From a virus: a DNA stretch of 64,000 nt. Numbering within the stretch: the stretch's first letter is position 1; each line of letters starts with the position of its first letter. Below the pieces are notes generated by a model that saw nothing but the letters and a program-made list of their open reading frames with translations, ran no database searches and was not told the origin of the DNA. Below are positions 1 through 64,000 of the stretch, one piece after another. The stretch lies in the IMG/VR virus record IMGVR_UViG_3300033143_004671, positions 1-64,000 of that record. One strand, 5' to 3'. A program made the position numbers and the translations under genes.

Positions 1-341
1 GCGGCATAAGCGGCATGGGCGGCGGCGTAGGCGGCATCGGCGGCGTTGACGGTGCAGGCGGCGGTATGGGTGGCGGCACGGGCGGCATCCCGCACGTCAT
101 CCAACGACACGCCCCGCTCGCCCCGAGCCCACGACTCTGTTGTCTCGATTGTCGATAGCGCCACGTCATCGGCTTTCGGCAGGTCTACCAACCTCAGCCG
201 GGCACACGCACACGCCGCCAGTACGAGTTTCCTTCTCGAACGGCTCTCGGGCGGGCCGCAGAGTCTGCCGAGAAGCCACAGCATGTGGTCACCGCGCTTG
301 CAATCGGCCCACGCTTGGTCAACCGTCTTTTGCTCGCTCAC
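1..341 (-). CDS. Imm5-like / Ala-rich repeat phage protein (3' end outside window)
   Basis: Manual translation from GTG at 341: MSEQKTVDQAWADCKRGDHMLWLL...ACACARLRL...IETTESWARG...AADAAYAAHAAYAA. The start overlaps the upstream stop (GTGA). Not in the ORF track. Confidence 0.6.
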   Translation of the reverse strand, partial: MSEQKTVDQAWADCKRGDHMLWLLGRLCGPPESRSRRKLVLAACACARLRLVDLPKADDVALSTIETTESWARGERGVSLDDVRDAARAATHTAACTVNAADAAYAAAHAAYA

Positions 342-478
342 CCACCGATTGAATCGTACCCCGCACACCACGCTTCGTACTCTTCGGGATTGTGTTCCTT
401 ATCATACGGTGGTATGTCATCGACATAATCCATAGCTGCATCGACACCCTCCATGAATGCTGCGTCATTCCGGTTCAT
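338..478 (-). CDS. 46-aa protein, Rmf/CrpP-like pattern
   Basis: Manual translation MNRNDAAFMEGVDAAMDYVDDIPPYDKEHNPEEYEAWCAGYDSIGG, with a GAAAGG RBS. Shows the AF.EG..A...PY......W..GY pattern. Confidence 0.5.
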   Translation of the reverse strand: MNRNDAAFMEGVDAAMDYVDDIPPYDKEHNPEEYEAWCAGYDSIGG

Positions 479-552
479 GTTTTACCTTTCGTCTCTCCGC
501 CCATTCTCACACCTTCTTCCTGTCCCTGTCAATCCATTATACCTACTCACTC

Positions 553-638
553 AAAATCGTTTCTAAGGGATTTTCTCGTGGACCTGTACGTTGATACGTT
601 TATCGTGAGATCGTACGGGAGAAACGATCCTCGTACGT
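553..638. repeat. Dispersed intergenic element, copy A
   Basis: 605-638 is a 34-bp exact inverted match to 45595-45628. Confidence 0.8.
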
Positions 639-650
639 TCTACGTACGTT

Positions 651-1283
651 CTACGTGCTCTCGTCCTGTTGGAACTCTTCCAAATCATCCTGCCACTCTT
701 CCTCGTCGGATTCCGAGGCCGCCGTCAACAATGGAGGATCGTCTTCCACCTCCGTTGCATCGACTTCGATAATTGGTTGATCGTCTCGTCTCGCACCGGG
801 CAAGGGAGGGGCGTCGGTAGCCATGATGATATTCACCGCTTGACCTTTACTGCCTTGGGCCGCCTCTTTGGCCATGGCCTCGGCCTGTATGCGTATCGCC
901 TCCAGTTCAGAGTTCGTATACGAGGCACGGGAGGGAGGTATCATCTTATCCAACATAGGCAGGAACTTCTGAATGAACAGATCGGCATTGGCTTTGTCTT
1001 GAGACATCCACTTGGCCAACGCCTTGCCCATGCTATCCTCTTTTTTTGGATCGAGACCGAACTTGACACAAATGGCCATGCGGAAGTCCTTGTACAGTTC
1101 CTTAACCATCGTACGCTCGATGGGTCCTGTTGGTCCTATCTTGCCTGGTGGCCTCCCTCTCTTCTTCTTGGGTGGAGAGAGGCTATTGGGATTTTTGACG
1201 GGCTTTATGTCTATATCCTCGTAGGGACGTTTTTTGGTAGGAACGAATCGTCGTTTCCTCACAGTCTTCTTCTTCTTATTCAT
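651..1283 (-). CDS. Probable terminase small subunit / DNA-packaging protein
   Basis: Basic N-terminus with KRGRPPG, a helical core ending FLPMLDKMIP and an acidic tail. Same strand as the structural genes. Confidence 0.45.
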   Translation of the reverse strand: MNKKKKTVRKRRFVPTKKRPYEDIDIKPVKNPNSLSPPKKKRGRPPGKIGPTGPIERTMVKELYKDFRMAICVKFGLDPKKEDSMGKALAKWMSQDKANADLFIQKFLPMLDKMIPPSRASYTNSELEAIRIQAEAMAKEAAQGSKGQAVNIIMATDAPPLPGARRDDQPIIEVDATEVEDDPPLLTAASESDEEEWQDDLEEFQQDEST

Positions 1284-1306
1284 GTCACCTTCCAAGGTAG
1301 TTTTCT

Positions 1307-1370
1307 CGACGCCACGTAGCGAAGCGGAGTGGCGTCGCAGTCGTTGCCGAAGGCGAAGCCGAAGGCAACG
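1307..1370. other. Twin GAA-capped hairpins beside the origin
   Basis: CGACGCCAC/GTGGCGTCG stem enclosing GCGAAGC, and CGTTGCC/GGCAACG stem enclosing GGCGAAGCC. Confidence 0.6.
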
Positions 1371-1380
1371 CCGTGGAACA

Positions 1381-1592
1381 TGTTTGATTTTGTTTTGGTT
1401 TCATTGTAAAGTTCGAGTGAGTTTTTGTTCATTATTTCAACGATCTACGTCTACGTTTATGTCTACATCTATGTCTATATGGTTGTTTTGTTTTGGTCGT
1501 GTTTTGGTTTTACTCTTTGTTTTGTTTTGGTTTTGCATTTTGTTTTGTTTTGGTCGTGTTTTGGTTTCAATTGTTTTGGTCGTGTTTTGTTC
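1381..1592. repeat. Iteron-like repeats, putative replication origin
   Basis: TTTTGGTCGTGTTTTG at 1491, 1548 and 1574 inside a strongly T-skewed tract at the 3' end of the initiator gene. Confidence 0.65.
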
Positions 1593-2118
1593 CACTTCCT
1601 CTTCCATCTATTTTCCTACGAAAACTATCCGAACGGTGATCTCCTCCTCGGGTATCCGGTCTGTCCAAAATAGCGAAGAAGTCATCTTGGTTTCGGCACC
1701 CGCAGGATTCTGCATACTTGTCTAACACGTCCTCCTCCAATGCTCTTATATTTTTCAGCACCCAGTTCACAATCCTCTTGGTGACTGTCGCCCTGCTTCC
1801 TTCGTCCTTATGTTTACTCCCCCCTTGCCAATCTCGCCAATCCATCAAGACAATGTTCCTGCCTCTCCGGTATATCCTACCCGCCACTTGCAGGTCGTCG
1901 AGTATGCCTGGTACGTCTGTCCTCTTGATCGATAGAGTATCGGAAATATCGTCCATCGAGATCCGAACCAACCCATCCCTGGAGTTTGGCGTTAGATACA
2001 AGTACAACAGAACGTACTTGCACCATGGATCGTCGAGTTCCCTGAACAGCTTGTCTTCGGTCATCAAATGATCTACCATCGAAAACCGTCTCGCGTACTG
2101 TCCGTCTTTCTTGGCCAT
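1567..2118 (-). CDS. Phage replication initiator, N-terminal winged-helix (DnaD/O-like) domain
   Basis: D..FREL....KYVLLYLYLTPN..G...IS..DIS..L.I....V..IL..L...GRI...I.L.DW..WQ pattern, adjacent to iterons. Confidence 0.65.
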   Translation of the reverse strand: MAKKDGQYARRFSMVDHLMTEDKLFRELDDPWCKYVLLYLYLTPNSRDGLVRISMDDISDTLSIKRTDVPGILDDLQVAGRIYRRGRNIVLMDWRDWQGGSKHKDEGSRATVTKRIVNWVLKNIRALEEDVLDKYAESCGCRNQDDFFAILDRPDTRGGDHRSDSFRRKIDGRGSGTKHDQNN

Positions 2119-2258
2119 GTGTCACACTCCTGTTTCGTGTGCAAAGGCAGTAGCGAAAGGCGGTGAAACAGGCACCGCCCTCGCCACCTCTGCTGTTGCA
2201 GAATGTCCTTGGCCGAGGACACGCCATATTTTCTTTTCTCTTGCATCTATCGAAGGTT

Positions 2259-2471
2259 CTACTCTTTAAGTATAACATGCCGTCGCCGACGTGTCGGTAG
2301 TTTTCTCCGTCTGCGGGTCGATTCGACATACGCCCTCACCATAGCCCAATCGACATGTGTCCATCTCTTCCATCCCTGACGTTCGGATTGCCTGAGTAGA
2401 GACCAGGCCCTTTCCTTACCGTAAGACATGATTCGCCGGGCGTTCCGTTCCTGTGTTTTTCTCGTAATCAT
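2259..2471 (-). CDS. Small basic hypothetical protein
   Basis: 70-aa ORF starting 8 nt after a minus-strand TATAAT (2480-2485). Confidence 0.5.
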   Translation of the reverse strand: MITRKTQERNARRIMSYGKERAWSLLRQSERQGWKRWTHVDWAMVRAYVESTRRRRKLPTRRRRHVILKE

Positions 2472-2479
2472 TGTAATTC

Positions 2480-2540
2480 ATTATACAACGCGAAAGATTT
2501 TTGCCTCTCCGGGTTTTAGTTTCAGGGAGCAGAGTATAAT
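2480..2540. promoter_or_regulatory. Divergent promoter pair (-10 boxes)
   Basis: TATAAT on the minus strand at 2480-2485 and on the plus strand at 2535-2540, at the strand switch. Confidence 0.6.
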
Positions 2541-2582
2541 GGACTGACGGGGCAGGAAGAAACAGACGAAAGGAAGAAGCGG

Positions 2583-2960
2583 ATGACCGACGAGAAACAA
2601 GAAAGTGTGACAACGCCGTGGCTGAAAAACTGTACCACTAGTGGGGTATGGTCGTCGAGAGACCGGTACCTATACCTATGCAAAAATGAGATGGAGAAGA
2701 TTTTTCATATTCCTGCCACAGCAACTCATATCATGGTAAGGGCATCGGTAGACAAGCCGGCGTCTAAACAGGCTGTCGAGATACTAGTCAAAAAATATGC
2801 GGGTGGGGGACGCGGGTTTTATAGGACGAGTCCCTTATCCGGTTTTTCTCCCTGTTATGGTGGGTTGACTCACGATCAGCAAGAGATGCTCGAACAGATC
2901 ACAACCATTACCGTCAAACCTAAGACAATCTGGCTCCAGTGCTGGTACAAGGAAGACTAG
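2583..2960 (+). CDS. Hypothetical protein, paralog of 3773-4159
   Basis: Shares F.IP..ATHIM..AS..KP and TIW.QCWYKE with 3773-4159. Confidence 0.75.
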   Translation: MTDEKQESVTTPWLKNCTTSGVWSSRDRYLYLCKNEMEKIFHIPATATHIMVRASVDKPASKQAVEILVKKYAGGGRGFYRTSPLSGFSPCYGGLTHDQQEMLEQITTITVKPKTIWLQCWYKED

Positions 2961-2978
2961 CCGCCGTGAATCGCCGCC

Positions 2979-3761
2979 ATGCTAGAGATCAATGTACGAC
3001 TGTCAAACTCTCAATGGAAGCAACTGATGAATAAAGAGACACTGTCCATCATCCTGCTCCCGCCTATCACGAGGAAGGAGAAGGAGATTAAGGAGAGGAT
3101 CGAGGGCGGTCCTACTCCCGTGGTAGTGATGCAGGTTGTCGATGCATGGAACGAGCACGAGTACATCAGGTTCGGAGCCCTGCACGAGCGCAGGAACAAT
3201 CCTATCGAGATGGATGACGTGGACGAACAAAGAGCCAGAATCCTGTATGCGGTAAACGTGGTAGGGCGGGATGAACTGCTCGACCAGATGGCGGCCTATC
3301 TGACGGCGTGCAGTGAGGGGCTGCATATCAGGGACCGCAAGAACTTTGGCTTCAAAAACCTGACGGGATTCATCAACAAAATGATCCACTGGCAGAAGGA
3401 CAAGAAGAAAACCCCATTATGGTGGTCGAGGGGATCCGTGGAGAAAGTAGAGGACAACCATCCGAAATTGACCCTGCATATCGCCGATCAGTACGCCAAG
3501 ATATTCTTAGGCAGGAAGAAGTATGGGGTGAAGAATCCATCCATCGCCTACAGGCATTTCAAGCTGGCCGGTGACAGGATCATCAAATACTACGACAGTG
3601 TGGACCTGTGGGAAATCAATGAGATCGTCCACATGCTACTCAAGTGCATCAAGTCACACTGCAACAAAACGAACGGCACGCCGAGTGCGGCCAGGTTGTG
3701 TTCCGACCATACGTGGGCCGAGATATTCCCACGGTACATCAAAAGGATACTGGACAAATAG
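2979..3761 (+). CDS. Hypothetical protein, possible initiator C-terminal-like domain
   Basis: 260-aa ORF. VVDAWN...RARI..AV...G.DEL...Y...L..FI pattern. Confidence 0.6.
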   Translation: MLEINVRLSNSQWKQLMNKETLSIILLPPITRKEKEIKERIEGGPTPVVVMQVVDAWNEHEYIRFGALHERRNNPIEMDDVDEQRARILYAVNVVGRDELLDQMAAYLTACSEGLHIRDRKNFGFKNLTGFINKMIHWQKDKKKTPLWWSRGSVEKVEDNHPKLTLHIADQYAKIFLGRKKYGVKNPSIAYRHFKLAGDRIIKYYDSVDLWEINEIVHMLLKCIKSHCNKTNGTPSAARLCSDHTWAEIFPRYIKRILDK

Positions 3762-3772
3762 GGAAGAGAACA

Positions 3773-4159
3773 ATGACCAAGAAAAGCCACACGACCGGAT
3801 GGATGAAGAAGAATGACGAGTGCTTTTATGGGAACCTCGGCGGTGAAGACGTATGCACTAGCGGAATACGCAGATTCTTCGATATACCGAAGCACGCCAC
3901 CCATATTATGCTGAAGGCTTCGACGATAAAACCAAAAGCGGTAAACGCCGTTGCCTTCGATGTTCGTCGGACACGTTCTTATCGCCAGTGGGGGGGAGAT
4001 GTCTGGACATCCTCATATCAATATCGGGCACATGGAAGTAGGGGTATGTTCATTCTCCTTGGGGAGATTGGCACGATCCTGCCTAAAATATTAGGTGGGA
4101 TGGTACCCGATATGACATACACGATCTGGGTCCAATGTTGGTACAAGGAGGAAGAGTAA
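3773..4159 (+). CDS. Hypothetical protein, paralog of 2583-2960
   Basis: Shared motifs as above. ATG at 3773 follows a purine-rich RBS. Confidence 0.75.
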   Translation: MTKKSHTTGWMKKNDECFYGNLGGEDVCTSGIRRFFDIPKHATHIMLKASTIKPKAVNAVAFDVRRTRSYRQWGGDVWTSSYQYRAHGSRGMFILLGEIGTILPKILGGMVPDMTYTIWVQCWYKEEE

Positions 4160-4839
4160 TGCAAGGCACGCTGAAGGTCATCTCGATATTCAAATCCATC
4201 GACGGTGAGATCAACGGCTTTAATGGAGCCGGTCAGGTCACTACGTTCGTCCGACTGGCGGGTTGCAACCTGAGATGTTCCTACTGTGATACGAGATATG
4301 CATGGGATCCTGCTTTCAATGGTTTCAAGGAACCAATGGAGATGACTATCGAAGAGATCGTAGAGCAGATCGAGACACCCCACGTCACGATTACTGGTGG
4401 TGAGCCTTTATTGCAATCCATGGTGACTCCTCTTTTGCTTAGGCTCAGTAATGATGAAAGGAGAGTCACTGTCGAGACAAACGGAACCTTTCATCCGTCG
4501 ATAATGAACTACCTTATTCGGTACGTGGTAGACTATAAGATTGAACGGCTCTCGGGCAACTATGCCGCAACCTTCCGTACTGTCCTGATGGGCCTGCGTG
4601 CTATCGATGTAGTCAAGATAGTTGTCAGGGACGAGGACGAGTTTCATCTCGCCAAAGATAACCTCGACGGGTATACAAAAAGGTTTGCCAAATCGGCCCC
4701 TCGCCGTGCCTACTCACCATTGTATGGTGTGATGGACCCCGCCGAACTGGCAGAACTGGTCATCGAGCACGACCCGGAGGCGTCGATCAGCCTCCAACTG
4801 CACAAAATAATCTGGCCCAATGCGGACCAGGAACGATAG
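4159..4839 (+). CDS. queE: 7-carboxy-7-deazaguanine synthase (radical SAM)
   Basis: IFKSIDGE, FVRLAGCNLRCSYCDT, ITGGEPLLQ, VETNG, SLQLHKIIW. Confidence 0.9.
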   Translation: MQGTLKVISIFKSIDGEINGFNGAGQVTTFVRLAGCNLRCSYCDTRYAWDPAFNGFKEPMEMTIEEIVEQIETPHVTITGGEPLLQSMVTPLLLRLSNDERRVTVETNGTFHPSIMNYLIRYVVDYKIERLSGNYAATFRTVLMGLRAIDVVKIVVRDEDEFHLAKDNLDGYTKRFAKSAPRRAYSPLYGVMDPAELAELVIEHDPEASISLQLHKIIWPNADQER

Positions 4840-4876
4840 AAGCCAGGTATAATGAACTAACACGAAAGGAAAAACC

Positions 4877-5665
4877 ATGGCTAAGAAGTACACGAAAGAG
4901 GAAGCGTTGGGTATTTGTGAAGGATTTGGTGTGGATGAAGAGGGCAATCCAGGTATCGATATAAGCAGTGCGTCATGCCAATACTGCGAGGAGAATGACC
5001 CCGATTTGTACGCCCAGTGCAGAGAAGAATGCTTCCCCGAAGAGGAGAAACCCAAACCCAGGAAGTCCCGCAAGAAGGCGAGCAGGAAGACCAAGACTGA
5101 ACCAGAACCAGAAGCAGAAGAGCAAAAGGAGCCCGACATGTCCGAACCCAAACCCAAGCGTCAGAAGAAATCCCGTAAGAAGGCTTCGCGTAAGCCGAAG
5201 GCCGACAAGCCTGAGATCCCCATCGGCATGGAACAGTGCACCGCCTGCGAAGGTTCGGGCAAGAACAGCAAGGGAGCGAAGTGCCCTATCTGCAAGGGGA
5301 AGGGATACGTACCGGTGGCGAAAGAGAGCACCGAGAAGGGTGAGAAAGCACGAGGATCGTCCGAGAGCGATTCCAAAGGAAAAAACAGGGCGACACCCGC
5401 TAAGAAGAAGAAAGCCCCGGAGAAGCCCGCCAAGAAGGCCAAAGCAGACAAGCCGAAGAGGAAACCGAAACGGCTGGACGTGCTGATCGAACTCGTCAAC
5501 AGGGGTAAGGCCAGGACGATTGACCAGTATGCCGAGGAAGTGGCGAAGAAGGTCCCTCAAGATGCAAAAGCCGTGACTGGATTGATCAAGCAATGCTTCC
5601 GATTCGCTGTCGGCATCGGCCTCGCGGCAAAGGACGAGAAAGGCAAATACACCTTCAATGAATAA
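4877..5665 (+). CDS. Lys/Pro-rich DNA-binding protein with DnaJ-type zinc finger
   Basis: CTACEGSG and CPICKGKG, histone-H1-like PAKK tracts. TATAAT at 4848 and GAAAGGA RBS. Confidence 0.7.
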   Translation: MAKKYTKEEALGICEGFGVDEEGNPGIDISSASCQYCEENDPDLYAQCREECFPEEEKPKPRKSRKKASRKTKTEPEPEAEEQKEPDMSEPKPKRQKKSRKKASRKPKADKPEIPIGMEQCTACEGSGKNSKGAKCPICKGKGYVPVAKESTEKGEKARGSSESDSKGKNRATPAKKKKAPEKPAKKAKADKPKRKPKRLDVLIELVNRGKARTIDQYAEEVAKKVPQDAKAVTGLIKQCFRFAVGIGLAAKDEKGKYTFNE

Positions 5666-6320
5666 AATCTTCCTGGAAGATTGTCGCGATACACTGGACA
5701 GGGATTTGGATTATGACTATGTGTTTATGGTGCCCCCTGATTTTGCAGAACTAGGGCTGGACCCAAAGAAACAAGTCGATGAATATGTTAGGTTCCTCGT
5801 ATCGGTATTCAGCAGAATCGAGCCTTCATCGGGATTCGTCACTATCGGTATGACCGATAGGAAGGCAGGTGGCGTGATAGTCCCCAAGCATACGCTCGTG
5901 ATAGATATGCTTGGGGACTTGGGCTATCGGTATGTTTCGCAAAAGATATGGTGCAAATCTTATAAGATCAATCTGTTCAGGTTGAACTATTCATTCGTAA
6001 TGACATTCTGTTCCAAGAGGAAGGGCAGCAATGGGAATGGCTGCAAACCATACAAAGAAGATGTGTGGAATGCCCACGTTTACAGACACCAAGGATTCAA
6101 TTATGCAATCGCATTGAATGTAGTGAAGCGGTGCATAATGAATTTTACAGGTGAAGGACAAGTCGTGTACGACCCATTCATGGGATCAGGTACGACAGCG
6201 ATTGCCTGCTTGGAGACTGGTAGGCGATATATCGGCAGCGAGGTAAGTAGTGAACATCATGCGATTGCGAAAGACAGGATAAGACGATACAAAAAAGAGA
6301 AAAGCGGAAGGATGTTTTGA
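5658..6320 (+). CDS. DNA amino-methyltransferase (N6/N4 family), atypical catalytic motif
   Basis: VVYDPFMGSGTTAIAC SAM motif. VPPDF sits where D/SPPY is expected. Confidence 0.8.
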   Translation: MNKIFLEDCRDTLDRDLDYDYVFMVPPDFAELGLDPKKQVDEYVRFLVSVFSRIEPSSGFVTIGMTDRKAGGVIVPKHTLVIDMLGDLGYRYVSQKIWCKSYKINLFRLNYSFVMTFCSKRKGSNGNGCKPYKEDVWNAHVYRHQGFNYAIALNVVKRCIMNFTGEGQVVYDPFMGSGTTAIACLETGRRYIGSEVSSEHHAIAKDRIRRYKKEKSGRMF

Positions 6321-7250
6321 ATGGCAAAAACGGCGAAGGACATTAGAAAGTCCAGACGGGAACGAGAGAGGCTAAAAACAAAATGGGGTGGGCAGATTCC
6401 AGACACCGTGTGGGATGTTAATTACTCATTACACGGTGGGATTTATCGGTTAGGTAAAACTCAACAGAAAGTAGCAACAAAGAAACAACATGAACGCATA
6501 CTCAGTGAGGAAGTGGATCAAAACATAATGTATAAATGTTGCAACATGTGGGGTAGGAGCGTACGCGGCAAAGGTGGAGGATTGTCCGTCTTCCCCTACG
6601 ATGTTCTGCGTAGATCAATTCTGTTTTACACAGAAGAAGGAGACACGGTACTCGATCCTTGTGCAGGACACAACTCTAGGATGCAGGGTGTCTGGCAACT
6701 AGGACGGTCTTACATAGGCTACGATGTCTGTCATGAGTTTATGGAGTTCAATCGCAAGATCGCCAAGAAGATCCAAAAGCGAAGAACGGAAAGGGAGTTT
6801 TTCAAACGTGGTACAGGCACCATCACCCTGATCGAAGAATCATCCGAGTGTATGGAAGAGGTAGAAGACGAGTCGGTGGATTTCATACTGACCTCTCCTC
6901 CTTATTGGGATTTGGAATACTATGATGAGCATCCAGACCAATTAGGATTTGGTCATACATACGAAGAGTTCCTGGATGGTCTGGAACGTGTAGTGAAAGA
7001 ATGCTACCGTACATTGAAGCCGGGTAAGTTTTGTATATTCAACGTCAATGACTTCATCAAAGACGGTACCTTCTATACATACCACTCCGACCTCAAAGAT
7101 AGATTCTTGAAAACAGATTTTGTCTTGTGGGATACAATTATAATAAGGTGGCCGGGAGCATTCAAATCCATGTTTGCTTCTCAGTTGGGCAAAACGAAGA
7201 GACTAGGTAAGGCCCACGAGTACCTAATGGTATTCAAGAAACCGGAATAG
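6321..7250 (+). CDS. DNA amino-methyltransferase
   Basis: VLDPCAG motif I, then TSPPYW motif IV, LKPGK, HEYLMVFKK. Confidence 0.88.
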   Translation: MAKTAKDIRKSRRERERLKTKWGGQIPDTVWDVNYSLHGGIYRLGKTQQKVATKKQHERILSEEVDQNIMYKCCNMWGRSVRGKGGGLSVFPYDVLRRSILFYTEEGDTVLDPCAGHNSRMQGVWQLGRSYIGYDVCHEFMEFNRKIAKKIQKRRTEREFFKRGTGTITLIEESSECMEEVEDESVDFILTSPPYWDLEYYDEHPDQLGFGHTYEEFLDGLERVVKECYRTLKPGKFCIFNVNDFIKDGTFYTYHSDLKDRFLKTDFVLWDTIIIRWPGAFKSMFASQLGKTKRLGKAHEYLMVFKKPE

Positions 7251-7265
7251 AAAGGAACCTCCAAA

Positions 7266-8399
7266 ATGAAACGCAAGGAATTACTAGACGCAATCAGCAA
7301 GCTCTACCCCACGATCACTACCAACCCAATAGCCGAAGAGATGTCGTTTTTCAAGTTCGATGAAGGCTTCCTCTCCGCTTCCGATGGTATTACATGGATT
7401 AGGGTAAAGGCACCATCCGATATGAAATTGAACTGTCTCGTCCCGGCCCAAAAACTCTACAAATTGATCTCTTCAATGACCGCCGAAGAAGTCGATCTGT
7501 CTCTTAAAGAGACCTCCGACGAGGAAGGTGAACTCAAGATCAAAGCGGGCAAGTCAATAGCAACGTACAAGGTACCACTGGAAGGGGGGGTGCTGGACGA
7601 TTTAGATTTCGATGTGGATGGATGGTATGATGTACCGGAGGACATGATAGTAGGATTGAGAAAGACGAAGTTCGCCGCGTCCACGGACGCCTCCCGTGGC
7701 GTGTTGTGTGGCGTCTTACTGGACGATCAGGACATTATCGCCGCCGATGGCCAACGGATAGCTAGGTTCAGATCATCCGAAGCACTCACGGAGGATGGTG
7801 AGAGGATCGTACTCTCGATGAACCTGGTCAACCTGTTAGGAAACTATAAAGGGCTGAACGAATGGACTGTCGAGGATGACACAGCCTACTTCAGATCGGA
7901 GGATGGCACCATTATAGCGGGCAGGACGATAGATGGTGATTACCCAAATGCAAAAGAATGGCTATTACAGGCGAAAGATGCCGAAGGGTCGGTAGCTTTT
8001 CCCAAAGGAGCGGCCGAATCATTGAAGAGACACTTGGATCAGCAGATAGACGTGTCTCCAATGGACAAGGAAGTCCTTGTCACGTTTGGCGGTAAATCGT
8101 TAAAACTGGCCTCCACGGACGAGGAGCATTCGTATACACTAGACGAGACTTTGATGCTCGGCGAGAAGGTAGGACAGGAGATTGAGTTTGGAATCCATCC
8201 CGAGTTTCTATTAGACATCCTCGGCAGCACCACCACAATGAGATTCTCCACAAAGGAAGAGACGAAGTTCATCGTATTCGATGACAAATCGTTTACTTAT
8301 ATGGCAACGGTAGACACTGGCAACGAAGAAGAGGAAGAAGAGGAAGATAACGAGGACGAAGATAACAGGGAGGATTATGATGAAGAGGTAGAGGAATGA
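7266..8399 (+). CDS. dnaN: DNA sliding clamp (Pol III beta family)
   Basis: FAAS.D.SR.VL.GV, AADGQRIA, GRTIDGDYPN. Length fits the three-domain clamp. Confidence 0.85.
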   Translation: MKRKELLDAISKLYPTITTNPIAEEMSFFKFDEGFLSASDGITWIRVKAPSDMKLNCLVPAQKLYKLISSMTAEEVDLSLKETSDEEGELKIKAGKSIATYKVPLEGGVLDDLDFDVDGWYDVPEDMIVGLRKTKFAASTDASRGVLCGVLLDDQDIIAADGQRIARFRSSEALTEDGERIVLSMNLVNLLGNYKGLNEWTVEDDTAYFRSEDGTIIAGRTIDGDYPNAKEWLLQAKDAEGSVAFPKGAAESLKRHLDQQIDVSPMDKEVLVTFGGKSLKLASTDEEHSYTLDETLMLGEKVGQEIEFGIHPEFLLDILGSTTTMRFSTKEETKFIVFDDKSFTYMATVDTGNEEEEEEEDNEDEDNREDYDEEVEE

Positions 8400-9775
8400 T
8401 CCGAGATTATACTGCATTCATCAAACAGAAATCCCAGCTCGATGAGATGCACGGATTCGAGCCGGAGTGGATTCCTGATTTCCTATTCCCGTTTCAGAAA
8501 TATCTGACTGAATGGGCTATCCGTAAGGGGCGTGCTGCTATCTTCGCCGATTGCGGATTGGGAAAGACCCTCATGCAGCTTGTCTGGGCGGAAAACGTGG
8601 CACAACATACGAACAAGCCTGTGCTCATTTTATCCCCGTTGGCCGTATCGCCACAGACAGTGCGCGAGGGTGAAAAGTTTGGGATCGAAGTAACTAGGTG
8701 TATCAATGGCAAGCACAATGGTGACATCGTAATCACGAACTATGAACGATTGCACTACTTTGATCCTAATGATTTTGGCGGGGTAGTGTGCGACGAGTCC
8801 TCTGCAATCAAACATGAGAAGGCCAAGCGTCGTCAGGAGATCACGGCGTTTATGCGGAAGCGGCCATACCGATTGCTATGCACCGCGACGGCTGCTCCGA
8901 ACGATCATATAGAACTAGGCACGTCCAGCGAGGCACTAGGCTACTTGGGTTTCCAAGATATGATAACACGGTTCTTCAAGCAGGAGACAGCAAAGGGCTT
9001 CTTGGGCTGGGGGCGACCGAAATATAGATTTAGAGGGCACGCCGCAGTTCCATTCTGGAAGTGGGTTTGCTCGTGGGCCAGGTCGTGTCGCAAGCCTTCG
9101 GACCTTGGTTACAATGATGATGGATTTGATCTACCACCCCTGAACGTAAACGAACACAAGATTGGCGTCGGGGCTGTCCGTAGCGGTCATTTCTTCGCGC
9201 TGCCTGCCATATCATTGCAAGAACAAAGAGAAGAGAGACGGGAGACGCTCGAGGAGCGTTGTGAGGCTGTCTCAGATATGGTAGCCGATATTGACGGACC
9301 ATCTGTATCGTGGTGCCATCTAAATGCTGAGGGTGACCTGTTGGAGAAGCTGATACCAGACGCATTACAAGTCAAAGGGGCAATGTCGATAGAGGCCAAA
9401 GAAGAGACGATGGAGGCGTTTCAATCAGGCCAGATCAAACGATTGGTAATCAAACCTAAAATCGGGGCCTTTGGTCTGAATTGGCAGCACTGCAATCGAG
9501 TGACTACTTTCCCCAGCCATTCGTACGAGCAGTATTATCAAGCGGTGCGTCGGTGCTGGCGGTTCGGTCAAGAATACCCCGTAACCGTGGACATCTTTAC
9601 GACTGAGGGCGAAGTCAGGGTATTGAGAAACCTAAAACGCAAAGCGGATCAAGTGGACGATATGTTTACGTCGTTAGTACAATACATGAACGATACGATC
9701 AGTGTCAATCGTGACTACGTATACGGACAGAAGGGAGAACTGCCTAAATGGCTAAAGTCATCAAACAAAAAATAA
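8396..9775 (+). CDS. SNF2-family helicase
   Basis: DCGLGKT, ITNYE, DESS, TATAAPN, GLNWQ, QAVRRCWRFGQ. Confidence 0.9.
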   Translation: MIRDYTAFIKQKSQLDEMHGFEPEWIPDFLFPFQKYLTEWAIRKGRAAIFADCGLGKTLMQLVWAENVAQHTNKPVLILSPLAVSPQTVREGEKFGIEVTRCINGKHNGDIVITNYERLHYFDPNDFGGVVCDESSAIKHEKAKRRQEITAFMRKRPYRLLCTATAAPNDHIELGTSSEALGYLGFQDMITRFFKQETAKGFLGWGRPKYRFRGHAAVPFWKWVCSWARSCRKPSDLGYNDDGFDLPPLNVNEHKIGVGAVRSGHFFALPAISLQEQREERRETLEERCEAVSDMVADIDGPSVSWCHLNAEGDLLEKLIPDALQVKGAMSIEAKEETMEAFQSGQIKRLVIKPKIGAFGLNWQHCNRVTTFPSHSYEQYYQAVRRCWRFGQEYPVTVDIFTTEGEVRVLRNLKRKADQVDDMFTSLVQYMNDTISVNRDYVYGQKGELPKWLKSSNKK

Positions 9776-10728
9776 CCGAGCGGTACGCCCTATACAATGG
9801 TGACTCATGCGAGGTATTGCCTACACTGCCTGACGAGTCGGTAGGACTGGTAATATACTCGCCTCCGTTCGCTACCGAGTCTGGCGGAGCATTGTATACC
9901 TACAGTTCATCCCCGCGAGACCTATCCAACGCACAGACATACAAGGAGTTCTTCGAGCACTACGAGATCATCGTAGCCGAGACGGCCAGGCTTCTCACGC
10001 CGGGACGCATCTGTGCGGTACATTGTACTGACATACCGAAGGCGGGAGCAAACATAGCCGGTCATACCGACTTCCCAGGCGACATCATACGACTGCATGC
10101 GAAGCACGGATTTGAGTATCTACCGCGTATCTGCATCTGGAAAGCACCACTTACTGTACGCAATAGAACTATGGCGAAGGCGCTATCTCACCGTACAATA
10201 GTAGACGATGCTACATTGTCGAACGTAGCTGGGGCGGATTACCTAATTCCGTTTCGTAAACTAGGTGAGAATCCAGAGCCCGTCAAACACAAGTATGGCT
10301 TTCTCCGATACGCTGGTGAACGTAAGATACCAGGCAAACTAAAAAAGTTCAAAGGATACAAAGGAGATCAGAAAAAGAACATTTACTCTCATTGGATATG
10401 GCGACAGTATGCATCATGCTTTTGGGATGACATTAGAATTAGCAACGTATGCAAATACAAAGAGGGCAGGGACAAAGACGATGAACGACATGTACATCCA
10501 TTACAGTTAGACGTAATCGACAGAGCTTGTCAATTGTGGACTAATCCTGACGACATTATATTGTCACCATTCATGGGAATTGGATCGGAAGTATATGGGG
10601 CTGTGTCGAATGGACGGCGGGGTATAGGAATCGAACTCAAGCCTAGCTATTATCGCCAGGCCGTCAAGAACTGTGCATTGGCATGTGAACGATGGAAGAA
10701 ACGCCAAGCCGAGGATGGCTTTTTCTAA
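9748..10728 (+). CDS. DNA methyltransferase (N4/N6 family)
   Basis: YSPPF, HVHPLQLDVI, LSPFMGIGSE, GIELKPSY. Confidence 0.9.
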   Translation: MAKVIKQKITERYALYNGDSCEVLPTLPDESVGLVIYSPPFATESGGALYTYSSSPRDLSNAQTYKEFFEHYEIIVAETARLLTPGRICAVHCTDIPKAGANIAGHTDFPGDIIRLHAKHGFEYLPRICIWKAPLTVRNRTMAKALSHRTIVDDATLSNVAGADYLIPFRKLGENPEPVKHKYGFLRYAGERKIPGKLKKFKGYKGDQKKNIYSHWIWRQYASCFWDDIRISNVCKYKEGRDKDDERHVHPLQLDVIDRACQLWTNPDDIILSPFMGIGSEVYGAVSNGRRGIGIELKPSYYRQAVKNCALACERWKKRQAEDGFF

Positions 10729-10737
10729 GGAACGGTA

Positions 10738-13239
10738 ATGAAAAAAGGATTCTTCTTCGACGATAGTGAGATTCGTAAGCACCCTACTAAGAAACGCCGA
10801 GTCGTCGGTGCGGGCTGCAGGGCATGTGGATTGCACAAGAAGTGTCTATCACCTAAAATGGAACCTCACGGAGATGGTGAACTGAATATCGTCGTTGTCG
10901 CCGAGGCTCCAGGAGCAACAGAGGACGAGCAGGGTATTCCACTCGTAGGTAAGGCGGGGAAGTTTCTAAGACAACGAATGAGGGAAGTCGGGCTGAACCT
11001 CGACCGCGACTGTATCAAACTCAATGTAGTACAGTGCCGACCGACTAAGCGAACTGGAAAGCGAACCGAGAACAGACCACCTACCGCAGAGGAACTGCAA
11101 TGCTGCTGGCCAAGAGTAGAGAAACAGATCAAGGCGATACAACCAGACCTGATATATGCCTTCGGCACACCGGCTATCGCCTCGATACTCAGGGATTGCC
11201 CGACTGGAGCGACGGCCACAAACATGCACGGTCGGGTAGTCCCCTCGGCTTATTGGGGATGCTGGGTCGCTTGTGGATTCCATCCGAGCTATTTCATTCG
11301 GGGTAATGAGAAGCACGCGGGGCGGATGGATGAGATGCTATCGGCCGGATATACCAAACTAGAGCGAGGCTCCTACTACGAGGATGATACACTGGATCCT
11401 CTAGGTTATGTGATAATCGAGGATCTGGATTCCGCCCTGGATTGGCTCAATGTAGCAGGACAACCTTTCGATCCCGTAGACTTCGACTACGAAACAAACG
11501 GACTCGATCCATGGGACCCCTCGTTCAAAATCCTACTCGTATCCTTCGCAAAGTCGCCCGACATGGGATGGGTAATACCACTAGAGCATCCACAGTCACG
11601 ATGGACGAAGGAGGAACTAGCTCAGATATTCGAAGCATTGAAACTATGGCTCCAGTCCGGCGTGGACAAGATCGTACAGAACAGGGAGTTCGAGGAGATC
11701 GTCAGCCGCATCCATCTAGGTGTCGGTATAAACAATGTCATCTGTGATACGATGGTCCGCCAGCATGTGATCGATAACAGGCAGGGCGTGACAAGTCAGG
11801 GCTTCCAGGAGTATGTCAGGTATGGTTCACTTCACAAAGGGCAAGTCAACAAGGCGAAACTAGAACATGAGTTCCTGGATACCGTGGCAAAGTATGGAGC
11901 ACTCGATGCCCGATATGGCTTCCGCATATTCGAGGATCAGAACAAAGAAATGGATCCCGAACTCGAGAGAGCTTACGACTTGTTCCACGAGGCGATCCCA
12001 CTATTCGTGGATATGAAGGAGCGAGGGATACAAGTAGACGAGGACATCCTGTTCAAATTAGACGAACAGACGAAAGCACTACGAGCCAGGGCGAAGAAGA
12101 TTCACTCGTCACCCTGGTTGAAGAAGTACAAGAAGAGATATGGGAAGGATTGGGATAAAGGGTCTCCACAAGCCAAGCAACGGTTGTTCTATGGTATCAT
12201 GGGATTAGAGCCTACCAAGTTGACGGCTGGAGGGGAATCGTTTGACGTACCGGAGGACTGTTCGACCGACGCCGAGTCGATGAAGAACCTATTGGCACAG
12301 GTGGATGCGGATTCCGAAGAGGCCGTCCTTATTCAAATGTGCCTCGACAATTCGTCACTGACAAAACTAGGGGGATACATAAAGAACATCAAACAGCTTT
12401 CCCGTCACGATGGTTTCCTTCATCCTTCCTTCTGTCTGCATAATGTCTCCTCGTATCGTTCGTCGAGCAACAGTCCCAACTTCCAAAACTTCCCTATAAG
12501 AAAGCCCCAGCTTGCCGTACTGAGAACATGTCTCGTACCACGGTACGATCATCTCGTGGAGGTCGACTTCAAAGGTAATGAGGTGTGTGGTATAGGAGCG
12601 GCGTCACTGGACGAGAACCTGATAATAGACATCAGGGATAAGGTTGACTTCCATCGACACTTCGCCGCTAGGCTATATGGAATAGAGGAGGAGGAGGTCA
12701 CGAAGGAGGAGAGGTACTATGGTAAGAATGAGTTTGTCTTCCCCGAGTTCTACGGATCCTATTATGGTTCGATAGCAAAGCACAGACCTGAGTGGGAGGA
12801 AAAAAGGGTTCAGTTGGTCGAGAAGGAATTATGGGACAGATATGGAGACGTGAAAATATGGCAGGAGGACAATCAAGAGTTCTACGAACGGCATGGCTAC
12901 GTTCAGTACCTGACAGGATTCAAATGCAGATTCAGTAGAATAGGGCTGATGTCCTTCAACAACGTATGCAATAGTCCTATCCAAGGGATAGCTTTTCACC
13001 GGCTGCTCAAAGTGCTAATCGAGTTAGACAAGGCGATGAAGAAGGAGAAGTTTGAGAGCCTGCTCATTGGACAAATCCATGACTCGATTGTCGCCGATGT
13101 GATCGAGGATGAACTGGATGACTTCATGGATCTGGCAGAGGAGATCGCGGGCACACCTCAATGGGATTGGGATGCGGTGATACCTTGGACCGTCGAAATT
13201 AAGATCGGTCCGAACTTACTTGAGTTGAGCGAGGTATAA
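10738..13239 (+). CDS. Family-4 uracil-DNA glycosylase fused to family A DNA polymerase
   Basis: UDG motifs AEAPG, NVVQCRP, NRPP, FHPSY. Exonuclease DYETNG. Polymerase R.SS.SPNFQNFP, motif A VDFKGNE, motif C QIHDS. Confidence 0.92.
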   Translation: MKKGFFFDDSEIRKHPTKKRRVVGAGCRACGLHKKCLSPKMEPHGDGELNIVVVAEAPGATEDEQGIPLVGKAGKFLRQRMREVGLNLDRDCIKLNVVQCRPTKRTGKRTENRPPTAEELQCCWPRVEKQIKAIQPDLIYAFGTPAIASILRDCPTGATATNMHGRVVPSAYWGCWVACGFHPSYFIRGNEKHAGRMDEMLSAGYTKLERGSYYEDDTLDPLGYVIIEDLDSALDWLNVAGQPFDPVDFDYETNGLDPWDPSFKILLVSFAKSPDMGWVIPLEHPQSRWTKEELAQIFEALKLWLQSGVDKIVQNREFEEIVSRIHLGVGINNVICDTMVRQHVIDNRQGVTSQGFQEYVRYGSLHKGQVNKAKLEHEFLDTVAKYGALDARYGFRIFEDQNKEMDPELERAYDLFHEAIPLFVDMKERGIQVDEDILFKLDEQTKALRARAKKIHSSPWLKKYKKRYGKDWDKGSPQAKQRLFYGIMGLEPTKLTAGGESFDVPEDCSTDAESMKNLLAQVDADSEEAVLIQMCLDNSSLTKLGGYIKNIKQLSRHDGFLHPSFCLHNVSSYRSSSNSPNFQNFPIRKPQLAVLRTCLVPRYDHLVEVDFKGNEVCGIGAASLDENLIIDIRDKVDFHRHFAARLYGIEEEEVTKEERYYGKNEFVFPEFYGSYYGSIAKHRPEWEEKRVQLVEKELWDRYGDVKIWQEDNQEFYERHGYVQYLTGFKCRFSRIGLMSFNNVCNSPIQGIAFHRLLKVLIELDKAMKKEKFESLLIGQIHDSIVADVIEDELDDFMDLAEEIAGTPQWDWDAVIPWTVEIKIGPNLLELSEV

Positions 13240-13257
13240 TGGAATGAAGGAAGAAAC

Positions 13258-13602
13258 ATGAACGAGCGACAGGAAGAACAGTTCGTCGAAATACTGCATA
13301 GAATCACCTGCGAGATTCACTTCATAGCAAAATGTAAAGGTTTCTGGGAGGACGCAAGGACCGATGGTGACCTCGTCGCTCTCGTGATGACCGAACTAAG
13401 TAAATACTACGAGGGCTTACGACAAGGCAATCCTCCTAGCGAGCACATACCTGAGTTCAGTCTGGCAGAGGAAGAACTGGCAGATGTCGTCATTCGAGTA
13501 TTAAATATTGCCTATAAGCGTGGTCACAGGATAGCCGAAGCGATGCTGGCAAAGATGAAGTTCAACAAGACACGGCCGTATAAACATGGAAAGAAGTTCT
13601 AG
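13258..13602 (+). CDS. MazG-like NTP pyrophosphohydrolase
   Basis: EEELADVVIRVL and KMKFNKTRPYKHGKKF. TATAAT at 13235. Confidence 0.8.
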   Translation: MNERQEEQFVEILHRITCEIHFIAKCKGFWEDARTDGDLVALVMTELSKYYEGLRQGNPPSEHIPEFSLAEEELADVVIRVLNIAYKRGHRIAEAMLAKMKFNKTRPYKHGKKF

Positions 13603-14529
13603 ATGCTATACCAGCAAACACGACCATCGACACTCGATGAGTTCGTAGGATCGAAGGATACGATAAAGGCACTCGCGAACGCTATCGAGTCCGAGAATCA
13701 CGCTCACGTCTACCTGATGCAAGGGCCTTCGGGCTGTGGTAAGACGACGCTCGCTCGCATACTTGCTAAGGATTTTGGAGCGGCCGTCCACAACATTATC
13801 GAGAAGAATGCGGCATCGGATCGTGGTATAGATATGGCGAGGGACCTACAGAAATATGCCACCCTTGGACCTATCGGCGGTGGTAGTAGGGCAATCATCC
13901 TAGACGAATGCCACCGACTCACCAAGGACGCCTCGTCGGCGCTACTCAAGGTGTTAGAGGATGTGCCCGACTTTCAATACTATTTCCTTTGCACGACGGA
14001 ACCGCAGACGTTACTCAAGACAATCCGCACACGCTGCGAGAAGGTTACAGTTAGCCTACTCGACGATGACGATATGTATGATTGCATCGTCAATGCCGCT
14101 GAACGTGCAAACATCCACGAGCCTCCCGAGGAAGTGTTAGACGCCATCGTGGAGTCGGCGAAAGGGTGCCCAAGAGAGGCGTTGGTCCTTTTAGAGAAGC
14201 AGGATGGGCTGGACGAGGACCAGGCACTCAGTGCAGTCAAGAGTCACGAGACCATAACCAGGACGACGAAGGCACTCTGTCAAGCTCTTGTCAAAGGTGA
14301 TACGTGGACGAAAGTCATGGCTACGTATGCCAAATTAGAGGATAAGGACGTAGAAGGCACGAGGCGAGTCGTCCTCGGATACCTGTCGGCCTGTCTAAAA
14401 GGAGCAAAGAAAAAATCTGAGATGGAGAAGTTTGCAAACATGCTAGAGGAATTGACAGAGCACACGTACGATGCGGGTGAACCAAAACTAATGGCCATGC
14501 TTTACAGGGCATGGGAAGCCGGAAGATAA
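13603..14529 (+). CDS. Clamp-loader AAA+ subunit (DnaX gamma/tau-like)
   Basis: LY..TRP..LDE.VG, GPSGCGKTT, ILDECH.L, LLKVLE, TIRTRC. Confidence 0.9.
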   Translation: MLYQQTRPSTLDEFVGSKDTIKALANAIESENHAHVYLMQGPSGCGKTTLARILAKDFGAAVHNIIEKNAASDRGIDMARDLQKYATLGPIGGGSRAIILDECHRLTKDASSALLKVLEDVPDFQYYFLCTTEPQTLLKTIRTRCEKVTVSLLDDDDMYDCIVNAAERANIHEPPEEVLDAIVESAKGCPREALVLLEKQDGLDEDQALSAVKSHETITRTTKALCQALVKGDTWTKVMATYAKLEDKDVEGTRRVVLGYLSACLKGAKKKSEMEKFANMLEELTEHTYDAGEPKLMAMLYRAWEAGR

Positions 14530-14551
14530 CCCCCGAAGAAAGGAACGCACA

Positions 14552-15829
14552 ATGAGTAAGGCGAAGGACAGACGTGAGAGACGGCGTGAAGCCGCAAAGC
14601 AGGACCAACGAAGGAAGGAGGAAGGCGAAGGTTTCAAGACTCAGATGAACTTTATCGTAGGTGCCGACGAGTTGGATGAGTTGGGAATCTCCGCGTACCG
14701 TCCAACAACCGACGATGACAGGGCAGTGATAAACAAGGTACATATCCTACCGTCGAATGAGGAGGACGCCGAGGAGAACCTGGATGTAATTGCCTTGGCG
14801 CTCTACATACATCGGGACGTCGGGGCCGATGGACTTTCCTTCCTGTGCCCAAAGTGGATGAGAAAAGTCTTCCACGATGCTCGGGCTCCCATCCCCGATA
14901 TAATCGCCGATGGGAAGTGCCCTGTGTGTGAAGAGCATGAAAGGGTGCTCAAGAGGTTCTTCGACGAGAAGAATGAGGACCGTAAGAACGAACTGTACGA
15001 TGAGCAGAAGGACCTGAGGGCATTTTCTGGCAGATGGAACAAGCCTCGTCCCAAAAAACTGCTCGCATGGGTCCGGGATGCTATCAATGAAGAAGCCGAA
15101 GAGGAAGCAAAGTTTTGGATCATGCCCCCATCTATCTACGATGAAGGGATACTAGAGCAAATCCAAGATGAGGATAACTTAGAGCTAGCAGGCGAAGATG
15201 AGAACGGTGTTGTGGACATCGTCGATCCCGACGATGGTTTTATCTTCCAATTCAAGGTCGAAGGCAAGGGCTATGATATGTACAAGGCCTACAAACTAAA
15301 GAAGCGAAAGTTCAGCATCACGCAGGACGAACCCGACTGGTTGAATGTTCCCCGGTACAAAGACCTCCTAGTCTTCCACGACTACGACACCATCGCCGAG
15401 GCTCTTCACAGTTCGGTAGAGGAAGAGGAAGAGAAGCCAAGACGCGGAAGACGCAAGAAGGCGATTGACCAAGCGGCCGAGGATTGGGATGAAGATGAGG
15501 CGGCTGCAAGGGATGCCGAAGACGACGAGGACGAGAGGCCTTCTCGCAGGCGAAAGCGTCGATACTCTGAGGACGACGAGGACGAGAAACCCAGACGTTC
15601 TCGGCGAAGTCACAAAGCCGAAGACGACGAGGACGAGAAGCCTACACGAACCAGACGAAAGAGAAGGACCAAAGACGAAGATGACGAGGAAGAGAAGCCC
15701 CGTCAAAAACGTAGGCGTCGTTCCGAGCCCGAGCCGGAAGATGACGAGGACGAGGATGATGCACAATCCACGGTCCGCAGCCGCGCCAAGAAAAGACGCC
15801 GCCGACGCAAAACCGAGGAGGACGATTAA
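14552..15829 (+). CDS. gp32-like ssDNA-binding protein with long charged tail
   Basis: YIH..VG...FLCP, CPVCE, DIVDPDDG, repeated EDDEDEKP/RRR tail. Lies upstream of UvsY and RecA. Confidence 0.65.
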   Translation: MSKAKDRRERRREAAKQDQRRKEEGEGFKTQMNFIVGADELDELGISAYRPTTDDDRAVINKVHILPSNEEDAEENLDVIALALYIHRDVGADGLSFLCPKWMRKVFHDARAPIPDIIADGKCPVCEEHERVLKRFFDEKNEDRKNELYDEQKDLRAFSGRWNKPRPKKLLAWVRDAINEEAEEEAKFWIMPPSIYDEGILEQIQDEDNLELAGEDENGVVDIVDPDDGFIFQFKVEGKGYDMYKAYKLKKRKFSITQDEPDWLNVPRYKDLLVFHDYDTIAEALHSSVEEEEEKPRRGRRKKAIDQAAEDWDEDEAAARDAEDDEDERPSRRRKRRYSEDDEDEKPRRSRRSHKAEDDEDEKPTRTRRKRRTKDEDDEEEKPRQKRRRRSEPEPEDDEDEDDAQSTVRSRAKKRRRRRKTEEDD

Positions 15830-16363
15830 ATGACCCACGAAAAGATGGAAGCCGAGTTTGAGGATCTTCGGTCGCGGCTCTCGATCAATGTCAACAGCCT
15901 ACACAAGGACGCTAGGATACAACCCGATCTGATGGCAAGGGCAGGCGAACTTCTAGCCGAGTGCAAGATGGAAATGAGACGTGCCCGGCTTGAGGCCGAT
16001 GAATCGAAAGCCCATGCCTCCAGGCAGATCAGAGAGGATCCAGAACACTATGGCATCGAGAAGGCAACTCAAGCGGCAGTAGATGCTGCCGTACTACTGA
16101 CTACGAGCGTTAAGCAGGCGAGCAGGGAACTTACCGACGCCTCCTACGATGTCGATAGAGCGGCAGCACTGGCCGACGCCTTTCAGCACAGGAAGTCGAT
16201 GATACAGGATGAAGTCCGTCTATATCTCGGTAACTATTGGGGCGAGTGTGATGTCAAGGATATGAAGGACGCCGAAGCCGATGTCAGGGAAGATGTAGAG
16301 AAGAAAGCGACTGAGAAGCGAAGGCGACGGCGAAGGAGACCTACTAATGAGCGGGACGAATAA
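15830..16363 (+). CDS. UvsY-like recombination mediator
   Basis: Coiled-coil protein (L.IN...L...QP; AF.HRK.M) between SSB and RecA. Confidence 0.55.
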   Translation: MTHEKMEAEFEDLRSRLSINVNSLHKDARIQPDLMARAGELLAECKMEMRRARLEADESKAHASRQIREDPEHYGIEKATQAAVDAAVLLTTSVKQASRELTDASYDVDRAAALADAFQHRKSMIQDEVRLYLGNYWGECDVKDMKDAEADVREDVEKKATEKRRRRRRRPTNERDE

Positions 16364-16396
16364 CCCGATGAAGGGTCGATGGGTCAAGGAGACGCG

Positions 16397-17560
16397 ATGA
16401 TCAAGGAACGCAAACGCCGATCTATATCCAAGGACCTCAAACGCGAGTCGCTTCCCCCGTCGAGGTATTTTCTAAGTACAGGTAGCACGTTACTCGATCT
16501 CGCTATCTCGGACCGATACCCCGGTGGTGTGGGCAGTGGACGAACTACCCAATTGATCGGGGATAACTCCACGGCCAAGACTGTACTGATGAAAGAGATT
16601 CTAGGCTCGGCACAAAGACAAGGCGGGTTTGCAGTGGAGGAGGAAGCCGAATACACTCCCGACTTTGAACGTGCTGAACTGTTCGGACTAGACGTGGGCG
16701 ATTGGCGTGACGGGGTTTTCGACTCTGATCTTCCTCTAATCGACGCTCTCGACCACGCCGACGCCTACGTCTACCGAAACCCGTCCTCACTCGAGAATGT
16801 GTTTGACGACGAGATAGCACAGATCGTCAATCTCTCCCGTGGGCAGTGGGCGGATGTGACTCTCAAAAAGAATAACAAGGGCGATACTGTCCGCAAGGTC
16901 AAGATGGAGGAGGTCGATGCAATACCCAAACCTATCGCCATAGGCATAGACACGCTGACGGCCTTACCCTCCATCGCTGAACTAAACAGGACACTAAATG
17001 AGAAGTCCTACAATATGGAGCGAGCGAAAGTGATGTCCGCTGGGTTCAGGAAGTACATCAAGCCCATCGGCTCTGAAGACATCACTATCGTCGCTGTAGA
17101 CCATATCCGATCCAATGTGGGTATCTCATTTGGTAAGGACTGGACGGTGAGTGGGGGGAAGGCAATGCAGCAATATGCTAGTACGCGAGTATTCCTCAAG
17201 CACACGGAGACACTCAAGAACAAGCATGGGGTAGACTATGGGGTGAAGATACACTTCAAGGTGGTTAAGAACAAGCTCGCCCCACCATTCCGCGAAGGTG
17301 ATTTCTACGTAATCTTCGACTACGGCATCGACGATATACGATCTAACATCGAGTGGTTGAGGAATCAAAAAGTAGATTCCAAGCTCAAAGTTAAAGGAGC
17401 ATGGTTCAACTGGGGAGAAGAGCGGCTAGGGCAAGGAATCGAGAAGGCCATAACCAACGCCGAAGAGATGGGTGAGACGATGGTGAGGGCGATTGAGAAG
17501 GAAGTCGTCAGGGTATGGCGAATCATACACGAGCCGACTAAGAGAAGGAGAAAGAGATGA
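16397..17560 (+). CDS. recA: RecA/UvsX recombinase
   Basis: STGS.LLDLAI, GDNSTAKT Walker A, IDTL.AL, SGGKAM..YAS.R, VVKNKLAPPFR. Confidence 0.9.
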   Translation: MIKERKRRSISKDLKRESLPPSRYFLSTGSTLLDLAISDRYPGGVGSGRTTQLIGDNSTAKTVLMKEILGSAQRQGGFAVEEEAEYTPDFERAELFGLDVGDWRDGVFDSDLPLIDALDHADAYVYRNPSSLENVFDDEIAQIVNLSRGQWADVTLKKNNKGDTVRKVKMEEVDAIPKPIAIGIDTLTALPSIAELNRTLNEKSYNMERAKVMSAGFRKYIKPIGSEDITIVAVDHIRSNVGISFGKDWTVSGGKAMQQYASTRVFLKHTETLKNKHGVDYGVKIHFKVVKNKLAPPFREGDFYVIFDYGIDDIRSNIEWLRNQKVDSKLKVKGAWFNWGEERLGQGIEKAITNAEEMGETMVRAIEKEVVRVWRIIHEPTKRRRKR

Positions 17561-18126
17561 GTGATCTAGTAGTGGCCTTCGATCCGGGCAAGGATGGCTT
17601 TATCTCTTACCTTCACGACGGGGAGACGGGTAGTTGGCCTATGCCTACCGTCAAGATCGGCAAGGGAGGGAAGAGGGACTATGACATCACTGCCCTACGT
17701 ACGATCCTCGATGAAATAGCCGATACAAACCACGACATAGATCTTGCTGTAATCGAAAAGCAGCAAGCTATGCCTGGTCAGGGAGTCACATCTATGTTCT
17801 CGATAGGTATGGGCTATGGTCTGCTGCTTGGCTTGGTTACCGGTTTGCGTCTACCCTATGCTGTAGTTCACCCGAGAACGTGGAAAAAGATCATGCTTAG
17901 GGATGTGCCCGGTGACGACCAAAAAGGCAGGTCGATCATAGCAGCGGGCAGGCTTTTTCCTAACGTCGATCTTAGGAAGAGCGAACGAGCTAGGAAGCCT
18001 CACGACGGTAAGGCCGAGTCATTGCTGCTCGCATGGTATGGATTGCATCACCTATTACTCGTACCCGAAAAGAAGCCGAAGAGGCAGAGAAGGACGATTC
18101 CAGGAGGTGGGTTTGGTTATTGGTAG
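17557..18126 (+). CDS. RuvC-like Holliday junction resolvase
   Basis: AFDPGKDG, IEKQQAMPGQGVTSMF, V.PRTWK, DGKAESLL. Confidence 0.85.
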   Translation: MSDLVVAFDPGKDGFISYLHDGETGSWPMPTVKIGKGGKRDYDITALRTILDEIADTNHDIDLAVIEKQQAMPGQGVTSMFSIGMGYGLLLGLVTGLRLPYAVVHPRTWKKIMLRDVPGDDQKGRSIIAAGRLFPNVDLRKSERARKPHDGKAESLLLAWYGLHHLLLVPEKKPKRQRRTIPGGGFGYW

Positions 18127-18157
18127 GTATAATGGTATGACAGGAAAGGATAGGAAG

Positions 18158-18685
18158 ATGACAAAGAAAACATGGAAAGATTATGTGAGACAAGCTGTCG
18201 AGAAACGCCCCAATGCTGAAAGGGCCGTCAAGATCAAGTATGCTATCAAGTTGCTCCACAAAAACGCCGAGGTAAGAGAGCCTTGGATGAACCAAATGGA
18301 GTACCGTGCGGTCCAAGCCGAGGTAGACGCACTGGAAGCAGCAATCAGACGGGACGCAAAAGACAAGATTGAAGCGGCCGTCGTCAGCAATCCAAGCTGG
18401 AGAGGGGCCGAAGTCATAGACGCTTCCTCGCCTCTCATAGCGGCAACGATCTTCGATACCTGGATAGTGCGGGGCAAGCCGATTATGGCTTGTACGGGTA
18501 CCGAGTTGAAAGCCGAGGCTGTGATTTCCCGTAAGCAGGCCTCGGGTAAACTCAAAAACGCGGAGTTCTACGAATGGCTGTCAGAGGAGGCGGGGGAAGA
18601 TATTGTTGGTGAGGCAGTATCGACCGAGGATGCTGCTATGCGTTGGTGCGAGATTGCGGGAGTCGCTGAGGGCTCCCTTGTTTGA
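18158..18685 (+). CDS. Hypothetical protein, first gene of the array-containing transcript
   Basis: TATAAT at 18128, AGGAAG RBS, ATG at 18158. Stop lies 6 nt before array unit 1. Confidence 0.65.
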   Translation: MTKKTWKDYVRQAVEKRPNAERAVKIKYAIKLLHKNAEVREPWMNQMEYRAVQAEVDALEAAIRRDAKDKIEAAVVSNPSWRGAEVIDASSPLIAATIFDTWIVRGKPIMACTGTELKAEAVISRKQASGKLKNAEFYEWLSEEAGEDIVGEAVSTEDAAMRWCEIAGVAEGSLV

Positions 18686-18691
18686 TATATT

Positions 18692-19165
18692 GGAAGGCGG
18701 ACGATCATCCCTTGTCACCCTGACGCCGCATGCCGCCTTCCTTTAAGTTGAACGTGGATGGACCAATCGCATAGTGTCACCCTTATAATGACTGTCCATC
18801 CATTTGATAATTGAATAGTAGTGTGGACCAGGTCATGTTTGTCACCCATACAGTCAGTGTCCACACTACAAACTAAAATGGATGTGGGCCATAGTAAGGT
18901 TGTCACCCTATGTACTCATGCCCACATCCACGAAACTCAAAGTGTGGACCATATATCGTCTGTCACCCTTTAGAAGATTGTCCCCACTACAAACTAGGAT
19001 GGACCAAACACCTTTTGTCACCCTTACGCGGCGTGTCCATCCCATAAACCAAAAGAGGAAGGCCGAACCTGTTGTGTCACCCAGAGAAACGTTGCCTTCC
19101 TCACAAAACCAATGCGAAGCGGGCCACGACCCGACTGTCACCCATTGCTGGCTTGCCCGCTTCGC
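18692..19165 (+). ncRNA. TIGR-type stem-loop dual-spacer guide-RNA array, 8 units
   Basis: Each unit is stem + CCA (CCG or ACG in two units) + 9-nt spacer A + TGTCACCC(T/A) + 9-nt spacer B + TG + complementary stem, with a period of about 56-63 nt. Confidence 0.88.
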
Positions 19166-19186
19166 CTGACATTGAAAGGAAGAGCG

Positions 19187-20083
19187 ATGAAACAGGAAAG
19201 AGACCAATCCACCCCCGACACCCAAGACCCCGACATCTCAATCCACCTCATTCAGGACCGCTACCGCCACCGAGTAGCGGCACAGGATGCGAGAAAGAGA
19301 ATCGACAGCCAAACAGGGGCCATGGTTCGCAGATACCTTGGCTACCAAAACGATCTTCCTGAAAAAGAGACCAAAAGGATCGCCGAGGTAGCCTCGGAAA
19401 CGATTAAGGCCATCCAAAAGGGAACCGAAGTACCCGAGGCAGGACAAGTCATTCTCGATTCGCCTGCTTGCGTCATGTTCATCCTCGCGGCAAAGGAATC
19501 GAGGCTGCCCTATATCAATCACGAAAGGCAATGTGAGAAGGAGATGGTCTCCATGGCTAAGAAGCTCCCCGTATATAAATGGGTTGAGTCGGTCAAGGGA
19601 CTGGGTGCGGTTGGGCTGGCCGTTCTCGTTGGTGAGTGTGGTGATCTGTCGAAGTATGCCAATCCTGCAAAGCTGTGGAAGCGCCTCGGATTGGCCGTCA
19701 TGGATGGACGCAGGCAGGGCGACCCTGGGAGCAACGCGACGGCCGAGGATTGGATCGAGCATGGGTACTGTAAACGTAGGCGGTCAGCGTGCTGGACGAT
19801 TCGAGAGCCTCTACTCAAGAATGATAATGAGTACAGGACATTATTGCTCACCAGGAAGCAATTCGAGTATGATAAGGCGACCAAGATTGGATTAGTGGTC
19901 GCAACGACAAGTAAAAAGACGGCCGACAATTGGGAAAAGGTTGGCTTGCCCAGACCGGAAGTCGTGAAAAAGGTCGATACGGAAATCCACCGTTCAGTAG
20001 GGCACATCCACAATCTCGCTGCTCGGTATGTTGAAAAGAGAATGATTCGGGATCTGTGGCGTGCCTGGAGAGATGTAGCGTAA
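19187..20083 (+). CDS. Nop-domain / IS110-related RNA-binding protein without nuclease domain (TasA-type)
   Basis: Coiled coil, then WVESVKGLG...LAVLVGECGDLSKY.NPAKLWKRLGL and H.HN.AARY.EK..IRDLW. No DEDD RuvC or HNH motif. Starts 21 nt after the array. Confidence 0.85.
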   Translation: MKQERDQSTPDTQDPDISIHLIQDRYRHRVAAQDARKRIDSQTGAMVRRYLGYQNDLPEKETKRIAEVASETIKAIQKGTEVPEAGQVILDSPACVMFILAAKESRLPYINHERQCEKEMVSMAKKLPVYKWVESVKGLGAVGLAVLVGECGDLSKYANPAKLWKRLGLAVMDGRRQGDPGSNATAEDWIEHGYCKRRRSACWTIREPLLKNDNEYRTLLLTRKQFEYDKATKIGLVVATTSKKTADNWEKVGLPRPEVVKKVDTEIHRSVGHIHNLAARYVEKRMIRDLWRAWRDVA

Positions 20084-20096
20084 GGACGATTGAATA

Positions 20097-20303
20097 ATGC
20101 AAGAAAAACACATGAAAGAAAACCTCTATCAAGCCTCGCTGTGCATAGGTAGAATAGAAGTAGCTCTGAACGATGACAATCATGGGATAGACCCAAGTCG
20201 GGCGGCGGAGATCAGGGACCTGCTTGTCGAGGTAAGAGAGCCTTTGACAAAGGCGATACGTCTACTAGATGACGTTGTGAAGATTGGATGGGATGGAGAT
20301 TGA
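20097..20303 (+). CDS. Hypothetical protein
   Basis: 68-aa ORF filling the gap in the operon. Confidence 0.5.
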   Translation: MQEKHMKENLYQASLCIGRIEVALNDDNHGIDPSRAAEIRDLLVEVREPLTKAIRLLDDVVKIGWDGD

Positions 20304-20304
20304 G

Positions 20305-21378
20305 ATGATCCAGTCAATCCAGATAAAGAACTTCCAGTCTCACAAGGACACGAGGATCGACCTAGCCGACGGCATGACGATCCTTGTCGGCACGTCCGAC
20401 TCCGGCAAGACCTCCATACTGAGGGCTATCAACTGGGTAGTCAATAACAGGCCACGAGGTAGGGCATTCGTCAGGCATGGCTCGGATGGTGAATGCAATG
20501 TGGTCATCAGGACTGACGACCGCGATGTCCACCGATTCCAAAAGAGCAGCAAGGGAGAGTACCGCGTGGACGGTGAAGTGTTCACCGCTCTCGCGGGTAA
20601 CGTGCCACCACAAGTACAAGAAGCCCTACCCTTGCTCGATCTCAACGTGTCGTCCCAACTTCAATCACACTATCTCGTCCTCGACAGTCCAGGCAAGATT
20701 GCCAAGGCGATCAACGACGTGGTTCACTTGGAGGAAGCCGAGGAGATGATCGACACTTTGGCCTCCCGTATCAGGAAAGCCAAAGCAAAGATCGAAACAA
20801 ACGAGGATCGACAGGATGCTCTAGAATCGTCCCTAAGGGCATTCGAGGGGTTAGGTGTATATCGACACGTCTTGAAGGACGTTTGTACGTTAGAAACGAT
20901 CCTCGTACGTTCCAGGGACGATCTGACACGTCTCGATAGGATACTCGACGATCTCCACGGGATCGCCGAGCAAGACGTAGTCATTCCGGAGGGTATAGAG
21001 GCATTGCTAGACGAGATCGGACAACAGCAAGAAGAGGTCGTAGCAATGAAGGATAATCTTGATTGGCTGTCCAACCTCGTCGAGGACATTAGAAAAGCCG
21101 AAAAAGAGGTTCCCGACACAATAGAGGCCGAGAGGTTAGCCAGTGAGATTGAAGCGTTGAGAGAAGGGACAAACGGGTCACAAAAGACATGGCGAATGCT
21201 GCGAGGTATCACGAACCAGATAGAGGATCTGAACGAGAGCATTGCCTCCCTCACCAACGAAACTAGACGTGAGAGACGAGTGTATAATGATTTGTTGAAC
21301 GAGTTGGAAACCTGCCCGACCTGCGGACAGGAAATAGACGATGAACAGAAAGAACTCGTGCTGGAGAACATGAGATGA
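20305..21378 (+). CDS. SbcC/Rad50-like ATPase, N-terminal half
   Basis: IKNFQSH, GTSDSGKTS Walker A, coiled coil, CPTCGQ zinc hook. No Walker B. Confidence 0.85.
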   Translation: MIQSIQIKNFQSHKDTRIDLADGMTILVGTSDSGKTSILRAINWVVNNRPRGRAFVRHGSDGECNVVIRTDDRDVHRFQKSSKGEYRVDGEVFTALAGNVPPQVQEALPLLDLNVSSQLQSHYLVLDSPGKIAKAINDVVHLEEAEEMIDTLASRIRKAKAKIETNEDRQDALESSLRAFEGLGVYRHVLKDVCTLETILVRSRDDLTRLDRILDDLHGIAEQDVVIPEGIEALLDEIGQQQEEVVAMKDNLDWLSNLVEDIRKAEKEVPDTIEAERLASEIEALREGTNGSQKTWRMLRGITNQIEDLNESIASLTNETRRERRVYNDLLNELETCPTCGQEIDDEQKELVLENMR

Positions 21379-21632
21379 GTGAAACGAACTCTCTTGGAAT
21401 GAGACCACAGCCCAATCCATCCTCTAGTGACCACCCAGCTATCTGGGATATGGTGATAGCGGATATGAAGGCGAGGGATCTGAAGGGATTGGAATCTTAC
21501 GGCACGAGACTGAAGGCATTTAATGGACGGGATGCTCTCGTGGACGCCTATCAGGAAATGTTGGATGCCGCTGTGTATCTTCGGCAGGCCATATATGAAA
21601 GGGATAATAATGAAAATCCTGATAGTAGGTGA
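21375..21632 (+). CDS. Small all-alpha nucleotide-pyrophosphatase-like phage protein
   Basis: R..KG..SYGT.L...NGRDAL.DAYQE.LDAAVY motif. Confidence 0.55.
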   Translation: MSETNSLGMRPQPNPSSSDHPAIWDMVIADMKARDLKGLESYGTRLKAFNGRDALVDAYQEMLDAAVYLRQAIYERDNNENPDSR

Positions 21633-22509
21633 CCTGCATTTGAGAGTTCGCTGTCCCCGCAAAAGGACGGACGAGAACTTCATGCACACCTGCCTCGACA
21701 AGCTTCATCAGATCCTCGACATCGCCGTGGAGTTCGGATGCGACTTTATCGTCCAAGCGGGAGACTTCTTCGATTCTCCCGATCCATCCAAAGAACTGAT
21801 AGCCGAAGTCATCGAGCACCTCAGGACATCCTCGTGTCCCGTTTTCGTAATCCACGGTCAACACGACCTCGCCTTCCATAATAAAAATGCATCCCGTAGA
21901 TCGGCTCTCCGTATACTAGAGGCTGCCAGATGCCTTACATCACTCAACACCATCCCTGAAGGATATGGGAATACTAACCTATATGGAGCCTCATTCGGAC
22001 AGACTCCCACTCCACCAAAAAACACAGATGTCTACAATATCCTAGTCGCTCATACGATGGTGGGTAACAGGCCTCTATGGCCGGGCCACGACCTGACAGG
22101 TCCGAAGGCGTACATGAGGAAGTACCCGTGGTTCGATCTATATGTCGTAGGTGATTATCACTACCCATTCGAGGAAACATGCAAGGATAAGGTAATGATA
22201 AACGCTGGGGCCGTCCTGCGTCTGACCTCAGATAAGCGGGACAGGACGAGGCACCCTAAGGTAGTTGTCTATGATACTAAGACAAACGAGGCAGAGGACA
22301 TCCATCTGAAAGTATTGCCGTGGGAGACGGTGTTCGACCTAACAGAAGAGGAAACAGACAAACCACAGTTCGATGAACTGATAGACAGGCTGAGGAAGCA
22401 AGGTGAGATCGGTGTCTCCTTCGCCGAGAATCTGGCATCGTACCTCGAAGGGCGGGACGTGGAAGAAGCAGTACGAGATTTGCTGTGGGAATGCCTAGAG
22501 ACGAAATGA
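21610..22509 (+). CDS. SbcD/Mre11-like metallophosphoesterase nuclease
   Basis: GDLH, AGDFFD, GQHD, VAH, GDYH, NAG. Confidence 0.9.
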   Translation: MKILIVGDLHLRVRCPRKRTDENFMHTCLDKLHQILDIAVEFGCDFIVQAGDFFDSPDPSKELIAEVIEHLRTSSCPVFVIHGQHDLAFHNKNASRRSALRILEAARCLTSLNTIPEGYGNTNLYGASFGQTPTPPKNTDVYNILVAHTMVGNRPLWPGHDLTGPKAYMRKYPWFDLYVVGDYHYPFEETCKDKVMINAGAVLRLTSDKRDRTRHPKVVVYDTKTNEAEDIHLKVLPWETVFDLTEEETDKPQFDELIDRLRKQGEIGVSFAENLASYLEGRDVEEAVRDLLWECLETK

Positions 22510-22682
22510 AAAGTACTCCAGTAGAAATCGAAGGGACCACGTCGAGAACGACCCAGGAGATTCGATTGAATCTTCGTGGGGGAGGCCCTCAAGGTATGGA
22601 GGTCATTTTTACCTGTACGAAAGGCAAAACTGAGATTATGATATGGAACCCATACTTGAAGAAATGGCGCAGTATAGAATAG
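22506..22682 (+). CDS. Hypothetical protein
   Basis: ATGA overlap with the SbcD stop. Confidence 0.45.
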   Translation: MKSTPVEIEGTTSRTTQEIRLNLRGGGPQGMEVIFTCTKGKTEIMIWNPYLKKWRSIE

Positions 22683-22691
22683 GACATTCAG

Positions 22692-22955
22692 ATGGAATCT
22701 ATCGCGGACAAAATCAAAAAGGCCCGACGGACGCTCGACGAGAAGAAGGCGAAGAAGGCCGAACTAAAAGGCCGCAGGAAGGCCCTGATGGAGGAACTTT
22801 TCAAGCACCACAAACTCAGGTCCATCTCGGCTGCCGAAGCGAGAATAGATGAGCTTGAGAGGCAGATAGAGGAGGGCCAGGAGGAGCTAGACGAGAAGAT
22901 GAAAAGCCTGGACGAGATGATGGAAGAAATGGAGAAGAATAAAAATGGCAGATGA
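22692..22955 (+). CDS. Coiled-coil protein, possibly a separated SbcC arm segment
   Basis: Heptad-rich 87 aa with AGGA RBS. Confidence 0.65.
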   Translation: MESIADKIKKARRTLDEKKAKKAELKGRRKALMEELFKHHKLRSISAAEARIDELERQIEEGQEELDEKMKSLDEMMEEMEKNKNGR

Positions 22956-23160
22956 AGCAGCGATCAGATTCCACAGTACCGATGGATCGGATACGCTGGA
23001 GTGCCAACGATGCCACAAAAAGGAGCATGTTGACCTGGTTTGGTATTGTGTAAACCACGGGGTGTTCTGTTGGAATTGTGCATTGATTCTCCTATCGCGG
23101 CTCAAGGCAAAGACGACAGGGGACCAGGGAACATCGGATGAAAACGATACAGGAATATGA
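22945..23160 (+). CDS. Small zinc-finger protein
   Basis: CQRC...C..H...CWNC. Confidence 0.5.
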   Translation: MADEAAIRFHSTDGSDTLECQRCHKKEHVDLVWYCVNHGVFCWNCALILLSRLKAKTTGDQGTSDENDTGI

Positions 23161-23749
23161 AGACTATCTAACAAGGCAGGAAGCCCGAGAGGAACTTCTG
23201 CAGGACGAACTCGACCGGTTGGCATCCAACTTGGTGGGTATCAGAAAAGACAAGGCAGATCTCGAGAAGGCAAGGGACATCGCCAATACCGTTCTGCTTC
23301 TCACGCAGGAACAGGTCAAGGCGTACGTGGACGAGATAGTGACACTGGCCCTGTCCTCCGTCTATCCTGGCTACTCGTTTGAGTTAGAATATACGATCAA
23401 GCGAAACCAATCCGAAGCTACCCCATGGATCATAAAAGACGGTGACAGGTTCTCACCTCGGGAGGAAGTCGGGGGAGGCGTGCTAGACATAGCCTCACTA
23501 GGGATGAGGCTGGCGATGTGGAGTCTGATGGAGCCCAAACCTGCCCCCATCTTCATACTCGACGAGCCTGCCAAGTTTGTCAGTCGAGATCGACAGGCCG
23601 ATTTTGGCTCGATGCTCCACGAGATCAGCAAGATGCTAGGTGTGCAGATCATTATGGTTTCACACTCGACAGATATAATAGAACAAGCGGACATGGCGTA
23701 TGAAGTCATACAGAATAAAGGTGTATCGAAAGTGACAAAGGTAGAGTAG
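23138..23749 (+). CDS. SbcC/Rad50-like ATPase, C-terminal half
   Basis: Coiled coil, VGGG signature, FILDEP Walker B, IMVSH H-loop. Confidence 0.85.
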   Translation: MKTIQEYEDYLTRQEAREELLQDELDRLASNLVGIRKDKADLEKARDIANTVLLLTQEQVKAYVDEIVTLALSSVYPGYSFELEYTIKRNQSEATPWIIKDGDRFSPREEVGGGVLDIASLGMRLAMWSLMEPKPAPIFILDEPAKFVSRDRQADFGSMLHEISKMLGVQIIMVSHSTDIIEQADMAYEVIQNKGVSKVTKVE

Positions 23750-23759
23750 AAAGGAAACA

Positions 23760-24107
23760 ATGATGACCGACGAGATGAGTCCTAAACCAAAAAGAACGAG
23801 ACGAAAGATCAAACCAGAGATTCGACTGTACCGTAAGATACAAAAGGCTATGGACGGTGACACTGCCGTTGCATTGAAGGGCGTGCTGAAGGCCCTTATA
23901 GGTCTGAGTAAGGCCAAAGGAACAGTTGTTGCAATCCATACCTTAGTTGGATGCACAACGGGCAACCACGCACCTCACGTGGACCTACTTACCAAGTACG
24001 ATAGCCGATTGATCTTGACAACTAGAACCCGAAAGGCAATCGCTAACCTCCAGAGGAGTAAACAATGGCCGACAGTAATGGAAGTTCTCAAGAAGTCGTT
24101 GGGGTAG
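23760..24107 (+). CDS. Hypothetical protein
   Basis: 115 aa with GAAAGGA RBS. Confidence 0.6.
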   Translation: MMTDEMSPKPKRTRRKIKPEIRLYRKIQKAMDGDTAVALKGVLKALIGLSKAKGTVVAIHTLVGCTTGNHAPHVDLLTKYDSRLILTTRTRKAIANLQRSKQWPTVMEVLKKSLG

Positions 24108-25021
24108 AGGAAGAGACCGTCTCGCCGACGTACGACAGGAAAAACAGGAAGGTACTACTAGCCGGACCCTATATTGGTGAGTTCGGTTGGGAGGTATTCT
24201 CCTGGCAGCCTCTCGTCCGTTCTGTCCTCCTCACCTCCCAAATGAAGGGCGAAGTGGATCACTGTATCGTCTACACGGGCCCAGGACGAGATAGGCTATA
24301 TCCATGGGCGGAGGTCAGGACGTTCCCAGCCCCCGACTATGAGTCCGAATGCCTCGCCTGGCACGAGATGAACGAGGAAAAGAACAGTGAACTCAAAAGC
24401 CTGATCGATACTATGATCGGAGAGGTAAAAGAGGAAGGATGGGGCGACATCAAAACACTCACTCAAGCTCAGTTACCTTCTCTCGGCCACGAGTTCTTCG
24501 AGCGTGGTATGCCCGATCTTCTTCTCCCCGAAGGTCCGACTGATTGGAATAAGTTCGATTTAAAGGACCCAATTGACCCTGGACGGAAGACCGTAGCTCT
24601 CTGCGTCCGCGACCGTGCTATGAGCGATTGGCGTAACCTGGAATACGAGGACTGGTATGACCTGGCAGAACTACTCGACAAAGAGTTCAATGTCATAATG
24701 CTAGGCATTATCAATCGCCCCGATGATTGGCAGATGCCAGAAGGTGTAATCGACCTGACTAACAAGACGACGGTCAATGACCTGATCGACATCTTCCCGA
24801 TCTGCGATCTCGTGGCGGGTGGCAGCACGGGGACGCTCCACCTTGCCTCCCGTTGTGCCAGACCTCATCTAGTATGGGCCGGTGAGAAGGAGGTTAGAAG
24901 GTACGCCGAGGCAAACTGGTTCGGGGCACCTCATAAGGTCTACGTCGAAGGGTGGCAGCCTGATATATATACCGTCCACATAGCAATCCAACACTACCTG
25001 AAACAGGGAGAATGGATATGA
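24065..25021 (+). CDS. GT-B glycosyltransferase (GT9/heptosyltransferase-like)
   Basis: GEFGWE; R.....RN...W..L; IDLTNKT...LID....DLV.GGSTG.LHLA. Confidence 0.65.
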   Translation: MADSNGSSQEVVGVEEETVSPTYDRKNRKVLLAGPYIGEFGWEVFSWQPLVRSVLLTSQMKGEVDHCIVYTGPGRDRLYPWAEVRTFPAPDYESECLAWHEMNEEKNSELKSLIDTMIGEVKEEGWGDIKTLTQAQLPSLGHEFFERGMPDLLLPEGPTDWNKFDLKDPIDPGRKTVALCVRDRAMSDWRNLEYEDWYDLAELLDKEFNVIMLGIINRPDDWQMPEGVIDLTNKTTVNDLIDIFPICDLVAGGSTGTLHLASRCARPHLVWAGEKEVRRYAEANWFGAPHKVYVEGWQPDIYTVHIAIQHYLKQGEWI

Positions 25022-25218
25022 GTGATGGAGAAAAAACCTATACCATTAAGGTCACCTGTACTAATTGTGGCGAGGGCGGAGAAGGCCTCGTAAGGCCCTA
25101 CGAGGTGAGTGTTCCTATAGGAACACGTGCCAAGCATTTCTTACCTCACCACACCTGCCGAACTTGCGGGTGACATACACTCGTAGCAATCATAGCAAAA
25201 GGAACTCAGCAAAGATGA
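25018..25218 (+). pseudogene. Zinc-ribbon ORF with an in-frame TGA at 25171
   Basis: CTNCG...CRTCG*HTLVA. The frame stays open to a stop overlapping the next ATG at 25215. Confidence 0.45.
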
Positions 25219-25946
25219 ATAAAGGACAAGTACTAATCACATTCGACGACTGCACAAGCGACCAACAGGAAGCCGCCTATGCCATGACGGAGAGAGGGCT
25301 AACAGGCACGTTTGGTGCGGTAACGGATAGGATCGACACACCAGGATTTATCACTCTAGTCCGGCTCAAAGAATTATCCGACAGTCATTTCATCTGCAAC
25401 CATTCCCGAAACCACATTTGGTCGGGAGGAGGTCAAGAGAAGGAAGGACTGAAAGAGCACGGCAAGGACGAGTTGACCAGTGACTACCATGATGGCAGGG
25501 AGTGTCTGAATGCCTGGGGAATGCATGGCGACTACCTCATGGCTCCCTTTGGCACGGCAAACGTCCTGGGTGAGGAACACCTTGCCGAATTGATCGAGGA
25601 GTTCAAATGGATCCAGTTGACCTTTGGTGCCCCACTACCGGAGGAACTGGAACTGTGGACACCTACGGGAGGAAAGCGCCTCTATCCCCACGGTTATCCC
25701 GGTAGGGTCATTGGCATCTCTGCGGCGGCGGACATGAGGCACCCTGGCGATGTTAAGGAGAAGGTGGAGAACACAGTCAAGCTAGGTTGCCTATGCGTCC
25801 TGCTTTATCACAGGGTCGGGCACGTCGTAGGCAATGCAATGAACCTGACGTGGGAGCGATTCATCGAAGACATGGACATGATCTCTGGGTATGTAACTGA
25901 AGGCGGACTGGAATGTGTGACACCCGACATGCTAATAGGTGAATGA
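25215..25946 (+). CDS. Polysaccharide deacetylase (NodB/CE4)
   Basis: ITFDD, NHS.NH, APFG, LLYH. Confidence 0.8.
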   Translation: MNKGQVLITFDDCTSDQQEAAYAMTERGLTGTFGAVTDRIDTPGFITLVRLKELSDSHFICNHSRNHIWSGGGQEKEGLKEHGKDELTSDYHDGRECLNAWGMHGDYLMAPFGTANVLGEEHLAELIEEFKWIQLTFGAPLPEELELWTPTGGKRLYPHGYPGRVIGISAAADMRHPGDVKEKVENTVKLGCLCVLLYHRVGHVVGNAMNLTWERFIEDMDMISGYVTEGGLECVTPDMLIGE

Positions 25947-26812
25947 TGAAGTACAAGGAAGGATATGGCGTTGGCATTCCCACGTTGGGCAGGGATAAAA
26001 TCCTACTACGAACAGTCGAGGCGTTCCTCAGACAGACGAGGCCACCCGGGCATATCATAATCATAGATAATAATCCAGGCGATCATGCCATGGTGATTGA
26101 TGCGAAAAGCAGCACAAGCCAGACGGAGGTCCTCTGTACGAAAGGCAAGGGCAAGAAAAGCGATGCCTCGGGCAGTCAACAGGCATTGGGTCTCCTTTCC
26201 ATGCTCGGTTACAGAACGGCCGTTAAGTGGGATGACGATCTTATTCCCGAACTCGACTGTATGGAGCACCTCGTCTGTTGTGTCGGTAAGTACGGCTGTG
26301 TTGCCAGAGGCGGACTGTATCCGAGGACAGGTGAGACTAGAGCCACGACGATAAGACCGGTAGACGGCGTGTTCGTGGATGCTGGGGGGAGGCAAATCAC
26401 CTATCCAGGTTACTACATGGAGGCCGTTGTGCCCGATGGTACTCCCTCTCATATCCAATTCTTTCATTGGGATTCTGTTCATGGTCATTGGACACTGAAT
26501 ACACCGGCCCTCTATTCGTCCTTCGCCTACTCGATTCCCGACGCACTACTTCTAGGTGGATTCTGTACCTCGTATAGTAGTCATTCATACAGGCATGAAA
26601 CAGACTTCACTTTGCGTCTGGCCAAAGTCGGACAACTTAGGATAGACACGAAAGCCAAAGCCGAGCATCTACTCGCTCCAGGGGGCCTACGGACAATCGA
26701 TGAAAAAGAAGCACGGCGGATGAGAGAACACGACCAGGAACTCTTCGAGAGACGTATGGAGTCCTTTGGTATTAGTCCGACCGACTGGCGAGAGGGAGTG
26801 AGGCTACAATGA
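25943..26812 (+). CDS. Glycosyltransferase family 2
   Basis: VGIPTLGR, IIIIDNN, WDDD (DxD), ETDF.LRL. Confidence 0.8.
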   Translation: MMKYKEGYGVGIPTLGRDKILLRTVEAFLRQTRPPGHIIIIDNNPGDHAMVIDAKSSTSQTEVLCTKGKGKKSDASGSQQALGLLSMLGYRTAVKWDDDLIPELDCMEHLVCCVGKYGCVARGGLYPRTGETRATTIRPVDGVFVDAGGRQITYPGYYMEAVVPDGTPSHIQFFHWDSVHGHWTLNTPALYSSFAYSIPDALLLGGFCTSYSSHSYRHETDFTLRLAKVGQLRIDTKAKAEHLLAPGGLRTIDEKEARRMREHDQELFERRMESFGISPTDWREGVRLQ

Positions 26813-27810
26813 AAATCGCCGTATGCACGACACCTCAGAATCCCGTACCTCCTGTTAAGTATGGTGGGGCGGAAAAACGTGCCGACATCATCGTCCGTAA
26901 GATGATGGGGCGGGGACATATAGTCCATTTGTACTGTGGTCCTGGATCGACTTGTCCTGCGGACTGGAAGTTTGAAGCGACCTCTACCAAGATGTCGGCA
27001 CAGCGAGAATATATCCCTCCCATCTTAGATATTGGGTACGATGCAATACTCGACATGACTTCCTACCACATTATGTCATGGCCGAAGGGAGCGGAGAAAG
27101 ACATAAGACCAGTCGCCCTAATGGCTGGTGATCCGCACAAGAAGTATCCCCATGATACTATCAGGAATCGAGTGTATGTCTCAAAAGAGTTTGCAGCGTT
27201 CAACGGTTGTCCAAACCATCCAATCGTACACAACATTATCCACGAATGCCCTGAGAGCGTTGCTTATGAGTATGGGGAACCACCAGAGCGGTATGCATTC
27301 TATCTCGGAATCATCCGACCAGAAAAGGGACTGCATATTGCAGCGAAGGCGTGCAGAAAGCTAGGACTGAAGTTCAAGGTGGGGGGGCCCATACTAGATG
27401 AAACCTACTGGGCCGGAATCGAGCCGTTGGATGGTGTCGAATATCTCGGGCTTATCGACAACGATTCCGAGGAGAAGTGGAAATTGTTCGGGCAGGCCTC
27501 CGTGTTTCTGTACCCCGCGCTATGGTGTGATGCCGGCCCTCTCGCACCGATGGAGTCATTACTGGCCGGTACACCTGTAGTAGGTTTTGCTAATGGTGGG
27601 ATATGTTCCGACGTTCAAGATGACATCAACGGGTGGCTTCGGCCAAAAAACATGGCACTGGATTATATCTCTATGATCCGTCACACACTGGAGCTAGACC
27701 TGCATCCAGGACGAGTACAAAAGTCCATACTTAAGGCCATCGACCCCGACAAATGTGTGACCAAATTGCTCAAGCTACTCAAACGAGCGGCATCAGGGGA
27801 GGAGTGGTAA
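26809..27810 (+). CDS. Glycosyltransferase family 4
   Basis: VPP.KYGGAE, G.I.PEKG, ESL.AGTPVV. Confidence 0.88.
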   Translation: MKIAVCTTPQNPVPPVKYGGAEKRADIIVRKMMGRGHIVHLYCGPGSTCPADWKFEATSTKMSAQREYIPPILDIGYDAILDMTSYHIMSWPKGAEKDIRPVALMAGDPHKKYPHDTIRNRVYVSKEFAAFNGCPNHPIVHNIIHECPESVAYEYGEPPERYAFYLGIIRPEKGLHIAAKACRKLGLKFKVGGPILDETYWAGIEPLDGVEYLGLIDNDSEEKWKLFGQASVFLYPALWCDAGPLAPMESLLAGTPVVGFANGGICSDVQDDINGWLRPKNMALDYISMIRHTLELDLHPGRVQKSILKAIDPDKCVTKLLKLLKRAASGEEW

Positions 27811-28727
27811 TGTTTGGCCCTAGTGATGTCTATGTACAACAAGAGTTCATCCATCATAGAATGGAAGGCTTCCATCAACTCCTAAGGGACACGGAGACGA
27901 AGTTCAAGCAAACCTTTGGTCTAGATCAAGATGAATGGATCGTCCTTTTCGTCACGGGGTCAGGCACATTGGCAAATGAGATCGTGCTCGATAGTTTAAT
28001 TCCCGAGTTGCGGATACGGAGCAAAGGGCAGTTTTCCCGTAGGCTTAGATTACTGGCGTCCGAGCGCACGAAGGTTGGGATCGGCTCTCGTATGGCTGTT
28101 GCAGACGCCTATGTCGCCTATGAAACAGGGGAGAGTCGTTTCATTCACGCACCAGGGAAGGAAGGTGAAAGATCGCTGCTGTTCTGCGATATGATCTCCG
28201 CCTTCCCTTACTATATGCCAGACGAGTCGGTAGACGTATGGACAACGGTCACAAGCAAGCAACTACGATGCGAACCTGGATTGTCCTTGATCGTCCTGAG
28301 GAAGCATTGTCTGCGTTATTTCAGGCCGGCAAGACCGAGTAATAGTACCTTGAGTCTAGCCTCCTATGCTCATTATCGAAACTGGGAGGAGACACCCCAC
28401 ACACCAGTCATTCAATTGATCGACAATCTGAGATACGAGCTAGACAGCCGGACAAGAGATAAACCTCGATACTATGAAGACATGATCGACAATAGAAGGA
28501 TGAAACTCGTCGAGGCTATCGGGGAGGAAAATGTCATTGGCGAAGGGCCTGTCGCCACCTTAAAACCCATAGAGGATCAGTTTGCTAAACAAAAAAGCCT
28601 GTACTGTAGTCCACATGGGTGGCAGATTTTTCTATATGCAAGACTATCGGTGGTGGGTACGATAGAGTTCGAGTGGCTAGTCAAGGAGTTAAAGTCACTC
28701 TATAAAGATAAAGGAGTGGGTGTGTGA
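27810..28727 (+). CDS. Class V PLP aminotransferase (PhnW/SerC-like)
   Basis: HHR...F, TGSGT.ANE, YETG, D.ISAF, TSKQL...PGLS, P.TP. Confidence 0.8.
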   Translation: MFGPSDVYVQQEFIHHRMEGFHQLLRDTETKFKQTFGLDQDEWIVLFVTGSGTLANEIVLDSLIPELRIRSKGQFSRRLRLLASERTKVGIGSRMAVADAYVAYETGESRFIHAPGKEGERSLLFCDMISAFPYYMPDESVDVWTTVTSKQLRCEPGLSLIVLRKHCLRYFRPARPSNSTLSLASYAHYRNWEETPHTPVIQLIDNLRYELDSRTRDKPRYYEDMIDNRRMKLVEAIGEENVIGEGPVATLKPIEDQFAKQKSLYCSPHGWQIFLYARLSVVGTIEFEWLVKELKSLYKDKGVGV

Positions 28728-28886
28728 GTGTACTGGCCGTCTTTCTCAATAAGAACAACCCGAACAACTGGCGTCCATGCGAGCGGGAGAGTATGGAACG
28801 ACACTTTGGTAGTATCGAAGAGACTGACATTACCGAGGCAGATAAGTGGAAAGTATGTCTCGGCTCTGCCTAAGGAAAACAAAAGT

Positions 28887-29738
28887 ATGAGGCCCATCGT
28901 ATTTGTTAAGGCGAACCCAAACGCAGGATCAGCCAAAACCAGAGGCGACCAAGTAGCAAATCTACTTTTGAGTAGAGGACTCGACGCTAAAAGTGTATCG
29001 CTATCGCAAGCAAAACAAATGGATTTAAGTGAGTCCCTGGTAGTAGTTATAAAGGAACTTATCAAAGAAGCCTTTGACCTACGAGCCTGGAAGATAATCT
29101 ATGATGTAGTAGACAATAGCTCGATAATCAAACAAAGTAACATATCCATAATTCCACAAGAAGTAGACGCAATCATATTCCCAAACAAACGAGCATATAT
29201 GGATTTGGGGAAAGCCATTGACCGCCCTAGTTACTATATCTATCATCTCTCATTCAATGTCATCCCCATTAAATCCAAAATCTTCTCCGTGGCATATTGT
29301 GGAGCCAAAGAGGCGTTTCGCTCCATAGATAAATTACCGGGCATCGTCAAAAACTTCTACGACCCCACGATGCTTGAGAACCCAAAAAGATTAACAGCCT
29401 ATCTAAAGACAGCGAGACAAGTTGCCTGTCATCTAACCTTTAGGGACATCCCCTATAAACCTCCGATCAAGATTTCATTTGCTGCAAAGTGTGGTAGCGT
29501 GATTGTGGGGAACAGGGACAGTGGGGGAGCCGAGGAGTTTCTCGGTAAGGGTTATCCATATCTTGTCCAGAAGTATTCGATAGACGATCTTGCGGACATG
29601 ATTGATAAAGCCGCTATGACTTTTCAATCTTCTATATGGAGAAGGGCTGAGGCGGCAATGGAAGATGTACGACAACGCTCTACAGACGATCGCATCATAC
29701 AAGACTATATAGACTTTTTTGAGAAAGTTCAGGGATAA
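28887..29738 (+). CDS. Putative glycosyltransferase-like protein
   Basis: GS...RG.Q.A, IIYDVVD, DAIIFPN, KP..KI..AA..G. Lies in the glycan island. Confidence 0.5.
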   Translation: MRPIVFVKANPNAGSAKTRGDQVANLLLSRGLDAKSVSLSQAKQMDLSESLVVVIKELIKEAFDLRAWKIIYDVVDNSSIIKQSNISIIPQEVDAIIFPNKRAYMDLGKAIDRPSYYIYHLSFNVIPIKSKIFSVAYCGAKEAFRSIDKLPGIVKNFYDPTMLENPKRLTAYLKTARQVACHLTFRDIPYKPPIKISFAAKCGSVIVGNRDSGGAEEFLGKGYPYLVQKYSIDDLADMIDKAAMTFQSSIWRRAEAAMEDVRQRSTDDRIIQDYIDFFEKVQG

Positions 29739-29739
29739 A

Positions 29740-30714
29740 ATGAATGATAAGAATGCGATGAGTATAACCTCAAACGATGTTAAACTATTCAAACATCTAG
29801 ATAGCCTACAAGCATTGCAAAATGGTCAATCATCACCTGTGATGCTCCATATAAGCCCTACGAACCTATGCAATATGAAGTGCAGTCACTGCTGCTTCTT
29901 TGGTAGAAATAGGACGCAGAACTTGAGCTTGGATATTATTCAAGCCGCGGTCGATAGTTTCTCTAAGTATGGCCTCAAGTCGCTGGAACTTACTGGTGGT
30001 GGTGAACCTACTCTATATCCTGAGATGGGTGCATTGATGGAATGGTTGAAGGAAACTGGTTGGCCTGTTGGCATGAACACCAACGCTCTGTCTATCCACA
30101 ATGTGCCTACTTGGGATGCCTTTCGTTGGGTACGAGTCTCACTCAACATACTAAATGTCGAGAGTGATGCCGATGACTTCCTGAGAAATGTCCGATTTAT
30201 CCAAGATACAGGAACCAGAGTCACGGCATGCTACATCGTATCAAAAGACTATACTGACGAGTCCATAGAAAGGGTGCTGAGGTTTGCGGATACAGAAAGA
30301 ATACCAACTCGGCTAGCGCCTGACTGCATACAAAAAAAACCAGACATTGCAAAGCTGATACAGAGGCTCGAAGATAGTTTTGGCAATGATCTATGCGAAA
30401 GCGAGTTTGTTTTCTTATCCTCATTCAATGTTTATCTTGAAGATAGACAAGACGACAGATGCTATCTCCATCTACTCAAACCCTTCCTGTATACTGATGG
30501 TTGGATATACGACTGTCCAAGTTCTGAGCTATCGTATGAAAACAACCGAACTATGAAACCAAAGTTCCGCGTCTGCAAGTGGGATCAAATCCATGACCAT
30601 TATAAATGGCCACCAAAGCCCAGGCACCAAACTTGTCATTATTGCAAATACGCTGAACAGAATAGGATTTTGAGGGCGGTCCTAGAGAGGACACAAGATA
30701 ATGAGTTCTGCTAA
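29740..30714 (+). CDS. Radical SAM enzyme with C-terminal Fe-S (SPASM/twitch-like) domain
   Basis: CNMKCSHC, TGGGEPTL, DG.IY.CP, CHYC. Confidence 0.85.
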   Translation: MNDKNAMSITSNDVKLFKHLDSLQALQNGQSSPVMLHISPTNLCNMKCSHCCFFGRNRTQNLSLDIIQAAVDSFSKYGLKSLELTGGGEPTLYPEMGALMEWLKETGWPVGMNTNALSIHNVPTWDAFRWVRVSLNILNVESDADDFLRNVRFIQDTGTRVTACYIVSKDYTDESIERVLRFADTERIPTRLAPDCIQKKPDIAKLIQRLEDSFGNDLCESEFVFLSSFNVYLEDRQDDRCYLHLLKPFLYTDGWIYDCPSSELSYENNRTMKPKFRVCKWDQIHDHYKWPPKPRHQTCHYCKYAEQNRILRAVLERTQDNEFC

Positions 30715-31354
30715 TAAGTTCGACAAAGACTACTATGAAAGAGGAGTAGAGTTAGGTGTATCATTATATACTAATTATCACTACATGCCTGAACGATCTA
30801 GACAAGAAGCAAAAGCAGTCATCAGTAATCTCGGATTGGACAAAGAGCACACGATACTGGATTTTGGTTGTGCAAAGGGTTTCCTAGTTAAGGCACTAGT
30901 TGAATTAGGATACGATGCATACGGCACTGATATTAGTAAGTATGCTATATCCCACTGCGAACCAGAAATAGATCATCGCATATTTATTTTGTGTGATTCG
31001 ATCATAAAGAATAGACGATTCGATTATGGTTTCTGTAAGGATGTGTTGGAGCATAGCGAGGACCTAGATACTGATCTATCCACGATTGCTAAACTATCCT
31101 CTCGATGGTTGGTTTGTATCCCACTAGCCGACAATGGTAATTACAGGATTGAAGACTATGAAAAAGACACCACACATTTGATAAGGGAAAACGAGGCATG
31201 GTGGATTAGGATGTTTGAGAAACACTTTCAGGTGATATCTAGACAATATAGATTGGCAGGATTGAAAGATAAATGGTATGATCTTTCTCCAAAGGGTAAC
31301 ATGTTTGTGCGTATGAGGAAAAAACATGAGACAAAAATATTGGAACAACGATAG
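30701..31354 (+). CDS. Class I SAM-dependent methyltransferase
   Basis: ILDFGCAKG, GTDIS, DVLEH. Confidence 0.85.
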   Translation: MSSANKFDKDYYERGVELGVSLYTNYHYMPERSRQEAKAVISNLGLDKEHTILDFGCAKGFLVKALVELGYDAYGTDISKYAISHCEPEIDHRIFILCDSIIKNRRFDYGFCKDVLEHSEDLDTDLSTIAKLSSRWLVCIPLADNGNYRIEDYEKDTTHLIRENEAWWIRMFEKHFQVISRQYRLAGLKDKWYDLSPKGNMFVRMRKKHETKILEQR

Positions 31355-32057
31355 TGATGGTCAAGAGCCGCGTTTAGAATTGTTCGGGCTTCAACGGTCC
31401 GGCACTAGTTATCTCGGGCTGTTGCTAAAACTGAACTTCAATATGTTCTATTCAGGCAAAGCTCATAAGCATGCTAAGTTCAATCCAGAGAATACGAAAG
31501 TGGATTGTATATTCATAACAAGACATCCTTATGCTTGGTTACCTTCCTTCTACGATCTAAGTAGGCGAAGGGGTGATGTTGGTTCGTCTTGCTCATTTTC
31601 TAGCTTTTTGAAAAGAGAATTAACCTGTTCCCTAGCGTGGGCCAACACACCATCTGTAACTCAGACATCCTCTAATCCAATAACATATTATTGTGAAGTG
31701 AATAAGAATTGGTTGGATATCAATCAAACTCGATATGGAGAAAAAGTCTACAAAGGTCTGCATGTAAAATATGAGGATCTGTTGGACGCGAATGGACTTG
31801 TATCTCAACTACATCGAATATGGACTTTCTTCGATCTTGAGCGGCAATTTATTACATGGGTTGATGTACTAGAAGAAGTGGGTCCTGACAAGTATCTAAC
31901 TGTTCGCCAACCTTTTGGCAGTAGACCGTACAGTAGAAAAGAGTACTACAAAAAGCAAAAGTATATAGATAGGTTTTCGGACGAAGATTTAGCTTTCGTA
32001 CAAGGACAGATTGACACCAGCGTAATGAACAGACTAGGATATGAAGCATTAAGGTAG
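31326..32057 (+). CDS. Sulfotransferase
   Basis: GLQRSGTSYL (5'-PSB loop), RHPYAWL.S (3'-PB), VKYEDL, LGY. Confidence 0.8.
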   Translation: MRQKYWNNDSDGQEPRLELFGLQRSGTSYLGLLLKLNFNMFYSGKAHKHAKFNPENTKVDCIFITRHPYAWLPSFYDLSRRRGDVGSSCSFSSFLKRELTCSLAWANTPSVTQTSSNPITYYCEVNKNWLDINQTRYGEKVYKGLHVKYEDLLDANGLVSQLHRIWTFFDLERQFITWVDVLEEVGPDKYLTVRQPFGSRPYSRKEYYKKQKYIDRFSDEDLAFVQGQIDTSVMNRLGYEALR

Positions 32058-32322
32058 CTCGAAAATACGAGTTGATACGACAAAGGATCGATACGATAAA
32101 GCTCTACACTAGTTCGACCGGAACATGAGTCAGTTAGACACAAAAACGAAGTTTAAGGAAAGGTCCATACCTCATAAAATAGAGAGGTACTTGGATTCCC
32201 AGATAAAGGTAGACGTTCTAACTACCGAGGAATGCCTGTGATGATCTTCCGTAACAATTGGGACGAGATTGTCCATAGAATACTAGAGATGAACTTATGC
32301 ATCATCTAGGATATAAAATCCG

Positions 32323-32508
32323 ATGACTAGGCGATACAAGTATGGACAGGGTAAATGCTCACAGTGCCACAGGATGATAGCATCGACTAAAAAAGGGTTG
32401 GCATACAGACACGGCTGGACGAAGACTCAACCGCCCTGTACGGGTTCGGGTATAATGTTACGACAGATACGATACAATACACGATGGTCGGCCATAAGGT
32501 TTTTCTAA
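32323..32508 (+). CDS. Small zinc-binding protein
   Basis: C..C...RHG......C.GSG; ends in RFF. Confidence 0.55.
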   Translation: MTRRYKYGQGKCSQCHRMIASTKKGLAYRHGWTKTQPPCTGSGIMLRQIRYNTRWSAIRFF

Positions 32509-32509
32509 C

Positions 32510-33451
32510 ATGAACCAGCAGCGATTAAGAGACATTCTAAATGGGTTGTCCATCGCCAACCAAACTGTCTCCAACCATGCCGTCAATATCAATTGTCCAT
32601 ATTGCATAGGTCGAAGATCGGGTAGAGAGGATACGAAGTACCGCTGCGGCATCTTCCTGTCGAGTCTCCGATACCATTGCTTCCGATGCAAGAGGACTGG
32701 CTCGCTGTACAAACTGCTCGATACACTAGTCAAGACGACGAGCGAGCAATACGAATCGCTGATAGGTAAGGAAGTCCTGCCTGAAGATGAAACCCTATCC
32801 GACCACGTTCGGAACAGGATTCAAGGAACATCGGCGCGGGAACAAGTCATTATCAAACCCCCGCAGGACCCACGAGGATCGTCTCTAACGTACGATCTTG
32901 TCGATCAATACCCTTTATTACGTTCCTGGCTGAAAGCCCGTCAGATCGAAGCACAGACGCTCATAGACTACGGTGTGAGATATGGGGGTAATGTGGGGCC
33001 GAATGCCCATCGATTGATATTGCCTGTCTACGACGAGGCCGGGAAGATGGTCGCGTGGCAGGGCAGGGATATTAGTGGCAGGAGGAGGATGAAATACTTC
33101 ACCCAAGGCAACGTGACGGACTACTTGTTTTGGACGGAGTATATCAAAACGCCTTATGTAATCTATCTCGTCGAGGGAATATTTGACTGCTTGCGGATGG
33201 AGTATAATGCAGTAGCATCGTTCAGTCATTCTCTGTCCAGGAGACAGCGGACATTGTTATTCGACAACCAAAATCTGATCGATAAGCTAATCGTATGCTG
33301 GGACGCCGATAGTTATGGGAAGGCAATAGGCTGCGCCCAAAATCTAGCTCCGATACTAAGAAAGGTTGGTGTCGTGAGATTACCAGAAGGACAGGACCCA
33401 GATAGTTTGGGTGGTGACGAGATCAGGAAACTGAAAGTAAGATGGGTATAA
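32510..33451 (+). CDS. DNA primase (zinc finger plus TOPRIM)
   Basis: CPYC/CFRC, WQGR, LVEGIFD, CWDAD, QDPD. Confidence 0.9.
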   Translation: MNQQRLRDILNGLSIANQTVSNHAVNINCPYCIGRRSGREDTKYRCGIFLSSLRYHCFRCKRTGSLYKLLDTLVKTTSEQYESLIGKEVLPEDETLSDHVRNRIQGTSAREQVIIKPPQDPRGSSLTYDLVDQYPLLRSWLKARQIEAQTLIDYGVRYGGNVGPNAHRLILPVYDEAGKMVAWQGRDISGRRRMKYFTQGNVTDYLFWTEYIKTPYVIYLVEGIFDCLRMEYNAVASFSHSLSRRQRTLLFDNQNLIDKLIVCWDADSYGKAIGCAQNLAPILRKVGVVRLPEGQDPDSLGGDEIRKLKVRWV

Positions 33452-34840
33452 ATGTCGGTCCACTTGAACAGTCACATGGAGAAGGCTTTCCTGAGACTCG
33501 CTATCACGGATACCGAGTTTCTAAAACTCGTCTATGGAGCAGTCAATCCTAAACTCTTCACCTCCTACTTGACCGAGGACATCGCTCGAATCTGTTTCGA
33601 CTATTACGAGCAGTTCAAGGAGGCCCCGCAAGATCATTTCCACGACGAACTGGTCAAGGCGACGCACAACAAAGCCGAGGACGAGCAAGACGAGTATATC
33701 CAGTATGTCGAAACGCTGAGGGACCTGGATCCACCGAATAAGCAGTATGTACTCCACCGCGTCGGTGACTTTGTGAAGATGAGGGAACGCGAGATTGCCA
33801 TTATCAAAGCCGCCGACCTTCTCGCAGATGGTAAGTTGGACGAGCACGATAATCTACTCTACGATGCTCTCAAATCCGGGATACATGAGGAAGATGCTGG
33901 TCTCGATTATCTGAAAGACTTGTCTAATGTCCAACACCGCGAGTCCGATCCCATCCTAATGAGGACGGGTATCAAGGCATTGGATAGGTTCATCGGAGGC
34001 TATCGAAGAGGCCAGTTGGTTTGCACACTAGGAGGATTGAAGGCGGGTAAGACGTGGTGGCTCATGCACACGGCAAGGGCCGCCTTATTACAGGGGCTCA
34101 AAGTCGTCCATATCAGCCATGAGGTACAACTTGACGAAATGGAGACTCGGTACGATATGATGTTCTCGGGACGAGGATCGAAGAACGTAGGTCAATATGT
34201 CAAGTACATCAGGTACGACCATTCTCGGGACGAAATGGTAACAAGCAGGATCAAAATCAAAACCGTGTACGATCCAAAGAAGGTAATGAAAGCTAGACAT
34301 GCGGTTCTCCGATTCGGTGGGAGTCTACGGATCAAAAAGTATCCTATGGGGCAGTGCTCCCCAGCCGAGATAGAGCGATATTTGAACTACCTGGAATCGT
34401 TTGAATCGCTCATACCAGACGTCTTAATCATCGACTATCTGGACATCATGGATTTGTCTTCCTTCGGCAGCGAACTCAGGCATCAGTTAAACTCAGCATA
34501 TATCTGGGCGAAGGGAATAGCGGACGAAAGGAATATCCTGGTACTGACGGTCAGCCAGGTAACGCGGGCCGCTTTGAAGAGGCGAAAAGTCACGGCGAAA
34601 GATGTAGCCGAGGATGTGAGGAAAGGCGCCAACGTCGATCTTATGCTCGCGATAGGCAGGGGCGAGGAGGAGGTGGATGCGAACCTGGCCGGGATCAATA
34701 TCATAGCAAACCGATCAGGTGTGCAGGATAGATCGTGTACTATTTCATTATGTTTCGACATTGGTCAATTCTGTCTATCGAGTTGGATAGGAAAGGACGT
34801 GGACGAGTTTGCTCTCGAGGTGTTTGGAGAAGATGAATGA
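33452..34840 (+). CDS. DnaB-like replicative helicase
   Basis: TG..ALD..IGG...GQL, GGLKAGKT, HISHE, IIDYLD, TVSQ..R. Confidence 0.9.
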   Translation: MSVHLNSHMEKAFLRLAITDTEFLKLVYGAVNPKLFTSYLTEDIARICFDYYEQFKEAPQDHFHDELVKATHNKAEDEQDEYIQYVETLRDLDPPNKQYVLHRVGDFVKMREREIAIIKAADLLADGKLDEHDNLLYDALKSGIHEEDAGLDYLKDLSNVQHRESDPILMRTGIKALDRFIGGYRRGQLVCTLGGLKAGKTWWLMHTARAALLQGLKVVHISHEVQLDEMETRYDMMFSGRGSKNVGQYVKYIRYDHSRDEMVTSRIKIKTVYDPKKVMKARHAVLRFGGSLRIKKYPMGQCSPAEIERYLNYLESFESLIPDVLIIDYLDIMDLSSFGSELRHQLNSAYIWAKGIADERNILVLTVSQVTRAALKRRKVTAKDVAEDVRKGANVDLMLAIGRGEEEVDANLAGINIIANRSGVQDRSCTISLCFDIGQFCLSSWIGKDVDEFALEVFGEDE

Positions 34841-35787
34841 ACGTTGGATTACTCAATCTAGATGAGCTGACTAAAACTCCTAGAGGCAGTTCAATCGTGG
34901 GCGGCGTTTTCCCTAACTTAGCCATGATGAAGGTCTCCCAGTATCACAAACGGAAAGGAGATAATGTAACGCGCTATGCGAAGATCGCCCATAGTACAGG
35001 CTACTATGATAGGATATACGCCTTCTCCGTATTCACCTGGTCGAGTAAGAAACAGGTTACGAGTGATATGATATGTGGAGGTTCTGGTTTCGATCTGTGC
35101 ACCGTCTTACCAGAGGAGATCGAAAACTCGCAACCCGACTATTCCCTATATCCAAAGTGCAAACCGGCCCTAGGATTCTTAACAAGAGGATGTATACGTA
35201 AGTGTGAGTTTTGTATAGTACCAGAAAAAGAAGGAAAGATTCATCCTTACAGGGACATCGAGGAGGTAGCCTCGCGGGGAGAAGATGTTGTCTTAATGGA
35301 CAATAATATCCTAGCTTGTAAGTACGGTTTGGATCAGATACAAAAAATCATCGACCTCCATCTAAGAGTAGACTTCAACCAAGGACTAGACGCCAGGCTA
35401 ATATCGAGGCGAGTGGCCAAACTACTAGTCCAAGTACGATGGCTACAACCTATCCGCATGGCATGTGATTCTTCCAACGAGTTAGAACCAGTATTACGAG
35501 CTACAGAACTGCTCGGAGAAGAAGGTTGTGGCCATAAGTCACATACTATACTCATGCTAGTAAAGGACGACATAGGGGATGCTAATAAACGTGCCGAAAA
35601 GTTGAAAGAGCATGGCCTTCGTCCTTTCGCCATGGCATACATGGATAGGGAAGGTAGAGTCTATCCTCCAGCCAAACGCTACGCCAATTATGTCAACAAC
35701 CGCTTCGCCTTCAATACCGTTTCTTGGGAAGACTACAAACAGAACTACACAAAACCTAGTAGTGATAAAGGTGCGAGATTTTTCTAG
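34837..35787 (+). CDS. Radical SAM protein
   Basis: PNLAMMK.S.YHK, TRGCIRKCEFC.VP.KEG, DNN, DFNQGLDARL. Confidence 0.85.
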   Translation: MNVGLLNLDELTKTPRGSSIVGGVFPNLAMMKVSQYHKRKGDNVTRYAKIAHSTGYYDRIYAFSVFTWSSKKQVTSDMICGGSGFDLCTVLPEEIENSQPDYSLYPKCKPALGFLTRGCIRKCEFCIVPEKEGKIHPYRDIEEVASRGEDVVLMDNNILACKYGLDQIQKIIDLHLRVDFNQGLDARLISRRVAKLLVQVRWLQPIRMACDSSNELEPVLRATELLGEEGCGHKSHTILMLVKDDIGDANKRAEKLKEHGLRPFAMAYMDREGRVYPPAKRYANYVNNRFAFNTVSWEDYKQNYTKPSSDKGARFF

Positions 35788-35791
35788 TGTC

Positions 35792-35827
35792 CTCCTATCC
35801 CAAAAACCTGACGGAGGAGGATACGGA
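35792..35827 (+). repeat. 36-bp direct repeat (second copy 36792-36827)
   Basis: CTCCTATCCCAAAAACCTGACGGAGGAGGATACGGA is identical in both copies. Confidence 0.9.
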
Positions 35828-35845
35828 TGATTGGGATAATAGTAA

Positions 35846-36784
35846 ATGAAACCAACCAAAACACAATTAGCCTTTCAGACATTATGTCAACGTCAATCTT
35901 TACCTCTCAAGGCTAAAGTACGAATGACACTACGGCGTATTCAAGAATGGTATGACCATTGGGAAGGTATGGTATACATAGCATTTAGTGGTGGCAAAGA
36001 TTCAACTGTCCTACTACACCTCGTTCGTACCCTATATCCTGGAATACCTGCCGTATTCTGCGATACGGGCCTTGAATACCCAGAAATACGTAAGTTCGTT
36101 AAGACGGTTGAAAATACAACATGGTTAAAACCAAAGATGGGATTCAAGAAGGTATTGGAAAAGTATGGCTATCCCATTATCTCCAAGGAGCAAGCAAAGT
36201 ATATTAGTGAGGTTCAGCAAGGAACAACTAAATATACGGAAAATAAAAGACTCGGTAAGGTATTAGGACGAAATGGTAAGCCGGTTGGTATGGTCTCTAA
36301 AAAATGGCAATTTCTAATGTACCAAACTAAGGTGAGAGTTTCCGAACGATGTTGTGACATAATGAAAAAACGACCATTCCTCCAATATGAAAAACTTACA
36401 GGACGTTATCCTATCCTTGGGGTAAAGGTGGAAGACAGCCAATTACGTCAGCTATCATCACAGCTATATGGATGCAACGCCTTTACAATGACAAGACCAC
36501 AATCCCGACCTATGATGTTCTGGCAAGAAGTTGATGTTTGGGCATACATCCAACAAGAAAAACTCGCCTACAGCTCTATCTACGATATGGGCTATTCCCG
36601 TACTGGTTGCATGTTTTGTATGTTTGGTGTTCATCTAGAAACTCAACCAAATAGGTTTCAGAATATGGCCATCACCCATCCAAAGCAATACAAGTTTTGC
36701 ATGGAAAAACTCGGACTAGCCCGTATACTAAAATATATACATGTTCCATACAAACCAATAAAACCGAAGGCACGATTCTTCTAA
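35846..36784 (+). CDS. PAPS-reductase family (PP-loop) protein
   Basis: AFSGGKDS, DTGLEYPE, CC..MKK.P, RTGCMFC. Confidence 0.88.
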   Translation: MKPTKTQLAFQTLCQRQSLPLKAKVRMTLRRIQEWYDHWEGMVYIAFSGGKDSTVLLHLVRTLYPGIPAVFCDTGLEYPEIRKFVKTVENTTWLKPKMGFKKVLEKYGYPIISKEQAKYISEVQQGTTKYTENKRLGKVLGRNGKPVGMVSKKWQFLMYQTKVRVSERCCDIMKKRPFLQYEKLTGRYPILGVKVEDSQLRQLSSQLYGCNAFTMTRPQSRPMMFWQEVDVWAYIQQEKLAYSSIYDMGYSRTGCMFCMFGVHLETQPNRFQNMAITHPKQYKFCMEKLGLARILKYIHVPYKPIKPKARFF

Positions 36785-38223
36785 TGTCACTCTCCTATCC
36801 CAAAAACCTGACGGAGGAGGATACGGACGACATCCTGCGAGGATTCAACTTCCCTACTACCCCTATGCACCATCAAGCTATCTCGATCATCTGGGCGATG
36901 GAATCGGAAGGGCGTGTTGCCTTCTTCCACGATGTAGGAACAGGCAAGTCCCTCACTTCCCTGTATACTCACTGGCTGTGGGACTTCGAGCGGCTCCTTA
37001 TCGTCTGTCCGAACAGTGTAGTCGAATCGTGGGAGGAACAGATCAGTAAACATACTACATTCGATTGCTGCCTACTAAAAGGACCGGCGGAGTATCGTAA
37101 GAAACTGCTTCGACAATCGAAGGCCGCAATCTTCATTCTCAACTATGAAGGTCTGCAGGTCCTGTTCGGTGATCGAGTCAAGAGAGGCAAGAGAACTAAG
37201 AACGTACTGAACAGACAGAAGGTGAAGGATGCAAATATAGATGCCCTGATCTTCGATGAATGCCATGCTCTCAAATCAGAGACTTCGCTAATCAGCAGGA
37301 TTAGTGCGGAGTTAAGTCGGCAGGCGAGTAATGCCATCATAATGACCGGGACACCGTATGGGACAGGTGACGAGGATTTCTGGTCTCAATTCTACGTCCT
37401 CGATGGTGGTTATACGTTGGGTGGATCGAAGAAGAAGTTTCTACAGAGGCACTTCACCTTCGACTGGTGGGGTTCGCCGCATATCAAACCAGGACATCGA
37501 GAACAGATCCTGGAACGAATCGCCCCAGTCACGCTGCGTTATGATAGGTTGGAATGCTTCGACTTGCCTGATCGTACGTACGAAGTTCGGCAGGTCGATA
37601 TGACGAAAGAGCAACGAGGGTTGACGGACGACTTGATTGCAGGCAAGACTGTCTGGCACGAAAACGAATGTCTGGAGATGCTCGATCCGATGATCGTAGG
37701 CAACAAACTCGCACAAGTCACGGGGGGGTTCCTAAAGTTCAACCCTTCAGTAATGAGGCTCAAGAAGAATCCGAAGCTGGATCTATTAGTCGATCTCCTC
37801 GTATACGAAGTACGAGGAAAGGTTATTGTGTTTCATGCTTATGTAGAGGAAGGCAGGATGATCGAGGAGCGACTGAGTGAGATAGGCATCGGCCACGTAT
37901 CGATGAGGGGGGAGACGAGTAAGGACGGCTGGAAACAATTCAAGGCGGAGAAGGCTTGTCGCGTCCTCGTCGCCCACCCGGCCAGCGGAGGCGTCGGGCT
38001 GAACCTGCAAGAGGCGAGCACGGCTATATTTTTCTCTAACGGATGTTCCGGAGCGACGGTCAGGGAGCAGGCGGAGGGACGTATCTGGCGGTTGGGGCAG
38101 GAACGTCCCTGCCTGTACATTGACATCCTCGCGCGGGGCAGCATCGACGAGCAACGCCTGGATAGGGTCGAGGAGCGAGCGGACATCGCTACCAAGATCC
38201 TTAACTATCTATCGGGCGCATAA
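36784..38223 (+). CDS. SNF2-family helicase
   Basis: DVGTGKS, LNYE, DECH, MTGTP, GLNLQ, QAEGRIWRLGQ. Confidence 0.9.
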   Translation: MSLSYPKNLTEEDTDDILRGFNFPTTPMHHQAISIIWAMESEGRVAFFHDVGTGKSLTSLYTHWLWDFERLLIVCPNSVVESWEEQISKHTTFDCCLLKGPAEYRKKLLRQSKAAIFILNYEGLQVLFGDRVKRGKRTKNVLNRQKVKDANIDALIFDECHALKSETSLISRISAELSRQASNAIIMTGTPYGTGDEDFWSQFYVLDGGYTLGGSKKKFLQRHFTFDWWGSPHIKPGHREQILERIAPVTLRYDRLECFDLPDRTYEVRQVDMTKEQRGLTDDLIAGKTVWHENECLEMLDPMIVGNKLAQVTGGFLKFNPSVMRLKKNPKLDLLVDLLVYEVRGKVIVFHAYVEEGRMIEERLSEIGIGHVSMRGETSKDGWKQFKAEKACRVLVAHPASGGVGLNLQEASTAIFFSNGCSGATVREQAEGRIWRLGQERPCLYIDILARGSIDEQRLDRVEERADIATKILNYLSGA

Positions 38224-38360
38224 ACAGTTACGTGTAAAATACACCTTTTCCCCACCCTGATTTTGTATTATTTGCTAGGTGTCCCTTCTTCGCCTTCGCT
38301 GAAAAATAAAAAGATTTTCACCTCACGTTATGTCTTGTACTACAAAGAGTTAAGGGCAGT

Positions 38361-38462
38361 TCGGCGTACAATTTTTACGCGGGAATCAGGAATACATTAT
38401 ACATGATGTATTCCACCGCGTACAATTTTAACGTTGAACGAACGATATTTGACAACCGAATA
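38361..38462 (+). promoter_or_regulatory. Early-region control site: tandem TACAAT boxes, operator palindrome and boxA-like element
   Basis: GCGTACAATTTT twice; GGAATACAT-N8-ATGTATTCC at 38389-38414; GATATTTGACAACCGAATA at 38444-38462. Confidence 0.5.
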
Positions 38463-38691
38463 AGAGACGACAACGAGCGGGACGAAAGTCACCGACGCTC
38501 CGGCAGGAGATAAGGCCCACGCGAAGTCAGACGTACCAAACGATCCCAGCCAGTTCCAGATCCGACCCTGTTATTGATAGCGACCGTCACGGTGAACATC
38601 AATTGGAGGTGTCAGATCGGCATCGGCGACATACGACGCGGCGACAAACGGCGAACGCAGGGACCGAGGATCGACGGTATGGAGTGATAGT

Positions 38692-38734
38692 GGCCTGAGG
38701 GCGTTCATCAGGGTTCGACTCCCTGACGGGCCCA
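38692..38734 (+). ncRNA. tRNA-like acceptor/T-arm minihelix
   Basis: GGCCTG/CGGGCC stem, TCAGGG-TTCGACT-CCCTGA T-arm, ends CCCA. No D or anticodon arm. Confidence 0.45.
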
Positions 38735-38781
38735 TGAGATGTCGAATACATTTAATACACCAACCTTGAAAGGACAGAACA

Positions 38782-39003
38782 ATGCCTATTGCACGATTCA
38801 AGAGGAACCTCGAAGGCAAGAGCACGTACATTTGCAACTCTTGCGGAAAGCGAACGAGAGAGACCGGTCATGGCGAATCGTCGGTTGGACTATGCCGAGA
38901 TTGCTACGAGGAAACAGGATGGGAAAATACCCACAGTGACTACGACCACAAGAACAACCCCGATCCGAACTGTCCGATCTGTAAGAAGCTCGGACTTGCG
39001 TAG
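38782..39003 (+). CDS. Small zinc-finger early protein
   Basis: CNSC, CRDC, CPIC with GAAAGGACAG RBS. Confidence 0.7.
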   Translation: MPIARFKRNLEGKSTYICNSCGKRTRETGHGESSVGLCRDCYEETGWENTHSDYDHKNNPDPNCPICKKLGLA

Positions 39004-39088
39004 TCCGTACGACACTCACCCGAAGGCCTCACGGGGCCCGAGGGCCTGTGCCGTACTAACCAGAAACCCCAGATGAAAGGACAGGACA

Positions 39089-39292
39089 ATGGCTTTCGGA
39101 AACAATATAGCTGAACGCTCGGCCAAACGCAACATCATCCAAGCCATCCAAATCAACAGAGTCTGTAGAATGTCGATGCAAGAGGCCGTCGACAGTACGA
39201 AAGGTTACCTACAAAAAACGTTAGGTGACCCCCGCAAGTTGCACAGAGCCGAGTTCGACAGATACCCCATTAACGGCCTACCAGCGATGTGA
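39089..39292 (+). CDS. Hypothetical early protein
   Basis: GAAAGGACAGGACA-ATG start. Confidence 0.65.
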   Translation: MAFGNNIAERSAKRNIIQAIQINRVCRMSMQEAVDSTKGYLQKTLGDPRKLHRAEFDRYPINGLPAM

Positions 39293-39328
39293 GGCCATCC
39301 GCAATGACGCGGGAGAATCGAGAGAGTT

Positions 39329-39514
39329 ATGAAAATACCCGAAGCAACATGCCATATCTGCAACGGACCAATCGTAGACAAGGTCGGCGTGCAGAGCAAG
39401 GGCGAGCATGGGCCGGACGAACCGTGGCATTACCGCGCGTGCTCGCAATGCGGCGAAATCCAAGGCGGCCCGAATGCCTATGTCGCTCACAAGCACAAGC
39501 ACCATACCCAGTAA
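39329..39514 (+). CDS. Small zinc-ribbon protein
   Basis: CHIC and CSQC; follows the repeat RBS. Confidence 0.65.
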   Translation: MKIPEATCHICNGPIVDKVGVQSKGEHGPDEPWHYRACSQCGEIQGGPNAYVAHKHKHHTQ

Positions 39515-39548
39515 CCCCCGCAATGACGCGGGAGAATCGAGGATTTCA

Positions 39549-39758
39549 ATGCCGAACGATGACAAAACGAATGCCGAGATTGCCATGATCCGTGAGCGCC
39601 TCGGCGATCTGTCCGAGCGGGTTGACCACCTGTTGCAATGGCATTCGCTCACCGAACAGGAGCGCAATGACCTATCAGTCGTAGCCAATCACATCGACAA
39701 GGCGAGGCACATTCGCCACAACCTCCGCAACGGCGCGGGAGAATCGAGAGAATCGTGA
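39549..39758 (+). CDS. Hypothetical protein
   Basis: Follows repeat copy 2. Confidence 0.6.
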   Translation: MPNDDKTNAEIAMIRERLGDLSERVDHLLQWHSLTEQERNDLSVVANHIDKARHIRHNLRNGAGESRES

Positions 39759-40006
39759 AACCGATTATTAAGATTATTAAAATCGACGGCACCGAGCACC
39801 GCGTCGATATGACCGAGTACGAAGCGGCGATAAAAGCGCTATGCTCGGCCGCCAGCATCGCGCGCGACGCAGGGCACAAGTCGCGCTCACTGGCCGACAA
39901 GATGCAGTATGACGCCCTGTCGCGCCTATACGATGCGAGCGCCAAGGCGCTCAAGGCCAACTACCACAACTATCAGGATGCACTTGTCGCCACGCTACCC
40001 AAGTAA
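39755..40006 (+). CDS. Hypothetical protein
   Basis: GTG start after repeat copy 3. Confidence 0.6.
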   Translation: MKPIIKIIKIDGTEHRVDMTEYEAAIKALCSAASIARDAGHKSRSLADKMQYDALSRLYDASAKALKANYHNYQDALVATLPK

Positions 40007-40045
40007 CCAACATCCCCGCAATGACGCGGGAGAAAAGAGAGAATC

Positions 40046-40231
40046 ATGCTAGTTGCAACCGTAGAAATCAGGATCGAGGAAAATGAAGGAGTGGACCTGA
40101 CCGACAAGCAGCAAGAGGCCATCGCCGACGCGCTTGAAGCGCGAGATTGGGAAGAAGTGGTCGAGCAAGACCTGCGCGACAAGCTCGGCGATGATCTGAT
40201 GGATCAAGTGTGCATAACCCGCAAGTGGTAG
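40046..40231 (+). CDS. Small acidic protein
   Basis: Follows repeat copy 4; D/E-rich. Confidence 0.65.
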   Translation: MLVATVEIRIEENEGVDLTDKQQEAIADALEARDWEEVVEQDLRDKLGDDLMDQVCITRKW

Positions 40232-40316
40232 CCGAGCTTCTGCGGGCCGTCCTGTTGTGCTGTGAGCAGGGCGTCCCGTTGAATCCCGATAACCTCTAAC
40301 CGATTGGAGAACCATC

Positions 40317-40631
40317 ATGGACAGCGCGAGACTCACAGACGAACACATCGAGGCAATTGCAGAAAACATGTTGCGAGACGCTGCGGATCAGGTCGGCTAT
40401 ACGTTCCGCTCGGATTGGCGGCGACGCGTGCAGCGACTGGCGGCAGTGCTCGCCGACCACCCGGACGCAATTGTCGTCGCCTGTTGCAATGAAAAAACGG
40501 GTGTGCGATTCGGCAAACGCCTCTGCCGAGTTGGCCGGTGCCGAGCGCTGGGCCACACATGCACAGATGGACAGGGCTCGGGTTATCGACTGTGGGCCAC
40601 GTGGGCCACACACGACCTCGCAACGGGATAA
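40317..40631 (+). CDS. Hypothetical protein
   Basis: Preceded by the CTAACCGATTGGAGAACCATC repeat. Confidence 0.6.
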   Translation: MDSARLTDEHIEAIAENMLRDAADQVGYTFRSDWRRRVQRLAAVLADHPDAIVVACCNEKTGVRFGKRLCRVGRCRALGHTCTDGQGSGYRLWATWATHDLATG

Positions 40632-40655
40632 ACCTCTAACGTGGAGGACAGAACA

Positions 40656-40829
40656 ATGAAACTACTCAAACGCACAATCCACGGTGCCCGATACGTCCTG
40701 GCAGACGATGGGATTGTTCGCCGAGCGGACACACATGATGTCGTTGGCGTCTGGATTCCCGGCGACGCTCTACACGTCTGTGTGACCTGGACAAGCCAAT
40801 GTGATACGATTGAAGAAATCGACGAATAA
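40656..40829 (+). CDS. Hypothetical protein
   Basis: GGAGGACAGAACA-ATG start. Confidence 0.55.
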   Translation: MKLLKRTIHGARYVLADDGIVRRADTHDVVGVWIPGDALHVCVTWTSQCDTIEEIDE

Positions 40830-40853
40830 CCCCTAACCGATTGGAGAACCATC

Positions 40854-41168
40854 ATGACAGAGACCACACAATACACGATTGAACCAAGCCGGTCGCTGCT
40901 CGCGCACAGCGTCAAGATCGACGGCCGCATTGTTGCATATATCAACTGGCATGGCGGGCTTAATGACGCGACACGCGAACGGATACTGTCAATGTTCAGT
41001 GTGGCACCTGAACTGCTGGCGGCGTGTGAGGCGTTAGTCAGGGAATGCAACATGTATCTCGGGGGCCAGGATCGCAATCCTGACGGGACGTATGAGCAAC
41101 CGGGCGACGAATCGATGGCATCCCAAGTGATGATCGCTCAGGCCGCGCTCGCCAAGGCCAGACCATGA
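40854..41168 (+). CDS. Phage protein with APELL.AC..L motif
   Basis: SVAPELLAACEALV...AQAALAKA, a common phage early-gene motif. Confidence 0.65.
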   Translation: MTETTQYTIEPSRSLLAHSVKIDGRIVAYINWHGGLNDATRERILSMFSVAPELLAACEALVRECNMYLGGQDRNPDGTYEQPGDESMASQVMIAQAALAKARP

Positions 41169-41180
41169 AAGGAAGGCACA

Positions 41181-41390
41181 ATGACCAAACACTACATCAA
41201 TAATGAGACGCTCCGCAACTGGATTACACGATACCAGCACCTCGATTATTACGCTGACCTGACAGCCAAGTGCCGTAGGGCAATCCTGACCTCCTACACG
41301 GCATACAGTAGGAACATGACCACCAAGACGGCAAAGGAACTCACCGAGGAATTGATCGAGCAATTCCCCAATGAACTCATGTATGGATAA
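41181..41390 (+). CDS. Hypothetical protein
   Basis: GAAAGGAAGG RBS. Confidence 0.6.
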   Translation: MTKHYINNETLRNWITRYQHLDYYADLTAKCRRAILTSYTAYSRNMTTKTAKELTEELIEQFPNELMYG

Positions 41391-41429
41391 TGGACAGGAG
41401 ACAGCGGCCTGCATTGAAAGGACAGGACA

Positions 41430-42110
41430 ATGAGAAACGACCACGACAATTTGATAGGAGACAGGAAGATGGACCAGCATACATACACAATTGGGCAGAC
41501 GGTAGTAATCGAGAAGCATGGTCGCTATGGCACCAGATTAACAACCGATACGGTCAAGAGCATCTGGAAGAATGGTGTTATAGCTCTCCGTGGGACGAAG
41601 GATACGTATATGCCGAACGGTAGGAGACGAGGTGAAAGCTATACCAGTTACTATTCGACCTACTACAAGATCAGACCACTCAAGGATGGAGAGACCGCGA
41701 AGCAAATCTTGGCCGACCGAGAAGCCTTGGACAAGGCGGCGTCCGACGAAGCCGAAGCCAAGGAGCGGAAGCGAAATGAGGACATCGACAAATGGTGGGA
41801 AGAGACGGGACAGGCAATCTGGGAAGCACGGCATACACTGCCTGGTACATTCATGGACGAGAAAGTCGAGATCATCCGGTATATGGATTCGCGCCACGAG
41901 GAGAGCTTCCTGACTTCCTGTATTGTGCTACACTACATCAACAAGTGGAACGGGAGGTCACAAGTTAGCATTCAGTGTGGAGGTATGGTCGGGCGAACGT
42001 GGGAGGAGGAAGACGGACAGACCGGGTCGACCATCAGCACGTTCAGCAGTTCGACGATCAGAGCGGACTCACTAAAGGCCGCCCTGTATGAACTCGTCAC
42101 CCACAAGTAA
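41430..42110 (+). CDS. Hypothetical protein
   Basis: 226-aa ORF with two RBS-supported starts (41430 and 41469). Confidence 0.7.
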   Translation: MRNDHDNLIGDRKMDQHTYTIGQTVVIEKHGRYGTRLTTDTVKSIWKNGVIALRGTKDTYMPNGRRRGESYTSYYSTYYKIRPLKDGETAKQILADREALDKAASDEAEAKERKRNEDIDKWWEETGQAIWEARHTLPGTFMDEKVEIIRYMDSRHEESFLTSCIVLHYINKWNGRSQVSIQCGGMVGRTWEEEDGQTGSTISTFSSSTIRADSLKAALYELVTHK

Positions 42111-42122
42111 AAGGATAGAACA

Positions 42123-42320
42123 ATGTACGTAGATAAGACACAAATCAGGATGCTCCTGTCCCTCGCACAGAAGGCCATGCTCGACGAGGAGCATTACATC
42201 AAGGAACAAGGCTTTTTGACATCCTCCCATAAGAGCATCAAGAAGCGAGCCAAAACATACTACACCGAGGCATGGGAGCTTCGGAAAGCAATCAACAAGT
42301 TCTTCTCTATGACAGCATAG
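42123..42320 (+). CDS. Hypothetical protein
   Basis: AAAGGATAGAACA-ATG start. Confidence 0.6.
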   Translation: MYVDKTQIRMLLSLAQKAMLDEEHYIKEQGFLTSSHKSIKKRAKTYYTEAWELRKAINKFFSMTA

Positions 42321-42331
42321 GAGACAGACCA

Positions 42332-42580
42332 ATGACCTCGCATGTACCACTCACATGGATCGAACCGGGACACGACATCGACATCCTTCGGGTCGTCCTG
42401 AACGACGATACTCAAATCGGACACATCCGCATCGATAGGAAAGGAGGTAAGAATACGTACGTGGCGAACGCCTACACGAACAGGCACGTAGGCTGGGCGA
42501 TCCTGGAGCACAGCGACTTAGGCATGGCCCAGTGGTGGATCGCCACTCAATGGCAGGAATATCAAGACGGACTAGCATAG
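42332..42580 (+). CDS. Hypothetical protein
   Basis: ATAGGAGACAG RBS. Confidence 0.6.
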   Translation: MTSHVPLTWIEPGHDIDILRVVLNDDTQIGHIRIDRKGGKNTYVANAYTNRHVGWAILEHSDLGMAQWWIATQWQEYQDGLA

Positions 42581-42591
42581 GAGACAGGAAG

Positions 42592-42837
42592 ATGATCGAG
42601 AACAAGTTCAGATTCGTCGTGGCGGACAAGGATGTCCGTAGCATAGCCCTTACCTACGTGGACGAGCGTGGTAACTACGATGCCTGCTTAGGCTACTATA
42701 GGGCGAAGAAATGGAAGACCTTCGACGGAGCCGACAAGGCGGCACAGCGAGTATCTAAGCTAAACCCCATCGGTGGACCGAACCTCGTCGTCCAACGGAT
42801 CGCGAAGAATAGTGAGGGTAAATGGGTAAGGGCATAG
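42592..42837 (+). CDS. Hypothetical protein
   Basis: ATAGGAGACAG RBS. Confidence 0.6.
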   Translation: MIENKFRFVVADKDVRSIALTYVDERGNYDACLGYYRAKKWKTFDGADKAAQRVSKLNPIGGPNLVVQRIAKNSEGKWVRA

Positions 42838-42838
42838 A

Positions 42839-42922
42839 ACGCCCTGTAAGGCCCTAACCGCAACCAATGTACCAAAGGACGTTTCGACAGTCGAAACGCC
42901 TTAGAACCAAACCTCGTACGTC
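42839..42922. repeat. Dispersed intergenic element, copy D
   Basis: Reverse complement matches copy C with identical spacing between CGAGG..TTCTAA and CTTACAGGGCGT. Confidence 0.65.
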
Positions 42923-42956
42923 CTAGACGGGCGTACAAACGATAGGAGACAGGCAG

Positions 42957-43973
42957 ATGTCACACGAAGTTACAGTAAGGGAAGATGGAACCGCCGAGGC
43001 CGCCTACGCCCTCAAGCCTGCATGGCATGGATTGGGCACGGTCCTCGATCACACAATGGATTCAGCGGAGGCAATGAAGGTTGCTCAGTTGAACTGGGAT
43101 GTGGAGCAAGAGCCACTGTACTGGCATGAGGTCAAGGATGAGATGATCGAAGGAAAGCACGTAGTAAAGAGGCATCACGTACCCGGCAGTATGGTCAACC
43201 TTCGGTCGGACAATCACGAGGTCCTGGGCGTTGTGAGTGATACATACAAGGTGGTCCAAAACAGTGAGGCGTTCGGGTTCGTAGACGACCTGCTCCCGGA
43301 TGGTATCATCAAGTATGATTCGGTCGGATCACTCAAGGGTGGGAAGGTCGTCTGGCTCCTGGCTAAGATGCCTGAGGAGTTTGAGGTCGCAGCGGGCGAT
43401 ACCTTAGAACAGTACATTCTGTTCTTGACAGCCCACGATGGCTCACACGCTGTGCAGATCATGCCAACCTCGGTCAGGGTGGTGTGCTGGAATACGTACA
43501 AGCTTGCCACGCAGGACGCCACGAAGCGGATGCTGTCGATGAGGCACACCACAAACATCAAGGACCGCCTCGAAGAGGCGAGGCAGATGCTAATGTCCGT
43601 CAACAAGAAGTTCAATAAATACCACGAGACAGCCAGGGCACTCGCCAAGACCTCAATCGACGGCAAGAAGTTCCAGGCATTCCTCAACGTCCTAATTCCG
43701 GACGAGGAGCACATGAACAACACCCGACGTGAGAACAAGCGGCGGGCCATCGAGGAGTGCCTGCTCAGTCACGAGAACCAATTGCCTTCCATGCGAGGAA
43801 CGGCATGGGCGGCCTTCAACGCAGTGACCCAGTGGGCCGATCATGACTACAACTTCCGCGAGACAAGGCAAACGTCCCGCGAGGAGAATCGCATGGCAAG
43901 TGCCCTATGGGGTTCACAGGCAAACTTCAAGAGTTCGGCACTGGCGTTAGCAACCAAGGCGTTCTTGGATTGA
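42957..43973 (+). CDS. DUF932 (TIGR03299-like) phage/plasmid protein
   Basis: PAWHGLG, LGVVS..YKVVQN.EAF.F.D, GSLKGG..VW, HDGS, RVVCWNT, GTAWAAFNAVT.W.DH. Confidence 0.9.
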   Translation: MSHEVTVREDGTAEAAYALKPAWHGLGTVLDHTMDSAEAMKVAQLNWDVEQEPLYWHEVKDEMIEGKHVVKRHHVPGSMVNLRSDNHEVLGVVSDTYKVVQNSEAFGFVDDLLPDGIIKYDSVGSLKGGKVVWLLAKMPEEFEVAAGDTLEQYILFLTAHDGSHAVQIMPTSVRVVCWNTYKLATQDATKRMLSMRHTTNIKDRLEEARQMLMSVNKKFNKYHETARALAKTSIDGKKFQAFLNVLIPDEEHMNNTRRENKRRAIEECLLSHENQLPSMRGTAWAAFNAVTQWADHDYNFRETRQTSREENRMASALWGSQANFKSSALALATKAFLD

Positions 43974-43985
43974 AGGAGATCAAAG

Positions 43986-44168
43986 ATGGAAATGACCGTG
44001 ACAATCGATCTAACCGACGGCGACGGTCGCGGAGCAGTCCTAGTCAACGATGTTCCCGTAGCAAAAGCGATGGGCGATCAGACTTGGGTGTCTTCGATGA
44101 TAGCCGATGGTATCGTAAAAACACTGCAACAACTAGGGTACGATGTAAAACTAGTCCACAAGGACTAA
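43986..44168 (+). CDS. Hypothetical protein
   Basis: AAGGAG RBS. Confidence 0.55.
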   Translation: MEMTVTIDLTDGDGRGAVLVNDVPVAKAMGDQTWVSSMIADGIVKTLQQLGYDVKLVHKD

Positions 44169-44266
44169 CTACGGCATGATCCCGAGGGCTCCCTTTCGGG
44201 GGAGCCCGACGGCCTGTGCCGTATAGGACGACACAGCACGAGACCTTAGATGCAGGAGACAGACAG

Positions 44267-44860
44267 ATGAAAGCAATAGCAACAGACCACATGAGGAAAC
44301 TGGCCGAAGTATTTACCGAACTATCAGAAGGGACAAGGGAGGGCTTTCACGAACCCGACGAGCAAGGTATCAAACTAGTCGCTGTGATAGGGACGACGTT
44401 GGATAACGCCTTCGGTTCTCACATCGCAGTAGACCAACTAACAGCGGGGCATCAAGAAGCCGTCGTAGTATTCGAGCGACGGGTGGGCAATGCCCGGAAG
44501 ACATATCAAATGAACCTCGCCGACCTATGTGCCCTCGCCAAGATCGGAGCGAGTCAGCTTCTGAGGTATACGATAGAGGAAACATCTATCGGCGACGCCC
44601 AGCACGAACGCCGACGAGAGATCGTCGTGTCGTATATGCATGTGGATGGAGAAAATGGACATGTGCTAAGTCCAACAGAGCACATGAATGTCTACTCCCT
44701 AGCTAACGGATTTGGTGACCTCGCACCAGGACAACTCAGACAAATCGACGGCGGCTACGACTGGTCTCACGTCAGGGACAGTGACGAGTTCGGCGTGCAG
44801 CGGATGTACGATGAGTTATGCAGGATCCTCGAGGCCAAGGGTATTGAAATACCCGAATGA
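44267..44860 (+). CDS. Hypothetical protein
   Basis: CAGGAGACAG RBS; 197 aa. Confidence 0.65.
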   Translation: MKAIATDHMRKLAEVFTELSEGTREGFHEPDEQGIKLVAVIGTTLDNAFGSHIAVDQLTAGHQEAVVVFERRVGNARKTYQMNLADLCALAKIGASQLLRYTIEETSIGDAQHERRREIVVSYMHVDGENGHVLSPTEHMNVYSLANGFGDLAPGQLRQIDGGYDWSHVRDSDEFGVQRMYDELCRILEAKGIEIPE

Positions 44861-44873
44861 AAGGAACAAGAGG

Positions 44874-45101
44874 ATGACAATCGAAAGTTTAATGAACGCT
44901 CTACAGCGTGCGATTGATGCTCGGCACGAGTGCAATAAAGCCCACGACGCCTACGAAGGGTACTCATGGGGATGGGCAGGTTCGCGAGTCATCAAAGCCG
45001 TAAATAAAGCCCAAGCTGATTTTGAGGAAGCACTGGTCGGGTTCATCGACGACAGAATACGAAAGGCACTTGAAAGAAAGGAACAGGAAAAAGATGACTA
45101 A
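44874..45101 (+). CDS. Hypothetical protein
   Basis: RBS and operon packing. Confidence 0.6.
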   Translation: MTIESLMNALQRAIDARHECNKAHDAYEGYSWGWAGSRVIKAVNKAQADFEEALVGFIDDRIRKALERKEQEKDD

Positions 45102-45378
45102 GACACAGAATCAGATAATGAGGGACCCGGACCCGTTCGATGAACTGAAGGCAGAAATCCAGGGTCTTCTAAACGCGACCAAACGAATTATCAGGACACA
45201 TAGGATTGGCGCTTATAAAGCTATGGAACTTTGTAGCGCGATGCTACGGTCGTGGGACGGCCTAAAAGACCTCGAGCCAGGCAACATCGACAAGGTGGAT
45301 AGCCTGATCGGCCATCTGTTAGACAGGCGGGACGCACTCGCGAAGGAACTCAGACGATTGGAAGGTAAAAACCAATGA
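45094..45378 (+). CDS. Hypothetical protein
   Basis: Overlapping operon packing. Confidence 0.55.
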   Translation: MTKTQNQIMRDPDPFDELKAEIQGLLNATKRIIRTHRIGAYKAMELCSAMLRSWDGLKDLEPGNIDKVDSLIGHLLDRRDALAKELRRLEGKNQ

Positions 45379-45575
45379 GCGAAAAACGACTCGACGAAAT
45401 AGTAGGGCAGTTGTTGACCGAGCACGGTCTTCCTACTGTCCTACTCGCAATGGCCAATTGGCATACAATGCAAGCGCAGCGAGCCAAGACTAAAGGGGCC
45501 TCGATACGATTACATAAGCAGCGGACGGAGCTGCTCAACGTCAAGACTGATTTCCAGGAACAGGAGATATGGTAA
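45375..45575 (+). CDS. Hypothetical protein
   Basis: ATGA overlap with the upstream stop. Confidence 0.55.
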   Translation: MSEKRLDEIVGQLLTEHGLPTVLLAMANWHTMQAQRAKTKGASIRLHKQRTELLNVKTDFQEQEIW

Positions 45576-45594
45576 TGAAGCAGAAGCGACAGAT

Positions 45595-45697
45595 ACGTAC
45601 GAGGATCGTTTCTCCCGTACGATCTCACCCGAACGATGTATTGTACGTTGGGGACGAGAAAACACGTCAGAAACGATCCTCGCAACGATTTCACGCG
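45595..45697. repeat. Dispersed intergenic element, copy B
   Basis: 34-bp inverted identity with copy A. Internal inverted arms CGAGGATCGTTTCT/AGAAACGATCCTCG. Confidence 0.8.
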
Positions 45698-45719
45698 GAC
45701 AGAAAGGATGGTACATCGT

Positions 45720-45953
45720 ATGACTGACAAGGACAAACAGAAACCCGAGGTAACGGACGAGGGAGGCATCACCAGCAGCACCGCCCCGTCGGCGAGACGG
45801 GAGGGGGAGACGTGGGCCGAGACGGTAAAGCGGGTGACCGGGCCCGCGATGGAACGGGCACAAGAGAGTGACACCGTGGCATCCGAACCTCTGACCGATC
45901 CGTGGGGCGAGGTGTATGACGACGGCAATGGGCAGAAAGGAGGGGAAGAATGA
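45720..45953 (+). CDS. Hypothetical protein
   Basis: Acidic ORF with GAAAGGATGG RBS. Confidence 0.5.
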   Translation: MTDKDKQKPEVTDEGGITSSTAPSARREGETWAETVKRVTGPAMERAQESDTVASEPLTDPWGEVYDDGNGQKGGEE

Positions 45954-46561
45954 CGGTCACACCGAGAGACGCGGCAAATATGTTCACACACACACTAGTC
46001 GATTTCATCAACAACAAGCAGGTATTTCATCTAACCAAAAGATCAATCGAGAACATCAGAACGGAGTTAAGGCTCCGTCACGACCAAGAGGAAGACCAGG
46101 AAAACGAAAGGAAGAAGGACATGGCACAGTACATCGACATCAGTAGTCTCGTCGGACGAGGAGGAAAAAGTAGTCTAAGGTGCCCGGACGATAGGATGAC
46201 TTATAGAGCATCCATCTCTAAGGCAAAGCAAGGGGCGAATCGCAAGGTGGCCTTACGCATTGGTAAGGCCCTTATGGAGCAGTCCAGGCTCGAGGCGGGA
46301 GACAAAGTAGAACTGCTCTTCGATCCCGATACCAACAGTGGTATCATCCGACTGTCCCAAACGGGTAAAGGCCTCAGGCTCAGTCCCATTGGCAACGATG
46401 CCGAGGACAGAAAGGCAAAGCAGGGCACTTATGCTAACTGCACTATCGGATTCCAGTGGCGCAAGGAACTCGGGATACCGAAATCCGATACAACGGTTCT
46501 CTGTGTCTCCGAAGTACAAGGCTATGAAATACACTTCATCATCCCAGACGAGAAGGATTAA
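45950..46561 (+). CDS. Hypothetical protein, possible AbrB-like beta-fold DNA-binding domain
   Basis: LRIGK.LM....L.AGDKVEL.FD...G.IRL pattern. Confidence 0.55.
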   Translation: MTVTPRDAANMFTHTLVDFINNKQVFHLTKRSIENIRTELRLRHDQEEDQENERKKDMAQYIDISSLVGRGGKSSLRCPDDRMTYRASISKAKQGANRKVALRIGKALMEQSRLEAGDKVELLFDPDTNSGIIRLSQTGKGLRLSPIGNDAEDRKAKQGTYANCTIGFQWRKELGIPKSDTTVLCVSEVQGYEIHFIIPDEKD

Positions 46562-46577
46562 GGGAGGAGGATCCAAT

Positions 46578-46739
46578 ATGGCGACGAAACAGGCACAAAA
46601 ATCCCTCACAACAATCATCAGCCATATCGAGACATGGCGAAGGAGGTATGCGAAAAACCTCGACCCGACGGCACGATCCAGGGAAGCCCTGAGGACCCTA
46701 AAGAGATTGCTCGTCAAGGTCGAGTCGAAAAAAGATTGA
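46578..46739 (+). CDS. Small basic protein
   Basis: GGAGGAGG RBS. Confidence 0.55.
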   Translation: MATKQAQKSLTTIISHIETWRRRYAKNLDPTARSREALRTLKRLLVKVESKKD

Positions 46740-46882
46740 GTTCCATGACAGGAAACCAACGAGGCATGTATAATGATTATGACTGTCTCCTGGTCGATGT
46801 GCTGGTCGGTGTCGGGCGATGCACCGGCCGGCCATCGGCCGTTATATCGAGTAAGGAAAATATCGCCCACAGGAGACATCAC

Positions 46883-47515
46883 ATGGATGAATCAGTCGCC
46901 CAAGAGGTTCCCGAATTAAGTTCAGTACTCGACCTCATATACCAACAGGCCAATTTTTGCTATAGACGGCTGCCCTATCCGAAACCTCACGACGTAGAAG
47001 ACCTGGAACAGGAGGGTAAACTACTCTATGTGAGGCTTGCATCGAAGTATGATCCAAACCGTGGGGCGAAGTTCACGACTCTGTTGCACATATCCCTCGT
47101 GAATATGTACACCGGGATTTTACAGAAAGCATGGAGGCCTCACAACCACTTCGGGCAGGTGATGGATGTGGATAATCTCGACGAGTTCAGTGAGCCGGTG
47201 GCACGGAGTGAACCGGAGACAAGACTATCGGAGATATTCCTGCTGAGGCTCAGTCGGGATGCTTATCTATTCGCAAGGGAGTTCCTACATCCAGGCGACG
47301 AGTTTATTGCCTGGCAGCTTGTCGAGTATGGCAACCTTTCCCCATCCCCCATGCGGACGAAGAAACGCCTTCGCCGATTCTTCGGGCTCACGGACAAACA
47401 GACACGAACGATCCTCGCGGAGTTAGCCTATAAGCTATCGCGGGCATCCGTAGAGCCTGGAGTAGTCGAGGAAGAGAAAACCAAAGAAGAAAAGAACCAG
47501 GAGGAAGCCACCTAA
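46883..47515 (+). CDS. Sigma-70-family factor (region 2), probable late-transcription factor
   Basis: DVEDLEQEG......KYDPNRGAKFTT.L...L.N. TATAAT at 46769 and AGGAG RBS. Confidence 0.75.
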   Translation: MDESVAQEVPELSSVLDLIYQQANFCYRRLPYPKPHDVEDLEQEGKLLYVRLASKYDPNRGAKFTTLLHISLVNMYTGILQKAWRPHNHFGQVMDVDNLDEFSEPVARSEPETRLSEIFLLRLSRDAYLFAREFLHPGDEFIAWQLVEYGNLSPSPMRTKKRLRRFFGLTDKQTRTILAELAYKLSRASVEPGVVEEEKTKEEKNQEEAT

Positions 47516-47565
47516 AAGCAAAATGATGCACGAGAAAGATTGACCCCTAAGAAAGGAAGAGGGAA

Positions 47566-48060
47566 ATGAAACATATAGAAAAGAATGGCGTCCATACAAT
47601 CGAGTATGATTGTGAGTGCCCAACGTGTGAAGGCTCCGGATTGTTTGTAGGACTCGCTGAACGTGATGGTGCCGCGGTTGTCTGTAATTTATGCAGAGGT
47701 ACAGGAAAGCGCCACACCAAAATCATTTGGAAGGACTTTACTGGGAAAAAGCCCAAGCTAGGAGTAAAACGAGTCTTCGCTACCAATCCAGGAATCTGTA
47801 TCGGAGAGAACAAGAAGAAAAGATTGCTCCTCACCCACTTTGGCGGTCTGTCCTATGAAGAATGGCTACGAGGTGACGAGTTTACACCAGGTACGGAGGA
47901 CCGCCAGCACACTTGTCCAGCGTGGTGGTATCAATTGGCTGACTACGACAAGAAACCGAATTGGAAAGAATGCAATTCTTTAGGTCGTACGTTTCCGCAC
48001 TGTTCATCCTTCCGAAATAAAGAGAAGTGCTGGGCACGATGGGATAGAGAGAACGCCTAA
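47566..48060 (+). CDS. DnaJ-type zinc-finger protein
   Basis: CPTCEGSG and CNLCRGTG. Confidence 0.7.
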   Translation: MKHIEKNGVHTIEYDCECPTCEGSGLFVGLAERDGAAVVCNLCRGTGKRHTKIIWKDFTGKKPKLGVKRVFATNPGICIGENKKKRLLLTHFGGLSYEEWLRGDEFTPGTEDRQHTCPAWWYQLADYDKKPNWKECNSLGRTFPHCSSFRNKEKCWARWDRENA

Positions 48061-48086
48061 TACTGATACTTCGATATGTAAACCGA

Positions 48087-48115
48087 CCCTCCCTTAATCG
48101 GGAGGGCCTTTTTTT
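48087..48115 (+). terminator. Rho-independent terminator at the convergence point
   Basis: CCCTCCC-TTAATC-GGGAGGG followed by a run of seven T. Confidence 0.85.
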
Positions 48116-48117
48116 AT

Positions 48118-48684
48118 TTACTCAGACATAACGTGATAACCATACCGCTCAGTCTTTTGAGCTATCGAGGTAGCTAGCCTCCTGTCCACCTGATACAACT
48201 CAGACCATGTATACTGGTAGTGCAATTTACTGTTCGTATCGGTTCGGAATGAAGGGAAGATCACGTCACCCAATTCCAACCGATCACAAATCTCCAGCCA
48301 TGTATCACTACCCTCTGATATGTCCTCCACCTTATACCGCCACCTCGCTTGCTCCTCGCACAACTCGGACCACCATAACCAATACAACATCGACTTGAGC
48401 AACGGGTGCTGACCCTCCGTCATCCTCGGCACCCTGCCTAGCATATTACGCCAAAACACATCTGCCGACGCCGAGATGCTCGATATGGTATGGAGAGGAC
48501 ATCTCGTTTGATGCCACGCGTGGTCGAACTGGATTGGATTCACATATCGAGTCAGGTCCCACAGTATGGAACCCTCGTAACCTAACTCGAATTGACGTAT
48601 TGCCAGACCGCAGTTCCTAAGCACCTTGAGCATATAGGTCGTGCCTGATCTTACGGGGGCAAAGATTCCGAGTTTGTATACCAT
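48118..48684 (-). CDS. Sulfotransferase, last gene of the tail operon
   Basis: APVRSGTTYM, TRCPL.TISS, YKVED, YGY. Confidence 0.75.
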   Translation of the reverse strand: MVYKLGIFAPVRSGTTYMLKVLRNCGLAIRQFELGYEGSILWDLTRYVNPIQFDHAWHQTRCPLHTISSISASADVFWRNMLGRVPRMTEGQHPLLKSMLYWLWWSELCEEQARWRYKVEDISEGSDTWLEICDRLELGDVIFPSFRTDTNSKLHYQYTWSELYQVDRRLATSIAQKTERYGYHVMSE

Positions 48685-48687
48685 CCG

Positions 48688-49434
48688 TCACCCAATAGGA
48701 TCGTTCGACGTAGGCTCCGCTATCAGGTTCCCGTCGAAGTCACTCGCTCCATACCAAGACGTACCCGCCTTATCCCACCACCCCATGAGATGTAGGCAAT
48801 CATCGAATGCCATATAGCCGTCCTTGCCTCCTTCGGAGGACATTGTAACGGCAACTGTCCAGGCGTGTCCTCCACTGCGGGCTCCCCTATGTGACAAGTA
48901 CTGCTTACCCGCCGCATCGGAATCCAATCTTAGCCAGTCACTGTGAGCATCTGATATGGCTATCAATGCAGTACCTTGGGCTTGCTCACTCATTACATAC
49001 CGCGATACATTAGGTACTGAAGTATCCTTTACCTCGAAGACGATCACCAACCTATCCGATTCCAAGTAATGAGTAGCATCACTCGCGACGGGCAACACCT
49101 CGGGCAGATTGACAACAATCTCCTGAGCGTCCGATGGGAAAGTATCCTGTACGAAATCAATATCGGATATGTATGCCGTATCCGACATTGAGATTTTCTC
49201 ACGTTCCACCGCATAGTAGAATCCGGTAGCGTCCGACTCGACACCTGGCGTAGCCACCCGACCCAGCCACCATCCCTTGAAGAAATTAGCAGTGAACATG
49301 GTCAAAGAGGATGTGTGCCGTATCTTGATCGACCCGTCCGAGACGAGGCGCCGTCTGACGGCATTCACAATCTTATTCAGGTGACCCGCTGAAACAAAGT
49401 CGCCTCGATTAAACTTATCCACAAACTCTGCCAT
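48688..49434 (-). CDS. Tail tip / minor virion protein
   Basis: F.RGD.VSA.HLN.IV.AV N-terminus; downstream of the tape measure gene. Confidence 0.55.
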   Translation of the reverse strand: MAEFVDKFNRGDFVSAGHLNKIVNAVRRRLVSDGSIKIRHTSSLTMFTANFFKGWWLGRVATPGVESDATGFYYAVEREKISMSDTAYISDIDFVQDTFPSDAQEIVVNLPEVLPVASDATHYLESDRLVIVFEVKDTSVPNVSRYVMSEQAQGTALIAISDAHSDWLRLDSDAAGKQYLSHRGARSGGHAWTVAVTMSSEGGKDGYMAFDDCLHLMGWWDKAGTSWYGASDFDGNLIAEPTSNDPIG

Positions 49435-50201
49435 TACCAGTTACTCGGATCGAGGTTTGCACTAAAGTCTCCCTTATCGTAAGGCTGACTACCACCCGAA
49501 TCACTCATCGTATCGAAAGCAGGACCTCCCGCTTTGTCCTTACGCCAAAACTCATTCCAACTATTGAGGTGCTTGTAGGCAAACTTATATGTCAGTTGAT
49601 ATACGGTATTCCCTGCTCCATCCGTGCCTTCATTAGCATCCAGTCCCTCGAAGAGCAAGTGACTGTCTGAATATACAAAGCCCTTGATCGTCACCGATCC
49701 GTCGTTGACCAGGCCCTGCATACTGACCACTTGTGTCTTTGCATTTGCGTTAAACGTGTTCACCGTCCCCGTAATCGTGATCGTAGCCGCTGGGAATATC
49801 TTGACACCGCTCGCATCCTCGTCCGTGACCGCCTTGTCGTCTGATACCCACTGAAATCCCTCACCTATCGTAATAGCCTCGCCGGACGTCTGCCAATGTT
49901 CCTGCCACGTCGTCCAGTCGCTATTGACTTCCTGGCTGCTCAGCTTGCGGGTTTCCCACCCAACGGACAATTTGGCCTGATTAGGTCCACCCGAAGTGTC
50001 GTCGACGTCACCCAACGGGGTGACACCAATACTTGTGCACCGAAGGTGACTCAGATCACTATGAGCGGATCCCATCAACTCAGAGATCGAGGTCAGCCTA
50101 TCCGCCCATGGACATTTATACTCTTCGGTCAATCCATCCTGATCGACTTGTGCGGCCCTATTATGAGCATTCCAGAGTTTAGTCAGGTCTGAGATCGCCA
50201 T
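49434..50201 (-). CDS. Distal tail / hub protein
   Basis: Directly after the tape measure gene; G.VN......G......LLFEG, LTYKF, WN.FWR. Confidence 0.55.
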   Translation of the reverse strand: MAISDLTKLWNAHNRAAQVDQDGLTEEYKCPWADRLTSISELMGSAHSDLSHLRCTSIGVTPLGDVDDTSGGPNQAKLSVGWETRKLSSQEVNSDWTTWQEHWQTSGEAITIGEGFQWVSDDKAVTDEDASGVKIFPAATITITGTVNTFNANAKTQVVSMQGLVNDGSVTIKGFVYSDSHLLFEGLDANEGTDGAGNTVYQLTYKFAYKHLNSWNEFWRKDKAGGPAFDTMSDSGGSQPYDKGDFSANLDPSNW

Positions 50202-52769
50202 CTAGGCTACCATCCTTCCTGCATTGACAATGTTCTTATTCAACTTCTCGGCTTCCTTTTTAATGGCCTCCAGGTTCTTATTCGCCTTCTTCGCCTCCTT
50301 CAACTCGGGTGACATAGCGACAGACTGCAAACGCCTGAACAGATCCTGGAATCCTTCAAACCGTCCCGCACCCATTCCAGGACCGGCCATACGCTTTTGA
50401 GCTTCCGCGTTTATTTGATCCTTGAACTGATCGAATAGTTTGGGGCCCAGACGATTCTTCATTGCTTGCACCCAGGCATCGGTCTCTGCCTTGCGTCTGG
50501 CGGCGTCGGGCATTCCTGCAATCGTACCTCGCCTCAACTCCTCTAGGGCGGAGACTTGGTCTTTCATATCCGAGATCATACTACGTCCGAGTCGTCGCGA
50601 GTTTTCCTTAGCCTCCCGCTCGGCCTTAGCTACCGCAGCTTTATCGATACGTTCCTTCTCCTTAACCACTTTCTCTGAATAACGTCTAGCCGTCTCTTCC
50701 GCCTCCCTTGCCTGTTTCTCAGTCGCTTCCTGCTCTTTTAGCCTTCTTTCCTCGTCCGACTTAAATAGTGCTGCATCTAGTTCATGCTGGGCTTTTAGTT
50801 TCGCTTGGTCAGATTTCAGTTTCAGATCAGATGCTAGCCTCTCAGCCTCCGCTACCTCCTCTGGTGTCTTCCCTGCCAGCTTTCTAGAGGTAAGTAGCTT
50901 CATCTGCTTCCTATTCGCCTCCAATATTCTTTTTTGATTCTCCAACTCTTCTCTAAGACTTTTCAGTCTATCCTTCTTCTCTTTCATCCTCACTTCGCGC
51001 TGCTCTCGGGCTGCTATTCGTATCTCCTGGGCTCTTAACTGCATAGCAGGATCTGAATAAGTCTCCATCCCCATTGTAAACTTATGGATCTCTGCCAGTG
51101 CTTTTTTCTTTTCCTCCCTAACTGCTTCCTCTGCATCTCCTATAGCCTTCGCAGTCTTTTTTATGCTTATCTGTATCGTCTTTTTCTCATTAAGGAGCAG
51201 TTGCTTATTTACCTCTTCCATTGCAGCAGCCCATGACAAAGCAGCATTCACAACCCCATCAATAGCAGAAGCTAGATTTGGCAAGCTATTCGTCAAGCTC
51301 GTCTGTAACCTAACTAGTTCCATCTCCTCCTCTACTGACCGTTCCTGTTTCTCGGTAAGTTCCCGCAGGCGTTCCATTTTTTCCCTAATGGCTGCATTCT
51401 CAATCCTCGTCGAATCCGCCGCTTGCCGATTAGCATGTGACATCTCGATAGCCTTCTCCGTCATCTCGGCTATCTTACTACCTAACTCCTCAATCGCTCC
51501 CTCCCAGTCCCTAGTTGCAATTATGGCTATACCTATAATCGCAACAAACGCACCTATCGGGTTCATCGTCAGCAAAGTCAAGGCAACAGACAGTACCTTA
51601 ACAGCAGCAGCTACAGCCATAATCCGCAGGGCCCAAGCCGCTGCTGTCTCTAGAAAAGCCAGAACCGCACCAGAATTGTTCCGTATCGCGGATGCTAGAT
51701 TCCCGAGAAACTTAACCAACCCCTTTACCTGAGGCATAAGAGCCTGACCTATCGAAATAGCAGCCTCATTGAATCCCGCCTTGACTTGCTTCAATTGAAA
51801 TCCGACAGTGCGCTGTATCTTTGCAAAAGCCTGTTGAGTCAAACCAGTAGAGTTAGTCTGCAATGCTAGATCTTTCGACAGGCCGGTAAGGTCCTGCATC
51901 GCCGCCGCAACACCTTTAAGTCCTCTAACGTTTGGGAATATCTGTCCAAGCTGTTCCGCCGTCAATCCGTTCAGTCTCTCGAAGACTCCCGACAATCCCT
52001 CGGCCCTAAGGGTTGCCGTATTCAATGCGATACCATACTGATCCGCAGCTTCCACAGCCTCCTCAGTGGGAGATAGAAATGTTCGTAATGTGCCCACAAC
52101 GGCCGTCATCGCTTGGTCCGACTTGATGCCTACACGGGTGATAGTGGAGATGGAAGCGAGCAGTTCCTCCAAACTCAATCCAGAAACAGCCGCCACAGCC
52201 GCGACTTTACCTATCGACGATCCTAATTCCTCGAATGTGATCTTGCCCCTCTTCACTGTAGCCCACAGTTTATCGGACACCTCGGCCGCTCTTTCGGCGT
52301 CCATCTGATAAGCATTCAAGATCGTAGTAATGGCATCTGTCGATACCGCCGTACTTGTCATTCCTGCCGCCGCCGCTTTCGCGGCAACGGCCAGTACGTT
52401 CATCGCTTTCTCGGGAGCTATACTGGCAGACAGGACGTCATACAATCCCTTGGATAGTGTCCTGGTCGATTCCCCAAACTCCACTGCGAGAGCCCTGACT
52501 TGTCTCTCGAATCTCGCCATGGTTGGTCCTACGTTATCCGACAGCATGGTCGAGACGTTCGCCATCTCGGATTCAAATCTGACTGCCTGCCTCACGGCTA
52601 CGGCCATGAATCCACCAATTGCAATGAACACTCGCTTTGCAGTTCTAGACACGGCTTGCAAGTTCTCATTAGCCCCTGATAAACTTGCATGGAATCCCTT
52701 GAGTTTCATTTGAACGGCCCGCAGGCCCTTCACGGTGAACTCGGCATACAGTTCTGCAATCTTAGCCAT
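50202..52769 (-). CDS. Tail tape measure protein (TP901 family)
   Basis: 855 aa, helical and Ala-rich. FE..MANV.T, GLYDVLSA, TVKRGKITFEEL. Confidence 0.92.
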   Translation of the reverse strand: MAKIAELYAEFTVKGLRAVQMKLKGFHASLSGANENLQAVSRTAKRVFIAIGGFMAVAVRQAVRFESEMANVSTMLSDNVGPTMARFERQVRALAVEFGESTRTLSKGLYDVLSASIAPEKAMNVLAVAAKAAAAGMTSTAVSTDAITTILNAYQMDAERAAEVSDKLWATVKRGKITFEELGSSIGKVAAVAAVSGLSLEELLASISTITRVGIKSDQAMTAVVGTLRTFLSPTEEAVEAADQYGIALNTATLRAEGLSGVFERLNGLTAEQLGQIFPNVRGLKGVAAAMQDLTGLSKDLALQTNSTGLTQQAFAKIQRTVGFQLKQVKAGFNEAAISIGQALMPQVKGLVKFLGNLASAIRNNSGAVLAFLETAAAWALRIMAVAAAVKVLSVALTLLTMNPIGAFVAIIGIAIIATRDWEGAIEELGSKIAEMTEKAIEMSHANRQAADSTRIENAAIREKMERLRELTEKQERSVEEEMELVRLQTSLTNSLPNLASAIDGVVNAALSWAAAMEEVNKQLLLNEKKTIQISIKKTAKAIGDAEEAVREEKKKALAEIHKFTMGMETYSDPAMQLRAQEIRIAAREQREVRMKEKKDRLKSLREELENQKRILEANRKQMKLLTSRKLAGKTPEEVAEAERLASDLKLKSDQAKLKAQHELDAALFKSDEERRLKEQEATEKQAREAEETARRYSEKVVKEKERIDKAAVAKAEREAKENSRRLGRSMISDMKDQVSALEELRRGTIAGMPDAARRKAETDAWVQAMKNRLGPKLFDQFKDQINAEAQKRMAGPGMGAGRFEGFQDLFRRLQSVAMSPELKEAKKANKNLEAIKKEAEKLNKNIVNAGRMVA

Positions 52770-53044
52770 TACTCATCACCCATGTTCGTCGGTGGCCTCA
52801 CACCTTTACTCTCAATCCTCTCTCGCTCTTTCCTTCTATCCTCTCTCACGATCCTCCCCTTGTGTTCCTTATCGCCTTCAAAGTGCAGGAAGGTCTGGAA
52901 GACATCCTCGATCCGGGCACCCAACTCGGTGTATGTAAGATCGAGTATCTGTTCCTTCGTGAAACCATATCCGTATCGGGTGGATTGCAGGAGAGAGACT
53001 ATATAGTCCCATCTGAGCCTGTCTCCACCCGGTCCAAGTTTTTT
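52769..53044 (-). CDS. Tail assembly chaperone extension (gpT-like) reached by -1 frameshift
   Basis: A-AAA-AAC slippery site at 53044-53038. The -1 frame reads LGPGGDRLRWDYIV...YGFTKEQILDLT to a stop overlapping the tape measure ATG. Confidence 0.75.
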   Translation of the reverse strand, partial: KKLGPGGDRLRWDYIVSLLQSTRYGYGFTKEQILDLTYTELGARIEDVFQTFLHFEGDKEHKGRIVREDRRKERERIESKGVRPPTNMGDE

Positions 53045-53445
53045 GAGTCGTCCTCGTCGGGCGTGTTTATTGTCTTCATCACAGTAGTCAGGTCTTCGAT
53101 TGTCTCGTCATCGAGCAGATCGTTCATCTCCTCAAACTTGAGTTCGGGATTAGAATGCCTCAGCGATCTCCACAGCATGAAGATCAGACCCTCGGCCGTT
53201 ACCGCCTCGTACAGCAACTCGGCCTCGCTGATCGTCTGCGAAGCCAGGTCGGTCAGCACGCCCTTCCGTTCGTCGGCCGATAGTCCCTGAGCCGACGCCA
53301 GGAAGGCCTTGATCCGCTTACTGCGAATGAAATCCTGCAGGGCGAGATAGTCGCCTATCGTCGCCTGTTTCAGCGAGTACGTTACTCCCTTCAGTACGAC
53401 GGTCATCGGCGTCGGTAATGCCTTTTCCAGTGAATCCGTTGTCAT
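52999..53445 (-). CDS. Tail assembly chaperone (gpG-like)
   Basis: Between the tail tube and tape measure genes; carries the slippery site. Confidence 0.8.
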   Translation of the reverse strand: MTTDSLEKALPTPMTVVLKGVTYSLKQATIGDYLALQDFIRSKRIKAFLASAQGLSADERKGVLTDLASQTISEAELLYEAVTAEGLIFMLWRSLRHSNPELKFEEMNDLLDDETIEDLTTVMKTINTPDEDDSKNLDRVETGSDGTI

Positions 53446-53470
53446 CTTCCTGCTCTTCCTTTCATAACAC

Positions 53471-53560
53471 GTCAAATCCTTGCGAGGATTGTTTCTAACC
53501 AACGATCTCGCGATAAACGACCCGATACACGTTATATCGAGCAATGCCCTTACAGGGCGT
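53471..53560. repeat. Dispersed intergenic element, copy C
   Basis: Left arm GTCAAATCCTTGCGAGGATTGTTTCT resembles copy B; right arm matches copy D. Confidence 0.65.
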
Positions 53561-53561
53561 C

Positions 53562-54812
53562 CTACGTTGTCTCCGTCCCAGGCCACATGGAACCCTGGAA
53601 GGTCAGATTGTCGGTTATCAGCGTATCCACCGCTGCCGAGGGACTGATACCGGAGACTATACCCCATCCGCTGAGGTAGTTGCCTGTATCCTCGTCAGTG
53701 TAAAATCGTAGAATACAACGCTTCGATATTACACCATAACCGAGGGGATTGATCCAATACCTGTCGGCCGAGCCAGTCCAACCCTTCAAGCCAGCTTTGA
53801 ACGTACGCCAACCCGTCGAGCGGAAGTCAGTATCATCCATCATATCCGCAGCAATATCCAACGACCAACTCGTGAAACCACCACACTCGACAGTCATCGG
53901 ATAGTGGCGATAGGTCGCCGTGACGGCCTCACCGGCTTGCGATGTCTTAAACGTGATCGACCCTTTTGGTGTTATCGAGAAGTCCTGACCCAACACTTGA
54001 GTCACTCCTCCTGAGACCACCGTCAGGTTTTCATATTCCACATTCTCATACGCGGTGCGATAGACAGTAGTTGATCCGGAGTCCGACGTAAGCGCCTCGG
54101 TCGTCTCGGTATTGTAGGTCGTAGTAACCCAACCGTCACCACCAACTACGGCATCATTACTGTTCTTAGATGAATCGTCGCCGAAGGTGCCTGCCCCCTC
54201 GTGGAACATCCACTCACCTTCGAGATCACCGAGAACGGCTCCGGGGAAGTTGCCCTTCCACAAATCACTAATCTGAGCATCTGTCAACGCCGCACTGTAG
54301 ATGCGGACCAAGCCGACCCGAATAGCGTTGGTATTCGTGGGATCACCAAATACCAAATCACTCGTATTGGATAAGTCCCCAGCCGTCAGAGTCGCCGTAT
54401 TTGCAGCGACGGCATCCGTGTAGATACGAATCCTATCGTTGGCAACATCTCTCACACCAACCAGGTGAACCCAATTGTTATTAGCAACATCGGTGGCTCC
54501 GGCTACCACATCGCTTGTCGAGGCATCATTGGTTTGGAAGATGGGCTTACCACCTGTAAATCCAAGGAACCAACCAACTCCCGTATCGCTAAGCACAACT
54601 TCGCTAAGGATTGATCCTTTAGAGACCAGATCGCCTATATTACTCACGTCACTGTTCGGCGTCATCCATGCCTCGACACTGAACGAGGCATCCGATGCAA
54701 AGTCCAGTTCACCGCCAGTAGGATCCGCGACGGTAATATCGCCGCCCGACGTACTGACGGCGTTCTGCTTTGAAAGATAGAACGCTCCGAGATACCCTTT
54801 TGTCGCTGCCAT
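53562..54812 (-). CDS. Tail tube paralog with inserted LamG/ConA-like domain
   Basis: FSVEAW, WVHLVGV, VRIY..AL...I..L (LamG). C-terminal WSLD...D.TDF...GWR.F..GL..W.GS matches 54840-55226. Confidence 0.75.
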   Translation of the reverse strand: MAATKGYLGAFYLSKQNAVSTSGGDITVADPTGGELDFASDASFSVEAWMTPNSDVSNIGDLVSKGSILSEVVLSDTGVGWFLGFTGGKPIFQTNDASTSDVVAGATDVANNNWVHLVGVRDVANDRIRIYTDAVAANTATLTAGDLSNTSDLVFGDPTNTNAIRVGLVRIYSAALTDAQISDLWKGNFPGAVLGDLEGEWMFHEGAGTFGDDSSKNSNDAVVGGDGWVTTTYNTETTEALTSDSGSTTVYRTAYENVEYENLTVVSGGVTQVLGQDFSITPKGSITFKTSQAGEAVTATYRHYPMTVECGGFTSWSLDIAADMMDDTDFRSTGWRTFKAGLKGWTGSADRYWINPLGYGVISKRCILRFYTDEDTGNYLSGWGIVSGISPSAAVDTLITDNLTFQGSMWPGTETT

Positions 54813-54839
54813 AGTTTTCTCCTATCGCACAGCTTCTAA

Positions 54840-55226
54840 TTAGCCACCAGTGAACCACATATCACTCGTACCCTGGAAGTCCAGCGATTGGGTGGCCACA
54901 CCATCAACGGTCGTGGCAGGATGCCAACCACTACAGATCGCCTGCCCATGCATGTAGTCAGTACTGTTGACATACAGCTTGATTGTAGCCGTCGATCCCA
55001 CGTCACTCGGGACGATCTGGTTCGTACTGTCCACGTACAACTCGATACTACCAGACCAGCTATTGAGCCCACGTGTGAACTCACGCCATCCATTACTGTC
55101 AAAGTCGGTGGTGTCGTGAGTATCACCCGCGACATCCAACGACCACGAATGAGCGCGATAGACGACGTCCGAATCGACAATCGCACCCCAATCCAACTCT
55201 CCATCATATCCAGGAATCGTACCCAT
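54840..55226 (-). CDS. Major tail tube protein
   Basis: WSLD....THDTTDF...GWRE...GL.SWSGS, FQGT; follows the tail terminator. Confidence 0.8.
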   Translation of the reverse strand: MGTIPGYDGELDWGAIVDSDVVYRAHSWSLDVAGDTHDTTDFDSNGWREFTRGLNSWSGSIELYVDSTNQIVPSDVGSTATIKLYVNSTDYMHGQAICSGWHPATTVDGVATQSLDFQGTSDMWFTGG

Positions 55227-55255
55227 TATATTTCTCCTATCTAGCTAACCTTATT

Positions 55256-55660
55256 CTACTGCCAACGAATCCTAAAATCCGCCGTCATCTGCCACACTCT
55301 ATCTTCTCCGAACCACGTTGGTCCGGTGCTGCCTTCTCTCGCACAACTTATGTGCGTCTTGCTATCGTACGTCAATGTAGCCCTATCGAAGACCACATTC
55401 AAGTCCGAATACATCTGGTTGATAGTCGAGCTATCGTCGCTATCATCGTACAAACTAAACTGCACGATGGCTTCCTGCCAATCGCCATTCTCATTAAACG
55501 TCCTAACAGGCGTCTCGGAGATCAGATCGAAGGTGATCCAGGGCAATGTCTTATCGCCAGGCACGTGAGAAAAGTATACATCGCTCGTCACGGCGAGCAG
55601 TGTGGCATCGCTGGCCTTCGTGTTTATGGCAATAATCAATTCGTCGATATCACCTGGCAT
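55256..55660 (-). CDS. Tail terminator (DUF3168-like)
   Basis: VY...P....PWITF..IS, VQFSLY; synteny. Confidence 0.75.
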   Translation of the reverse strand: MPGDIDELIIAINTKASDATLLAVTSDVYFSHVPGDKTLPWITFDLISETPVRTFNENGDWQEAIVQFSLYDDSDDSSTINQMYSDLNVVFDRATLTYDSKTHISCAREGSTGPTWFGEDRVWQMTADFRIRWQ

Positions 55661-56086
55661 CTATATCTTCCTTATCGGTTTGCTAAAGATCCTTTTGATC
55701 TCCGGCTTTGCTTTCTCCAGAGCGGGCCGCATGAAAGGTCTGGGTTCCATCTTAGGAGTCCCAAACTCAAGCCACTTACCATACTTGACATTAGTACCCG
55801 CCCTGGAAACAGGCAATGCAGGATGCACCCAATGCGTAATGCTTCTCTTCAACGTGCCTGTCTGCACTCTAGGCACTTCACCTGGCTTCGACCTGAACGA
55901 ACCCACCTTACCCGGCTTCTGTCCTTCCTGCAGGAACCCGCTCTCCGTCCGTCCACCCGCCTTCATCGACTCCTTTACTAACTGCTCGACGTAGACGGCT
56001 GCAACGAGGACATCCCTACGGGATTTGTCCATCAAGGCCTTCTCAAACTCCTTGCCTCTCCAAATTAGTTTGCCTTTCGCTGCCAT
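55661..56086 (-). CDS. HK97 gp10-like tail completion protein
   Basis: S.PGE.P.V.TGTLKRSI, YG..LEFGT.KM.PRPFMRPA. Confidence 0.9.
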   Translation of the reverse strand: MAAKGKLIWRGKEFEKALMDKSRRDVLVAAVYVEQLVKESMKAGGRTESGFLQEGQKPGKVGSFRSKPGEVPRVQTGTLKRSITHWVHPALPVSRAGTNVKYGKWLEFGTPKMEPRPFMRPALEKAKPEIKRIFSKPIRKI

Positions 56087-56088
56087 AT

Positions 56089-56424
56089 CTATATCGCCTG
56101 TTTCAGTTCCCTCAAAACCAATTCCGTATGATGATCCATCTCATCGATGTTCCTGACCAGTTCTATCTCAAATGTCCTTGTCCCATATACTATCCTGTCC
56201 TGCTCCGTTATCCCAGTGTAATTACCCGAGACGAACATATGATGGGTCACTGGTGTCCTCGTCGATCCATACAACTGAGCCTCCACACCTGTCATAGGTT
56301 GGATACGGGCGGGCATACTCGCATAGCGATTCGTCCACGTACGGGTGACGCCACCGCGTCGGGTGTTGGACACCGAGCACTGCTGCACATCTACCGTCAC
56401 GTTCATTAGCGTATCAAACGACAT
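56089..56424 (-). CDS. Head closure protein (SPP1 gp16-like)
   Basis: W......ARIQP..G.E, TH, DRI.YG.R.FEI. Confidence 0.85.
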   Translation of the reverse strand: MSFDTLMNVTVDVQQCSVSNTRRGGVTRTWTNRYASMPARIQPMTGVEAQLYGSTRTPVTHHMFVSGNYTGITEQDRIVYGTRTFEIELVRNIDEMDHHTELVLRELKQAI

Positions 56425-56425
56425 A

Positions 56426-57658
56426 CTATCGCCACACCTCGGCACCAGCCTTAATTCTTTCCATCATACGAAAGTGGTAATCAGATGCAATAGTAGCGAC
56501 ATTAGGCTGCCACGGCGAAGGAAAGACACAAAATCCTTTCGCTCCCAGATCCCTAAACTTCCGACACATCGCAACTACTTTCGCTTTAGATACCAGTGCC
56601 CCGCTATAGTCAGCAAAATTGGAATCTGCCAACAAGGTAATCCACAAATACCCTTCCATATCATGCCTATCCCCAGGATAGTCATTATTAGGTCTCGCTG
56701 TTATCAGAGGAGCAAGATCATTTCCGGCATGGTCTGCATCGTGAGCAAGCCATTCGTCTACCTGACTAGGCGGATCGCTGGCTAACCAAATACCCGGTCC
56801 CGATTCACGTTGTTCGTTTGGATGCTCTACATAGAAGGGACTCATTGGAATGTCCCCCACACCACTAAAGAAGTGCAGGTTCCCATCGTAGTAGTATATT
56901 TTAGGATCGGCACCCGCGGCGCTACGGATGTCGGCCGGCATGGCTGCCTTAGCCCCTATATATTCCTGATCGACTAGTACAAAATCGGGAGACCACCTGC
57001 TTATTACCGTCTGCATGTAATCGAGCCATGCGGCGTATCGCTCGGCATCGGTGTCGAAATCGTAGTAACTGTTATTCTCGTCGCTATCGTCGAAGATACC
57101 ATTCCACGAGATTGTTACCGTTAGTGGATCTGCATACTGTGCCAGAACAGCTTTAAGCCAGACACTATGAGCACCCCCAACAAAGATGCCTACCGCATAG
57201 GCATCGAGGTAGGCGTCAATGATCTCGACCGCCTTGGCATCGGCCTGGGATCCCCCATTATCCAAATCGTAGACCCCATCCCAATCAATCTCGAATGGAA
57301 AAACAATCCTCGTGCTGGCTTCGGAGATCGTCACCTTTAACTCGCGAAGGATAACCTCGGTATGATGATCCATCAGATCCAAATCCCTGACGAATACTAT
57401 CTCGAAAGTCCTGGAGCCAAAAACTACCCTATCGGCTTCCTCGATTCCAGTATACGTCGATGGCACAAACATCTTATGAGTTACAGGGGTCCTCTCTGAA
57501 CCATACAACTCCTGCTCCGTACCCGAAACGGGTTGGATTCGTGCAGGCATGCTAGTATACCTATCCGACCAGGTCAGGATAGACCCCGCCCTGCGTGTAC
57601 CGGACTTCGTACACTCCTGCACATCAACCGTTATGTTCATCAAGGAGTCAAACGACAT
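56426..57658 (-). CDS. Head closure paralog fused to a ~300-aa hydrolase-like domain
   Basis: First ~108 aa align without gaps to 56089-56424. The extension contains PDFVLVDQEY. Confidence 0.7.
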   Translation of the reverse strand: MSFDSLMNITVDVQECTKSGTRRAGSILTWSDRYTSMPARIQPVSGTEQELYGSERTPVTHKMFVPSTYTGIEEADRVVFGSRTFEIVFVRDLDLMDHHTEVILRELKVTISEASTRIVFPFEIDWDGVYDLDNGGSQADAKAVEIIDAYLDAYAVGIFVGGAHSVWLKAVLAQYADPLTVTISWNGIFDDSDENNSYYDFDTDAERYAAWLDYMQTVISRWSPDFVLVDQEYIGAKAAMPADIRSAAGADPKIYYYDGNLHFFSGVGDIPMSPFYVEHPNEQRESGPGIWLASDPPSQVDEWLAHDADHAGNDLAPLITARPNNDYPGDRHDMEGYLWITLLADSNFADYSGALVSKAKVVAMCRKFRDLGAKGFCVFPSPWQPNVATIASDYHFRMMERIKAGAEVWR

Positions 57659-57659
57659 T

Positions 57660-57839
57660 TCAGTCCTTTTTCACCAACCTCTCAAACTTGGCGACGATGG
57701 CACCAAATCCAAACACACCCAATACCTCAAACACCTGAGGAGGGATAGGCACACCACAGGCATTCAGTACGATGCCCGCGATAAGCAAACCAGCAGCCGT
57801 ATACGTCTTTTTACCTTGCATGAACTTCAAAATGCTCAT
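57660..57839 (-). CDS. Small holin-like membrane protein
   Basis: Manual translation MSILKFMQGKKTYTAAGLLIAGIVL...VLGVFGFGAIVAKFERLVKKD: two hydrophobic segments, GAAAGGA RBS. Confidence 0.6.
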   Translation of the reverse strand: MSILKFMQGKKTYTAAGLLIAGIVLNACGVPIPPQVFEVLGVFGFGAIVAKFERLVKKD

Positions 57840-57861
57840 AACTGTTCCTTTCCAACTAGCA

Positions 57862-58728
57862 TCAAACTCCCCTCACGACTACTTTGGCGTGAGGCTGAAG
57901 TTTCTCTCGTATCACACTCATCTGCGTTCTAACGGCAGACGACATTCCTGCTCCCTTCCTATAACTATAATCACCGATCTTCTCCGACTCGAGTGAACCA
58001 TCCTGTTTCGACCAGTCGTAGAACAACTTCACGAGTTCCAGGGTCGCGTTTCGGATGGCCTCTGGTACGTCCTCCCTCGCATATCCAGCGGTATACTCAA
58101 TCAAGATATTCTTGTGTCCGTAGTCCCATCCCTTCGGATTGTACAGTCTACCACTATCGGCATCCTCGATCTCATATTCTGTTTCACTCTCTTCTGGTAT
58201 CACGAGATTGACTATTCGATCCTTTGCCGACTGTGCAGGCACTATCACGAGTTCTGCCGGTGTGTAATCCCCAAACGTATCGACCACTACCGATGTCCAA
58301 CCCGTCAGGGTGTTCACATCGGAGACTAAGGCAGTAATCGTAGCATGATCCGATAGGACAAGATCATTAGTCGTCGTAGTACCCGCTACACGCTTACTCA
58401 GCTTCAAATGAACATCGGTAACCTGGACGGTTGCCCTACTCGCATCCCCATTATCGTATGTCACCGTAGCCACGTCATCTCGATCCGTACTGGCAAGATC
58501 GACCTGTGTCACTGGCACATTTTCGAGCCATAAGTAAGCCCGACCCGTCCCACTATGGTATTCTCGATATGACTGCGAGATTACATTGTAGCCCAACCAG
58601 TCATTGATAACACTACAAGCCTGACTCACCATCTCGTCGATTTTTCTATCGTAGGTCGAGACGGTGACAGGCAAGTATCGCTTCGCATCTTCAAGACTGA
58701 TGATTCCAATTTTGCCGGGAACGGCCAT
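57862..58728 (-). CDS. Head-tail connector (gp6/gp15-like) with internal insertion
   Basis: ISLEDAK.YL, I.YTAGY...VP.AI..A.LEL, SEKIGDYSY. Confidence 0.85.
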   Translation of the reverse strand: MAVPGKIGIISLEDAKRYLPVTVSTYDRKIDEMVSQACSVINDWLGYNVISQSYREYHSGTGRAYLWLENVPVTQVDLASTDRDDVATVTYDNGDASRATVQVTDVHLKLSKRVAGTTTTNDLVLSDHATITALVSDVNTLTGWTSVVVDTFGDYTPAELVIVPAQSAKDRIVNLVIPEESETEYEIEDADSGRLYNPKGWDYGHKNILIEYTAGYAREDVPEAIRNATLELVKLFYDWSKQDGSLESEKIGDYSYRKGAGMSSAVRTQMSVIREKLQPHAKVVVRGV

Positions 58729-59081
58729 CAGATTTCCTCTTGTATGTTTATCTCGATGTCTTTGGTATACTGCACGACCGAGTTTGCATCGGTCACTTTG
58801 AAGGAGCCAACATAGATTCCATACGAATCGCTGATGTCCGCCCAATCACTCGCAGTCGGTGTGATAGTCACCTCGGCATCACTCGCGGGTGATCCGATAC
58901 TAATGTAGTCACTACCCGTCCCTCCCGTATTGCGGATGAAATAGGCCTGAGTGTATCGCTCGTGCCACTTCAACTGAAACTCGACTGTAGCTCCTGTCAA
59001 ATCCAATGCATCACCACTAGCATCGGATAGAGTAATGACCCAATCACGACAGTCCCCCTTATGCACTGTAAAATCGCTCAT
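58728..59081 (-). CDS. BppU-like virion protein
   Basis: KGD.....ITL.D..G...DLTGATV.F motif. Confidence 0.6.
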   Translation of the reverse strand: MSDFTVHKGDCRDWVITLSDASGDALDLTGATVEFQLKWHERYTQAYFIRNTGGTGSDYISIGSPASDAEVTITPTASDWADISDSYGIYVGSFKVTDANSVVQYTKDIEINIQEEI

Positions 59082-59284
59082 TATTCCTGTAGTCCTACTG
59101 TCACGGTCAAGCTCGTCTGTCCTTTAGTTAATCCCGTTACCGATTCCATCCCTTTTGTCAGACCAGTCGTGCCGGTCATTCCAACTGAACTAGAAATAGT
59201 CTGCGAGTCTGCAACGGGGGAGACAGCAGCCGTATGCTTCCATCCCAACGCCCATCTCAATATATCAAATCGTCCTACTGACAT
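59081..59284 (-). CDS. Hypothetical virion protein
   Basis: Overlapping operon packing. Confidence 0.55.
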   Translation of the reverse strand: MSVGRFDILRWALGWKHTAAVSPVADSQTISSSVGMTGTTGLTKGMESVTGLTKGQTSLTVTVGLQE

Positions 59285-60894
59285 TATTGCACTCTCGTAA
59301 TCGGATTAGCATCCACGTCACTCGTCACCTTTTTCGTCAGGTGTGTTGTCGTCCCATCCGTCTTGTATATCGTCCAGTCGGATCCAACTATCTTGCTCTC
59401 CAGGATCGCCTGGACAACGGTATACATTGACCCTCCCTGAGCCGTAGCATCGACATCAGACATACTCGTACTAAGGAAGTCTCTCGTAATGTCACTAATG
59501 TTAGTCAGACCTCTATCTGCCGCGTTCCATATATCAGAAGGGACAGCATGAAAATCAGAATCAGGTGTTGTCAGTGTCCTAGCAGCGGCTCCCCAAGTAT
59601 CACTCGGAACAGCATGAAAATCGCTCAAAGGTGTTGTGAGTGTACGGGTGCCCGCAGCCCACACGTCACTATCGGGAATGTTGAGGTTGGTATCGGCAGT
59701 AAGAACTCTAGTGCTCTGCACCCAAACATCAGATGCTATCTCGTCCTTAGTAGATATGACAGGCACAGAACCATCATTCCACGATGCTACGTTAACATCC
59801 TTTGTGCCTTGCACCCAAACATCCGAAGCAACAGCATCCTTACTAGTAGTAGACAGGGCGAAGTCACTCAATGCGGTTAGTGCCCTATTCGTTTCAGTCC
59901 ATACAGCAGCAGCTACAGCATCCGAAGTAGGAGCACTACCTCCTCCCCCAGTAGTCCACGCCGAGTCACCTCGGTCTCGGATAGCTTCCAAGCTGTCAGT
60001 CGCGTTACTATAATCACTAACATCTCCACCAACAGCTACGATATGAGCAAGGATGGTATTATTGGCCAGGACGCCGCTCAAGTCAGCATCACCAACCTTA
60101 GCCAAGTGGTCGAGATTGTAATCCGTGATGAGGGTATTCAGATTAGTATCCGATGTTAGTGTCCTGGTTCCTGCACCCCATATATCACTCGGAACGGCAT
60201 GGAAGTCGCTAAGAGGTGTAGTAAGAGTTCTAGAGGCCTGTGCCCAAGTATCTGATGCAACGGCATCCTTACTAGCCGTGCTGAGAGCAAACCCGGCCTT
60301 GTCCGTGAGTGCTCTCGCAGCCGCGTTCCATATATCAGAAGGGACAGCATGAAAATCAGAATCAGGTGTTGTCAGTGTCCTTGTTCCAGCAGCCCAGACA
60401 TCCGAGTCTGGCAGATTAGTCGCCGCAGTGAGCACTCTAGTGCTCTGCACCCAAGTATCCGACGCTACCGCGTCTTTACTCGCTGCAGACAAGGCAAATC
60501 CAGTTTTATCGATCTCGGCTGACCTTACACTACCCGTAACGTCACTATTCAGAGCGTAGTAAGCGTCGCTGAACTTAACCGCATAGACAGGCGACTCAAA
60601 GGGCAGGACACCATCAGCGACACCAACGACCCGTAACTCACCTATAGTATTGTTTTGGGCGTCCGAGATACTAATGCTGTACACACCACTACCCTTATGT
60701 GCCCAAGCCCACTGGCCTGCATCCGATAAGGTAATATCGAACTTTGTTGATCCTGCCCCGTTTGTCTTTATCAGATCGACGGACATACCAGCCGCGTTAT
60801 AGGCAACACTGGTCTCCAATGTCTTGAAATCCGTATCATCGACCAACGGACCTACCGTTACGATCCATTCTTTATTGAGGGGTATATCGGGCAT
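59284..60894 (-). CDS. Repeat-containing virion fibre/decoration protein
   Basis: About ten (A/P/D)SD(V/I/T)W...(T/A)R.LT repeats, also visible at DNA level. Confidence 0.7.
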   Translation of the reverse strand: MPDIPLNKEWIVTVGPLVDDTDFKTLETSVAYNAAGMSVDLIKTNGAGSTKFDITLSDAGQWAWAHKGSGVYSISISDAQNNTIGELRVVGVADGVLPFESPVYAVKFSDAYYALNSDVTGSVRSAEIDKTGFALSAASKDAVASDTWVQSTRVLTAATNLPDSDVWAAGTRTLTTPDSDFHAVPSDIWNAAARALTDKAGFALSTASKDAVASDTWAQASRTLTTPLSDFHAVPSDIWGAGTRTLTSDTNLNTLITDYNLDHLAKVGDADLSGVLANNTILAHIVAVGGDVSDYSNATDSLEAIRDRGDSAWTTGGGGSAPTSDAVAAAVWTETNRALTALSDFALSTTSKDAVASDVWVQGTKDVNVASWNDGSVPVISTKDEIASDVWVQSTRVLTADTNLNIPDSDVWAAGTRTLTTPLSDFHAVPSDTWGAAARTLTTPDSDFHAVPSDIWNAADRGLTNISDITRDFLSTSMSDVDATAQGGSMYTVVQAILESKIVGSDWTIYKTDGTTTHLTKKVTSDVDANPITRVQ

Positions 60895-61710
60895 CTAACA
60901 CGCCCTCCTCATTTTATTTCTTTGGTAGTAGTACCAAGACTTAGCGGCTGGCGCGGCCCCCGCCGTAGCCACCGCCCACAGTGCGATGTTGTCGGGCATG
61001 GTTATCAGGGCGTAGGGGTTGGCGTAGATGGCCCGCATCTGCGATGCTGTAAAACCATAGTCCCACACACCAAGAAACTTTGTCGTACCGTCCTGCGTGC
61101 GATCCGCCGCCGCCAGATTGCCGACGTACGCATCGCCAGCAAGCGTAATAGTCCCCGCCACGGTCGCCGAGTCGCTCTGTACCCCGTCAATCCAAAGCTG
61201 CGCCCCATCCGTCTCGCCAGCAACCCAACGCAGCGCGACCATTGTGTCAACGTCGAACTTGCCTGCGGGGAAATTGGTCGATCCGCCGAACGCGGTTCCG
61301 TTGACACGGCCGTAATATCTTCCAAGCGTATTGCCAAAAAAGAGTTCTGCTTCTGTGTTTGTCGCTGTGGCAAACGTCCGGCCATACTCGGTCCCAACCC
61401 CCTGAGATGCGATATTGATAATCGCCACGGCAGTCAGTTGCGACCACCCGTTCATTCTCGTCGAAAGCCCCGCAAGAGCGACCTTCTCTCCCTCCTGATC
61501 TGTTGTTACCCCTCCGTTGGACCACGTGACGCCAGCATCAAGCGTGCCGCGATGACCATTCCCCGACACGTCCATCCAAACCCCGCCGCCGCCCTGGATG
61601 CCGGTGTACAATGCCTGCAAACCGTTCCATAGCGAGGGAGCCTTTGATGACTTGCCCTTGGCCCGGCTGACCGCCAATACCTCGGCGAATGTTGGTCTCC
61701 GTATCGCCAT
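60895..61710 (-). CDS. LamG/ConA-like virion protein
   Basis: W.DVSGNG..GTL, LWIDG, Y.GN, ..VW......QM..IY..PY. Confidence 0.7.
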   Translation of the reverse strand: MAIRRPTFAEVLAVSRAKGKSSKAPSLWNGLQALYTGIQGGGGVWMDVSGNGHRGTLDAGVTWSNGGVTTDQEGEKVALAGLSTRMNGWSQLTAVAIINIASQGVGTEYGRTFATATNTEAELFFGNTLGRYYGRVNGTAFGGSTNFPAGKFDVDTMVALRWVAGETDGAQLWIDGVQSDSATVAGTITLAGDAYVGNLAAADRTQDGTTKFLGVWDYGFTASQMRAIYANPYALITMPDNIALWAVATAGAAPAAKSWYYYQRNKMRRAC

Positions 61711-62171
61711 TACTGCCCTTCTGGGTTGTACGGATACATCTTCAGGAAGTGCGATGACGAATCGGCAAGGTCTTGCCCGCAATCGTTCTTCACGGCAACG
61801 CGAAAATCGTATGGCGACAGCGGCACGCCCAGCACCTGCTGATATTGAAGGCCGTCCGTTTCATCAATGATGAAAATACCATGCAAGGAATTGCCGCTCG
61901 GTTTGATGTTCCCCAGATCGCCATGCTCGCCATCCGCGTACAGCGTTCCGTCATGCTGATAGAACAGATGAAGCTCGAAAATCAGGTTGCCATCGGGGGC
62001 CGCGTCGAAGTCGGCGAGTTTGAGCACAAAATCCGCCCACATGTAATGATACGTTCCGTTGGCGTAATCGCTTGCACCGAGAGCGTACGCGCCTTGAGCA
62101 AGGTTGTCCAATTGTGCAGTTGCAATTACTTCGCTGACCGTTTCCGGGTGCCAGAGTACCTTAGTGGCCAT
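61710..62171 (-). CDS. Hypothetical virion protein
   Basis: 153-aa beta-rich ORF coupled to the LamG gene. Confidence 0.65.
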   Translation of the reverse strand: MATKVLWHPETVSEVIATAQLDNLAQGAYALGASDYANGTYHYMWADFVLKLADFDAAPDGNLIFELHLFYQHDGTLYADGEHGDLGNIKPSGNSLHGIFIIDETDGLQYQQVLGVPLSPYDFRVAVKNDCGQDLADSSSHFLKMYPYNPEGQ

Positions 62172-62174
62172 GGT

Positions 62175-62480
62175 TTAACTCCCGTCCGCGAACACGTCCA
62201 CGGCCGCGTCCACTTTCGTCTGAATGGCCGCGTCGGAGGCCCCTGTGATATTCGCAACCGATGCGTCCTTGTTCCCGGCAATCAACGCAGTAAGCATCTC
62301 CCGCGAGGCGGCGGCGGGATTGGTGAATGTCCGCTTCGCCCAGATCAGCCGGTTTGCGTGGTTCGCTGTTCCCGCGTCCTCGCCACGGACCGTATCGGCG
62401 GCGATAACACACGCCACCTTGACCCTGTTGCGAAGCTCGCTGTTCGAGAGCAGCGGAAGCAATTCGTCGTATGTTGCCAT
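62175..62480 (-). CDS. Hypothetical virion protein
   Basis: 101-aa Ala-rich ORF (E...TANHANR..WA). Confidence 0.65.
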   Translation of the reverse strand: MATYDELLPLLSNSELRNRVKVACVIAADTVRGEDAGTANHANRLIWAKRTFTNPAAASREMLTALIAGNKDASVANITGASDAAIQTKVDAAVDVFADGS

Positions 62481-62561
62481 TACATCTTCTCCATCATTTC
62501 AGTCTCCACTCTCCGGCCCGCCTTCAACCAGGCCTTACTCGTCGCCCTTCTCCAAAGCATA

Positions 62562-62789
62562 TCATTCATTTAGCAGACGCCTAACAAGTACCGTTGCTAC
62601 ACTAGCAATGATTCCGACAAAAGCACCAGCACCTATAACAATACCAACCAACCGTGCCTTGAACAGGTTGATATTCTTGCCATGTGGGCAACCCGCTACA
62701 TGGTCACTGATCTCTTCTTTGAACGCCTCTCTCGCACCTTCCCGTATTGCAGCTTGCAGCAATTCTTTGTCTTGTTCACTTAACGGCAT
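62562..62789 (-). CDS. Small membrane protein (holin-like)
   Basis: C-terminal transmembrane segment; AAAGGA RBS. Confidence 0.5.
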   Translation of the reverse strand: MPLSEQDKELLQAAIREGAREAFKEEISDHVAGCPHGKNINLFKARLVGIVIGAGAFVGIIASVATVLVRRLLNE

Positions 62790-62801
62790 GCCTGTTGTCC
62801 T

Positions 62802-63983
62802 TTACATAGTAACCAATTCTTCCTTCGATACTCTTTCATTTTTGACGTTCAATATGTCTTTGAATAGTTCTATGAACTGTCCCGCTGTTCTAGCCGGATC
62901 AAACTCCCTCTCGGCCCTGCCTCTATTCGTCTCGATGCACTGTTCCTTATGCGTCCTCCAATCCTCCCAAGCATCATCCATCGCTTCCGAGAACCCCGTC
63001 AAATCCTCCTCGTCCGCACTATACAACACATAGGGATTTCCATAGCCAGCAACCACATTTAGACCACATGCCAACGCCTCGCGAATCGTCCTCGTGGCGA
63101 TCTTGTGAGGTGTAATGAGCATATCGCCTGCCGAGTAAACCGTTCTGAGATTACTGACGATAGGCTTCACCTCACCCAATATACCCCTATCCTTCAAACA
63201 GTCGAATAGAGTGTCCCTCGCCAATCCGTTACCATCTATTCCATAAATATGAAGTTTGGCGCCTTCGTGTTTTTCCGCGAACAGGACAAAGGCGTTGAGA
63301 ATATGGAACGGGTCCTTATCCTTCCGCCAAATGTCGGCCATCACAACGTTGATTTCTCCCTTATTCCCACCGAAGTCATAATCAGTCTCCTCCCTGGTCC
63401 AGTAGTCGAGATCGACAAAAGGCTGAAATTGCCGAACGGGCTGGAAGACAAGTTTCCAGTACCGCTCGAATCCCGGCCACAAGGTCACCATGCATTTCCA
63501 TCTTTCGTCCTGCATCATATCCTTGTACATCGAGTAGATCGGTGACCCACCATCCCGCTCGATCCGATATGAGCTATTAGGCCGTCCATGTGCCACATGA
63601 ACTCTCGGTATATCCAGAGTATCGAAGGCGGGTGTCAGGCCACCATGGCTTACTATCACATCCGATGTTTTGGCAAAAGCAAAGTCGGCTATTACAACAC
63701 CCCGATCTGCGGAGTAGGCCGGAGGGCGGATACCTACCTCGTCCTTCTTATCGACTACACTGAACACATAGTCGCACTTCGGGCACTTCACCCCACGGCT
63801 GCTTCTGGCAAACACCTTGCCCCGCTTCTCCCTCGAAGACGGTCTTGGATCGACAATCATTGCATTGACACCTAAGGCCCGCTCCGCCTTCACGAGTTCG
63901 CGGACAGTCTCGTACATACCCGATAGATGGGATGTAACGGGAACTACGTGACTCACTCTCAACTTTTTCTTTCGTCTCTTCAT
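62802..63983 (-). CDS. Glycosyltransferase family 4 with CxxC insert, inside the structural operon
   Basis: SG.YE..REL, H.AHG, R.DKDP, IREALACGL.VV. Confidence 0.85.
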   Translation of the reverse strand: MKRRKKKLRVSHVVPVTSHLSGMYETVRELVKAERALGVNAMIVDPRPSSREKRGKVFARSSRGVKCPKCDYVFSVVDKKDEVGIRPPAYSADRGVVIADFAFAKTSDVIVSHGGLTPAFDTLDIPRVHVAHGRPNSSYRIERDGGSPIYSMYKDMMQDERWKCMVTLWPGFERYWKLVFQPVRQFQPFVDLDYWTREETDYDFGGNKGEINVVMADIWRKDKDPFHILNAFVLFAEKHEGAKLHIYGIDGNGLARDTLFDCLKDRGILGEVKPIVSNLRTVYSAGDMLITPHKIATRTIREALACGLNVVAGYGNPYVLYSADEEDLTGFSEAMDDAWEDWRTHKEQCIETNRGRAEREFDPARTAGQFIELFKDILNVKNERVSKEELVTM

Positions 63984-64000
63984 TCTTTCTTCCTGTTAGT

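Follow-up and report, generated by a model that had tools for sequence, protein, structure and literature searches.

The window considered here, the whole 64-kb stretch of DNA that was analysed, is the first 64 kb of a virus record of 87,209 bp. Among genes annotated through Pfam and PHROG as phage replication and recombination genes it presents a stem-loop TIGR array of eight tigRNA units, which lies between a conserved gene, referred to below as the companion, and tasA, the gene for a nuclease-free TIGR-associated protein. The array is on the + strand, as are all adjoining genes. No close cultured phage was found for the record, the best DNA polymerase matches being only ~25% identical. The features of the locus are as follows.

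18137–18685 (open reading frame listed as 18038–18685), + strand: conserved companion gene, ~182 aa, directly 5′ of the array, found by jackhmmer and profile search
18692–19166, + strand: stem-loop TIGR array of eight tigRNA units, from unit anatomy, covarying stems and folds
18692–18741, + strand: hairpin U1, box C-like motif ACG
18754–18803, + strand: hairpin U2, box C-like motif CCA
18818–18869, + strand: hairpin U3, box C-like motif CCA
18879–18930, + strand: hairpin U4, box C-like motif CCA
18941–18988, + strand: hairpin U5, box C-like motif CCA
18997–19042, + strand: hairpin U6, box C-like motif CCA
19055–19102, + strand: hairpin U7, box C-like motif CCG
19114–19165, + strand: hairpin U8, box C-like motif CCA
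19187–20083, + strand: tasA, encoding a 298-aa nuclease-free TIGR-associated protein (coiled coil and Nop domain), from PDB match, AlphaFold and Foldseek
19201–19241, + strand: possible degenerate ninth unit, GAGA-CCA-9 nt-CGACACCC-A-9 nt-CA-TCTC, read from the sequence inside the 5′ end of tasA

Anatomy of the array and its Tas protein

All eight units share one layout, in which a stem is followed by CCA (ACG in U1, CCG in U7), a 9-nt spacer A, TGTCACCC with a further A or T, a 9-nt spacer B, TG and again the stem. The loop between the spacers, TGTCACCC+W, is 9 nt long in every unit, and of the 11 copies of TGTCACCC in the window (2.05 expected) eight lie inside the array. The units match the pattern CCA-9-TG..CCW-9-TG and have 13 invariant columns, which are confined to the boxes, the loop and one adjacent G-C pair of the stem. 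The stems, of 8–11 bp, vary in sequence from unit to unit with their pairing kept: 88.6% of cells are paired when standard pairs are counted and nine of 11 pairs are changed on both sides, a level of pairing that none of 500 shuffles reaches and for which slid registers give 34–44%. A hairpin fold was obtained for every unit individually, and an Rfam search of the array returned no family. The order of box C (CCA), spacer and box D (UG) is compatible with the + strand alone, and from this order together with the co-orientation of array and tasA we infer that the array is read from the + strand.

The possible ninth unit at the start of tasA has a stem of only 4 bp and no stable fold (z = 0.10) and is thus probably a relic. 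In one of the related loci (L001, ~1603–1646) an intact-looking unit spans the start codon of tasA. The linkers between the units of our array (18742–19113) are 8–14 nt long and A-rich with a recurring AAAC(T/C) word, and no CUU processing motif of the kind reported for other stem-loop arrays is apparent where the stems begin. The spacers have a GC content of 46% against 51% in their surroundings, about 5–6 points lower; across 21 related loci the difference is likewise ~6 points (55.6% against 61.6% in the surrounding DNA). Either AT-richer targets or a constraint that limits internal pairing could account for the low GC of the spacers.

A scan for promoters and terminators gave signal at the level of shuffled sequence. 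One terminator-like hairpin (18658–18677, + strand), with TTGTTTGATA after it, extends over the final codons of the companion and lies 15 nt 5′ of the first unit, so that transcription of the array may either start at a site of its own or come from read-through.

The tasA reading frame begins 21 nt past the last hairpin. Its product gives a weak Transposase_20 match in Pfam, a match to phrog_4285 (E 1.7e-15) and, in a phmmer search of PDB sequences, a match over residues 115–219 to the TIGR-TasR complex 9mty (E 2.9e-6); 241 homologues are present in the protein collection. The AlphaFold model, built with 34 homologues, has a mean pLDDT of 94.6 and presents an all-helical N-terminal coiled coil, with helices only in residues 15–124, followed by a Nop-type domain. 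A Foldseek search of the PDB with this model places TasR and TasH complexes at all of ranks 1–11 with a probability of 1.00. Within residues 1–124 of the model neither the RNase H-like sheet nor the HNH motif is present, and no nuclease family was matched in Pfam or the PHROGs. Since it contains no RNase H-like or HNH module, the predicted structure identifies the protein as a TasA rather than a TasR or TasH. The sequence-only reading of this DNA had described TIGR-type dual-spacer guides beside a Tas protein without a nuclease domain, and the AlphaFold, Foldseek and PDB results agree with it. A TIGR dual-spacer array adjoining a Tas protein without a nuclease domain would be expected to direct RNA-guided binding without cutting.

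Relatives of the system and a conserved companion gene

Arrays of the same unit design adjoin TasA homologues in Rhizobium phage RHph_X2_25, in two contigs of IMG/VR and at many of 35 loci from bacterial genomes, which are mostly prophages of Hyphomicrobiales with further examples from Planctomycetota, Actinomycetota, Myxococcota and others. In RHph_X2_25 (MW960032.1, 24265–25766) the related TIGR-TasA system is annotated only as hypothetical proteins. The closest TasA homologues in isolates, as at the locus of Aminobacter anthyllidis (L008, 2024–2152), are accompanied by units with a longer loop of 13–14 nt in which a mini-hairpin is possible; units of this type were missed by the detector, which was set for a 9-nt loop. 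The prophages of Ochrobactrum sp. CM-21-5 (L015) and Brucella daejeonensis (L017) have three guides that are identical in both spacers, and their other guides differ. As some guides are shared and others not, guides seem to be gained or lost unit by unit.

A jackhmmer analysis of the + strand reading frames of 38 tasA loci showed that relatives of the companion adjoin tasA or the array in ~30 of them, in very different taxa. These relatives, which directly precede tasA or the array, occur in L001–L003 and L011–L040 and cover phages and prophages from several phyla. With the window copy left out of the profile, the reading frame at 18137–18685 was the only one matched among 826 six-frame reading frames of the phage (E 5.6e-11). 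The companion matches no Pfam, PHROG or PDB sequence; its model is all-helical with a pLDDT of 82.8 and has no match in a Foldseek search of the PDB. The RuvC-like resolvase (17557–18126), UvsX and the SbcC-like gene of the window were also considered as parts of the system and were rejected, being absent from the loci of the relatives, including those that carry the companion.

TIGR systems are described in the accessible text of PMC12045711 as generally single-protein, and no mention of the companion was found there or in the accessible part of the preprint 10.64898/2026.09.09.750476. On its sequence conservation the companion may be a second, hitherto missing component of this TIGR-TasA clade, for example a maturation or effector partner. 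In a two-protein effector of this kind the companion would provide the output module or the maturation factor, and TasA would act as an RNA-guided recruiter, for example in processing, recombination or exclusion, rather than as a plain roadblock. The adjacency of the two genes in ~30 of 38 loci at which the other neighbours in the window are not conserved would fit such a pair, as would the statement, in the part of 10.64898/2026.09.09.750476 available, that the processing factor of stem-loop tigRNAs has not been identified; yet the companion has no recognizable catalytic or DNA-binding fold, synteny alone is no proof of joint function, and MbTasA repressed in Escherichia coli with only Tas and tigRNA described as supplied in the same part of that preprint. 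We regard the two-protein effector as doubtful, and consider that the conserved companion may add some activity beyond simple occlusion.

Content and targets of the rebuilt guides

In TIGR-Tas systems the two spacers pair with adjacent parts of the target, A on one strand and B on the other, and cleavage, which follows a box C-5 rule, leaves 8-nt 3′ overhangs (PMC12045711). By inference, the 18-bp target is obtained by joining spacer A to the reverse complement of spacer B, because under the box C-5 rule only this order gives 8-nt 3′ overhangs and the other order would give 5′ overhangs. The rebuilt 18-mers do not depend on whether the third letter of box C pairs, since it is the box D-proximal spacer ends that form the junction. 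The joining order used in the sequence-only reading is thus borne out by the overhang geometry; that reading had also placed the eight units and their spacers correctly and rebuilt the 18-mers correctly, and the joined strings it quoted for U1–U7 were reproduced letter for letter.

From these strings it had concluded that the targets resemble promoters and translation starts. The reverse strand reads TATAAT-GACCT-ATG in U2 and TACAGT-CAGAAC-ATG in U3 and begins with ATG in U4; U7 reads AACCTG-TTGACG-TTTCTC with TTGACG lying across the A/B junction, U6 contains ..GC-GAAAGG-TGTT, U1 ..GC-AAGGG-ATG and U5 TTAGAAG-ATG, and U8 has none of the ATG, −10, −35 or Shine–Dalgarno (SD) words. At least one such word is present in 87.5% of the real 18-mers, in 87.5–89% of mispaired A/B combinations and in 79% of random 18-mers of the genome. 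Re-pairing of the A and B spacers in 3000 permutations gave P = 0.50 for ATG, P = 1.0 for a −10 box within one mismatch, P = 0.56 for a −35 box within one mismatch and P = 0.58 for SD-like tetramers, and all re-pairing P values for the ATG, −10, −35 and SD counts lie at 0.25–1.0. The sole nominal signal comes from the pattern TANNNT followed by ATG, found in two of the eight units, which has P = 0.11 against re-pairings and P = 0.006 against genomic 18-mers, both post hoc and uncorrected. The motif criteria are loose, TACAGT for instance being two positions away from TATAAT. The 139 guides parsed from 21 related loci likewise showed no motif enrichment over mispaired controls, nor any palindromic or complementary relation of spacers A and B. 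Because motif content equals that of the mispaired controls both here and in the 139 related guides, the promoter- and ATG-like look of the targets is a chance product of short, loose motifs. The sequence-only reading had itself named motif content no higher than in shuffled pairs as the outcome that would count against it, and this is the outcome obtained.

Across all 87,209 bp of the phage itself neither junction order gave a match at zero or one mismatch; the claim that the window contains no full 18-bp self-match is accordingly true and extends to the whole record. For the order rc(B)+A, which the 3′ overhang geometry also excludes, there was no phage match with two mismatches or fewer. 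The best near-match in the phage belongs to U3:

41304–41321, − strand: 16/18 match to the U3 target (spacer A 9/9, spacer B 7/9), inside the open reading frame 41181–41390

A match of 16/18 was reached by three of 240 mispaired or wrong-geometry controls and by one of 400 shuffled controls (0.25–1.25% each), and one such match among 8–16 real queries is expected 2–18% of the time. At these control rates the U3 site is unremarkable, and we treat it as a chance match.

IMG/VR was scanned for exact 18-mers of U1–U7 and a metagenome collection for U2 only, such exact scans missing any target with tolerated mismatches. In IMG/VR there were no exact matches for U2, U3, U4 and U7. U1 had a single exact match, inside a 558-aa open frame of a viral contig of 66% GC that is matched by no other guide, and U6 a single exact match inside a reading frame of a 32.8-kb provirus of 65% GC, in which the other guides have no match at up to three mismatches. 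U5 had six exact matches, every one in an unrelated context and five in contigs of 31–35% GC; the ten matches of U2 in the metagenome scan are similarly all in unrelated contexts, nine in AT-rich contigs. A scan of 401 sampled Pseudomonadota genomes, of low power and carried out for U7 only, gave six matches with one mismatch or fewer in unrelated places, five inside long open frames. When 161 guides were compared with 1.12 Mb of fetched DNA, nine independent two-mismatch matches were found against one for a reversed control and ~3.7 expected; the nine lie in unrelated places, eight of them inside reading frames, and two matches of one guide are at non-homologous sites. We read this excess as an effect of composition or codon structure, not as targeting. 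There was thus no convincing target in the phage, in IMG/VR (U1–U7), in one metagenome scan (U2) or in 401 bacterial genomes (U7).

The guides of the relatives behave in the same way towards the DNA that carries them. None of 53 guides, among them 45 from six related prophage arrays and six of this phage, had a match with one mismatch or fewer in ~600 kb of fetched DNA, a set that includes the neighbourhood of each array up to ~40 kb a side, and matches of the same guides at two to three mismatches were at control level. For RHph_X2_25, comparison of six of its guides with the complete 68.8-kb genome gave nothing at up to three mismatches. Four lysogen guides, three of which are those common to the Ochrobactrum and Brucella prophages, were compared with the genomes of their own hosts; none has a match at zero or one mismatch, and for the common guides this applies to either host. 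The guides of this clade are therefore directed neither against the phage that carries them nor, in the few instances compared, against the lysogen chromosome, which fits foreign targets.

These results bear directly on the proposal that the guides are specifically aimed at promoters and translation starts of the host or of rival phages, as a natural multiplex CRISPRi-like shut-off. A TasA does repress transcription when guided to a gene, as reported in 10.64898/2026.09.09.750476, the U2 and U3 targets place a TA...T hexamer 5–6 nt before ATG as in leaderless starts, U7 spells TTGACG across its junction, and the spacers have a slightly higher AT content than their genomes, a composition that would fit AT-richer targets, intergenic or foreign DNA for example, and leaves room for a regulatory-region bias. 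However, no motif class exceeds the mispaired controls in this array or in the 139 related guides, the TA...T plus ATG pattern was picked out post hoc and has P = 0.11 against re-pairings, and the mapped matches are intragenic (the 16/18 site of U3, the exact IMG/VR matches of U1 and U6, and five of the six one-mismatch matches of U7). The published repression moreover used intragenic sites, so that promoters are not required (10.64898/2026.09.09.750476). We judge an aim at promoters and start sites to be improbable. It is quite improbable that the guides form a host-takeover or anti-rival programme directed, through TasA and possibly the companion, at transcription and translation starts in uncollected DNA (for example through the leaderless-type −10 and ATG of U2 and U3); if true, such a start-region programme would give a nuclease-free TIGR system its first natural target logic.

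Self-regulation, in which imperfect sites such as that of U3 in the block of tiny genes would let the guides tune genes of the phage, is hardly credible: spacer A is perfect there and both mismatches fall outside the seed positions reported in PMC12045711, but such a site exists for one guide of eight, is intragenic and is of a quality that control 18-mers reach at the rates given above, and the six related prophage arrays and RHph_X2_25 are also without self-matches.

Proposed mode of action and comparison with known systems

Taking the array, the Tas protein and the searches together, we consider it probable that the locus is a genuine stem-loop TIGR-TasA system of an 87-kb phage, with guides on foreign DNA and a promoter look that arose by chance. 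In such a system a + strand transcript running through the array, with or next to tasA, would be trimmed to eight hairpin tigRNAs, each of which would load one TasA dimer. The two 9-nt spacers would pair with opposite strands of a single 18-bp site (spacer A plus the reverse complement of B), which TasA would bind, unwind and bend without cutting, giving a block of transcription or replication. The guides would be aimed at non-self DNA, of a rival mobile element or of the host, that is not in the collections searched; a non-self aim is the most likely because the sites are not found in the phage's own genome, and the failure of the relatives' guides to match their own DNA likewise points to foreign DNA.

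The preprint 10.64898/2026.09.09.750476 reports that another TasA (MbTasA) and dead TasR proteins (CsTasR among them) bind DNA and, with reprogrammed guides, repress transcription of reporters and of cysG. CRISPRi-like repression by TasA is thus already known, and the locus adds no new idea in that respect. Where the sequence-only reading had proposed a CRISPRi-like repressor, the kind of machine stands, but its aim at promoters and start sites is unsupported, as the words are at chance level and the searches described above found no target. The natural targets of TIGR-Tas are a stated open question in PMC12045711 and in the preprint, the latter noting that 18 nt yield too many false matches for most of them to be determined. 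Targets readable as promoters would have answered this question; the resemblance is instead due to chance. The analysis yields the annotation of a TasA system with eight guides and their predicted 18-bp sites, carried in a phage record of 87 kb, and negative evidence, over this phage and eight relatives, that such guides are not aimed at the genome of their own phage or lysogen.

The closest known systems are the stem-loop TIGR-TasA systems (PlTasA from a Peromyscus leucopus gut contig, BlTasA and MbTasA; Faure et al. 2025, PMC12045711; Xu et al. 2026, preprint 10.64898/2026.09.09.750476; preprint 10.64898/2026.08.11.744272). With these the present system has in common a nuclease-free Tas protein that combines a Nop domain with a coiled coil, spacers separated by a 9-nt loop, stems that vary between units, an array directly beside and perhaps partly inside tas, and carriage by a phage. 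It differs from them in its identity of only ~16–20% to the solved Tas proteins, in belonging to a clade whose members come mostly from alphaproteobacterial phages and prophages and have a conserved companion gene, and in its A-rich, AAAC-like linkers and the lack of an evident CUU at the stem base.

The best sequence and fold matches of this TasA are with the dual-repeat TIGR-TasR and TasH systems (TaTasR, PDB 9mty; SpTasH, 9w04). The tandem-spacer recognition of both strands, the box C/D anchors and the dimeric Nop scaffold are likenesses to these systems. TasR and TasH, however, have RuvC or HNH nuclease domains and cut DNA, and their arrays consist of conserved edge and loop repeats cut into 36-nt RNAs, in contrast to the variable hairpins seen here.

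RNA-guided binding without cleavage, able to block transcription or interfere with mobile elements, is also a feature of dCas9 CRISPRi and of naturally non-cutting CRISPR systems (type IV, type V-M and Cas12k). Their proteins and RNAs are unrelated to those of the present system, whose guide is divided into two 9-nt halves that address opposite strands and which needs no PAM and has no adaptation genes. The bridge RNA of IS110 and the archaeal box C/D sRNPs offer a different likeness, namely a Nop-type RNA-binding domain (to which the weak Transposase_20 match corresponds) and guide pairs framed by box C/D-like motifs. Here, in contrast, there is no DEDD transposase domain, no donor loop and no fibrillarin or L7Ae partner, and the RNAs are arrayed hairpins.

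Among the relatives, Rhizobium phage RHph_X2_25 offers a practical model, as a cultured temperate phage with a known host, Sinorhizobium americanum X2_25, and a related system. In its genome the system is situated between the repressor C and XRE genes, and three of its units lie inside the coding region of tasA (L003, 2630–2775).
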